DNA of 64,000 nucleotides from contig MU058065.1 in the NCBI GenBank assembly GCA_013265495.1, positions 3,761,003-3,825,002 of the forward strand. Reading direction: 5' to 3'. The notes beneath the pieces were generated by a model. The model was not told where the DNA came from and did not search any database. It saw nothing but the letters and a program-made list of their open reading frames with translations. Origin of the DNA: Vicugna vicugna. Its lineage: Eukaryota. Shown one piece after another: positions 1 to 64,000 of this stretch. The stretch's first letter is position 1. Every line of letters begins with the position of its first letter. The position numbers were made by a program, and so were the translations under genes.

Positions 1-19
1 AAGCATTGCAGAATTCAGA

Positions 20-450
20 GATAGGATAGAAGAAATCCCAGAAACACCCAGTTCCACCCCCAGACTCAGGATCTAAATCGTCTCAACAGCATCTCACGCA
101 AGAAGTCATCTAGTCCCTGTCTGAACAGCTCCAGTCATGGGAAGTACAGTACATTGATAAGATCTTATTTTTGGATAACTCCAAAAGTTAGAGAGGTCCT
201 TCTTAGATTATGCTGAAGTATGCCTTTCTGCCTTTTCCCTCTAATTGTCTTCATTTTTCTTGAGGACCTATCCCTGCAGTAGTGGCTTTGGAGTTCTGGG
301 TTCCTTTTCCTCGAGATTTAACATGCTCTCTCACTCCTCCTGCTGCTGATGTGACATTGAGCAGACCCTTCTTTGATGCATAGTGTTTAGAATTGAATAC
401 AACCCTCCCTGTGTGATCTGAGAAATCCAATCTAGAGCCAACTGTTGCCC
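20..450. mobile_element. CR1/L3 LINE fragment (ancient)
   Basis: Degenerate L3 3'-region motifs (ccctgtctgaacagctccagtcatgggaag..., ttggataactccaaaagttagagag); recalled consensus similarity, boundaries approximate. Confidence 0.5.
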
Positions 451-2197
451 CCTCAGCCTTCCCTTCTGCCGCCTCCTTTGTTCAAGACTGTATTCCCATT
501 GAATCCCACTTTGTACTTTCCTGTCCGAAATCTTTGGCTTGGGAAGTTGAGCTTATATAAACCAAATAGCTGACTTCCTCAAACTTCCTTTTGCTGATCC
601 CCTTTCTCGTTTTATATTGGTTTTTATACAAAGGACTGCCATTATATCCACGCAGAATTTATGGTTAAAGTTGAGACTGGACTCTTAGAAACAATGGATC
701 AGTGGGCCATTTAGAGCTGAGTCTGTGGAGGCCCTAAAATTGAGGGCAAAGAAAAAAAGAAAGTATTTCTTTTCGTATACTCTTAAGCATGAAAAGCTCA
801 GAAACATCTTGTAACTACACTAAAAAATCCCTGCTTTGAGGATAAAGGGTTCAACTCTAAGCATCACTTGAAGAATCCTTGCAAATTGAATGGTTCTGTT
901 AAGAGAATATGCCGTGCATCAGGGTATTTGCCACACTCATTTATACCCAGAAGTCATACTGATGTAAAAAAAAAAATTATGAAAAAATTAAAAAGCTACA
1001 AAGGAAATATAAACATTTAACCTTCAAAAGAATGTAGATGGTGAGCCACTGGATAGGTTATTTGCTTTACCTACTTCCTCTGGGAAAAATATGTAAAAAG
1101 GAGAAGGAAATGCTCAAGGAATAGATGCTGATAAATTTGTACTGGATTGACTTTCCTTGTATTTGGCTAAGGTTATGTATTCATCTGTTTCAACTCTCCC
1201 TCTTAGTTCATCATTGTTCAGGTACTTCAGGAAATGAGATCTTCCTGAGGAAGGATCTAATGGCCAAATTCACTAAAGGAAAAGTAATAGAATTTCTGCT
1301 GACTGATTTTTTTCCCTCACTATTAATACTTCCTTATGACGGTAATGAAAACTTTGAAATATTAACTCGATTAAATGTTTTATAGTGAGAAGGAATTACT
1401 ATTTTATAGAAGTTGAATTTCTGGCCCGACAAGGGTTTTAGTGGGTTGGCAAAATCAAGAAAGGTGGTAAAAGAATCAATGAATGAAACACAAATCTCAA
1501 AGTGCAGACTTTGGAGGGATTTTTAAAAGCCATATTTTGTTCTGATTAACTCTCCTTTTCCCAGAAGCAAAGAGAATGTCCTCTGCTTAAGCAATGCAGC
1601 TAGGACAATTTGTCATCTTTAATAATACCACTAATAATAAGAAAGCCATTTTCAGGCTCTTTCGTTTTAATTAGATGCTGGGTTACTACCATCATAGCTC
1701 ATTCCAGTCTTTCTTCAAGAGCTTATATATTATACTTTTGTGGAAATAGAAGCCATTTCATAGGCAACTGTTGAAAGTCATTCTGTCTAAAGCTTATAAC
1801 TTTTATGTATTTTTCACTCAAGGAAGAATTTGGGGGGGTGGTTATGAGTGAGCCTGCCCAGAAGAACAGATCTAGACCTGTGGTAACTTTGCCAGTCACA
1901 AGCGTAAGGTTGATTTTGGTGGATATCAGAAGCCTTCTGTACCCTGAGGTTGGTAAAAGCTATAGGTTTCCTCCCCTACAGCTTTGCAACCATGTGTAAG
2001 TCTTCCGTTTATGGAAGCAATTATCAGCAAGCAGCCACAAAACCATTTGTCTTGCTCTTGTAAAGTCAGTGAGATCCCATTCTCTGTCCTTTAATCTGTA
2101 TTTTTCATTGTATCACACCATCTGGTAGCACATTCTCTGCATGAAGGACTCTCTCGAGGCTTATTCAACTATTGAGTGGGATTCAGCTAACGCATCC

Positions 2198-2292
2198 TTT
2201 CTGCTTCCCTCCTTTTCTTTCCTCCCTCCTTCCTTCCTTCCATCCTTCCTTCCTTTTTTCCCTCTTTTCTTTTCCCAATTTCTCTCTCTTTC
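2198..2292 (+). repeat. Polypyrimidine (CCTT/CT)-rich low-complexity tract
   Basis: Directly visible: ccttccttcc... and tctctctc. Confidence 0.8.
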
Positions 2293-2364
2293 AACAAGTG
2301 TTTATTGAATGACTCCTTGGAGAGTCAGAAGAGTTGGAAAAAATCATTACCACTTTACTAGTGT

Positions 2365-2477
2365 TAGGGTGACCAACAGCCCTGATTCACCTGGGACTGA
2401 GGAGTTCTCCAGGACCAGGAACTTTCTCTATTAAATTAGGGACTGTTCCAGGCAAGCTGGGATGACTGGTTACCCTG
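2365..2477. mobile_element. MER81-like hAT-Blackjack MITE inserted in a MIR
   Basis: Terminal inverted repeats TAGGGTGACCA...TGGTTACCCTG, ~113 bp, internal gggactgaggagttctccagg; MIR-like sequence on both sides (~2320-2600). Confidence 0.75.
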
Positions 2478-4789
2478 GTCATATCCTGAATTATTTAACT
2501 TCTGAAGCTCTGGCTTCTCATTTTAAAATAGGAAGTGATGATAATATCTACCTTATAATGTGGTGAAAAACTGTTAATAGTCTGTACAAAGCACAGTACA
2601 AACCTCCAGTTATGTAATAAATAAGTTACAGGGATGTAATAATAATTTAAAGGGCTGAAGTTCATGAAATATGTTGCGATAATATGGAGGACACTTCATT
2701 TCCTTGGCATCAGATTTCTCCCCAAGGAAGAGACCTGCTGATTGGATGAATAATTTGACAGGCAGCTAAGGCAGAGCCAAGATGGCCAGGAGGCATGTGT
2801 GAGGGGAAACAGAAGTTACCTAAACTGTTCTCTAAGGGTGGTCTGGTCGGGTAGTGGCCTGGTTTTTTCCTGCTGAGTGGACTTCATGCTGAGGGCCTGG
2901 ATAAGAGTAATTCCCACAGGCTGTATGTGCTGAGAACTGAGATGTCTAATGTGGGAATGGATGAAGCCTTATATAATGTGCAGTATATTATTTTTTCATC
3001 TTCTTGTGAAATACTTCCTAAAAAGATGTACGTCATTCCCTGATGTGTCTTGTTTGTGGTTATGATGGAGAACTGAGTCCAGCATCAAGAAAGGCACAGG
3101 ACAAGGACAGAGGCTGCTTGCTAAAGGATAATAATGGTACCTACCTCATGGACTTGTTAGGATTAAATAATCCTATGTGTATATATAATGTCTAGAGAAA
3201 ACTCGCAAAACAATGCCTGATACACTGAAAGTATCCTGCAAATGTTAACTTTTTGTATTGTTATTAAAATAATAATTATTATTAGAACAGTCTTTTCTCA
3301 ATGAACACTAATTTCTTTTTCCCTCCTTTACTCTTGGGTCTTGCTTCCACCCTCTGCACATTCCTGTTTTTAACTAGTTGTTGTTGTTGGATTAAAATCT
3401 AGACACCGTTGTTGCAGGAACCTCAAAAATCCCAGTGAATGTAACCTTTGTCTAAGTTGGAGATACTGCCTCTCCTTGGCTTAGCAGGGTCCTGACAAAG
3501 TCTTTCTCCCCAGGGGGACCAAACTGGTTAATGTTGGAGGCCCCATTTTCACTTTTTCAGAATTCCAAAGGCTTAGTCTCAGAAGTGGTTGGGTCTAACA
3601 TAATTTTATAACTGCTTGGTTCTTTTGTTCTGAACTGTGAGGAGAGGAGATAAAAAAGACATTTGGTAAAGGTACTCCAGCTGACATGTAGAGCAGGAAA
3701 AAATAAGAATTTGGGGTAGTTAGTGGTATCCTGCGTGGAAGCTAAGTCTTTTGCCCTCCAAGATTTCATAGGTCAAGCTTCCACACTTAAAACCTCATGA
3801 ATAATTGAGGTAATTACACAGATAGTTCTGTAAGAAACCTCGCTTGATTTATTCTGCTTCTGGTTGTCTCAGTTCTGGGTCATTCATTCAGAACTGCTTC
3901 TAGATAAAACTGACAGCTTCAATTACCCAAACTCCAGATCTGTGTATTGATGCCTATAAATCTGAGTAATTTGAGGGGCAGCTCTTTGAGTCAAACCCAG
4001 AATACATTGTGATCATGTAAGAATCTCAAGTGTTTTTATATCCTACCCTAAGCTCGCCTGTACAATGGCTAAGTTATCACAACACAGTTCCAGGATGATA
4101 CTGTTGGGAGCTTAAACACTGGTGAGTAAATCATGCCCAAATAACAATTCAAAGTCAAGCTGTATCTTTCATGGGAACTTGTGTTAGCATTGGTAGGTAA
4201 GACCTCTAGGGACAGGAGACAGAAATGCTATTTGGAAAAAAATCAACCTAGGGTAATATTAGAAAATAAATCAATCTAAACATTGCCTCTTACTGAATAT
4301 GTTTTTTTTCTGTGCTTTGTAGAATAGTAGCTAAAGATTCTTACATAGAATTGAAGTTACTCATTGATTCATGTTTTTCAGTGTTTAACATAGATGAAGT
4401 ATTTTGGGACCAAAAAAATGCTCTTTAAAAATTAAGCCCAATTCAATGGTCAGGATAGTTTTCTCTGCTGTGCGGAAAATCAACCTGACAATTCACGCAT
4501 GCCTGAAATCAGAACTTATGACATCCCAGATAAATATGGAAACACAGAAGAATCTGTTAAGTGTTCCTTATGCTTGTGTAAAATAATAACAGAAACAAAT
4601 ATTTGTATATTTCTATTATACAAAGTTACATAAAAATGGGGTTTGTGTTCTTCATGTGTAAAAATGTATCTATACTCAAATAGATGTTTTGTTTTGTTTT
4701 ATTTTACTTTTAACTACTTTCTAATAAAATCAACCTAGCAGGTTTGTCTTACATAATAGTTTCTCATGCTTATCTCCCTCTTTAAATTA

Positions 4790-6240
4790 AATTAATTTTT
4801 AAGAGCAGTTTTAGGTTCACAACAAAACTGAGGGGAAAGTACATAAAGTTTTCACATACACCTCACATGCATATCTTCTCCCATTATCAACATCTCCTAC
4901 CAGAGTGTATGTTTTATCACAACTGATGAATCTACATTGATACCTACTTTGTTCTGAAGTTTGCTTTTGTATAATGTATAATGACATGTATCCTCTATTA
5001 GAGTACCATCCAGAATATTTTCACTGCCCTAAAAATCCTCTGTAATTTGCCTTTTCATTCCCTCATCCCCATACCCTGCCCCAGCAAGCAGTTTTACCTT
5101 TTCCAGAATGTCATATAGTTGAAAGCATATAGTATGCAGCCTTTTCAGATTGACTTCTTTCATTTAGTAATCTGCATTTAAAGTTCCTCCATGTCTTTTC
5201 ATAACCTAACAGCTCATTTCTTTTGGGCACTGAATAATATTCCATTGTCTGGATGTTCCATGGTTTATTTCTTCACCCACTGAAGGACATCTTAGTTGCT
5301 TCCAAGTTTTGACAATTATGAATAAAGCTGCTATAAACAACCATGTGCAGTTTTTGTTTAGACATACATTTTCAACTCCTTTGAGTAAATATCAAGGACA
5401 AAATTTCTTGATCACATGGTAAGGGTATGTTTAGTAAGAAACCGCCAAACTGTCTTCCAAAGTGGCTGAACTATTTTGCCCTCCCACCAACAATAAATGA
5501 GAGTTTTTGATCCACATGCCTGCTAGCATTTGGTGTTGTCATTTTTTGGATTTTGGCTGTTCTAATAGATGTGTAATGGTATCTCATTATTGTTTTAATT
5601 TTCATTTCCCTTATGACATATGATGTGGAGTACTTTTTCATATGCTTGCTTGCCATTTACATACCTTCTTTGATGAAGTATCTGTTAAGGTCTTTTATCC
5701 ATTTTCAGATTGAGTTTTGTTTTTTCACTGCTGAGTTTTAAGAGTTCTTCGTCTATTTTGAATAATGGTCCTTTATCAGGGGTGTCTTTTGCAAATATTT
5801 TCTCCTAGTCTATGGATTGTCTTTTCATTCTCTTGACATTATTTTTTACAAAGCAGAGTTTTTAATTTTAATGAAGTTCAGCTTATCCATTATTTCTTTT
5901 GTGGATCAGCCTTTGGTGTTGTACCTAAAAATTCATCACTATACCTAAGGTCATCTAAATTTTCTCCTTTTTTATCTTCTGGGAATTTTATAATTTTGCA
6001 TTTTACATTTAGGTTTGTGATCCATTCTGAGTTAATTTTATGAAGAGCATAAGATCTGTGTCTAGAATCATTTTTTTTCACACTTGGATGTTCAGTTGTT
6101 CCAGCACCATTTTTTGAAAGGGCCATCTGTGCCCCATTGTGTTGCTTTTGCTCCTTTGTCAGAGATCAATTGACTATATTTACATGGGTCTATTTCTGGG
6201 CACGCTATTATGTTTTATGCATCTATTTGCCTTTCTTTTG
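4790..6240 (-). mobile_element. L1MC-type LINE-1 3' fragment (ORF2 end + 3'UTR)
   Basis: Begins aagagcagttttaggttcacaacaaaactgagggg (L1MC1-like 3' end, reverse strand); ORF-track peptides at 5471-5656 and 5890-6126 resemble decayed L1 ORF2 (e.g. IREMKIKTIMRYHYTSIRTAKI). Confidence 0.85.
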
Positions 6241-6594
6241 CAACAGTATCTCTTATTTTATTAAAAAAATTTTTGGTTGCATACTCCTCCCCTTTATTTC
6301 CCCCACAAAAGGCAAACAATTTGTGTGTGGCAAAATTCCCTTTGCTACGGAAAACTAAAGTTCTATTAAAAAGCAAACTTCAGGAGATGAAAAATGTATT
6401 TGGGGGGACTAATTTTTATTTTTGAAAGGAACATGATTTTATCAAGGGCTCCACAATCAATATTGATAAAAATGAAACACCAGAGATTAATTAACCTGGC
6501 AATTCAATCTGAAAATTACATAAATCTTTCTCTTTTCATTAGGAAATTGCATAACTCAACATGTTTGGGAATACTGAAAATTACACAGCACCAA

Positions 6595-7690
6595 TAGAAT
6601 GAGAAGACATGCCACAGATCGGAAGATAACATTTTCAAAAATCACATCTGATAAAGGACAGTTCTCCAATAATATAAAGGACTCTTACAACTAAGCAATA
6701 AGAAAAAAAACAACCTGATTGGAAAATGGGCAAAAAAGATCTGACTAGACAATTCTCACCAAAAAAAAAAAAGAGGTACAGATGGCAATTAAGCATGTGA
6801 AAAGATATTCAACCTCATGTCATCAGGGAAATGCAAAGTAAAACAACAGTGAGATACACCACACACCTATTAGAATGGCCAAAATCCAAAACAGTGACAT
6901 CAAATACTGGCAAGGATGTGGATCAGGAGGAACTCTCATTCACTTCTGGCGGGAATGCAAAATGGTACAGTCACTTTGGAAGACAGTTTGTCATAAAACT
7001 AAACATACTCTCATCATACAATCTAGCAATCATCCTCCTTGGCATTTACCCAAAGGAATAGAAAACTTATGTTCACATGAAACATGCACATGATGTTTAT
7101 AGCAGTTATTCATAATTGTCAAAACTTGGAAGCAACCAAGATGTCTTTCAGTAGGTAAATAGATAAAATATGGTACATTCAGATAATGGAATGTTATTCA
7201 GTGCTAAAAATAAATGAGCTATCAAGCCATAAAAAGACATGGAGAGAACTTAAATGCATATTACTAAGTGAAAGAAGTCAATCTGAAAAGGCTCTGTACT
7301 GTATGATTCCAACTAAATGATGTTCCAGAAAAGGCAAAAAGATCAGTGGTTACCAGGAGCTAGGGAGAAATATGACTAGGCAGAGCACAGAGGCTTTTTA
7401 GCAGTGACACCACTCTGTATGATACTATAATGGTGGATAACTGTTATTATACATTTGTCCAAACCCATAGAATGCACAACATCAAGTGTGAACACTAGTG
7501 TAAACTATGGAATTTGGGTGATAATGATGTGTCATTGTAGGTGCATAGATGGTAACAAGTGTACCACCACAATACGGAATGTCGATAATGGGGGAGGTTG
7601 TGCATATGTGGGAATAGGGGCTATGTGGAAACTCTACTTTCTCCTCAGTTTTACTGTGAACCTAAAGGTGCTCTAGAAATAAAGTTTATT
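6595..7690 (+). mobile_element. L1MC-type LINE-1 3' fragment
   Basis: ORF2 C-terminal remnants (LIHFWRECKMVQSLWKTV, LLGIYPKE); ends cagttttactgtgaacctaaaggtgctctagaaataaag followed by A-rich sequence. Confidence 0.85.
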
Positions 7691-9624
7691 TGTTAAAAAC
7701 AAAACAAAAGTACTAAACTTATAATTCTAAAATCCTCTCTTGTTGAGAAAAAAACAATTTACAAAGCAAGGTTGTAAGCGTGCCATGAAATCCATTCATA
7801 AGTGAAAAAAAATTCTTTTTATTTTGACTGGAATTATACTATAAACTTAGGATGTTTAATTAATATTAATTACCCTAATATATTGAAAACTATTTGCAAG
7901 CAACAAAATATATTTTAATCTGTTTTCTTCCTCCTCCCATTCTATTTCTCCTTTTTTCTCATTTCCTCATCTTTCATGATAAAGCTAAACTTTCAGTGTT
8001 TTAAAAATGAGAATATGCATGTTTGCATTTTCTGTTAAGAAATGAGCCCATTCAAAATCTCAAGAGGAAAATCTGCTTGTCGATGATTTCTTAACCAGAA
8101 GTACATGTAAATATGCATACTTTTGAGAAGACTCATGTTTTGTGGGTTTTGTATTCCTAAAGTAAAATAACATATTGAGAACGGATGCAAATTGCTCATC
8201 TAATGAGCAACTCTGTCCTCTCTTGAGGATTGTGATGGTAATCAGGGAAGTGACCAATTGCCTTGGGTTAACATTATTTATTCTGAAAGGATGAATTGTT
8301 TTTGAGTGCATATGTGCATGTGTTTGTCGGCAGAGGGAAGTACATGTGACCTGAGTCTAATTTATCTCATATTAAAAGATATGAATAAATGTTTTAGACT
8401 TTTCAACTGTTTTACAAACTGTAAATTATGACTCTTGAATGGGCCATAAATCAACTACATACTGCACTAGCGTTTTTATGAAAGTATATGGCACTTAGGA
8501 AGGGTAAGTACCATTATATGAAACTTTAATTTCAAGACTTTCTCAAGTTAAGGTACAAGCTATATTGTTCTTATTATGGTTTGAAAGCAAAATAGATTGA
8601 GAACCACTGTTTTAGATCACTTATCTCTACCTTTAGTCGTTAAGAATAAAAAGTAATAACAATGCCAACACCTTAAATTTACCCAGTTGCTCTTCCCTTC
8701 TCAGCACTCCCATTACTTCATGAATGATGTGATCTCATTTATGATGACACCATCTTGTAAACTATGCAGAGAGAAGTTGCTGCATGGGAAATGGAAGCCC
8801 ACGAAAGACTCATCCGAGGGCTGTGAGTGAGCGGGTCAGTGGATCTGCATGACAGCGAAGGTCGAGATGGAGCTAATCACCCCACCTTCTCCTTAATCAC
8901 ATGCAGCTCTAACTGCCATCTGTCCCAAGTATGCGTTCAACATTTTAAAGAAACCCAAACAGCTGGTACAACGGAGAAACACCTAAGCTCTGTTAGAAGT
9001 CACAGAGGAGCCTGGAGATTCGAGTGTGCATATGTACACAGTAGGTTTTGATTCTGCTCTAGCAGATCTTAGAATGAGCTTTCCTTGTGAAACCTCTGAG
9101 TTCTGAGGATGATCGCTAGTGCTTAAGTGGGTGTTATTTTCATAGGAGGTTCATTTAGCAAGGGAGAGAAAGATAATTGTGTGGCATTTTTTGGGCTCTG
9201 GATTGGACTGTCTCACTGGGGCTCAGGCTGCTCAGCAAAATCTAGGAGATGCTTCAAATGAAGAAGACACACCCACCCGTAAGTATGACCACTTCTCAAC
9301 TGCCTCAGTAACTCACTGCCTAGGATTTAATTTTTTCTGTGAATGTTAGGTTGACTCCCCAGATGGATGGTTTGCTACTAAGAGTTCATGGCTTGTATTT
9401 CATTCACAGTACCTCCATTTAACAAACTCTCGCACATCTTTAAATGAGTGATTTCCTGGTGAAAGAACACCCAGGATCAATAAACAACTGGGACCCCATG
9501 GTAGGTGCTGAACAGAAAGGAGAGGCGAAGCAAAGAATAGCAATGTAACCAGCTGACAGTTTTTGAGTGCTTATTACTTTCCCAGCACTCACCATGCTAA
9601 GGGTCTGAGCACTTGATTCCACAG

Positions 9625-10290
9625 CAGGCACGGGATTTCCCCACACCAACAACCAATGCTCCAACACCAGCTGAGTGTCTTGGCATTCAACTCAATTCTG
9701 ACCTTATCTACCTGGACATAGTGTCAGATCCCATAGGTTAAGGACTGAGTTTCACAAGACTGAGTCTGTCCCCCATTTTAGACACCAGTTGATAGCCCAG
9801 TTATCACCTGTGTTTTTGACCTACCAGCTATAGATTGGAGGTTCCAATGACTTCCTCCTTGCAGTCAATTAATTTGCTAGAGCAGCTCACAGAACTCAGG
9901 GAAACATTTTACCTACTGGATTACTGGTTTATTATAAAAGGACATAACTCAGGAACAGCCAGATGGAAGAGACAGATAGAGCAAAGTATGGGGAGGGGTT
10001 GGAGCTTCTGTACCCTCTCCAAGCAAGCCACTTTCCCTGAATCTCCACATGTTCACCAACATGGAAGCTCTCCAAGCCCCATCCTTTTGGGTTTTTATTG
10101 AAGTTTTATTACATAGGTATGACAGATCAAATAACTGATTCAACCTCCAGTTGCTCTCCCCTCCCTGGAGTTTGAAGGGTTGGACTCAAGTTTACAACCC
10201 TCTAATCTCATAGTTGGCTCCCTTGGCAACCAACCCCTACCCATAGAAGCACCCCAAAAGTCACCTTTATCTATCTCAGCACTTAGGAAA
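9625..10290. mobile_element. MER21-family (ERVL-class) solo LTR inserted into a MIR
   Basis: caccagctgagtgtc...ttcaactcaattctgac...tcagatcccataggttaagg and aatttgctagagcagctcacagaactcagggaaaca match recalled MER21 consensus; MIR halves at ~9555-9620 and ~10290-10430. Confidence 0.75.
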
Positions 10291-11179
10291 TCATCACAAA
10301 ACCCTCTACAGTGGGTATTGCAATTATCTCCACTTTACAGAGAAGGAAATTGAGACTCAGAGGAGTGAAATAATTTACCCAAGACCAAGCTGGGATTCCA
10401 GGTGTATCTTGCTTCAGAGCTGAGTGCTTACTTCCTTCTTTGTGCAAAAGTCAGGCCAATGACCATGTTCTGTCTGCCAAGCCAGGCACCATCAGGTCCT
10501 GCAAAATATCCACTATTTATCAATATGTGACTTGGGGCAATTGCCTTGTCTTTTGGTGTCCTGGTTTCTCCTGTTAAAGAAAGATAATGATACCTCCATT
10601 GTCGACTTGTGAGAATTCATTCAAGTGAGGAAAAGTACAGGAAGCATTGAGTTAATGTCTTGCACACAGACAAGCCTTCGCTTCTTCCGAAAGCAAGCAT
10701 TTCTCAACCTGAAGTATGGCAGTCAGTCATTACAGGCTGTGGACCACAGTCCAGGCTCATCCAACAACTTGCTGGATGGAGATGTGGATTGAATATCACG
10801 CTAGCTCACCCACTGGTAGCAGTTACCCTTGGAGGTCTGCCATGGACTTGACAAGACTTTCACATTGCTGCTGAGAACTCTTAAGCCTGAGTGCATGCTT
10901 TCTGAAGACACCTCACTTGATCACTGTGTCTACTACAAGATACCATGGCACAGCCTGCAGAAATGAGCCAGACAGTCCTTTCACTGCTGCTGCTTTCCTG
11001 CTGTACTGTCTCACTGTCCCCTTCCAGACACCTTCAGAAAACACAGGAACTGGGGACTTAGCTCAAAGGCACATTGGATGAAAACTCTCTCAGTTGCCTT
11101 CTTTTGAACTAACTGTAAGATAGCAACACCCATTGTCAGCTTTATGATGCCCCAGCCACACGAGTTTTTCCTCTGCTCC

Positions 11180-11520
11180 TTGGACACTCGAAGTTCCCTA
11201 CTCCTAGCATTTGCACCTGCTCCTGCTTTTGTAAGGAAGCTGTTGGCTTTTTGTGCTCATGGGTTATCATCTTCTAGATCCTATCAGAGATGCCTTCCTG
11301 AGAACCTCAAACAAGGAGCCAAAGTCTCTCACCTGTTACACTGGAACAGTTTATCCTCTTTTATCTCTTTGTTTACTTTTATTAATATTTGAAATTATAA
11401 CATAGTCTTCATAAAGCCAGGGATTCTTGTCTGTTTTGCTCACAATTCGAGTGACTGGAGTAGCATTTGGCAACTGACATTTGTAGAGTGAGTGAATGAG
11501 TGAATTAATGCATGCTTTGG
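11180..11520 (+). mobile_element. L2 LINE 3' fragment
   Basis: ttgtctgttttgctcac...gagtgagtgaatgagtgaattaatg (L2 TGAA-type tail). Confidence 0.55.
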
Positions 11521-11914
11521 TTTACCTAGACATTATTACTCGCTTATCTTCCCTTGTTGGAATGTAAACTCGTTGAGAGGAGGATCTTATTTGTCCAGTT
11601 TGCTGGTGCCCCCCAGAGCCTAAAACAGCGTTTCACACAAGTTAGGAGCATAATAAATATTTTTAATGACTCAATTAAACTTGCACTCCAAAATCTAGGA
11701 GGCTCACTGCTCATAGTATCAAGGTCCAGGGTGGAAATACAAACCTTGGACACCCATATACCATACATCTAAATAGTCATAAATCAAGCTAACACATTAA
11801 ATAAAATATATTCCATTCTTCTACCTTGATTGATAGTCTTCTGTAATAATCTAGGAAAATGGAATTTTGGATTCCAGGGCTTCTCATAGCTCCAAAGTTG
11901 CATACTGAATTGTG

Positions 11915-12092
11915 TATTCTTTTAAAAAAAATTGGTGGTGGTGGGGAGTAATTAGGTTTGTTTGTTTGTTTGTTTGTTTATTTATTTATTTATTTATTTA
12001 TCTATCTTAATAGCGGTACTGGGGATTGAACCCAGGACCTTGTGCATGCTAAGCAGACACTCTACCACCTGAGCTATATCTTCTCCTCCCCC
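11915..12092 (-). mobile_element. Vic-1-type camelid tRNA-derived SINE with 12-bp TSD
   Basis: Minus strand reads gggggaggagaagatATAGCTCAGGTGGtagagtgtctgcttagcatgcacaaggtcctgGGTTCAATCCCcagtacc (Pol III A/B boxes) then (TAAA/CAAA)n; TSD TACTGAATTGTG at 11903-11914 and 12093-12104. Confidence 0.85.
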
Positions 12093-13874
12093 TACTGAAT
12101 TGTGGTGCCATGACAGAGTTGGCCACCCAACCATGCTCATGGCCAACACACGTCTCCCACCCTCTGCTCCATCTCAGACCTTGAAGATATTAAATAAATG
12201 TATTAGCTTTAGCCTATATATTCAAATTCTGTTTATAACCCTCTTGCAAATAGCCTACCCTTGGATGTTTCTTGGGCCCAAAGGTCTGCCAACGGGGGAT
12301 GGACCCAGGGAAGAAGCTCTGCATGGGCCCTGGAAGTGGACTTGGGGGATGTGTTTAAGCAGCAAACTCCAGGATACTGGATCACGGTCTGGGGGTGAGG
12401 GTGGTGTTTCCAGGCTGTGAGTGGGTACAACCCCTTCACTCTTGACACTCCACCCCCAAGTAGAGGGTCACAACTGGAAGAGGGCAGAGCACGTTCAGCT
12501 AAAATTCATGGCCTTGATCTTTAGGCAGGAACGTGTGCAAGGATTAGGGATTAACAGACCTGAATTTAAGCAGATACCGAGGAGGGAGGGAAGAAAGTGA
12601 AGAGGTTATCGGGGTTGGGTGGGTGGTGAATCTGGCTGCTGTGCCAGTCTCCCCGGGTGTTTACAATCCCTGTCTACTGTTGGAAGACAAATGGTGAGGG
12701 AGCAGGATCACTTAAAGGAGACAGAGACGAGATGGCAGGTTTTGGGCTGATGAGTGATAGACTGGCCCCAGAGCATAATTCTATTAACATTATTCATATC
12801 ATACCAGATAGATTAGCAATACTGGTGAATCACCTTAGTTTATTTCTCAGTAAAATGAAACGGATGTTAAAAACTGTTGTCTCCATGACATTCATTGAAA
12901 ACTTCAGGGGAAAAAAAACACACATAGAGAATAACCTATGCTACTGAATGTCACAGAAATGCCCATGATGAATTTTGAAGGCCCATGCTACTTGGGAGTT
13001 TATTCAGAAGACTTTATACATAGATAAGTTCCAAATCTTAATTTAATTAGACAGTTTTGCTTTTTTGAACACCTAAGTGCAGACACATGCTGGGAACTGC
13101 AGGCCCAAAGATAAGCAATTTAGGAGCCCAGCCCTCAGAAAACACATAGGTTCTGAGATGATCTAAGGAAAGCTTTGTTGCATGCCCTTCTCGATCCATG
13201 CCTGCACCCCTTGCTGTTTATTATTTTATAAATAAAATCTTGAAAGCATTGTACTTTGCCTCCTAAAAGCTTTTAGGTAAAAATGAATAGATGGGAGGTT
13301 TAGTTAAAAGAAATCATTTGACCTTTTAAATCAAATTTCTACCAATGCAAATACTGAGCCTCTTTCATTTTCATTAATTTGACTTAAAGGGTCTTAAAAA
13401 ATGCATTAAGGTTCCTCAATGTTTCACTTTAATTGTAATTGATGTTCCTTCCCTCCTTTAACCTCTATCTTTCAGGCTTTCTTTTCACCCTTTATTTTCA
13501 TTTTACCTCATAGCAGTGTTACAAGTCATCACCTTTCTCAGTCACAGGGTTTGCTGTAGTCAATAATTACGTGATTTTTAAAAATGATAAGTTCTTCTAA
13601 TTGCTTTAGCTAATAAAATGGCATGGAACTGATAAGCCTGAATAATGCTGCTTAATTGCCTTTGCTAAAGATAGAGTTGGCTGGCGTTAGTTATAATCCT
13701 TTAACTTCAAGAAAGCAATACAAATGTTAGAGAGAATGACTACAAAGGCTTGAGGAAAATGGTACTTCAATTCTCTTCTTGTTGGTAGGAAAAAATATAA
13801 AAGAATCTTAGATACAACTCAGTTATATAACTTTTAAAACTTACGGTTTTATAAAAATTACTTTTTCTAAAACA

Positions 13875-14885
13875 ATAAAGCACAGCAACAAAAGAAAAAA
13901 TAGATTAATTGGATATAATCAAAATTTAAAAAAAACCTTTTGTACTTTATACCACCAAGAAAGTGAAGACAACCCACAAAAGAGGAGAAAAATTTTGTAA
14001 GTTATATATCTGATAAGGGACTTGTATTTAGAATGTATAAAGATATCCTATAGCTCAACTAGAGATAAATTTTTAAAATGGGCAAGTAGACATTTCTCCA
14101 AATGCGAAAATAGATATTTCTCCAAAAAAGATGTACCAATGGCTTCTTAGTGCATGAAAAAATACTCAACAGTATTAGCCATCAGGGAAATGCAAATCAA
14201 AACTGCACTGAGATACCACTTCCCAACCACTCAGACAGCTAGAATCAAAGAAACAGATAATAACAGGGTTTGGTGAAGATGTGCGAGATTAGAACCCTCC
14301 AAAATGTTAAATGGGGCAGCTGTTTTGGGAAACAGCTGGGTAGTTCTTCAAACGATTAAATATGAAATTTTATGTATGACCCAGCACTTCCAGTCCTAGT
14401 TATTTACCCAAGAGAAATGAAGCTCATGGCCACTCAACTTGTACGTGAATATTCATAGCGGCATTATTCATAATAGCCAAACAAGTGGAAACACACATCC
14501 CTATCAGTTGATGAATGAATGAACAAAATGTAGTTTATCCATACAATGGAATATTATTTGATGATAAAAGGAATGAATTACTGATATATGTAACAACATG
14601 GGTGAACTTTGAAACCATTATGTTAAGTGAAAGAAGCCAGTCACAGAAGACCACATATTGTACAATTCTATTTACATGAAATGTCCAGAATAGGCAGTAA
14701 AGTAGATTGGTGGTAGCCTAGAGCTGGGGTAGTTGGGAGGCAAGGGGCAGTGACTGTCCTGCTATCCTGCTATCCTGCTGGGATGGATTGTCTTCTTAGA
14801 ATGATGAAAATGATGTTCTAGAATTAGATACTGATTGTGGTTACACAACTCTGTGAAAATACTAAAAAAAACACTGAAATGTAAC
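13875..14885 (+). mobile_element. L1MB-type LINE-1 3' fragment
   Basis: agggaaatgcaaatcaaaac...gataccact, ccatacaatggaatatt, aagtgaaagaagccagtcacag, acaactctgtgaaaatactaaaa. Confidence 0.8.
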
Positions 14886-16439
14886 CACAGGGGAGCAAAG
14901 GTCCTAATCAGTGTCAGACATCACATGTGGGAATTCCCACTCCCACATCTTTCTTTAGTGATGTGATTTCTTTTATCTAATGCTGATCTTTCCAAATTAC
15001 TCTTTGAGCAGGTGGATTCCTACACCTTCCAGCACTAGAACAAAGGTCTTGTTCCATCTGTTCGTGCTTCTCTCTCATATTTTCAACTGCCACGTTTCCT
15101 ACAGCTTCAAGGATATTCAAGTCACTTTCAGCTTAAAGTGTAAAAAAAAAAAAGAGAGAGAAAGTCTCTTTCTTGATCCTGCAAGCTCCCTCTACCTGCT
15201 TTGTTATTTTATTCCTTCCCAGCACAGCAAAGTTTCTCGAAATGATAAACTACACTTTCAGTCTTCATTTTTGTCTCACTCACTTTTCATTTACTCTTTA
15301 ATATATATTTATAATGATATCAGAAATAGCTTTTCTTTGATAAATTTTGATATATACAGAAAAACACAAAGAAGAAAATGAAAATGTCCCAGAATCCCAT
15401 CATAATAGGAAGCCAGGTTTGCCATTTAAAAATATTTCCTTCTAGTCTTCTTGTGGTCATCTTCCAGGAGTCACTCACTTCAGGAAGTCGCTCTTTGCAG
15501 TCATTCCTTCTGTGATTTGGGTTGACCCAGCACACATCTTACCTGTACATATACCGAACCCATCAAGCCTCCTCTCTCCATATCCCTGCACCAGTTTGTA
15601 CACCCACTTAGAGGAGAAATAGCGTTTACTTTGTCTTTGTATCCCTGAAAATTAACACAATGCCATTTAACATGACACATGCTTAAACTTTTAAATGTCA
15701 AGGTGATGCCTGTATATAAAACAAATTTAAAACTTTGTTTATCAGGGTGTACCAGGGCAGGAAGTTTAAGTACTATCATCTTGAGGACCAGCTCTGATCC
15801 ATTTGGGATGGTTCTCCATGACAGTTGTGTTAAGAGTCACTAGTGCCAAAGTCTGAAAGTAATCACAGCCCCTAAGCCTGGGGGAGAGAGGGCTCAAATA
15901 GTATCAAAGTATATCTGAATCTTATTTTTAAAGACATGAAATTGTATTACTTTTGAATGGATGCTGTCACTGTAGGTAGGCAAGGTGTGGCTCAGCAAAA
16001 GACCTACTTCAATAACTAGATGAGCTATTTCCATGGAGTGTGTAAGCAGGATTGGTCTTTGCGTAGATGGTGACTGGACTGCGTAGAAGAAGGTACAAGC
16101 ATGTTTTCTCCAGTATTAAGAACTCCCTTGAGAATCTTATGTTTACTATCACTGCACAGATTTTTCTTTTGTACATAGTAGGAAGGTCAGTGCTAGCCCA
16201 GTTCCTTCTTGAATTACAGCAAATTCTAAATGAGTAAAGTTAGAATTAATGAGGCCCATTGTATGTCATTTATTTACAGAATTTTGTGTCCTTCTGATTT
16301 GTTGAACAGCTGTAGCTATGCCCAGTGTTTGTTTTCTTTGTGAATGCCTGTGTTGGCGTTGCCTGTTTTGGAATAAAATCTATGAGAGGTCATAAACACT
16401 GTCATTTTAACTCCATCAATTGTCACTGGAGGCAATTAA

Positions 16440-16660
16440 GATAGATGGTTATACACTGGGATCTGGAGTAAAGCTACTGGATGTAAAATTCTGTTTTACC
16501 AAATACCACTTTGGGTGAGCTTTTAAATCTCTCTAAATCACGTTTTCATTTGCAAAAAAGAGCTAATAAGGATTGATTAAGTGAGATTAGAAATATAAGG
16601 TTTTATTTCTTTAAAAAAAATCACAGTGCCTGGCATTTAGGAAATGTGAGCCGTATTTGT
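16440..16660 (+). mobile_element. MIR SINE (degenerate)
   Basis: MIR-like core and tail (cacagtgcctggcatttagg). Confidence 0.5.
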
Positions 16661-16748
16661 GGTAGTACTATTGGATCAACTCATTTATACTAATGTGCAT
16701 ATAAGTATTTGATAAGCATTCTATGGTTATTGTGAAATAGTAGTAAAT

Positions 16749-16960
16749 CAGTGATTCACACCCAAGGTTGATTTTGCCTGCCGGGGGGCATTTGGCAATG
16801 TGAAGAAATTTTAGTTGTCATAACTGGGGAGGTGCCAGTGGCATCTTATTAGATAGAATCTGGGGTTGTTGCTAAACATCCTACCATGTACAGGATGGCC
16901 CCCAGTAAAAAGGAATTATCCTGCTCAAAATGTCGATAGTACCAAGGTTGAAAAGATCTG
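16749..16960. mobile_element. MER20 hAT-Charlie DNA transposon
   Basis: cagtgattc...ggggcatttggcaatgt...ttgctaaacatcctac...aattatcctgctcaaaatgtcgatagtaccaaggttgaaa matches recalled MER20 consensus (~215 bp). Confidence 0.85.
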
Positions 16961-19589
16961 TAGCAAAGGTGCAAGACGGTTTGTGGGAGGGATTACAGGG
17001 ACCCTGACATATACAAATGTATCTTAAACTACGGCATTTTGCTTTTATTAATTAATATTAAAGGTTAACAATATTACTTCCTACATATAGCTATTTCTTG
17101 CTAAGTAGGTGCTATTTGAGATACTGCTTCAGTGACCCAGAAAGATTTTGTTCAGTCTCTTTATGGACATGAAATATGCTTTTTAACCATTCTGGTAGAA
17201 TTATACACATGGAACATTTTTAAATTAATTTACCGGGCATAGGCAATCTGACTTTGCACTACTCATTTGTTGCGAATTTCTGATAATTGCCAAATTGCCC
17301 ACTTCCAGTGGAACCAAAGAAAAGAGATGTTATTTGTTTGTATGTGAATTTTTTCCCTTTACTGGGGCCAAGTCACAGAAAAAAAACAGAATTATGTTTC
17401 TTAAAGTGTGATTCAAAGACTCCCTGCTCAGAATCACCACACATTTTCGTGCCAGGAGAATTCGTGTGTTCTGTGTGAGGTGGACTGAGTCAGCATCCTG
17501 GAGGGGGGTAAGACCAGGGAATCCGTGCTTTCCAAAAGATTCCAAGCGATTCAAAGCATTCTCATGTTTAAGAAACACTGGAGTGCAATTTGTGAGTGAT
17601 GTCAGCGGACAGCAGGCAGAGCTGAGGCTCTTGTGGTCTATTTTTTGCATCAGATAGTCTGTGAACCTGGATTAGGTCGTATAGATCCCTAGAGCTCTTT
17701 GGCTTGGCATTTTCTTTTATTTTTGCCCTGAAAAGGCAAGATGTTCTGCACCTGAAGATACTAGTTCCACTTTCAACAAAGGAACCTGCTGTCTGAGCCC
17801 TTGGTAAAGCTTTTAGAATGGAACAGCTGTGGACAAAGGCAAGCTGATTCTATATTTAGAATGTTCTGTGGGGCTGAGCCTATGACAAATTCATTCTTGT
17901 TCCTCATAGAATTGCCTAGGTTTGTAAAGCAGAGAACCATTTACTATATTCCAGCCCTTCAAGGGAGGTAAAATGTAGGGTTATTTATGTGTCCCTTAGG
18001 AAAGATGATATATCCAAAAGCACATTTTTCTTCCTTTTTCATACATCAGTTCTTAAGTTAAAATAACATCACATTTTTGCTTCTTATTTTATGAGTTGGT
18101 ACACCTTTCCAAGTGCCAGTGTAAAGTCTACTGGTGCTAACAGCTAATAGGAATTGCATGTTTTGAGAGAAGGGTGGGAGGGGAGAGCAAATTAATTCAA
18201 CACTAATTTGCATCCTTCTGCCAAGTTTGAATTGGGACCAATTTGTAAACTGAATTATCTCTCTATAGCCTTCATAGAGTTTATAATAACACTGAAAGTT
18301 TCTTAACTCATGGCAGTGCCTTTTTAATAAAGACACATTTACAGCTGCAGTCTTGTAACATATTGCTAATAATTGGGCTAATAAGATTTCAGAGTTAATT
18401 AAAAGGAGGGGAAAACACATAAAATCTGATGAAGTTCAAACTGGTTGGTGTGTAACAGGCTGACCGAGCAAAACTGCAGAGACGCAAAAGAGAGAAGAGG
18501 ATAAAACTTGTTCGTCCGTGATTTACCAAAGATGCTCTTTTTTGGCTTTGGACAAAATGTTACCACTTTTGTGTTTCTCTTAAAACAATTAATAACCATA
18601 ACAAGGATTATTTTGTGACCACTATCTCACTTCTTTTTACAGCATTCCCTAAGATAGCTGAAAAGGTGATGCATAGATAACTTGTCATCTTTTAAAGTTG
18701 ATGGCCCACGGAGTCTGGGGCTTGTCCAAAGTTACATCATAGGCCAAAGGGAACGTGAATGCTTTAGCTTGGCTCTCATGGTCCAGCTGCAGTGCTCACA
18801 GCACCTCTTAACTCCAGAACCAACAAGGTGAACATTAACATGATTCTGGCTGATTTTTAAAAGGCCTTTCCAGCCTCTCCATGACAAATTTGCCTTCTTG
18901 CATTCTGTGTGTCCTTTTCCAGAGAACAATTCTTCCTGCAGCTGTGCATAGCAATAACCCTGGTTTCCCTGATGTGCTAAGGTGCAGGTGATCCACAACT
19001 TTCAATGTACGCTGATTTCAAAACGGCGCCTGGAAGTAAAGCCTACAGAAGGGACGGATCCCAACCATAGTGCTATCTGTCCATCTCTGGATGGTAAAAT
19101 TCTAGTGCCTCTGCCCGGTTTTTGAGCTGATTTGAATGGCTGCTGGTCTTCAAATCCTTAAGAATATTATCTTCTGGCCCAGTATAACCCAGTATGTGAT
19201 CTGGAATTCTGAAGTGGCTTTTTCTTTTGTGAAGTTTCTAGACAGTTCTTTTGAGCACTACTCCCCGACTACCCTCCCATAAATGACACTGGTCTCTCTT
19301 CCGATAATTTCTCATTTGGGTATCCTTCTTTATAACCGGCATTATCAAAAGAAGCACACACATGACATCCCCGTATGAGCTTAGAATTTAGATCACCTAC
19401 ACTTTGAAATTCTATCTTCATTCCCTCCCTCTCCATCCTTGTTTTGTGGCTGTGAAATTGTTGGTGGATCAGCAATAGGCATTTGCATGATAATCTGTAT
19501 GTCCCTCTTACTTATTGTGTACATATTCTATTTTGTAGCATCATATTTTGATTTGGACAGCTTAGGCTGCCATTCTAGGGACATATTAA

Positions 19590-20070
19590 TCATGGCAGAG
19601 ATAACTTAGTTGTCTCTCAATGTCTGTTCTTCTCTTCTGTAGAAATATGTGATGCAACCTGTAACTTTTAGCTTGACTTAGGGCTATTTGGAATAAAGCT
19701 TCCCCTATAGCTAAGGATTGCCATGGACTAAATTCTGGTCAATGTGGTGTAAGTTGAAGCAGGATGTTTAACTTTTGGGAAATGTTGTTAAAGGGAAGCA
19801 ACATTTCTTTTTCCTCTCATTTTCTTCCTGTCCGCTGGAATGTGAATGTAATGGCTGGGGCTTGAGCAGCCATCTTAGAGGTAATCTAGGGAATCAAACC
19901 ATGAACTGAGGAGCAAAAAGAAAGAAGAAACCTGGGTTCCTGGCACTGTTGCATGCCATACCAGCTTAAGGCAACCCAATGTCAACTTTTTTGAGAGAAA
20001 GAAATACATATTGTTTTGTTTATTTTGGCTTTTCTGTTATTGCCTATCAAGCTGCATACTAAGTAATTCA
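19590..20070. mobile_element. MLT1J/K-like MaLR solo LTR
   Basis: aaattctggtcaatg, ctggaatgtgaatgtaatggctgggg...gcagccatctt motifs. Confidence 0.6.
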
Positions 20071-20585
20071 TTTGTATTCCCCGATTCTCAAAAATTCCTT
20101 TACAAACATGCTCTTTAATGTTTGGAATTCTTTCAAAAAGGTCTAAAGCCCATCATCTCAGTTTGTTAAAAGAATTAATAAACATGAGATCCTGAGGCAT
20201 TGACTTAAATACTCCCTAAAGAGTGAATGACTAACACCAGATCTATTTCAGAGACTGTGGTTAATACATGGCTTCTCATATCAAAACCTTCTTTCTTAAG
20301 CCTGAAGCTAGGAGGAAAATGGATCAGAAATTTGTCTTATTGTAGGTAGCTCTGTTTTACAGGGCACTAGATTGACCCCTTTATATGAAGGGGAGGGAAG
20401 ACAAGACAAGAGCAAAAGTGTTGAAATCTTTTTCAGGTTTGGTCAAACCACTTAAGAGTTCTACCCTTTGACCAATAGATTTCATATAGCTATTGAGTAT
20501 TGCTATTGTGTATCTCTCTTATTTAAGAGTCCATGCAATTAGACAGGGAACCCATTTTCAAATAAGCAAAAATCTAGTCAGACAA

Positions 20586-21030
20586 TGTCTTAGTTTAGGT
20601 TCTCCAAAAACAGGCCCTGAGATAAAAATTTAGATACTAGTAGTTTATTTGTGAGATGATCCCAGGAAGCATGAGGAAGAAGGTAAGGGAGGTAACCAAA
20701 CAGGTCAATATTCTGGGCAATAGGGCACCATTGTGTTAAAGATTGGAGGAGCTGTTTGGAGCATGCCTCAGGATCTTCCCACAAAGGGTGGGGAAGCTGG
20801 GGTATTGATCCATCAACTCTTATCCTTCACTGATTGAGGATTGCTCCTGAGGGTGTTAACTCATTGGCATTTCTGGCTCATCCTGTCCATGGGGTGAGAT
20901 CCCTGTTGGGGACATGCAGAGATACAGGTGTGGGGGATAAGAAACCATCAGCATGAATGGAAACCATGCATCAAGCTGATCTCCAGGGTCACACAACGGG
21001 CCATGACAAAGGCATCAACAACATCTGAAG
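20586..21030 (-). mobile_element. LTR33/LTR16-type ERVL solo LTR
   Basis: tgtcttagtttaggttctcc...ccctgagata...gtagtttatttgtgagatgatcccaggaagca is the typical reverse-strand terminus of this group. Confidence 0.6.
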
Positions 21031-22589
21031 CAGTCCATTCCTTGCACTGCTTGGGTAACATATTTAGTCCTATTATGAAGAGACAGCTGCTGCTATAAGG
21101 TTGCATAATAAATGCACAATAGTTTAACCTTAGGATCTCTAAGGAAGGTCAGAAAGCTGTGGGCCATAGTGTGTAAGGAAAGGATTTATGTATGATGTAA
21201 AAATCACTTTAGCCTTGAAGGCTGGCCAAGATTTAAATAAGAGGAGAGAAGAAGGGGGATATGGATACAAGGAGTGAAGTGTATCACGGGCAGGGGCTTG
21301 TATATAAAAATGTGAAAGTTACAGTCTGGGAGATGGTGGCTGAAATTAAAGGTCTAGAGCGGGAGGTAAAGTTGGAAAAGTATTAAGGGATATTTTTTTC
21401 AGGGACCTTATTGTTCAGACTAAGTGTTCTGGCTTGAGTTCCTGCCAAGACATTCTTTTCTATTTAATGGGACTAAATTTATATATAATTAAAATTTCTA
21501 GTTCTAGTTTAATGGAAAATATTATATGCTCTTACAGGGGTAATTTTAAACAACTGTTCTCTACCTTTTAAATTCTATCATTATAGACATTAAAAAAATG
21601 ATGTTAGCATGCAGCACATACTTCATAGATGGGATATGTTTAATTTCCTATATGTTAACTCTACCTTTTTATCTCCAGTTCGGAGATGACTTTCAGAATG
21701 CAAGTGTACAACAATAAGAGCATTAGTGTGATTGAAGACAATATGATTCATTAACAAGAAAATAATTTGCAAATGTTGACCCTCTAATCCTTATGCTTTC
21801 ATAAATTATTTGTGATACACTTCAAAACTGGTCGCAACATAGCAGTGTCTCCAACACGATGGCTGACAACTATTGCTTTAAAGTCAAGGTTACAAATGGG
21901 TGAGCTGCAAGCAGAAGCCACAGGTAGATTTTTTTGTGATTGTCCCACAGTGTTGGCCTCAAAGGGATGTGGGCAGGAGCTGCCTTTGGCACTAAGGCAA
22001 TGACAGTAAACTCACTCCATAAAACCAGGCATCAAAGCCAAGGGAGTTTTGTTGACTGTGTTGCAAATATCCTTGCACCCCAACATTCCTACCTGGAGCC
22101 TAGCTGGAGCTGAGGAACACAGCTGCCCCCTCCTCCTAACTAGGGTCTCTTCTCTATAGGTTATCCCTCTAGGACCCCTTTACTCTCTTACTTTATTCGA
22201 ATGGTCTGAAGGCAATTGAGAATAAAATGCCACCTTTGGAGCATAAAAGGAACATCTGGTTTCTGGAGGCTCCCAAAGCCATTTGGTGCTCAGCCTTGAA
22301 GTCTGAGAGCCTGTATTCTTTCTTCATTCTTAGGCAACTGCAAGATCCTAGTCAGGGCCTCTCTAACTGCAACAGCCTTTCTACCTTAGTGAAGACTATT
22401 TTCTATCTCCACACTCCTTCCATCAAATTTGCTTTTTTGTCTCTTATATTTATAGTTGGAATTAACTACAAGAGTCTAAAAGTATCTTCAAGGTCCCAGC
22501 AACTTGTGAATCCCAGCTGAGGTCACCTTAAAGGTTTGTTAAGATAAGATCAATTTTATTGATTGATTGAACAGCTAGATCAATAGCCT

Positions 22590-23850
22590 CCAGTCATCCA
22601 GCAAACAACAGCTGTTTGTTGAGAAGCTGCTGGTGACCAGGCATGGTTTCAGGTGCTGAAGATAGAGCAGTGGACTCCAAGAATTCTCTGCCCCCAGTAA
22701 GCTTCTCTTCTAGTTGAAGAAGTACCGTCATAGACAAATAAATATTTAATGTGTCAAATGGTGAAGGTACTAGGAAGAAGACAAAGCAAGGTGAGGGCTG
22801 GACGGGAAGCATGTTATTTCACAGAGAATGAGGGAAGGCCTTTCTGATTGGGTGATAGACCAGAGCCTTGAAGGATCACAGGAGAAAGATATGCAGAGAT
22901 TTGAAAGAAGAGTACTTCAAGTATGAGAACATTAAATTCAGCAATTCAGTGTCTCAGAATTAGGAGTGTGCTTGGTGTTTTGTTTTGTTTTTTGTTTTTT
23001 GTTTTTTGTTTTTTTGAGTTGACAAGGAAGCCAGTGTGTGTAGAGCTCAGTGAAAAGTTTTTAAGAAATTAGATTGGGAAAATGGCTAGGAGTCAGATCA
23101 TGCAGTGGTTGTAGGTAAGAACAAGGATTTTGGTGTGTGTTCTGAATGATGTGTTTTTAGCAGAGAAGTAACATGATTTGTGTTGTTACTCAAAAGGATT
23201 ACTCACACTGCTATGGGGGAAACAGTCTATAGGAGGGCAACAGTGGACACAAGGAGATGAACTAGAAAGCTGTTGCAGTGTGGTGGCTTGGTTTAGGATG
23301 ATAGCAGTGGAAGTGGTGAGAAGTGGGCAGATTCAAGGTAGAGGAAGAGCTGACAGGTTTGCTGCTGTGAGGTGTGACATAAAGAGAAGCATCAAGGACG
23401 ACGTCAAGTTTGTGACTGAATATCTGCATGCGCAGACTTTGCGATGAAGAATACTGCAAAGAAGAGAAGTTTTGGGGGGTGGGGGGTAGTGGAAATCAGG
23501 TTTGGTTTTAGATATACTAACTTTGAGAAAGCTCATTCAACTTCCAAGTAGAGACAGGCATTTTGAGATACAAATCTGGTGTTCAGGGGAGAATTGGCGA
23601 TGAAGAATTAAATTGCGGAGCCATCAGCATATTTCAGGCCTATGGGACTGAATGAGATTACTTTTGAAGTGGGCGTACACGAGAAGAGGTCCAAATATCG
23701 TGCCCTGAAGTGAGGACTGAGAATAGATGTTTGGTTTGATCCATTTCTGGCTTAGACAAGACCAGTTTCAGTGGATGAGGAAAGTCTGATAGGAGAGGAG
23801 AATTGAGAATAGGAGGCGAGGGCATGGAAGCTGTGAATATGGACCATTCT
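22590..23850 (-). mobile_element. L2 LINE fragment (~1.2 kb)
   Basis: Purine-rich antisense L2 signatures (gggaaggcctttctga, gatagcagtggaagtggtgagaagtgg, gacaagaccagtttcagtgg). Confidence 0.75.
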
Positions 23851-24295
23851 ATAGGAGGGAACAAAAAAAAATGGGAGAAGGAGAGATGACCATAGGCTCA
23901 CTGATAAAACTTCAGGCTTTCTTCCTTATATTATCTTGCAGACCCTAAGGTGTGGCTGGGGGAAGAAGGGCATGTTCCATGGGTAAGTCACACATCTGCT
24001 TCCCTCCATCTTTTCCTTTTTCCTGCTGGCTCCCAGCCTTGCCCTTCTGAATCCAGGTGCTTGTCACTGAACTCTCTTCATTGCTTTGCTGCTGCCTCTG
24101 CCAGCCCACGTATGTCACTCACATGCTAGCACTGACCCACCTTGACCAGGAACGTCCCTCAAGCTTCTGTTTCTGTCTTTGTCTCTCCATCATTGCTGCC
24201 TACAGTATCTCGTCATCAGCTTGTCCTCACATTGCATGTGCCTTTATGCTTTTAGGTCCATTGCATGAATCTGTCCCATATTTCATGTCTTGCTC

Positions 24296-24300
<5 letters not shown>

Positions 24301-24355
<55 letters not shown>

Positions 24356-24362
24356 TGTGTGT
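24301..24362. repeat. Compound microsatellite (CT)19(GT)12
   Basis: Directly visible. Confidence 0.95.
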
Positions 24363-24771
24363 TGGGGAAGGGACAATAGAGGGTAAATTAGAAAATGTGA
24401 CTTGGTACAGATGGGAGTGTTGTCTACTCCTTGGCACTTGGCTGGCATATTAACTCTTGTCTCCATCAGAGCCAGGCTGCCTTTTAAAGCTGAAACTTAA
24501 TTGTTAGCCTTTGTAAGTTTAGCAAGTCAAATCAATTTTAAAATGTCAGTTAAAATGTTTGTGTGTTGAGGCAAACAATTTTTGTCTCTTGTTTGATTCA
24601 TCAGGGACTGGGAGTCCTTTTCATATGGTGGTGTCCATCTTTAATTTCTGAAAATTAGAAAACATACATATATAGGAAATGACCTTGGGTTAGATCACTT
24701 AGCTTGCTCACCTGGGTAATTCCTTCCCAGTTTATAACCGTGTCTGTCCTTGGAAATCGAGTTCTCTAAGC

Positions 24772-24875
24772 AAGAATGTCCGAAGAGATACTGCTATTTA
24801 AGTCCAATGTGTAGTCTTTTCCTAAGAATGTCAGAAGAGATATTGCTACTTAATTCCAATGTCTAGTCTTTTTCT
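24772..24875. repeat. 52-bp tandem duplication (2 copies, 6 mismatches)
   Basis: AAGAATGTCCGAAGAGATACTGC...AGTCTTTTCCT followed by AAGAATGTCAGAAGAGATATTGC...AGTCTTTTTCT. Confidence 0.9.
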
Positions 24876-27800
24876 CTCTTCCCATTTCTTTCCTCTCCAG
24901 TGGAGACCATTCATAGGTGGTAGTCCCCAGGCTAAGGTGGGGAACAGAGAATATTGCCCATTGCTCATGCTGATCAGATCCACAGGAGTAATTTATCCTT
25001 GAAAATGATTGGGTCTTCACCAAATATAGATCAAGTGAGCACTTTTCTAAAGATAGCATTTTTGACTCTCTTGGGAGCACTTGAAAACTCTTCAAAGTGG
25101 ATCTTGTTAAGCTCACTGAACTTTAGATTTGAAGATGAGGAAAGTTATACCTGTTACCTCTGTACTGTAATTTATAATCCATTTCTTAGGTCTCCTTGAT
25201 CTGAAGTTTATCTTTTTTTTTTTGATTTATAGGAGAAATTTATTTGAAGAAATATTACAACATCTAAAAACTACATAAAGTTTAATTACCACTCATATAG
25301 TGGTAAATTTGATAAAATACATAATAAAAAATTTTAAATCCATAGAAGCTCGTCTTTTTTTATTATTAGTTATCATTTTACCACACTGATAGGAGTACTC
25401 TGAGGAATTAAGAGATCTGCATCTTGTTATCAATTAAAATTTATAGAGTCATTAATAATTTTTGTAAATGACAATTATGTTCATTTTGATTATGCCCTTT
25501 GGGAAAGGAGCATACAAGGAATCAGATTACCCAAGTTCTTCTAGGATTGTAGATTAAATTGTAAACTCAACTAATCTTTGCAAGTTATATTGGCACTTTT
25601 TGGGCCCACAACCTGGGAGAGCAGTAGTTTAGCCTACTCATAAAAAAACAAAGAAACAAACAAGAAAATCCCTACAATAAAAGTAAAAATGGACATTAAA
25701 AATGGACATTGCCACAGCTGTGAGCAATGATCACAGGGTGCTGTACAAATCTTATCATTGTCCACGTGCACCATGATGAGAGAAACATCAGAAAGGTTTG
25801 TGCAGTGAATCCACTCTCAAGTGGGCAGAAATAAAAAATATTTTGTTTTGTAGAAGCAAATCAAGCTGTAATTTCTTGTTCTTTAGAAACGTCCACTCAA
25901 CCTTTCTTTCCCTTTAGGTGAACCACTTTCCCTTCTCTACTTACCTTTAAATGTTCTGTAATTATCACCCTTCATGTTATTAGACAGCTGTGCAATATTC
26001 ACGTTTCTAACAGGAAATGCAAATATTTCTAATATGAAATGTGCAAACGAAGCTTTAACACTTTCACCCCCCTGCCACGGGGTGTACTCCACTAGCTTAA
26101 ATTTAAAAATTGGCATGGCCAAGGGAAAAATACACACCAGTAGACATCTATCAAGACAAGTGAGCCAGCCTAGAAGATACCCCGGTCCCCGCACAGAGAG
26201 CAAGTGCAGGCGTGAGCACCTTGGATGGGATGGGGAGTCAGGAGGGAGCTATTGCCGCAGCTCCTCCCTCAGTCATGTTAAGAGGACTTAGAGAATATTG
26301 TCTTAAACCCGGTAGAAAACAGTCACTCATACAGCTCAGGGGAAAAGCAAACGAACACCCCTGTTACATAGGATGCTTCCAAGGTTTTTAAAAAGCAAAG
26401 CAAATTAATAAATGGATGGTAGCCAAGTAGGAAAGTGCTGCTCAACCCAGATTTGAAGAAACCTGAACCAGTCAAGCCGGTTTCTCATTATAATGTGTGT
26501 TGTAATTAGACGAGTGATTTATCAGAACATTACAAAATCAGAGTTTCAGTTCAGAGGCTTAGAAGAAGGAATATTTTTCTGGTGTTTGGATGACTGGCTT
26601 CATTATCCTTGCTGAATTTCCTTTAAGTTTTAAGTCCAGATTGAAAAAAAAATTAGTGTTCTCATTGTCTCCTTTCCAGGTAAGTGATTAGTAAGAGAAA
26701 CACTGTATTTGGCTTTGATACAAATCAAACCCATTGGAAACCAAGGTCATGTGGCTTAATGTATTTCTCTGGCATTTGCTTCGTTCTGGGCCTCTGTGAT
26801 CTGTGGGTAGGCAGAGAATTCAGATTCACTCTACACTTCATTTTTAGCAACTATTTTTATTGACTTCTCATGACAATTTTTTTTAATGTAAATGTGAATG
26901 TATTTTTCTGTTTAGAATCGTGAGAGTATGTGAATATTTTATGAGAAATGCCACCTTGAAGACAGAAAAGAAGATGGAAAACCATAATAAAGTTTAATAA
27001 TTGATACAGAAATAGTGTTTAATCTCAGGCTTGAAACTTTTTCCAGCTTATATTATGTCTGTGATATGAAGTATTACTTTGTATAATTCTTCCGGGCATT
27101 TCCAGGTATTTTATAGAGATTGGTGGATTGATTAACCAGGCCTCTTGGCATATTTGAGATGTAGGCAGCATACAGTCAGTGTAAGAAAGGGCGGGAAAAC
27201 ACTAAACCACAGGTCTGGGACTACCAAACCTCACTAATATGACAAAAAACCCAGAACCCCCAAAATAAAGACTTCTTATTTCTGCATCATTGAGCATAGT
27301 CCTACTTTCAAATTCAAAAATAAGATCTTATTAACAAACCAAAGTGGAAGCTAGGAGCTCATGTGTCCAAAATTAATTCCAACTGAATCTTACTGTAGCA
27401 AGGTTATAATACAGAGTGCCCAAACATAGTTTTAGATACAAATTTTATTCTATGACAAGACATTATTTTAAATTAATCTCAGTGAGACTATATAATAATA
27501 TCAAAATGTAAAACACAACTGGGAAGTGATATGATTAAATGATAAGAATTAAATAATACACATTTACCCAATTATAATAGGAAAGCAAATACCAGCTTGC
27601 TCTAGGATCCACTTGAAGCCCATTCACTAGAGTCTTCTTGTAAAGAGATTAGCCCAAGCCATTTTCTTTTTGTTTTTTAACATTTTTTATTGAGTAATAG
27701 TTATTTTACAATGTTATGTCAAATTCTAGCGTACAGCACAATTTTTCAGTCATGCATGAACATGTATATATTCATTGTCACATTTTTTTCACTATGATCT

Positions 27801-27999
27801 ACCACACAATCTTGTATATTTTTCCCTGTGCTATACATTATAATCTTGTTTATCTATTCTGCATTTTAAAATCCCAGTCTGTCCCTTCCTATGCCCCACC
27901 TCCTTGGCAACCACAAGTTTGTATTCTATGTCTATGATTCTGTTTCTGTTTTGTATTTATGTTTTGTTTGTTTGTTTGTTTGTTTTTAGATTCTTCATA

Positions 28000-28351
28000 T
28001 AAGCGATCTCATATGGTATTTTTCTTTCTCTTTCTGGCTTACTTCACTTAGAATGACATTCTCTAGGAGCATCCATGTTGCTGCAAATGGTGTTATGTTG
28101 TCGGTTTTTGTGGCTGAATAGTATTCCATCATATAAATACACCACATCTTTATTCAGTCATCTGTTGATAGACATCTAGGCTGCTTCCATGTCTTGGCTA
28201 TTGTAAATAGTGCTGCTGTGAACACTGGGGTGCAGGTGTCATTTTGAAGTAGGGTTCCTTCTGGATATATGCCCAGGAGCAAGATTCCTGTGTCCTAAGG
28301 TAAGGCTATTCCTCGTCTTTTGAGGAATCTCCATACTGTTTTCCACAGTGG
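28000..28351 (-). pseudogene. L1 ORF2p C-terminal remnant
   Basis: Minus-strand translation from 28351: PLWKTVWRFLKRRGIALP*DTGILLLGIYPEGTLLQNDTCTPVFTAALFTIAKTWKQPRC; contains stops; distal boundary approximate. Confidence 0.85.
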
Positions 28352-28494
28352 TTTTCCTTGCTTCCCTCTCCCACTGTTAATGATTTAGATGTCTTCTTTT
28401 ACAATTTTGTGTTTATTCTTTTTGTAATTCATGGCAGTTATCTCCTTTCCAGTTATGAATTTCTCATTTTTGTAGCATCCTGCTTGTTTTCTAT

Positions 28495-29387
28495 TTAGAA
28501 TAGACCTGTCAATATTTCTTTTAGCATGGGTTTACTGTTGCTAAACTCTTTTAGTTTTTGCTTGTCTGTGAAATTCTCTATCTCTCCTTCTATTCTAAAG
28601 GATAGTCTTGCTGGATAGAGTATCCTAGGCTGCTTCTTTTTTTCATGCAGGACTTTGAATACATCTTGCCACTCCCTTCTGGCCTGTAGTGTTTGTGTAG
28701 AGAAATCAGCTGAGAGCCTTATGGGGGTTGCCTTGTAATTCACTCTTTGTTTTTCTCTTGCTGCCTTTAGGATCATTTCTTTACCCTTGACTCTGGCCAT
28801 CTTGATTATGATATGTCTTGGTGTGGGTCTGTTTGGGTTCTTCCTGTTTGGGACCCTCTGAGCCTCCTGTACTTGGATATCTGATTCCTTCTTTAAATTT
28901 GTGAAGTTTTCAGTCATGATTTCTTCAAATACCTTTTCAATCCCTTTTGTTATTTCTTCCCCTTCTGGAACCCCTATTATGAATAGATTGGCATGCTTTA
29001 TATTATCCATAGGTCCCTTATATTGTTTTCACTGTTTTTCATTTGTTTTTCTCTCAGCTGTTCTGATTGGGTGCTTTCTGTTGTCCTGTCTTCTAGGTCA
29101 CTTATTCGTTCCTCTGCATTATCTATCCTGCTTTGTATAGCCTTTAGGTCAGCTCTCATCTCAGCAAATGAGTTTACTAATTCTACTTGGTTCTTCTTTA
29201 TAGCTTCTATTTCATTTTTGACATATTTTATATCTCTAAACACTATTCCTTTAAGTTCCTTCACTACTTTGATCACTCCTTTTTTGGAATCTTGATATAG
29301 TAGGCCAGCAATGTCTATTTCCTTGATCGTGCTTTTAGGGGAATTCTCTTGATCTCTTAATTGGGAGTGGTTCCTCTGCTTCTTCAT
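28495..29387 (-). pseudogene. L1 ORF1p (RNA-binding/chaperone) with a single 1-nt frameshift near 29007
   Basis: ORFs 28998-29387 (coiled coil, AEERISDLEDR) and 28495-29010 (IIGVPEGEE, QEAQRVP, RPTPRHIIIKM, ARREW, YPARLSF) join as IRDLW/DNIKHANL if one G is restored, giving ~297 aa. Confidence 0.9.
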
Positions 29388-29389
29388 AT

Positions 29390-30727
29390 TGCTGACATCT
29401 CTGGCACTGTGGCTTACGGAGTATCAGTTATCTAGTTCTCCTGGAGACAGTGTGCTCTTAATGATTTTATTGAGAGGTCTTTGTGTCTTCGCCCTGTTTT
29501 GTGAACTCAGCTTGCTGTTTCCAGAGACCCTTTATTGGCACCCTCATCTGTGCTGCTCCCAGTGGCTGTCAGCTAACAGATCGCAGCCCCTCCCAATACT
29601 GGGTCAGGAGCTGAGCTCTTACCCAGTGGGCAGGTGGGTCACTCCCCCTCCTGATGTGGCAGTCAGATGCTGCGCTTGGGGGAGGCAGGTGGGAGGATCA
29701 TGCCCCCTCCCAGCACCGTGGTCAGGTGCTGTGTTCCTGCAGGAAGTAGTGTGGCTGCCTGCCCTCTCCCGGTGCTGGTCGCTCTGCTGCTCTGTGCAGC
29801 TGCCTGCTCAGCCTCGGGTGGGTCAGTGCTCCTAAGGCAGGCTCAGGGAAGACCGCGGAAAGGCCCTGCCCCTGCTCCATGCCAAATCTCAGCTCCTTGT
29901 TTGTCTTGATGGCGCAAGTTCTCTGAGGTACCAGGGCAGAAAGATCCTATCTGCCTCAGGCTGTAAACAAGTCTCAGTCCTGCCTAGGAGGTTGCGGAGC
30001 CCCCGGGTGCAGATTCAGGTCTCAGCCCCACGCCCGCCTGGGTGCTGCACAGGAGGAGATGGCGGCTGTGGCTGCACCCACCTCTCTTCTGGGGAGATGT
30101 GCCAGTAATGGCCTTGCAGGTCTGAGGAGACAAAGGCTATGGTGCCCCTCCCCCCAGGGCACACCAGCCATGTTGCTTTGCTTTTTTCACAATTTATGGG
30201 GGACCAAGGTTGTTCTGCTCCATATCCCCTCCCAGCCACAGCGCGCAGCCCCCTGCTGTCCCCTGGGGCTGCCTTAGTGCAGCCGCCCCCGTCCCCTGCG
30301 CCGCTCGGCAGCCTGTCCCGGCCCCCAGCTTGCGTCTTGGGCTGGGTGTCACGGGGACCCTTTGTGCCCGTTTAACTCAGTTCTGTCAGTCAAGGGGTGC
30401 TTGGGGCAGATCTGAGCCTTGGAGGCTCCCCCTCCATCACACTGGCCTATCCATTGGAGTGGGGGGGGCCCAGTGAACGAGCGCCAGTCCTCCTTTGCCG
30501 CTCCCTCCCCGCAGGGTCCGTCCCACACTGTTTTGCTTTTTCTTCTTTCTTTTTCCCTTTTCTCCTACCAGATTTTTGGCGTCTTTGTCCATCAAAGAGG
30601 GCGATGTTCTGTCAGAGTTCGGCAGGTGCTCTGGTTGGCTCAGTAGGTCCATAGTTGTGAGTTTTGGTGTATTTATGGGAGAGGGTGAGCTACAAGCATC
30701 TTTCTACTCAGCCATCTTGCTTCTCTC
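29390..30727 (-). promoter_or_regulatory. L1 5'UTR internal Pol II promoter (CpG-rich, YY1-like AAGATGGC at 5' end)
   Basis: GC/CpG-rich block upstream of the ORF1 ATG; GCCATCTT at 30711-30718. Confidence 0.7.
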
Positions 30728-31367
30728 CCCAAGCCATTTTCTAGGTTTTATCTTTTCTAGACTTTCTCTGTAACTATTTTGGTGGGTCTTTCTTTTTGCA
30801 TAAAATGAATGCATTTATCAGCCTGAAGCCAAACTGTGGGAAATACCAAAAAACAACAACAAAAATAAAATAAAATAAAATACAAACTCTGCCCTCCTGA
30901 AATTTCTATTCTGGTTGGAGATACAAGACATATACACAAGAAATATTTAAAGTGATGTGTGACTGGGTATCTGAACTGATCGTATAGGGACCAGGAGATT
31001 AGAGGGGCAGTGTGATTGGAACATCTGGGAAATATTTTTGTGGAGAAGTTAGGACTTGATGGATGGACAGGGTCTGAAAAGGAAGAGACAAGGCAAAATG
31101 GCTTGGGGCTATGGCATTAATAGAAGCCAGAATAAGGGGGTGAAGGCAGAGTGTATCCATTCAGTAATTATTTATTGAATGCCTGCCAGAAAAAATATGC
31201 AGTACATATGGTGAGGTCTTGGCTCTCATGAAGCTTCCATTCCAATGTGATGGGGTAGACAATAAAAGGAAAAAAAATCAAATATTTTTATATTGTGAAT
31301 GTGCAATTAATGAAATAAATGACTAAAGTGATAAAGATCAGGAGATGAGATGGGAGTGAAAGTGTAG

Positions 31368-31530
31368 TCAACTTTTCTCAAAATTTTAATGGTCATGTGA
31401 AACTCCCAGAGGTCTTGTTAAAAGTTAGATTTTGGTTCAGAAATTCAGGGGTGTATCTGAGAGTGTATTTTCAAAATTCCAAGGGTTGCCAGTGCTGTTG
31501 GTCCACCACCCACACTTTGAGTACCAAGGC
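31368..31530. mobile_element. MER5A-type hAT DNA transposon inserted in an L2
   Basis: ttctcaaaatttt...ggtcttgttaaaa...tgctgttggtccaccacccacactttgagtaccaagg; L2-like sequence either side (~31150-32060). Confidence 0.7.
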
Positions 31531-32166
31531 TTTAGATGGTATGATCTGAGAATCTTGAGGGATCTAAGACTGGCTGTAGCACAGGAATTTTGGTAGGGTA
31601 GGGTGAGGAGGCAGAATGAAAGGAGGAGGCAGAATGAAAGAGAATGTTCAGAGAAAGATCTGGGCTGTATTGAGATGAACCTTGATTGCCAAGATTAGGA
31701 CCAAAGAGTTAGGACTTTAGCAGCAAGACCAGTGTTGAAAATGCCTAATGTGACAGGCATATGGAGGATGGAGTCGAGCAGGGCTTACCCATCATCATGT
31801 CAAGACACACATAGAAAATGATGCTATTACTGCAGAGTGGGGGGAAAGGGGGCTTCTGCTTGGGGAAGATCTGGGTTAAAAGGACAAAAGACTGAAGACA
31901 GGGAGTTACAATGATCCAAGTGTGCGAGGATGAGTCCCTTGTTGATGGGAGGGAAGGAGTGAGCAGGAGAAACAACCGCACCAAAACCGGTTTTTAGTTT
32001 AGAACTTTCTGAGTGTTTGGGTTATACATTGTGAAGAAGGAGAATGGTTTTAGCGGTGATAGGACCTCAAAACTTCCACAAACAGCTGAATACACACGAC
32101 TGGCACTCAAGTGAGAGTTCTGTCTGGGAGTTGAAATTTGTAGAATCAAACTCTAAGAGTTTAAGA

Positions 32167-32456
32167 AGGTTGGAAGGGATACATTTGGGAGTTTGAGATT
32201 TGCAAATGTTAACCACTATATATAAAAATAGATTAAAAATAGAGGTCTTCTGTATAGCACAGGGAACTATATTCAATATCTTGTAATAACCTTTAATGAA
32301 AAAGAATATGAAAATGAATATATATATGTATATATATGGTCGGGACATTATGCTGTACACCAGAAATGGACACATTGTAACTGACTGCACTTCAATTAAA
32401 AAAATTGCAGAACAATATAATGTCCTGTATGCACAATAAAACAAGGCAAAAAAAAA
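32167..32456 (+). mobile_element. 5'-truncated young L1 3'UTR with extra 3' segment and TSD
   Basis: gggagtttgagatttgcaaatg...ctgtatagcacagggaactatattcaatatcttgtaataacc...aactgactgcacttcaattaaaaaaa; TSD CTAAGAG(T/C)TTAAGA at 32153-32166 and 32460-32473. Confidence 0.85.
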
Positions 32457-33372
32457 CCCCTAAGAGCTTAAGATATATAAATAAGTAATTCTGTTTAAGG
32501 CAAAAGTATGAAAAAAGATGAGCAGATTACTCAATGCTGTGCTTCAGGGAATATTTACAACCTACAGGAGGAGAAAGAGGCACACATGGAGAAGGCAGGA
32601 AGGGGCTGGTGAGAAATACAGGAGGGTCAAAATGTTGTCAGGAGTAACACATGTCCGACAGGGGCGCTGGATACTGTGTGATGATTGGACTGTGATGGTT
32701 GTCACTGTCGTTGTAGACAAGCTGATTGGGCAGATTGTGAAAGCCAATCCTTACTTCTCCTACCACTTTGTCCCTGCCTCCCCAAGGGTCAGACCACAAT
32801 TGTCTGTTCAAGCATTTCCACCCGAGAAATGCCTTTTATCTCCATGGTAGGGGGTGGGGAGGAACGAAGGGAAGATAACCAAGAAGAAGCCAAGGTCTGG
32901 ACCAGTGGAGAATCTGAACTTACATGGCTTCTTGGACCCTGAAGCCCACGGTTCAGAGTCCACCCAATATACGGATGATACGCACCCTAGAGGAGGGTGA
33001 GGGAGACGAGAGCTGTCCTTTGTCTTTGCTTGTATTTTATAGGAGAGTTGAGTCCCAAAGAGGCTCAGGGAGTTAGGAGAAAATGACATCTGTTACCAGT
33101 AAGTTAAGAACAAGATCCCAAGCTTTCTCCACTTTCTGAGTGGTGATCTTTTACTGCAAGTGAGGTACAGAGTGGCCAGTGTTAAACAGAGACAGTATAT
33201 ATAGCATCCCTTGCCCCTGTGTCGATGGGAGCCTTGGTTTTTGCATTCATTGACATTAGTCTTTAGCCTTTCTAGATTCAGAACATAAGGTGACATTTTT
33301 ATGTTTACTGTATTCCGCAAGCTATGAATGCAGGAAAATCTTCAGTAAATGTTTTGGCAGCTCCATGTCGAA

Positions 33373-33388
33373 ATACTAGGTGGCAGTC
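33373..33388 (+). promoter_or_regulatory. Candidate CTCF site
   Basis: ATACTAGGTGGCAGTC resembles CTCF core CCASYAGRKGGCRS with two 5' mismatches; motif only. Confidence 0.3.
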
Positions 33389-36329
33389 TAGCACTGCCTT
33401 TAGGTATTTACAATTCCTGTCTGGGTCTAACAATGGCATTTTAACAAAAATTTTTAGAGCTATTTTAAAAAGAATAAACTCCAACGGAAGCTTTATAGAA
33501 ATAAGTAAACGAGTGGAACATTTGTCAATGACCTTTCCCCAAACCCATATTTTAAATTACAAATCACACATGCAATTTATTTAAAGTACTAAAAACTTAA
33601 GACTTCACCAAAAAATAAACAAAGGACATAAATACATATTTCACAGAAAAAATACGTATGGCAACAAACATATGCAAAACTCTTAACCTCTAATAAGAAA
33701 GAAAATTCTGTTAAATGAGGATATTTCTATTGCCTCTCAATTCGACAGAATTATTTTCAAAAGTTCTATCTCAAAGAAAAATCAGAGATGTGGTCAGAGA
33801 TTTATGTAGAAGCATCTTCCTTGTTGTTTTATTTATGAAAATCTAAAGACATTAACGCTTAGAAGATGATATTTCTTAAAATGGAATATTATACATTCTT
33901 AATTTACAGGACTTTATATCTTAGCTTCTAACAAAATTATATCAATTATGTCCAATTCATGTAAAAATGCAGACGCATAATGTTTAAAAACAGTCAGAGA
34001 AGAAGCATAAGTTCACCTTGGTTGGGGGACAGAGTTTGTTGTGCAGTTTTTGGGTCTTCAGGAGAATTGATCATATGGGTAAATATAAACATGTATACAT
34101 ATAAATATGTATAACTAGGTCAATGCCTGGGCTCACAGTGAAGGAACAAAGTTATAATCAGATGCATCACTGGTGGCTCCAGTCACCTGCAGCTGGTTAA
34201 TTCAACTGCAGGAGGGTCAAGGGATGGAAATCCAGCTCCTTCTTTGAGATGCTTTTCTGGAATCACATGAGTGTATGTGTGGGGTCTTAATGCCTCACTC
34301 AGGGCTGCTGTCAGCTCATAGATTTCCCAGTGGCAATAAAGAAGGGAAAATTTTGTAAATCAGAGAGAACCCCAAATCTTTCTCCTGAGTTATTATTAAA
34401 AATATCATCACCTGTAAATGTTTTGCCACACTGACAGAAGTTTTAATCTGCTTTTAATTCCTTTCTTTACACAGTCTTTCCTTCTCAGTATGTTATCTTT
34501 TGTCAAAAGCAAGAGATTATAATTGTTTACTTTACTGTTTGGTTTTATGTAAAGATATGGAATAAATGAGACTAAGGAAAAAATCAATAGAATTGTCTGG
34601 CTGAAGAGGTTGCTTGATGCATTCTGCTAGAAATACATGTCTTGGATGTTCAATGTATTTACTCACTAACTTAATCCATTGATTCAATTACTTGTTACCT
34701 TTATTGTGGAAATAGTAAATAAAAATGAAGGAAACCTTTGGCAAAATGATCTGACACTTTGGCAACAGTAAAGTATAAGGAATATAGAGAATCCAGTGTT
34801 AGAATTCAGTACCCAATAGGAATCTCTAAAAGGTTTTAATTTTCAGATGAACATATTTTTGAAATGAGAGCCACATATGGTCCCAGATGAAAAACACAAT
34901 CATAATCTACACATAATTAAAATTCTAATGATTTCATCTCACATGCCTGCAGTGTAACTTGTTGAAAACCTAGTTGGGAGGTAACTTCTGCAATGACTCC
35001 TTTCAGCAGTTTGTATTAATTTTTTTTGTAAATAACAGAAAAGCAACACTGAGATGCTTGTATATAGTATTTTTCTAGATCCTGTCCTTTGGCATGGAAG
35101 CAGAGTGTGAGACTTCTAAGTTCTTTCTTAAAATTTACATTGATTAGGAAAACACGTCAGTAACCACGAGAGGATTTTTCTGCAGCAGAGAGATGTTTGG
35201 GTACATCCTATTTCCAGCCTGCTGGTGCGATCCTACCCTTTGTGTAAAAGGACAATGTTGCTGGCCTATTATAATCATTTCCATGGAGAATCATATAATA
35301 TTCCACGGGGGAGGAAGCAGTGGCGATTGTCCCCCTGAGTCCTCTCATTTCACAGATGAGCTTGCACATTTGAGTGGTTTTTCCAGGATAGGTCAAAACC
35401 TACTCTAATGAGACTGATGAAAGAACAGATTTCATTACAAGGGAACACAAAGGAAGCTTATAATACTATTCATTATTTTAAAAATCTGCATACTTGAAAC
35501 AAATGTTTAGTCTGCCCCTTATGTGTCCAAGTAATAAGGTGTGGGAAGGGAGAAGAAGAAAATAGATGGATTTCAGCAAAGGCAGATTTTGAGGGACTCT
35601 GGAACACCAGGGAGGGTAAATGCTTGTGTTTCTTTTACTATTATATTGCAATGCAATTTGAGATCATCTTAACAAAAATGTTCACGTTTAGTAAAGGGTT
35701 GCAGAATTTCTCTTGGGCTTGTTTGAATTTATTTATGCAATCTTTGCGTCCAGGAGTCGTGTGGCATGAAGGGCCTGGGTTATCTGTTATTCAGGGTTAT
35801 TTCTTGCCTCTGATGCTACTTTTTCAGAAACATGGGAGATGAGCTCCATTTGACTTCTGGGTGTCTTAGCAAATTCAGAAGCTGTGAGAACCGGAAGGGA
35901 ACACTTGATCCAACCCTCTCATTTTACCGGTGAGAAAACCAAAAGCTGGGGATGCTAAGGTCTCTCCAAGGTCAAAGGCAGAGCTGAGATAAGGACCAGG
36001 GTCTCCTGCCTGCCTGAAGCAGGGCGAGTTTTCTACTACATCACTCTTGCCTTGGGATATTTCCTCTCCTTAGCGATTGAAAGGATATTGTAGCCACCCT
36101 TCTCATGGAGACTCACTATCCCTTTCCATGGTGACTGAAGCCCACCCCAACCCACTTGTCCTTCCTGTCTCCTTCCAACAGGTGGTGGTTGAACATCCTC
36201 TGCTCTCACTGGGCACTAAGAACTCCTGAACCCACCCGGGATGGTTAATGACAGTTCCCTAGGAAAAGCTGTGGTGGGGGCTCCAAAGACTGCCCAATGC
36301 AGGGTCCAGCAGGGGACAGGCTGCCTGCA

Positions 36330-36555
36330 GTGTGTGAAGTAGGAGTATTAGGAAGTGAATGTAAGCACAAGGCTCAGGATACTTGCTCTATCACTTGGGA
36401 GCTGCTCATCTCTGTGTCTCTGTCTCCTCATCTATACATTGGAGATGATAGTGGCATCTCCTTAATAGGATTGTCATGAGAATTGAAAGAGTTATTACAC
36501 CTGAAATATTTAAAACAGCAACTAGTACATAGTAAGTGCTCAGTAAATGGTATCC
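36330..36555 (+). mobile_element. MIR SINE
   Basis: ctctgtgtctctgtctcctcatctatacattggagatgata...tacatagtaagtgctcagtaaatg. Confidence 0.75.
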
Positions 36556-36639
36556 AATGTTCCTACGGGTTTTCATATATAAACAGTCATATTTATTTTT
36601 GGTTAAGATACTAGACTGTGGAATGACAAGGTTATTTCT

Positions 36640-37085
36640 GCACATGATTTTCTGTGCTGTAGCTATAGTGACCTTTCAATTCATAGAGTGAGCGTTTCCC
36701 TGACCTACCCCGTGGCCTTTGCATATACCATTCCCTTTGACTATGAGGTTTTTCCTTTCTTCATTCTTATCATCTTGTTAGATTCTATTTGTCCTTCAGA
36801 TATTAGGACCAGCATTACTTCTTCAGGTGAACCTTCTATGACCCCTTTACTACTTTACTATAAATTCTCATAGCTCCTTTATCATAGAACCAACATTGTG
36901 TCACTTATAACTGGTATAATCTTAGATGTATATATGTGAATATTTGATCAAAGTCTATCTTCCCCACAAGACTACCGTGCATTAATTAGCATAGAGATTT
37001 TGTCTACTTTTGACAAACTTTGGCTCCCTCGTGCCCGCAAATTATGGTGTTCAATAACTCTTTGTGAAATGAATGAATAGATGAA
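36640..37085 (+). mobile_element. L2 LINE 3' end
   Basis: gcctttgcatataccattccct..., ends gtgaaatgaatgaatagatgaa. Confidence 0.65.
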
Positions 37086-37591
37086 GCTCGGTCTAACAGA
37101 GTTTTCATCGTGAGATCAAATTGATGACAACTTGGATGTCAAACTGACTTCTCAGGAAGGACAGGTGAAATAAGTGGATAGAATGAGATGAGCATCATCA
37201 CAGTTTTTTGTGCAATCTGCCAGAGAATAAGGCTCTGAAGATAAGGGTGGTCTTCAAACCTACAAAGCTAGAAATCATTTCTCCTCTTGTAAAAACGGAA
37301 ATTTAACTTCATAACTTTAGAATATTTAATAACTCACATGCAATAAAATGCAAAATTTTAAGTGCACAGTTCAGGAAGTTTTTGTAAGTACATACCCTCC
37401 ACGACCAGCACCGCCATCTGCCAAGTTACTTTGGACCATCGTCTTAATCAATTTCGTGTGTTTTCTTATTGGTCTTTCTACTTCCACTCAGGTTCCACCC
37501 TGACCCAGTCCTTCTCCAGCAACCAGACTGACTTGATTATTGCATAAACTGGATTATTTGATTCTACTGCTTAAAAGCATCCAGTGGCTCC

Positions 37592-38015
37592 CACGGCAAA
37601 GGAGACTTTGCAGATGTGATGGAGTTAAGGGTCTCACCAGGGGGCGGTGGTCCCAGATTATATGGGTGGACCCAATGTAATCACAATGTGATAATAACTG
37701 AAAGAGGGAGGCAGCAGGGTCAGAGTCAGAGGAGGACATGTGAGGAGGGAAGCAGAGGCAACAGGACAGCTGGCTTTAAAGATGAAGGGGCCACAGGCCA
37801 AGGCACGTGGGCTCCTCCAGAAGCTGGCCAAGGGAAGGGACAGATTTCCCCCTAGAGCCTCCAGAAGGAACGCAGCCCTGCCATCATCTTGATTTTAGCC
37901 CCATGAAACTCACTTCAGACTTCTGACACCTGAACCATATGAGATAATAAAACTGTGTAATGTTAAGCCACTAGTTTGTGGTTATTTCTTCCAGCAGCAA
38001 CAGGGGACAAAGACA
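37592..38015 (+). mobile_element. MLT1D-like MaLR LTR inserted in an L2
   Basis: gactttgcagatgtgat, ccctagagcctccagaaggaacgcagccctgcc, ttaagccactagtttgtggttattt; L2-like flanks 37400-37590 and 38015-38300. Confidence 0.8.
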
Positions 38016-38318
38016 AGGTCTCTGCTTAAGATGTCCTCTTTACAGGAACACCTTCCCCCAAACAAGCCTGAACTAGAGCCCCTCACCTCCTCTCTCATCC
38101 CCACTCTGCTTCCCACAGCCCCACATTTGATTCTTTCACATTAAAACTCACCACTGGTCATTAATTATCTTTTACTTAACCTTTGTCATCCTCACTAGAA
38201 CGTGTGTTCTCTGAGGGTGCGGATAATATCTCATTCACCATTATATCCTCAGTAACTAGTAAACCACCTGCAACCCTGTCATTATGTGCTTAATAAATAT
38301 GTATAAACGATCCAGGTC

Positions 38319-38650
38319 CGTGCTGTCCAGTACAGTAGCCAGCAGTCATATGTGGTATTGATCACTGGCAACATGGCTGGTCCAAACTGAGATGGATTGT
38401 CAGTAGAAAACACCAAATTTCTAAGTCTTAGTATGAAAAAGAATGCACAGTATCTCTCATTAATATTTTTCATCTTAATTCCATGTTGAAATGGTGATAT
38501 TTTGGACATACTGCATTAAATAAGCATATTATTTATTTAATATTGAATTATTTAAATTAATTTCACCCATTTCTTTTTCCTTTGATTAATATGGCTACTA
38601 GAACATTTAAAATTATATATTGGCTTACATTATTTTTCTGTTGGGCAGCA
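38319..38650. mobile_element. MER33 hAT-Charlie DNA transposon
   Basis: gtgctgtccagtacagtagccagcagtcatatgtgg ... atggctactagaacatttaaaattat...ttgggcagca; ~330 bp with inverted termini. Confidence 0.8.
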
Positions 38651-39722
38651 TTTATTTAGATTGTGGATTTATTGAAAGTAAAACCCATATTGCATTCATT
38701 TTTGTATGACTCAAAATGATTTGCACATAGTAACTTCCCCATAATGTTTGCTGCATGAATACTTGTTAAATAAGTTACTGTATTAAGAATATATAATATT
38801 GTACAAATGCATAAAATTGGACTAAAATAGAAAACTTGCATTCAGCAATTTTTACCAACTATATTTGTGGCTACACATAATATTTTCCACCTGATAGATT
38901 TTCTAGTTGCTTTAAAATTAATACTGTTAATATGTGTTATAAATCAGCAACTGGAAATAGGGGTACAAGGCAAAATATTATGTTAGACAGTCTTGTGTTA
39001 CTTGGTCCAATGGAATTCTACTTCAGGGACACATCTTTTTCCTAAGAACACTCACTTTCTTATGAAACATTTAAAGCCATATGGAAGGAAATCCATTAGG
39101 CAGTGCTTCTCAGTCACTGTCTGCAAAGTACTTTGAACGTCCAGAAGAGAGAAAGCACATTCGTGGGTCAGGAAATGGAGCATTTAGGACCTAGCCCCAG
39201 GGTCCAGCCCAATCTCGTCTTGCTTGAATTTTCCTCAACATTCAGTACTTTATCTAAAAAATTCACCAGAATATTATATTCTATTCCATAATTTGTATTT
39301 GTTTTAGTATAAAAAAATTGCTCTGTAGTCCAAACCCTCAAGTAAAATAGACACTCCATGCTTTTGTCTGAGGCTACGTGTGCTTCTGAGGTTCTGATGC
39401 ACCCAGGGGCACTGGGACCACACAGGGAGGAGCATGGAAGTAGGACTGATGTCCTGGGTCTTGACGTTTTGTGGAGTCCTTATACGGCTGTGATGACACT
39501 CAGGTGAACAGTGAGCTGGGCAGCGGCTGGTGAGGAGAGGATGCAGTGGTTCTCCCAGCTGATGTGGACGTGAAGGGCGAGGAGCAGAGGAACAAAAGCT
39601 GTCAACAAAAATACAGAGATCAGCTCAAAGCCTGTGTTTATTGACAAGACAAATTGATAGATCAATCTTGTCTCTAACCACCCTTCATTTCCTTCTGGCT
39701 TCAGACTGTCTTTTGAAACACA

Positions 39723-39758
<36 letters not shown>
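39723..39758. repeat. (GT)n microsatellite (imperfect)
   Basis: Directly visible. Confidence 0.9.
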
Positions 39759-39881
39759 CTCGTGCACACACCCTCATGCACCCTTTAAAGCAACACTTGG
39801 AATCCTTTTGCCTGTAAAAGCTGGGGGAAGAGAAAGACAGAGGATTACTTATCTAGACCATTCTCTCTCTTGCCTAAATCT

Positions 39882-40271
39882 GTGGGTGGACCTGGAGATC
39901 GTCATTCTAAGTGAAGTGAGCCAGAAAGGGAAAGGAAAATACCATATGAGATCACTCACATGTGGAATCTGAAAAAAGAAAAAAGAAGACACTAATGAAC
40001 TTATCTACAAAACAGAAACAGACTCACAGACATAATAAACAATCTTACGGTTACTAGTGGAAAGGGAGATGGGAAGGGATAAACTGGGAGTTTGAGATTT
40101 GCAAATTTTAACCAGTATGTATAAAACAGATAAATGACAATTCAATATTTTGTCATAACTTATAATGAGAAAGAATATGAAAACAAATATATGTATGACT
40201 GAAACACTACGCTATACACCAGAAATGGACACATTGCAAACTGACTATACTTCAATTTAAAGAAAAAAAAG
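39882..40271 (+). mobile_element. 5'-truncated young L1 3' end with polyA
   Basis: tggacctggagatcgtcattctaagtgaagtgagccag...actgactatacttcaatttaaagaaaaaaaa; same 3'UTR type as 32167-32404. Confidence 0.85.
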
Positions 40272-40309
40272 AGAGATAGCCTGGCCCATTCTCCTTATTT
40301 TGGTACCTG

Positions 40310-40500
40310 GCTATTTACATACACTGTTTTATTGAATATCCATTTCAGCCTTGTAAGAAAGAGGTTGTGTATTACCATTTGATAGATGAGCAAACTGAGT
40401 TTCAAAGAGGTTACAAAGTTCACCCGCAGTCCGTTCAGCTTGTAAACAGCAGAGTCAGGATTAAGAGACTGGCTCCGTGCTGTTCCCATCACACTTCCCT
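40310..40500 (-). mobile_element. MIR SINE
   Basis: ccatttgatagatgagcaaactgagtttcaaagagg. Confidence 0.65.
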
Positions 40501-43500
40501 GCCTCTCCAGCAGGTTTAGAGGCTGTTTCGACTTGATTCCACAATTTCTTTTTAGTGCATCCTTTGTCCCAGGGACCATGCTAGACTTAAAAGAATATAC
40601 AAGGATGAATAAAGATATGTTCCCTGCTGGCTCCCAGGCCAGAAACATTTCCCCTCTCTGACACTCAAAGCAGCATGTAAGAAGAATAGTAACTATTAAA
40701 TTACTTTCTCGGGGCAATTCATCCTATGTAGCCCAGAGTTAAACATTTCTTATTTAACATTAGCAGATGGTGAATGAGGCAACAATGTCTGCACTAGAAA
40801 CAAAACAAAAGTAATAAAAAGAATTGGCACTTGAATAGAAAAGATGAACCACCATTCCTGCAGGTCCTTTGTCTCAATCACTCAGTAGAACGAAAAAAAA
40901 TCACTTCATAAATCAGTCGAAGCTGGTCTCATTCTGCCATTCACAAACATGGAATTACTTGCTTCGACTGATAAATGGATGTCTTTGCCAGAGCACTGTC
41001 ACTGAGGCTCATATAACTTACGGTGCAATTATTACTTATGTCCTAGAAAGGACTTGTTTATTTTAGCTTATATCATCTTTTCATTCTTGAAATGTGTTCT
41101 TTATGTATTTGCTTTTGAAAACTGGAGTAGATGCCAGTGTAGAAAGAAGCTTCTCTATTACTGTAACTGAAATATAGTTTTGAAAGTGAGTGATATGAAA
41201 CAATGCGTTAATTCTTTGCATTTTATCACCAGAAGCTGGAGCCAAAAGAAACTATCAACCGCATTTTATTAAAATTAAGGCTAGCCTGAAATTATGGTTG
41301 GACCTCAAGCGATGCTAAAACCAGAGTGTGTAGAGCATACAAGCCCTACATTTGTTGGTCCATAACAGATTGGTTCATTACATTTTGGGAGTTAGGGTCC
41401 AAAGAAGATAGACACAATTTATCTTCATGTAAAAATATACACACACAACACATATGTCCAAGTGCACACATACACAGAAAAGCTTGCTTGAAAAAACAAA
41501 TTCTATCTTAATCCTCGTTAAAAAGGTAAAAAAATGTGTCTCCAATTTTCGCTCTGTGTATCCTATAATCTCAGTCCCTTTGGGGACAAGAGCAGAATTG
41601 CAGCACTAGGATGTAACCTGGTAATTGGGCCCAACTCCAGGTCCTTTTTTAAGATTCCCAAGAGTTTTACTGAAGGTTGAAAATGAAACCAAATGGTTTC
41701 ATTTTCCATTAATTTTTACATTTTTAACTTGTGTGTTGTGACCCATTTTCTTCATCTTCCTAGATTATGGTAGGTCTACTTTTTAAAATGAAAGCAGAAC
41801 TGTGACTTTTCATTGGGTAATCATTCTACTTTGGGTACACAGCCTGGGATTGTCTGATGTACATCTCATTCGCAGAGTCAACCATAAATTGTCCATGTGA
41901 GCACCAAATATCTGTACCCCTCTGGCTTGTAGCCAAGCTGGCGGATTTGTGATCATTTGAAACTAGAAGAATTTTCTGATGCTTTTCCACGTGGTACATC
42001 GTACATGTTCTGACAGAAACCAATCTCCATGTTTCTTTCCGAGATAATAAAGGGACATGATTCTTTAGTAAAATCCAGGCTTCATCCCTGCCTCCTCCAT
42101 TTTAAAAGTATGTTATGGTTTGGAAAGTCATATTTATAGTTATTCCCCCCCTTCCCCACATTCATAACGACCACCCTTCCACCTGTTGCTCCATCTCCAG
42201 GCCCCACCTCGCCATCAGCCAAAACATACTTTCTTGACTTAGTTGTTCGTTTATCTGTTTTCTAAACTTAACCTTTTTAAGAAGATTTCTATCTGATCAT
42301 TTTGATGGATTTTAGGTAGCAACTCAAAGAGCAGAAGGGGAAGTTGCTGCTGCGTTTTGTCTGTGACCTTCACTAACCCATATCATGTGTACTCTTGTGT
42401 CCTCTGGCCTCCTTTCCTCTTATTTCCTTTCCATCCTTCTGATTTATGCCAAATGGAATATTATGGAAACAATTGAAAGAGAGAGGGCTTGACACAAATC
42501 AAGACAACTGTGTGACTTTTTGTTACACACTCTGTCCTCTGTCATGTTTGAACTATTTGTGTTGATTTCAATTGTAAAATCCAGCTAATTTAATGAAACC
42601 TCTTTTTTCTCCTTTTCCAAACTCTCATCTCCTGGCTGCTCTGAAGATGCTTCTCCTCAACCCTCTATTTCATCTTTCTCTCCAGCCTAGTTCCCCCTTC
42701 ACCCCTTCTCCCTCCCCTCTCACCTGTCTGATTCTGTGCCTTGTTCTAATTATTACCCTGTTGTGCATTATGAAAGCCTAGAATTGGCTGGTAAAAAAAG
42801 AAACTCCTGGGTGGGATGGGGACTGGAGAGGTGAAACTCAGTAGTAAAGATAACATGCTTTCAGTGCATGGGGCAGAAGGAACAAGGGGAAAGGTTGGGA
42901 ACATCCACACATTAATTTTGTCCCCATGACATCAAAATTGAGACATTTAATTTTCCTTTGTCCCTGCAGACTTCATTCCCTATTCCCAAACTTTCTATCT
43001 TATTTCAGATTCTAGCATTCAAAACTATAGCCTCCAATCTACTAAAAAGGAATTCGTTTACAGCATTTGAACAGAAACACTGCATACTTATATATACTGT
43101 ATATTTGTGCAAATCCTTTGCATTATTATGGGTCATGTAATGAGGCAAACTCACAATAGGAAGTGTATGTACCCATTCTGTGGACATAGCTTGGAAGGTA
43201 AGCTTTTTTGAAAGCAAGGATTTTCTTGACAGTCTATGTAGCATCTTCTAGTACATGATGGATGACCTATGAATATTACATAATGTAAATTATGATGAAC
43301 ATACTTTTTTTGGTAAACCTATTAAGGCCTTAATGAAATATTTTTTTGTAAACAGAAGGTTCAAAATCTTCTGAAAATGAGGCCAATGTCTCTCTTTTAG
43401 GATTTAAACATTTCTGAAACTATGCTTGGGGAAAATATAGTCACATAGAAAGAAATAAAAATAAGGCCTAAATATATGTTTTTAAACACCATATGGAAAA

Positions 43501-43504
43501 TTCA

Positions 43505-44212
43505 CAAATTTTATAAAATCTGAGACACCGTCAATTGAAAACTGTACCATTCCATCACGCACATGCAACAAAGATATGATGTTATCAGTGATGAATTTAT
43601 TTTATACATTTCAGAGATTTCTTTGAAAATTAGAAATGTCTTTTTAAAAATCATACCTCAGTCTTGTGTCCACATCAAAAGGGAAATAGAATAAAACTGG
43701 AAATAGAATAAAAGCAAACACATAAAGAACGCATTCCTAAAACGTGTTCTCATCCAGACTCTGGCTCTTGGAGTCGCTGTTGGCTCAGAGCTTCTGGGGT
43801 CGTGATTTTTCCACTCACCATCGTCTCCTGTATCATCTGGGGTTTTGATGCAACATTTCTTAACATGGTGCTTCCATATTGTCTCTGGGATTTGCTTTGA
43901 AACAGCCGATCCTTATATGAAAGTTCTGATGCCTGTGCTTTCTTGATTGTACCAGAAGGTGTCAACAGAATATTTCCAGATAATAACAAGGACTCCTATT
44001 CTTTCCTCAAGTGAACCTTAAATGGTTTGTTGACTGAAACCTTGAGAGGTTATGATTGTCCAGGTGAGTCACTAGGAGTAACAACTCAGCTCAAACGTGC
44101 ACAGATAATGATAACTTTGCAATCCCACCCAGCTGACAGCAATTGTGAGAGGCACTCATTTTATAGCTGTAAAATGTGAAAATCTGTTCATCTCAGAATT
44201 GATGGGAAATGA
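43505..44212 (-). mobile_element. Kanga-like Tc2/pogo DNA transposon with transposase C-terminal remnant
   Basis: Minus-strand translation PLKVSVNKPFKVHLRKE*ESLLLSGNILLTPSGTIKKA, then after a frameshift IPETIWKHHVKKCCI, resembles the DDE_1/pogo C-terminus; degenerate TIR catctcagaattgatgggaaat near 44190-44210. Confidence 0.7.
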
Positions 44213-45689
44213 CAGACATTTTATTAGATGCCAGACATCATGTTCGACTGATTATTCCACAAAAAGGAATTGCTTAACTAATCGCTCATTTTACCATTAG
44301 GTATCATTAAACATGGTCTTATTCTAAAATTCATTGACCGTGATATTTTTGGTCATCTTACGTTTTTTTTTGATTCCAGATCTTAGGGAAATTATGGGAC
44401 ACTGAAACATTCTATGGTAAGATTTCAGGCCCGTTCTGTAATTAAGAGGTGGTTCAAGCACCCAATAATAGACAGGGCTCAGGTGCCTTCCCTAGAAGCT
44501 AATTCTTCACCTTGGGGTACAGGCAACTTGCAGCAGGAACAATGACACGGATTTTGAAGTTTAACAGTCTTGGTTTCAAATTTGGCTCTGTAAGCAGTGA
44601 TTGGAAAACCTTGAGAGAGTATCTTCATTTATCTTCCTTTTCTAATAAAGAGGTATATTAATATTTATTTACAGGATTATTTTAAAGATTAGAATTTTTG
44701 AAACCCGGTGGGCGTCCAACAAAGGATTCACTGTTATTATAGATCGTCTACCTTATCTGGGTAATCCAGATGATGATTTCAACTGTCACTTGGGTGTATT
44801 TAGTTCAGTATCTTTGTTGAATTTTTTCCCCAAGGGACATTTAACTTGTGATTTTATGAAGACTAAAACTCAGTTACACAGACTAGAGTAAGACACGTAA
44901 AGTTCTGAAAATGACTTATACCCAAATATATACATATGAGTGAACTTCAGATGGTGTCATGGGTCAATTATGACGTCGTTTTGGTGCACCAACTCCCAGT
45001 TTCTTTTCATCAGACTGGGCTGATTGAACTCTTAGCCAAGAATGACAACAGCTGCATTTCACATCTGGTCCTGCTGTGAATCCTCTTCCCTCAGTGTCTG
45101 ACTCAGTAGCATCTTCTGTTCCACTGTACTGATTCTGCATGGATCCCTGTCAGTCTCTTTGATGCAATGGCTGTTTTTTTTTTTTTTTTTTTTTTTAATG
45201 TTGGTCATGTACCAATGGCTGAGGGTTTTCATTTTCTGGTGGGCAAAGCATGGTCCTTGAACTTGTCAAGATTTATCAGCTATGTTTCTGTTGTGTTAAT
45301 GCTCCTAGTCCTATCCATTATTGCATAGTTTCTTTTATGCGTGTATGGTCTACCAACCTCTCCATTAAAATGGATGCTGCAAAACTGCCTTCTGTTACTA
45401 AGTGATAGGGGTTTTAATAAGACGATCCCCTTCCATTGCTTTTTGCTCAGAATCTATTCTTCCATGTTTGCTTCCTTCTTCCCATTCTTAAGACCCCACT
45501 GGCTGCTGCAGCTAGGGTCAAACCCAGCTCGTCTGCTTGAGTTTTCCCTTAAAATTCACTTACATTTGGATTACATTTATATAGAGGTTCTCTTTGAAGA
45601 ATGTCACATTGCGGAAATAGTTGTCTCCACATATCCTAGGGGACAGGAGAGTGCCTATTAACTATTAATTCAATTACCTCTAATCATGA

Positions 45690-45915
45690 AGCTGGATTGT
45701 ATAGTGAATGGAGGATGGGGACTGGACTTAGGTAACGTGGTTTGAAATTTTACTCGGCCACTTGCTAAGGGTGTGCCCTTGGATAATATCGCTGAGCCTC
45801 AGTCTTCTCATTTATAAAATGGAGATAATCTTACCTTGCCAGGATAATGTGGATATTAAATCAGATGGTATTTGTAAAGTGCTCGACACAGGCAAAGCCC
45901 TCCGTAAATAATTGT
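45690..45915 (+). mobile_element. MIR SINE
   Basis: ctgagcctcagtcttctcatttataaaatggagataat core. Confidence 0.8.
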
Positions 45916-48900
45916 AATTGTGAAGTGTGCCGTCATCTTGCATTTGATGAACAACTTGGCATTGAGACTTCCCCTTGGGAAGTTATTTCACTTCCCTTGG
46001 ACTGATGAGCTTTCTGGATTTTTCCCTTGACTGGTGGGCAAGGAAGGATTGCTTTTAATACTGTGACTGATGCAGCCACAGGACACATATTTTTTTAAAA
46101 CATAATACCCTACTAAATCTTAACAACTCGCTTCTCTCGTGTTTGAAATTCTTTGCATTTAGTGAGATGGGGCAACTTCTGAAATAGTGTTTAGAATCTT
46201 TTATCTAAGTTCCAGGAAGGCCAGCATTTTACCATACAGACTAGACCACAAGCATCAGGTTCCCTCCCATTGTAGAGCTAGAGGTTCTGATTAAAGGAGA
46301 CTTCATTTTCATCTCCGCTGTTTAAAGCACAGCATGCTGCCAACATGAGGCTCCTTTATCACCCACTTGTGCTTGAGATCTCCACCATGGAGAGAGTGTT
46401 CATTCATGGAACTGTTAAACAGATGACCAGAAATGGGTGAATATATGTACATTTTCTCCTACTTTCTGCTAATAAAGATGGGAGAAAAGCATCAGGAAAA
46501 AAAATCTGCCTTTGAAGACTGAATATTACATCAGATATGTGAAAATGTTGGTACTTTATTCAGGGATTCATATTATATTCCAGGTCTTGCCAAGCATTAT
46601 TCAAGCAGTTGTTTATTCTGTTAAGAATCATAACGTGAACCCTCTCCATCGCAACACGTCAAGACTATGGCAAAAACATAGAGTGTGTAGTACCAGGAGC
46701 TTTACTGTTTAGAATGAATTTTGCTGATACATAATCACTGGTATAAATGTTGGCACTTCCTTAACTAAAGTTGTGATAACGAGTCTTGCTAAAGTGACAA
46801 CAAATGAGATTAATGATCTTTTCCAGGTTTTTTATCTGGCAGTGACGGCGAAATTGAAATTCCTTTTTGCTTTGCCTCAAACAGGGTTATTTTTCCCCCC
46901 AGTCTAAATAAAGTCATCCAGAATTTACTTGCTCGGTCTTCTTTAGAATATTGCAAAGGTCTCAGAAGCACCACAGTGTGCATTCATGTTGAGAAGAACC
47001 GTGCAAGTGTACAGTGATTTTAACAAAAGGACTTGAAAATTCTATGAAAAAAAGGGCATAGATTTTGTCTTGTAAAACGAGCACTGTTTAATGTAAATAA
47101 TAAATTGGTTTAAAAAATGAGTCCCTTTCTGTAATTATGGTGTATATTATAGGCAGAATAATTCAGAGTTTTAATGTCAAAACTAAGTTATTTTAAAAAT
47201 GTATCTTGACTGACAAGTCTTTTTCTTTTTGTAGCAACATAGAGGACAGAGATGATGAAATGACACCGTACAGCTCATGTCATAGCTTAATTAAACAATA
47301 GCACTTTGTATATTATACTGTTGCTCTGTTGCAGTAATTCATGTATTACTGAAGCTAATTCAGGTATTAGATATTAGCCTTCAGCTAAGCAGTAGAATTT
47401 GTCTACCAGATGTTTTATTTAACCAGTGTTTCAATGAAACAACAGAGAGATCATACTGAAGGATTTTCCTCCTGTGCTAAGAAATGATACAGTCCCTCGG
47501 TTTCTTACAAGAACATACCACGAGATTACATACTTTCATTACTATATTCAAGAATATTGTTGAGTAAATATTTGCACTCATATGTTGCCGTTTTAGGATT
47601 TCCTGAGGTGTACGTGGTCTCACAAGGTAAATAATTAAATGATCTGCCTTCCTGGGTAGCACAAAGCAGTGCTTGATACAGGTTTGATTATTTCACTTGT
47701 CTCTTTGATAATCCATAACTGTCTGCTGTAATTATTTTCATCATCCAGCCAAGCAAAGATAAAAGATGGAACATGCTTCTTTTGCCTTCTCCCAGGGAAA
47801 CTCCATTATCCTTGAAAGGCCACGTGACTGCAGAATGCCCAACCCGGGTGGGAAGAAGCAATCCACAAGGACGAGTTTAGTGTGAGCCGAAAATGAAGTT
47901 GTTACCAGACAGCAAACTGCAGTCCTCACTTCTTATGAATATTTGAATGAGTAACTAAAAACAGCTCAGTAAACTCTAAGCAACTGTGACAGCTGAAACT
48001 GCCTTGAATCCAGGAGTCCTCCAGGCCACCAGTTACCTTCTGCCTCATCCTGCTGTGTGGGTCTACAGAGGGACACAATCAGAGCTATTTTACTCAAATA
48101 GAAGTTTTAAAAAACCTGATTCATCTTTGTACTTTTAGAATCCAAACAGTTCCAAAAATCTCTCGAGTTATTTTGAATTCATTAAAATGCAATGATTTTT
48201 AACCGTCTTTTCAAGGCAGGAGAATGGCCGCGTGTTTTGTTTTTGCAGACTCTGAAATATTGATGTTGCTGTTGTTTTGACTCATAGAAAACTGGCCTTC
48301 CTCAATCTTTCATGAATATTTTTTAGCTTCTTCCATGTGGGAAGAAAGACAATGAGGACCGAGTCCCTAAAGCCAGATTTCTCTGAATAATTTCTTCCAA
48401 AAGCTCTAATAAAAAAAGAGTAATCAGGTACATGGCCTGACTTATCTATGTCCACATAGGTTATTTTGCCTTTAAAAAAAAATCAGGTACATAGCTGTTC
48501 TTGTTGAGATAGGAAATTCAGTACAGATTTGTCACATGGAAGAATTCTAGAAAATGTCTGTAGAGGATACATTTCAAAAAGAAAACTATAACTCTATTCA
48601 TTTTTATCTGATGTCCTTGGATAGGTAGACTGAAGATGACCACTTCAACGACCATCTCCAAAGTACTGAGAAATAAAGCAGTACACAATTTTTAAGTTGG
48701 TGCCTTTAATTGGAAGCAGAGAGTGCTTATTTAGTTCCTCTAAGTGTGTTTGATAAATTCTACTTAAATCCACTCAGCTTTGTGAATTTTGATAAATAGG
48801 ACAAATAAAATGGAACCCTCTCACAGTCAGCATGTATGTATATCTGATGTAGGGAACGCTGCATTTCACATCCAGTAGCCAACTGAAGGTAAAACCAGAC

Positions 48901-50159
48901 TGAAGGGGGACCTCAGTGAGGCTGCCATTCGTTCAGTGGTTGTTTATAAAACCCTCCGTGAAACATGAGGTGTCGGCCAGCAAGCCTCTTCAGTTTCAGA
49001 AGACAGTGGTCGTCACCTTAATTGCTGAAGCCTTTGAGGGTGTTTTCAACGACAGTGGGGACCACGGTGACTGTGGAGGGGGCCAGTGCTGGGACCTCTC
49101 TCCTCACTGCCGGAAATGAGAGCCCTAGTTCCATCTCGATGATGAAATGATAATGCCAGCTCCTTGGAATGTCTGGACCACAGCAGCCAGGCCGTTTGCT
49201 GTCTCCTTTCTTTTTCAGCCATGTGTGGATTTAAGATTGGTATTTGATCTTGCCAGATTTTCAATTTTGCAGTAAACATGTCAAGAAGCACGCAAAGTGT
49301 CCCTCTGGTTTGTGCTCATACAACAGAGAGGAGAGCCTTTAGAAAGGAGGGCTGTTAGTCACATCCACGCTAGAAACCCCGTCCCTGGAGGTGAACAGGA
49401 ACGTAGTTCCTTGAAGAAGTGGGAGGAGACAGAGACCCATTGTAATGTCCGGAGTTCGTCAGATCTGACGCCAGTTGCAAAACGCAGTGGGGCCGCGGGA
49501 AGAATGTGGACTCGGACGTCAGAGGCACTGCTGGTTGCGCGGCCTTCAGAAGCTCACATGGGCTCTGGGCGGTGCTCCCAGCTGGGCGGTGGAGTGAGAC
49601 TGGGTTGACAATTACAAAGGCAGTTCTGGGACAGATGAGCATCGCTTTTAGAGTCAGAAGATCTGGGTTTGCTTTCCTGAGGCACTGCTTACCAGCTGTA
49701 TGAACTTCCTGAACAATGTAGGTCCCCATTCAGGAGACGCAGACAGTTCCCCTCTGGCAGGGGAAGAACAAAAGAGCTGATGATCGCGGAGGGTTACACA
49801 TGCAGGCGCTCTGATAGATGTCCGTCCTCTCCCTCTCTTTACTTTAAAGTCTTTCACAATTTTAAATTCTGCCAAGTATTCATGGACTGAGACCAAGTTT
49901 TTCCTGCAGTGTATTTGAATAGAAGCAGGATTAGTTTGTAACTGCAGGGATGGATGTTACACACGGCATATGTGAAAGATTGAAAATTTAGTGTTAGAGA
50001 TGCCTGGAAAATATCAAGAGGAGTAGATGGGGAAAAAAACAGGGTCAGTTGGTATCACCAATATGGTACCTTTGGTAATTTCCAACCTTACGTTTTACTG
50101 TGTGTGGTGTAACTTTTATATCAATTAGAATATTTTAATTTCAAAGGTGACAACCGGGT

Positions 50160-50950
50160 CGGAGTCTGCAAATGAACATCATCTCCAAAGAGTTGTACAA
50201 TTAGGCAATGAATATTCATTGACATGTACTCATTTCTTTGTGCATTGTATTGGTTTTCAAGATAAATAAAACAAATACAACCCTATAATCAAGTGATCTT
50301 GGAAGTGACCTCAGAAGACAAGAGAATATTCCACCAGGAGTGCAATTAGCATCTAGTAGAAGTAGATTCTTAAAAGTTTTACTTGGATGCATGGAAAAAA
50401 CCTCCCCCTGAAAATCTACCTCTGTTTTCAGTCCTGTTAAAATGATTCTTGAATAATACCCAGAAATTCCACTTTTAGATGTCAGACCTGAAGAAATATC
50501 ATCATAATAAAAGTAGTGAGGTTCTTATGTTTAAGGTAGCACTTTATTCAAGAATAACTAATTGGAAGTAACCTGTTTTTCTTTCCATAGGAGAATAAAT
50601 AACAGTATATACATACCATGAAATGTAAAATTGCCATTAAAAAGAACAAAGCAGTCTGCTGCTATGGAAGTTGTCTACGATTTATTGTTAGGTGAAAAAA
50701 AGCAAATCACTGAAAAATATGCTCAGTATGTCCCCATTTTGAGACCAAAAATATTTTTTCATGTACATATATGTGTACACATGTATCATACAAATGTGTG
50801 CATTAAGCTAGCAGACAAGTATCTGAAATGGTACATGCATAGCTATTTGTAGAGACTGCTCCTGGAGTTAACATTATTTTTTAACATAATTCTGTTTTGA
50901 TGTAACTTGTTACCTTAAATATAATATGTCTGCAATTAAAAAATAAAATT
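50160..50950 (+). mobile_element. Highly decayed L1ME-type fragments
   Basis: ccagaaattccacttttagat, gtagcactttattcaagaataac...ttggaagtaacct, ends caattaaaaaataaaa. Confidence 0.45.
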
Positions 50951-53402
50951 GAAATGTGAGTGTAGGTCTTTAAATGGCTTGGAAAATTGACACATCCTCT
51001 CTGGTCTTTTATTTTTTTCTCCCAGCAATTGCACACTGATATGCTTTAAAAACCTAAGGTCCACATGTATAATGAATTAGTTCTTCGTGTTGTTTCTTTA
51101 TGTTTCCGCCCTAAATCGAATTCTGACTCTCCCACTAGCTATCTGTGTGTCTCAGAAAAGCTGTTTCACCCTCTACATCCTCATCTATAAAATAAAAGGG
51201 TTAGAAAAAATGAAAGGGCTGGGCAGAGAAATTTCCTTCCAGCTCTGAGATACTCTGCTTCTGTTGAAATTAAATACATGTCATGATATTGTGCAGTGTA
51301 AGACTTTTTCCCCACATGCTTTATCTTTTATAGTAAACAGCCTTTTACTTTGTTGAAGAAATGACAACAATGATTACATAATATTTTAATTTGTCCTGAT
51401 TTTTTTCTTCTGAATATCCTGAATGTCAATCTGTGAATCAGGAAGATCTTCAGAACTTCCCAGCCCCTTGCATAAGGAAGGTTCAGAGGCTTACCTTCCA
51501 TTTAGGAAATGATGGCCGTGTGCGTCCCCATGTTTGAAGTGACAAGTACTGAGGGTACACTCTGCTCTTCCTCAGTCTCCTAGGCTCCCATTTGAACTTT
51601 GCCATCCTTTTCATACCCCACAGAGGGACAAGGGATGTCAGCAAATTTTGTGTAATATGGTGTCATGACCCTGTTCATTTCATTGTTCAACTGGTTCATA
51701 GCATATATTCGCAGCAAGCTGGTCTTTCAAGAGAATGCATTCCAAATAAAGGCCACCATGATTTGTTTGACACTAGTGAAGTTATTTTGCTTTCTCTGCC
51801 CAGAGTAAGATCATGAATTATTCTTCTTCCCGGAAGAGTCAAGCAACCACTATGGATTATTCACTGTGTGCAGGAGAGTGAGAGGCACGGTTATTGTGCC
51901 TGCCCTTGAAAGTATAAATTTGTATTAAAGCAGACAAAATGAAAACAAAATAAATCTACAAAAGTAGAACATAATATGCTTCTTTAAAAAAAGCAGCAAA
52001 GGTAAATGTTCTGAATGGAGAGATATAGAACTAAATTCTAAGGAAGTGCTGAAGTGGCTTCTTGAGGGCTTCAGAGAAGCACTTTAGCTGGAAAGATATA
52101 AGGGAGAAAAGTCTGAGATTTTTTTGTATGTAACTATTATAAAGAAATTCTTACGATAAATGTTTGTAAAGGTATCTTAGGTCATATTGCATTGATTTGT
52201 ACTTAGTAAGCTAGAATAAGGTTATCATTTATATATTTCCAGTGGATTAATATTAGAGAGCAGCTCAAACAGCTAGACATCGAAGAGGTGTTCCCAACGG
52301 TAGTTGTCCCCCAGGTAGGATCTGCACAGGAGCATCTATTGGAGTAAAGAAGGAAAATACAAGATCTTTAAAACTGCATTTTTATTTTATCCTTTAAAGT
52401 TTTCTACTTTTATATTTATTTTGTAATGCTCATGACACATTAAGCATTGCAAGTAAATAACTTATAAATAAATAATGTTCACGGTTTGGGCTGCATACTT
52501 AGACATTTTAATGGTTGAAATATGTATTTGTTAAATTCTACTTTAACTTAGTTATTTGGTGCATTTTGGTGAATAGTTTAAATGACCTTTACAGAAATAG
52601 ATTAGCTGAAGAAACTAGAAATGAATGCTTTTGAGAAAAAAAAAAACCTCCTAATTTAGTTTATATTATAAATTGTAATCTTTTGATAAGAAATCTTACT
52701 AAAAGCAAATCTAGTGTTTCTCCTGAATTTCTTGCATATCAGTAAAATTCTTCAGCCTGAAAAATTTGGTAGAAAGATCAGTGGTTAATAGATGGTATTC
52801 CTTTCCAATGCTTCTCGCTTTTGAGCTAAGCCACTGGGATATCCACGTGGGTAGAGTTCTGAATGTAAGAGGTTTCACTTTTATTTTTATGGTTTAAATG
52901 TGGTGCTTTTGGAGCTTCTGTAATTTATTGGCAGTAAAATAACTGTGATGGGACAAGCAACTCAAAGCTTTCTCGATATTGTACTGTTAAAAATGATGTC
53001 AAATCCACTCTGTGTTCGCAGCGTCCCTTCCCAATGCCATGTAGGCTATGGTTACTATGTTTAATTTATTCTCTGTCAGACCCCCGCCCACATCCTGCAG
53101 GAGGTAGGTTATTCTTATTGAATTTCCACCTAATTATGTGAAGCTCCTTGGGCACTAATATGGCATTTGGTTTTGATCAAGGGATTCTCTATTCATTGTG
53201 TATATGAAGGAAGGGGTGAAGATTTCTATCTTCTTTCAAGAATATGCATTAATAAGAAAGGGTAAGTGGCTATTTGGAAAACTGTTTCAGTTTTAAAGAG
53301 GTGTATCCTTTTGATTTACAAGATGAATTTTTCTCCATGAATTAAAAAATGAGAATGGCCTTTTATCATAAAAACAGCGTGGTGCAGGATATACTTAATA
53401 AC

Positions 53403-53797
53403 TGCATTAGTCAGGATTCTGATTAGAGAGGGAGGGAGAGGGAGAGGGAGATTTTAATTGGCTCACATAATTGTGGAGGCTGTCAAATCCAAAGTCATCA
53501 GGGAAAGCTGGCAAGCTGAAGGCCCAGGAAAAAGGTGATCTGGGGTTGAGTCTGAAGGCAGTCTGCTGATGGAATTTCCTTTTCTTCCTTGGAGGTCAGT
53601 CTATTTTCTAGGCCTTCAACTGATTGGATAGGGCCCACCCATAACATGGAGGGTAATTTGCTTTGCTCAAAGTCTCCTGATTTAAGTGTTCATCTCATCC
53701 AAAGAATATACCTTCACAGAAACACCTAGAATAATGCTTTTCCAAATAGCTGGGTACCATAGATTAGCCAAGTTGACGTATAAAATTAACCATCACA
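53403..53797 (-). mobile_element. MLT2-family ERVL solo LTR
   Basis: tgcattagtcaggattct ... aattggctcacataattgtggaggctg ... agccaagttgacgtataaaattaaccatcaca. Confidence 0.85.
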
Positions 53798-55205
53798 GTA
53801 TGCTAGCAAAGACTTGGACTACTTGATGAATTACTCCTCCACTGTACATATTTTACAAAATACATCCTTGCATACCTCCCTGTGTTAGAAATAATTATAG
53901 TTCAGTAATGTCACTTTCAACAAAAGTATTGTGGTTGTTTCCTTTCCGGAGAAGTCAGAAATAAGCTTTGATTACTGAAGGCGTGAACACACTAAAATAC
54001 AGTTGTTAACTAGGTTCCATCTAAAGAGCAGAAAGAGGGAGTGTCTGGTATGGATTAGTATGTTGGATGCCCACTCGTGTGTGGAGTCAAGAAAAGAACA
54101 GCAGGTGACAGGAGGCAATGCACAACTACCCTTAAGTCACTCCCTGGTGAACAAAGTAACCATTTTCACTTTTACCAGATCCATAGCTTTACAAAGCAAT
54201 TCACTTTTATAAATATTAGTTCTTTTTAAATTGGAAAACACTCGACCACTGTGAGAAATTAATATTATTAAAAGTCAGAGCTAGCACTTACTTCCAATAT
54301 ATCTTCAAGAGTTCAACTCCAAAATTGAATCTTCCAAAGAGCTCACATTTCCTTTCTGTGAATTGGATATGCCTACAGATTAGAATTAGAGAAAGAGTAT
54401 TTCTTCTGTTTTCTTTAATATTACTAGAATGTCATGTCCATTACCCTCAAGTTCACATTGCTGATGCACTTTGAAGTGCCAGATTCCAGTGCATTCTTTC
54501 TCCAGTAATAAGACAATCTCCCACCCCCTTTAGGGTTGCCTCCCTTGGTATATATTGGAGTACAGAGCCCTTGGTCTCCTGTCCTTCCTGAGTCATCTCC
54601 TAGTAGTGGCTCATCCACACCTCATGCTCTATCTCATAGCTCCCAGCTCTGCAGAGGACAGTGCTCAGTTCCATCCTTTCATAGCCTAGAACTCCTGGCA
54701 CTGTGTCTTCTGGAGGAATGCTTCCTTCTTGGGTCTAGGAGAAGTAGGGAATATGGGGCATAAGCCACTTCCCTTTACTGCCTTATTGTTTGACCCCACA
54801 CTACACTATGCACAGATGGTTCTAGGGATCTCTCATATGTTGTTCAGTGGGGAGAAATCAAAAGAAATAAAAGCGCAGGCAGGAAAAATATATGAGGGAA
54901 ACTGAGGCCCTTCCAAACCAAAGCCAGCCTGTGGGTCCACCATGGTTCTTAGCGTTCCTGTTTCCCTCTGTGATCAGAGTTGTTTTCCTCTGGAAGAAAG
55001 CCTCCCTTAACTTCGTCCATCTCTTGGAAATGCTTTGACTAACAAAGGATTTGTGTCACTCTAGGATTTCCTCTCTTATCAGTCTATTTCCTCAAGTTAG
55101 AAATAATGAGTTTAAAATAGTGTCCAAGAGGCCCTCAGGGGATTAGATTCATGATCTTTGATATTCTGAGTTTCACTCTACAGTACACGTGGGTGTGGAC
55201 ATTTA

Positions 55206-56052
55206 CTTTTTATTTTTATTTTTTACTGAAGTGTAGTTTACTTACAATGTTGTGTTTATTTCTGGTGTACAACACACTGATTCAGTTATACATATATGCA
55301 TATATTCTTTATCATTGTAGGTGATTACTAGCTGTTGAATATAGTTCTCAGTAGGACCTTGTTGTTTATCTCTTTTATGTATAGTAATTTGTATCTGCTA
55401 ATCCTAAACTCCTAATTTATCCCTCTCTCCCTTTTCCCCTTTGGTAACCGTAAGTTTGTTTTCTAATCATTGTAGGTGATTACTAGCTGTTGAATATAGT
55501 TCTCAGTAGGACCTTGTTGTTTATCTCTTTTATGTATAGTAATTTGTATCTGCTAATCCTAAACTCCTAATTTATCCCTCTCTCCCTTTTCCCCTTTGGT
55601 AACCATAAGTTTGTTTTCTGTCTGTGAATCTGTTTCTGTTTCATAAGTAAGTTCATTTGTGTCATTTTTTAAAGATTCCCCATGTGAGTGATATCTTATG
55701 ATAATTGTCTTTCTCTGTCTGACTGACTTAGTACGATAATCTCTAGGTCCATCCATGTTGCTGCAAATGGTATTATTTTATTCTTTTTTTATGGCTGGGT
55801 AACATTCCATTATATACATATATCACATCTTCTTTATCCATTCATCTGTTGGTGGACATTTAGGTTGTTTCCATATCTTAGCTATTGTAAATAGTGCTGC
55901 TATGAACATTGGGGTGCACTTACCTTTGCAAATTAGAGTTTTCTCCGGATATATGCCCAAGGGTGGGATTGCTGGATCATACCATGTCTATTTTTAGTTT
56001 TTAAAGGAATTTCCATACTGTTTTCCATAGTGGCTGTACCAAATTATATTCA
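55206..56052 (-). mobile_element. 5'-truncated L1 (ORF2 end + 3'UTR) with 17-bp TSD
   Basis: TSD GTGGGTGTGGACATTTA at 55189-55205 and 56053-56069; T-rich tail; ccatccatgttgctgcaaatgg, gctattgtaaatagtgctgctatgaacattgggg. Confidence 0.9.
55311..55619. repeat. 155-bp-period tandem duplication inside the L1 3'UTR
   Basis: 55311-55464 matches 55466-55619 except one G/A. Confidence 0.95.
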
Positions 56053-58966
56053 GTGGGTGTGGACATTTAAATTTTGTCTCTTTAAGAGTTTCCCGCCAGC
56101 ATGTGTTGCAGACTGGTCTCTTAATTCTTCTGGCATCTAGTGAGTAACCATTGGCAGGCGCACACACACATGCACACATGCCTGCCTATCGAGGACAAAC
56201 AATTCTCATAGATAGTGAAATCTAAATATATGTGGAAATGACATTTTTCTAGCTGTTCCATACTTCAGCTCTGCCCACAAATGATGCCAATTTTTTTTTA
56301 CATATTATGCAGAACAGATACAGTCACTCTTTATTTTCAATTTCACACCATGTCTCTGGGCTTCCTGAACCTAGAGACTGGCTAAAAGTTAGTGGCCAAT
56401 ACTGAGTCATTTGCTTCTTGAGGACATCTCTTAGCAGAAAAAGCCCAAGTTTGAAATCACCCTTGTTTCTAAGCTAAGCCAAATCATATTTTTAAAAAAA
56501 TGTATAGCCACTCCATTTTCTTTTGTTAGCTGAAGATATATGATATGAGAATATATGATGGTCTGTTATTAAAAGGCCACAGTGATGGTGGTGGTACTGG
56601 TGATAGTGAGAATCAAAATGCTTTCCATTTGAATAGCAAGGTGAGAGGTTACACTGAGATGGTCACAGTTTTGTCTGAAGCAACCTAGGTTTTCAGAGCT
56701 TCTTTAGACAGGGAAGTTAATAAAATATTTTACTGACTGGTAATTTCTTTCCCCTGAGGGAAGGAATTCTATTTGTTTGGGGTAGTACATAGGTATACAG
56801 CCTGTAAGTGGAAGGTTAGGTATTTATGAACAGATTGGAAGAAGGAAACAAAGACAGCTACACTTTTCTTCAAAGAAAAGTGTTGGTGGGGAGAAAGGGC
56901 AATGGCGAGTAGATGAGACTTCATGGGATGGGAAGGGAAAGTAGGGGTTACTGGGTTGATTTATGAAAACTTGGATCTCAAGTTGACAACAATTCTTAAA
57001 GGACTTGTTAAAGAAAAGAGTAATATCCAATGTTAAATTGTCTGTTGAAAATTTCTGTAGCATTATTTATTTTTCTCCAGTAAATTTCTATCTCCAACAG
57101 CCACCTTGTATGAATCAGATGGAGTGTGTGTTTGTAGTGAGAGGAGGAGAGTGCAGTAAAGAGAAGCCACCGGGAAAAGGGAGAAGGCAAAGTCACAGAC
57201 ACAAGGTACGGAGAGAGAGAATTAAGTGAAAGCTGGAAACTGGAACCATAGGTGACTAAGGAGTAATGGAAACCCCATTACTAAATAGTCCCAGTGGGAA
57301 CTTTGGATTTCCTACAGAATGTGAGACAGTGGTTGAAAATCATCTTACACAGGTTTTAAGTGGCCACATGACCCAGCATGGCACCTGGGTTACACTTAGC
57401 AAGGAATGAATTTTTAATAACCTAGAAGGAATAAATACTTCAGGAGCACACATAGGAAGTCTTAAGAACCATTATAGGGCAAAATAGGTGGTCTGAGGCA
57501 ATGACTGGGGTGCACATCTTGTCTTAGGCTAATCTGGTTGAATGGCATGGAGAGGTACCCAGTCATCTGGGTACATCATCAAAAGTCAGTCTTTTCCAGA
57601 AATACTTACCAGATTATCATTAGTTACAGTGCAGAGTTAGTGAGCTCACTCAGGGATCCAGAACTCAGCCTTTGTAGACAGCTCCTTTCTCTTCTCCAAG
57701 TCTTGAAGGTTCATGTTCTATCCTGACAGTCCTTAGATATTTGCATACTATGTAACACATCCTTTAGCTTTCATATTAACCCCCGCCACTCCTGCTCATG
57801 GTATTTATGGCAAAATAACACTCTACAGCAATTTCCCACTCCCTGTACCCATATACACTCCCTAGCTCTCTTCTCAGCTTTAAAAGCACTTATTTTTTAA
57901 ACTACTTGTTTATGGACCGTCTCCTCAGGTAGAATGTAACTTCTAGGAGAAAAGGGAATCTTTGTTTTACTTATTTGTGTCTCCAGAGAAGAACTTTAAT
58001 ACACCTTTACTGAACACATGGATAATCTGTGTCTTGCACTGATGGTCATGTGGTACTTTGCTCTATAAACCCATGGGTGTAAATAAACTAGTCAGAGAAG
58101 TCTCAGGTAATGGTGATTCTTGACAAAAAATCACCAGCTCTTCTGTCCTGTTCTGAGCCTTTCCCTTTGTCTGTGTTGACACTCGTGCTAGGGCTCATGG
58201 CGTGGTGAGCTGTGCTATGTCTGCACAGTGCTACTCAATGGTCTGGGCTCTCTCTAGACCTCTCAAGGTGTCCTTGATGGTTTCTGAGTTCTACCTTCAG
58301 CCTCCCCGGGTTAGGAATCAGATTGGTTAACTCAGACACCATGTGATGCAGCACCTCTGAACTGGGCTGCTCCTGGCTCAGGCTCCAATCTTTGGTCCAG
58401 TCAAGGAAAGCCCTTTTGTCACATTGCCTGACTTCCTGAGAAGAGGACTGTAACAGGCAGTACAATTTACAGGCTGGGTCTGTTGTGACTTTCATGATGA
58501 ATACAGCATTTAAATTATCAAGACTTATGTCAACAGGTGAGAGAAACACCATACGTGCTGTTAGATTTTGCCAGTGATGAGAAAAAAAAACTGTCAAGGA
58601 GTTATTTTCCGAAAGAGGCTGGAAGCTTACCTTGGGTTGTTTTAGTGTATTTTTTAGTATGTTTTAGTATGAAATGTGTCTTCAGCTGTCAGTTTCATTT
58701 GATGTTAACAAACCCAATGTTGTGATAGTATCCCTACTTGATACCTGAGGAAACTGAGGCCCAGAAAGTGTCACCCCTCCCAAAATCACACAACCATCAA
58801 ATGACAGACAAGGAGAGTCAGAGCCCACATTTCCTGTTTCCCCATTTCAGTTTGTTACTTCATTTCACCTTAGTGTTTTATCTCAAGAACAACTCCTTAG
58901 GTGAGGTTGTTAGAGGTAGTGACTTGAATGATATAGTTTTCTTGTATCTACAAAGATGTTTTTTAA

Positions 58967-59533
58967 CAGAACCCAGAATTTAGAACATGGAATTCAGAAC
59001 ACAGAATATAGAGTATAGAATACAGAATATAGAATGTAGAACATAGAATGTAGAACACAGAATATAAAATATAGAATACAGAACCCAGAATTTAGAACAT
59101 GGAATTCAGAACACAGAATATAGAATATAGAATACAGAATACAGAATATAGAATGTAGAATATAGAATGTAGAACACAGAATATAGAATACAGAATACAG
59201 AACCCAGAATTTAGAACATAGAATTAAGAATACAGAATTTAGAATATAGAGTACAGAATATAGAATATAGAATGTTGAATACAGAATGTAGAACATAGAA
59301 TATAGAATATAGAATTCAGAATACAGAACCCAGAATTTAGAACATGGAATACAGAACCCAGAAAATAGAATATAGAATTCAGAATACAGAACCCAGAATT
59401 TAGAACATGGAATGCAGAACACAGAATATAGAATATAGAATAGAGAATACAGAATATAGAATGTAGAATACAGAATGTAGAACACAGAATATAGAATATA
59501 GAATACAGAATGCAGAATTTAGACTATAGAATA
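58967..59533 (+). repeat. Heptamer satellite array (YAGAAYW-like; commonest unit TAGAATA), 81 units, followed by polyA and bounded by a 15-bp direct repeat
   Basis: 567 bp = 81 x 7 in unbroken phase; flanks AAAGATGTTTTTTAA at 58952-58966 and 59539-59553. Confidence 0.95.
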
Positions 59534-60743
59534 AAAAAAAAGATGTTTTTTAAAACACCTGAACAACTGCATAAAATTACTTAATGCCATAAATATGCAT
59601 CAAATTAAAATTTTTATCCTTTAGTATTTGATGAATTCTTTTATTGTGATGGGCCAACCTTGCCAAGAGTCTTTCAAAACCATTAGATTTTTTTTAAAAA
59701 AGGAAATCTTCTAAAAAATGACATTTAAAACTGTTGACATTTATTTATTCTACCACTTTGCCATTTTTTATCTTTTCTGCTCCTAATATCAGAGCAACAA
59801 CTAAATAGAGATACTTTCCAAGGTCTTCCATCTCAGGAAGAAAATGAAGTAAAATATGACTGATACATATTTTTTAAAGATTTACTGATAGATTCTCAGA
59901 AGCACCATAGAAATATCTTCTTACTCTGGGCACAAAGAGTCCAGCTCTTTACTTAAAACAATTTGTCTATGTGGTGCAGAATAAAAAGGACCCAGGAAAT
60001 GGTCCCAATCCTACAGTTTTCAACACTTCAAATAAACATTACATGCATGTCAAATTCACAGTGTGCACATCACACATCTTTGTGTTTTTATTCATTAATT
60101 TGCTCATTAACTAATTTGTTCATTGGCTGCTTTCACATTTTCATTTAGACTATTTTCCCATTTAAAAAAAATTGTCCTTTTGTCCCAGGGAGTCAGTATA
60201 ATGAAAGGCCTACTCCAGTGAGAAGACTGACTGCATATGATGTGCTTCAGATTTATATGATCAAGTTCTTCTATCCTCTGCTTGACTGTAAGGAAAATTG
60301 TCAAGACAAAGGAAGCAATATTTCTAAAATGCTTATAGATCTTCTGAGGAAAGAGCTGTGAAAATGCAAAATAATGATGGTTGGGTATTAATGATGATAT
60401 TGAAAAAGGAAGACTGTGGTTGGTTTACAGATTTGTTAATAACTCCAGGTAACACTGACAGACAAGACATAATATTTTCTTATAAAATTGTGTAATATAA
60501 CAATTCTTCACCAGTTGCTGAACACTGACTTTTCATTTTCAGAGAGTCAAGGCAATTTTTCCTTCTTCAGGGGCCTCCATTTTGCAAATGTTTAGTTTAG
60601 GTTGCTCAATAAAGCCAATCAACAGATCCAGTGCATTCTGTTTTCCTTCTGATTTCTGCAGTGCCAAGGTCCTGGAAGGACTGTCAAATAGAAATAAATT
60701 CAGAGTCTGAGGGGGTGAGAGAACTAGTTTTCTTGAGGATCTG

Positions 60744-61133
60744 TGCTATGGACTGGAGATTTGTGTCCCCCAAGATCCATATGTTAAAGCCCCAACCTCT
60801 AGTGTGGCTAGATTTGAAGATGGGGCCTCCATGGAAGTAAGTAAGGTTCATTGAGGTCATAAGGGTGGGGCCTAATCCAATGGAAAGAACATCCTTATAG
60901 GACAAGATACCAGAGAGCTCTTTCTTTCTACCGTGGGCAGAGAAAAAAGGCCATGTGGGAACACAGCGAGAGGGTGGCTCTCTAAAAGGCAGGGAGAGAG
61001 GCCTCATCAGAAACCACAACCTGCTGGACTTTCCAATCTTTGAGTTTCTAGCTTCCAAAACTAGAAAAGTTTCTGTTTTTTAAGCCATGTAGTCTCCCCA
61101 GCCATGGAGTTTCATTTTGGGAGTCCTAGCTGC
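60744..61133 (+). mobile_element. MLT1A/B-like MaLR solo LTR
   Basis: tgctatggactgg...tgtgtccccaagatccatatgttaaagccc...tgaggtcataagggtggggcctaatccaat...tttctgttttttaagcca. Confidence 0.8.
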
Positions 61134-63139
61134 TATCAGTACTCGAAGACTAGCATGAGGTGTCCTCAACAACTCAGAGATGATGGAAATCTCAGAGTAG
61201 TTAAGTAATACTCAAGTTCATGTGGAGATGAAGGGCTGCCTAAGCCCAAATCCCAAATGCTTAACTTTGTTCACGCTGCAACTGGATTGAATGCACTTAA
61301 TACCTAAGTGAATAGTGTGACTATCAGAGGAGTGATTTGTCAGCAATAAAACACAGAAAGTGGAAACTATAGACACAAGAGTTGGCATCGTTCATCTTGA
61401 GGCTTCTGAGAGATTAATCCACTCCAAAACTGCAAAGCAGAAAACCAGGGTTGGGTTTATAATTAACAGGAGTGAGCCTGCCTTCTGTTCCATTTTACTT
61501 ACATTCATTTTAGTGTCTTCACCTAGATCATGATCTTCTTTAAGACCAAAGATTTGTTTTGAACTTCAGGATTGCCCGTAGGCTGGAAGCAATGTTGAGT
61601 AAACAGTAAGGACTCAGATGCTGGTTGAATTTCATTAATCTGACAGCTCACAACATTTGGTCTACTGAAGGGCTTTGGGGATTGCCTTGGTTACTGCTCA
61701 GTGCTTTTCTTGTCTCCTGTAGTTTGGCCTAATAATGTCAAAACTTGCTATTCTACAAGTAATATTTCCTGGATTTCTATAAGCAAACTTCAGGTAAGAA
61801 GCAAACAATTTTTGTCCTGAGACTTTTTGAGACCCCAGATGTTTCATTAGTTCTCCTTTCATGTAGCATCAAAATGTTACAAACATACTAAATTTATAGT
61901 AAATAAATTTCAAGTTTTTAAAAATATACATATCCACAAAGATCTGTTTTGGCATGTGTTTATTCCCTCTTTTATCAGCTCATACCTTCTAATTGACCCT
62001 TCCTCCTCACTTCTTCACTCCTAGCCAGAATACAGGGTCCCACAGGCTCTACCTCACTCACACTCTCCATTTTCAAAGGTCAAAGGCATCTATTTCTTTT
62101 ATTCATTAGGCTTTTAAGTAAATATGCCCACAACTTGATTCAGATAAGTAAAGTGAGTCTTTGAAAGATATGCCAGAAATGTGCAAAGTAATCTCAAATG
62201 TGGGAGGTTTACTATGTCAAAAAAATTTGATGATGGTACATATTCATCTTCATGAAAGCTTGGTAGTTTGGATAGAAAGGAAAATTATCTGCTACTTGTA
62301 GACTGGAGTCTAGTCTAGAATGTTAATATCACAAGGCTGATTTGCTATCACTTTACAGAGTTGGAGTTTGTGAGATAAGCATTTGGACAAACCTAATCTC
62401 TTCCTTAGATACCAAGTCTGCCACTTTAGTATGCTGCCATTGTGTGGATGAAAGTTGCTAGTGCAAACAGTAGCTTTTCCATTGGGTGAACTAAGAGGTG
62501 GAAGTAATTATACACAGATTTTTGATGGATGTTTTCTGTAATAGTCATTGTTAATGCCTGTCCCACATGCCCTTGGCCCATTTCTAAGTTCATTTGCAAC
62601 CATGGTGGACAATTCCTGTACATATTGACCATGTTCTGTTGTAGGCTTTTCCCAGCATGACAGGAGCTGCCTATCTCTTATGTGGATGTTGCCATCAGTG
62701 AGGATGTGAGTCAGCGTTCATCAGAGAGGTAATTCTGCAACATGAACTTGTGATAACTCAGTGGGTCCTGGAGCACTGAGCCTCAATTTTCTGTAGCTGC
62801 AACATAGTCATTACTCTACCTCTCACTGGGATTTCTCCCTTAGAGATTAGATACAGTAATAGAGATAACACAATACGTGATACAGATCTTTGGTCTGTTT
62901 TTGAAAAGGAATTTTCATAAATGTCTCTTAACCAAAGCAACTGCTTTGCTTTTTGTTGCCTTTATTCTTTGTATTCTTCTTTGGTACACAGACACACCTT
63001 CCCTTTAAGATTGCCCATGAAAGCAGAAACCAACACTATATTGTTTGTGTTTGTATCTCCATAAAATAACAGAAGACTTAACATGGTAGGGCCCTAACAA
63101 TTACACTTCAAATGGAAATTTTATGTATGTATGTACATA

Positions 63140-63660
63140 TTTTACAATTCAATGGGTTTCACTATTTTCACAAAGTCGTACAACCAACACCATTATCTAA
63201 TTCCAGAACATATTCATTAATTCAAACAGAAACCCTGTACCAAAACCTCCTTCTTCTAATCCTCTGGCAACCACTGACCTAGTTTCTGTCTCTATAGAGT
63301 TGCCTATTCCAGACATTTATTAAAAATGGAATCAAACCATATATACCTTACATTTGGTTTCTTTCATGTAGCATAATATTTTCAAGGTTTGTTTGTGTTG
63401 TAGTATATATTAGTACTGCATTCCTTTTCATAGCTGAGTAATATTCCTTTGTATGGATGGATATACCGCCTTGTTTATCTCTTCATCAGTTGATGGACAT
63501 TTGGGCTGTTTCCACTTTTGGACTATTATGCATAATGCTGCTAAAGGTATTCACGTACAAGCAGTTGTACTATTTTACAGTCCCATCAGCAACGTATGTA
63601 AGTTCCAATTTTTTTCTATATCTTCACCACTTGTTATTGTCTTCATTTTTACTATGACTT
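63140..63660 (-). mobile_element. L1MB-type LINE-1 3' fragment
   Basis: tatctaattccagaacat, ctggcaaccactgacctagtttctgtctctatagagttgcctattccagacattt, gttgatggacatttgggctgtttcc. Confidence 0.8.
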
Positions 63661-64000
63661 TCCAACTCTCAGATTGAATTTGACTTGAAGGGAATGGTCT
63701 TTGGAGGACATCTTAACATTCTTTTTTTCTCTATCAATTTGCTGTCCCATGAAACTTCTTTCATGGTGAAGCAACAAAAGTTTCTAAAAAGAAACTCCAT
63801 GAAGTGGCTGATAATTGTTGACTTTTATGAAGACTGTAATTGTCTTGCAGCCATGGATATTTTCTATTGCAGTTCCCTTTTCAAATCTAATAAAATCAGA
63901 GATAGTTCAGCATAGTATAATGTGCAGCTCTGACCTTATCAAGTTGTGTGGCCACAGGAAACTCTTTTCCTCTCTGGACTTCAGGCATCTTATTTGTATA

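Follow-up and report, generated by a model that had tools for sequence, protein, structure and literature searches.

A 3,060-bp ORF2-deleted, HAL1-like L1 element in Vicugna vicugna and a candidate half-L1 family of camelids

Anatomy of the ORF2-deleted element

The window, by which we mean the whole 64-kb stretch of DNA that was analysed, contains on its minus strand an L1 element of 3,060 bp (30727-27668) bounded by perfect 15-bp target-site duplications (TSDs). Its features, in the 5' to 3' direction of the element, are as follows:

30728..30742, minus strand: 5' target-site duplication, 15 bp, perfect direct repeat
29388..30727, minus strand: L1 5'UTR and internal promoter region, 1,340 bp, GC 0.58
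29505..29506, minus strand: GT in the 5'UTR, used as the donor in the join that gives the P0117 peptide (see below)
28495..29387, minus strand: ORF1 (coiled coil, RRM, CTD), about 297 codons
28352..28494, minus strand: retained first part of the inter-ORF spacer, 143 bp
28351..28352, minus strand: deletion junction, spacer to ORF2, Q/P of LVQPLW (slash, breakpoint)
27986..28351, minus strand: ORF2 C-terminal remnant, 122 codons, 3 nonsense codons, one-codon deletion
27668..27985, minus strand: 3'UTR, AATAAA at 27691-27686, short decayed A-tail
27653..27667, minus strand: 3' target-site duplication, perfect copy of 30728-30742

The two TSD copies are the longest exact match shared by the element ends, and their length is 12-15 bp because the final three G's are equally assignable to the G-run that opens the element. 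The insertion site at the 5' TSD reads YY/RRRR, which we take to be an L1-endonuclease type of site. The opening G-run of the 5'UTR is followed by AAGATGGC, presumably a YY1-type motif, and two further mammalian L1 contigs (L004 and L011, with their own 5' ends) start their alignments at 30730 and 30728, respectively. The 5' start is full, as the preliminary description of this locus had proposed. The poly(A) named there together with the perfect TSD is also present, as a short, decayed A-tail of about 11 nt past the AATAAA signal. Hence the hallmarks of target-primed reverse transcription (TPRT), namely TSD, A-tail, endonuclease-type site and full 5' end, are all found at this locus.

The 5'UTR had been described as about 1.3 kb long and CpG-rich. 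The length agrees, but the composition was overstated, the only such case in the anatomy: the region contains 35 CpG at an observed/expected ratio of 0.31 (0.19 for the window) with a TpG/CpA excess of 1.35, and is GC-rich with decayed CpG, so that it does not qualify as a CpG island. Judged by sequence, the 5' L1 end and the internal promoter are kept. Two dromedary gene models, P0105 and P0117, contain translated 5'UTR of the same family.

ORF1 extends from an ATG at 29387 to a stop at 28495 with zero nonsense codons, and a single 1-nt deletion, which shifts the frame at about 29007, is its only break, as previously noted. Pfam recognizes Transposase_22 and Tnp_22_dsRBD in ORF1 and, just under its cut-off, Tnp_22_trimer (E 4e-4); ORF1 also carries private substitutions at near-invariant residues. 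The top ORF1 protein match is the Camelus dromedarius model P0105 (85%) and the best matches of the ORF2 remnant are Camelus models as well (78-79%); these matches support a camelid origin of the element. The present copy is dead. Its nonsense codons number three in the remnant of ORF2 against zero in ORF1, a contrast that might reflect constraint on ORF1 after the loss of ORF2 and has a P of 0.03-0.04 in a simple neutral model covering 104 of the 121 ORF2-remnant codons; the asymmetry of decay has a P of 0.09-0.12 when the ORF1 frameshift is counted too.

No host gene was found near the element, and Pfam returned no domain in any of the 140 flanking frames of at least 68 aa, a length at which short exons would escape. 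Neither viral contigs scanned with ORF1 nor genome contigs scanned with a single protein gave a match, and for the 48 L1 loci that the alignment scans recovered as mammalian contaminants, DNA identity to the element never exceeded 80%.

The deletion junction and a dromedary gene model with apparently the same cut

The 143 bp of post-ORF1 sequence (28494-28352) lead into an abrupt jump to C-terminal ORF2 at 28352/28351, where the preliminary description had placed it. With three ORF2 queries in tblastn, the first similarity anywhere along the element starts at 28354-28351, and an older L1 within the window aligns from precisely 28351. The breakpoint immediately follows the position of the CCHC knuckle of ORF2. 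The endonuclease, the reverse transcriptase and the knuckle, reported as absent, indeed leave no ORF2 similarity upstream of 28354, and all three belong to a missing segment that we estimate at ~3.5-3.8 kb. The anatomy of a 3,060-bp ORF2-deleted L1 is thus confirmed.

The last 48 nt of the retained spacer match the spacer of pig-type L1 without gaps at 32 of 48 positions, a score reached by 0 and 1 of 2,000 shuffles (pig-type L001 and L002) for a block that was picked after the alignment had been viewed; the whole spacer, aligned with lenient gaps to the L1s of other mammals, did not score above shuffles. Protein P0234 is a second copy of the retained spacer. We rejected a fused mini-ORF that would read in frame from a spacer ATG (28432) into the ORF2 remnant, as P0234 lacks that methionine and stops at the same residue; Pfam gave nothing for the spacer mini-ORF from 28432.

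An apparent second instance of the junction is P0117 (KAB1270384.1), a dromedary gene model that passes from a 5'UTR translation, with SKL at its end, into R-K/PLWKTVW. Among the best 120 of 3,196 ORF2 matches, the knuckle lies upstream of the breakpoint in 117 of the 118 that can be aligned, and the exception is P0117, which breaks at the same residue. Between the donor region and the junction, the window element allows four in-frame GT-AG joins, one of which yields exactly SKLRKPLWK with zero substitutions; intact-ORF2 contexts require 2-3 substitutions to give the R-K/PLWKTVW string of P0117. The gene-model peptide therefore suggests that a second, diverged dromedary locus has the same junction. 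Its 5'UTR is identical to that of the window at 113 of 138 residues in hand-picked blocks, and its ORF2 part at 47 of 59, compared with 49 and 50 of 59 for ordinary camelid L1 models. Since it is about 80% identical in protein and no closer than these models, P0117 probably represents a locus other than that of the window.

The shared 5'UTR family and junction would also be expected if one deleted insertion had been copied at the DNA level, so that the window and P0117 loci were orthologues or old segmental duplicates. We regard this as highly improbable: the identity just given is no better than that of unrelated camelid L1 copies, P0117 differs from the window element by a 14-residue duplication and by its tail, and none of its non-L1 residues or exons map to the 61 kb of window flanks.

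Under a one-off event, the central part of an otherwise unremarkable full-length L1 would have been lost through a template jump during reverse transcription or through microhomology-mediated end joining after insertion, and P0117 would be coincidental or the result of misreading in the gene model. Isolated L1s that have an internal deletion between intact TSDs are common, a short A/AG microhomology is possible at the junction, and a second copy was not seen as DNA, with five further searches giving no match. In collections that hold little camelid DNA, no match was obtained for the junction peptide (protein collections), the junction DNA (metagenomes) or the spacer motif (prokaryote and viral contigs), and HMMER over 1.84 billion representatives, again with little camelid DNA, gave no junction copy but one spacer-only match and one chance match, the latter a fungal ankyrin protein (P0235) matched through its composition. 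The 64-kb window itself has no second copy of the junction. Separately, in four organisms whose contigs total about 2.0-2.1 Gb, 0.66-0.69 of the words of 26500-32000 are present, an observation not used as evidence. Against a one-off event, the break in P0117 falls at the identical residue, and the two residues in front of it agree with the five junction bases of the window plus an upstream AG, a motif required here that occurs at just 0.05-0.2% of L1 positions. Furthermore, R-K could not be supplied from the 5' side by the residues past the donor in two 5'UTR copies (the window and back-read P0105). On this evidence we consider a one-off origin decidedly unlikely. Four Camelus-named models occur among the best 120 of 3,196 ORF2 matches and one of them has the junction, which would be an unlikely yield from many thousand L1 3' ends if there were no more than two loci of this kind.

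Proposed propagation in trans and possible origins of the cut

We favor, with somewhat better than even confidence, the explanation that the element belongs, as a decayed copy, to a HAL1-like family of camelids from which ORF2 was deleted and which was mobilised in trans by L1 ORF2p. The preliminary description had suggested a camelid ORF1-only family instead of a one-off deletion; this is supported in part, by the camelid origin and by one indirect data point, the apparent junction of P0117. In the proposed course of events, a deletion at the DNA or reverse-transcription level, or a splice, would have removed about 3.5-3.8 kb from a full-length camelid L1, beginning in the spacer and ending shortly after the ORF2 zinc knuckle, and the shortened product would have retained the internal promoter and ORF1 together with the 3'UTR and poly(A). 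The 3-kb RNA of this product would be transcribed, covered in cis with the ORF1p that it encodes, taken up via the poly(A) tail by ORF2p from autonomous L1s, and integrated by TPRT. Being of half length, such an RNA would more frequently be inserted complete with its promoter, giving copies able to serve as new sources, and the window copy would have decayed neutrally afterwards. Trans-mobilisation by ORF2p follows if the deletion pre-dated the insertion; both it and the self-renewal of the half-L1 are inferred from known L1 biology. The first two nonsense codons of the window ORF2 remnant are absent from P0117 and were thus not inherited from a common master.

The cut itself may be a splice, a possibility absent from the preliminary description, and this would permit repeated independent origins instead of one lineage. 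More specifically, we tentatively entertain, as a minority view, that RNA splicing gave rise to the camelid half-L1 family in a single step, by joining a spacer donor to an acceptor right after the ORF2 zinc knuckle. If so, the whole enzyme would have gone while the promoter and ORF1 were kept, making the insert a self-renewing parasite of L1, unlike human SpIREs, and splicing would be a repeatable route to HAL1 families that could help explain their frequent origins in mammals.

The same splice could act without any lineage: full-length camelid L1 RNA would be spliced repeatedly from the spacer donor to the post-knuckle acceptor and each product retrotransposed once in trans, as for SpIREs, leaving many loci with one junction and no self-propagating family. 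Spliced L1 insertions are known in human, as described in PMC5860796. The codon preceding the breakpoint is CAG in four of five older L1 pieces of the window (scored by eye) and in the ruminant-type L006, at an AG share of only 7.5% of ORF2 dinucleotides, and in the roughly 500-bp spacer of pig-type L1 (L001 and L002) the sole donor-consensus site by pattern, AG/GTAAAT, ends the gapless 32/48 match. On the other hand, the donor site of pig is offset by 2 nt, the window having AA where pig has GT, and the acceptor has no polypyrimidine tract in L006 and the old copies. The codon is CAA in the fifth window piece and in six loci that we take to be mouse-type from their ORF1, which would leave a 2-nt microhomology instead. 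Moreover, inserts that keep promoter and ORF1 should propagate further, so that recurrent splicing would merge with the half-L1 family explanation. We find recurrent splicing without a lineage unlikely.

Relation to known half-L1 elements

The half-L1 of camelids is probably an instance of a mammalian element kind that is already known from rat RNHAL1, and probably a small family. According to PMC2241872, RNHAL1 arose by ORF2 deletion from a lineage-specific L1, depends on L1 reverse transcriptase in trans and is still propagating at about 7,500 copies. The window element likewise has ORF2 deleted with the 5' end and ORF1 kept, but, in contrast to the active RNHAL1, the copy in the window is dead and keeps 122 C-terminal codons of ORF2. 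Mammalian HAL1 families, as described in PMC5753468, PMC5322556, PMC13756887 and PMC4859970, have ORF1 only, poly(A) and TSDs, and repeated independent origins. The window element shows ORF1 Pfam domains, no endonuclease or reverse transcriptase, poly(A) with TSDs and the 5' end, together with the broken 122-codon ORF2 tail.

Human SpIREs resemble the window element in being internally shortened L1s with TPRT hallmarks, and the window junction is possibly splice-defined too. According to PMC5860796, however, SpIREs have lost either the 5'UTR or 5'UTR/ORF1 but still have ORF2, and most of them are dead on arrival. The window element is the reverse, with promoter and ORF1 kept and ORF2 lost, so that the SpIRE pattern of a lost 5'UTR promoter with a kept ORF2 is not seen here.

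The presumed parent lineage is that of the camelid L1-1_Vpa, L1-2_Vpa and L1-3_Vpa; Camelus gene models are the best matches to ORF1, the 5'UTR and the ORF2 remnant. These names come from the Repbase annotation of the camelid casein cluster (PMC6726744 supplement), in which the consensuses reach at least 5.2-6.2 kb versus 3.06 kb for the window element, a comparison by names and lengths only. Of the HAL1 names in that annotation, at least HAL1-1D_Tbel and HAL1-3_ML are those of other mammals, and no camelid HAL1 and no description of a camelid ORF2-less L1 were found in the literature searched; the supplements of PMC8605555 may list such a family.

If the family holds, it would represent a further independent origin of the HAL1 type, fairly young and apparently not yet described, whose sharp junction can be counted, dated and compared with the parent L1. 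Camelid assemblies would then allow tests of how HAL1 deletions originate (splice versus template jump) and of selection on ORF1 in an ORF2-less lineage. Such a family would also account for spurious "ORF2" gene models in genome annotation, for example P0117.

Structure of the ORF2-deleted L1

The element is a minus-strand L1 with the following parts:

30727-27668, minus strand: L1 element, 3,060 bp between direct repeats
30728-30742 and 27653-27667: perfect 15-bp direct repeats flanking the element
29387-28495, minus strand: ORF1, with L1 ORF1 Pfam domains, no nonsense codons and one 1-nt frameshift near 29007

The element starts with a G-run followed by AAGATGGC, the point at which two further mammalian L1 contigs begin to align with their own 5' ends, so the intact 5' start proposed in the preliminary description holds, as does its single lesion in ORF1. 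Its CpG-rich 5'UTR of ~1.3 kb was right in length (1,340 bp, GC 58%, 35 CpG) but not in character: because the CpG observed/expected ratio is only 0.31 (0.19 in the window), this is a decayed CpG region and not an island. After ORF1, 143 bp of spacer are kept, and the sequence then jumps, as described, into the C-terminal end of ORF2 at Q|P of LVQPLW, adjoining the CCHC knuckle on its 3' side. Three ORF2 queries found no ORF2 similarity anywhere earlier in the element, confirming the reported loss of the endonuclease, reverse transcriptase and knuckle, and the alignment of an older L1 in the window to the element starts exactly at 28351. The ORF2 remnant spans 122 codons, three of them nonsense, and has a deletion of one codon. 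Next come the 3'UTR, an AATAAA signal and a short A-tail, which together with the repeats agree with the described 3' end and target-site duplication (TSD). A ruminant-type L1, in which ORF2 start and breakpoint lie 3,449 nt apart, and a pig-type spacer of 505 nt give an estimate of ~3.5-3.8 kb for the missing sequence. The ORF2-deleted L1 is real, and the copy is well preserved. None of the 140 flanking frames of at least 68 aa contains a Pfam family, a scan that short exons would escape; thus no host gene is evident nearby.

A probable dromedary counterpart

Direct searches with the junction (28352/28351) and the spacer yielded nothing, or nothing informative, the collections containing little camelid DNA. 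The proposal of a camelid family, as opposed to a one-off deletion, has one positive result behind it, from a protein database search with the ORF2 remnant. Among its best 120 of 3,196 matches, 118 were alignable and 117 of these have the knuckle upstream of PLW, the sole exception being P0117 (KAB1270384.1), a Camelus dromedarius gene model. In P0117, a translated 5'UTR of the element's 5'UTR family ends in S-K-L and is followed by R-K and then PLWKTVW. On window bases, four in-frame GT-AG joins connect the relevant 5'UTR part to the junction, one of which, 29506 to 28357, yields SKLRKPLWK exactly. The seven bases needed before CCA show no mismatch to the window junction versus 2-3 to intact ORF2 contexts, and 0.05-0.2% of L1 positions carry this motif. 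Given the exact join, these mismatches and the rarity of the motif, the P0117 locus, known here as a predicted protein, most likely carries the same junction.

The ORF2 remnant is identical to P0117 at 47/59 positions (49/59 and 50/59 to ordinary camelid L1 models) and the 5'UTR at 113/138 in hand-picked blocks; P0117 has a 14-residue duplication that the element does not, and its sequence finds no match in the window flanks. P0117 is therefore probably a different locus. Four models among the best 120 of 3,196 matches are named Camelus and one of them has the junction, suggesting from this biased sample that the junction type is not rare. P0117 may in turn derive from additional splicing. In the window, AG sites at 28366 and 28357, just upstream of the junction, would join the 5'UTR donor 29506 in frame with the ORF2 remnant, so that further spliced derivatives of the element are possible. 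We consider it quite likely that the element type is multi-locus, as a HAL1-like (half-L1) family or with recurrent splicing counted in; the narrower reading, in which this copy is a member of a HAL1-like family in camelids, is probable.

Known relatives, the cut and proposed mobilisation

The element has the structural features of HAL1 and may work alike; for the multi-copy feature there is one further putative locus, from the predicted protein P0117. The closest known system is rat RNHAL1, with an ORF2 deletion and about 7,500 copies (PMC2241872), and the element is probably a fresh example of this already known kind. Identity with a human-type SpIRE was rejected, as these lose promoter sequence and keep ORF2, unlike the element. 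We found no description of a camelid ORF2-less L1 in the portions covered of PMC6726744 with supplement rows, PMC13756887, PMC5753468, PMC8605555, PMC5860796, PMC5322556, PMC4859970, PMC13174262, PMC4161310, PMC8535693 and PMC2241872; in Repbase, Dfam or elsewhere the element may already have a name. The camel TE survey (PMC8605555) does not mention ORF1 in the parts covered, and the casein-cluster supplement (PMC6726744) contains L1-1/2/3_Vpa, the HAL1 names among the rows covered being non-camelid.

The cut could be a splice from the spacer to post-knuckle ORF2, which we place somewhat under even odds. Immediately before the breakpoint, four of five older L1 pieces of the window (by eye) have the codon CAG, as does a ruminant-type L1; six mouse-type loci have CAA. 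Over its final 48 nt, the retained spacer aligns without gaps to pig-type L1 at 32/48 (0 and 1 of 2,000 shuffles, the block being picked after viewing), and the match ends on the sole donor-consensus site found by pattern in the pig spacer. Against a splice, the GT in this pig-type spacer, which is not that of the camelid parent, lies 2 nt off register relative to the element, and the acceptor lacks a preceding pyrimidine tract. A deletion at 1-2 nt of microhomology fits as well, and a HAL1-like family founded by a splice, the boldest reading, appears unlikely.

With the deletion already in its RNA, the element would be unable to copy itself. Its promoter would give a 3-kb polyadenylated RNA bound in cis by ORF1p, on which ORF2p of an autonomous L1 would act in trans via the poly(A) tail, and target-primed reverse transcription would leave the TSD and tail. 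For L1, PMC5860796 describes cis preference, recruitment via poly(A) and trans-complementation; ORF1p has been suggested to make such RNA a good substrate (PMC2241872), and half-length rat HAL1 RNAs insert with their promoter more often (PMC8535693).

Lineage, decay and other sequences

The best of 113 ORF1 matches is the dromedary gene model P0105 (85% over 78 residues; pig-type sequences, 65-72%), and the best ORF2-remnant matches are Camelus models (78-79%). Two camel RefSeq models, P0105 (XP_064339253.1, named cylicin-1) and P0115 (XP_074234302.1, named GTF2F2 isoform X1), include translations of L1 ORF1/antisense 5'UTR and ORF2 C-terminus, and are L1 captured in gene models. The copy is dead, and its ORF1 differs privately at near-invariant positions at which P0105 retains the usual residue. 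All three nonsense codons fall in the ORF2 remnant, which holds about one third of the stop-making opportunities (P 0.03-0.04, counting 104 of 121 remnant codons; P 0.09-0.12 with the ORF1 frameshift added), and the first two are not common to P0117. The pattern hints, weakly, at longer constraint on ORF1 than on the ORF2 remnant.

Other repeats in the window are:

5094-6248, minus strand, and 6566-7305, plus strand: two old C-terminal ORF2 pieces of L1, oppositely oriented and ~300 bp apart, which could be two insertions or one inverted (twin-primed) insertion
13887-14667 (plus), 63354-63606 (minus), 39883-40272 and 32251-32380: more old L1 ORF2 or 3'UTR fragments
about 56055-55200, minus strand: older 5'-truncated L1
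55311-55619: 155-bp tandem duplication, 99% identical, in the 3'UTR of that L1 and much younger than it
58975-59533: ~40 copies of a 14-bp unit, a AGAATATAGAATAT-type array; a by-product is a minus-strand frame of 174 codons without a stop

The truncation point of the older L1 (56033-56055) precedes by ~20 bp the position corresponding to the start of the element's ORF2 remnant, probably by coincidence. Mammalian L1 ORF1 contigs (L044, L045, L046, L047 and L048) in bacterial and archaeal assemblies (Streptomyces, Pelagibacterium, Streptococcus, Methanobrevibacter) are host contamination.
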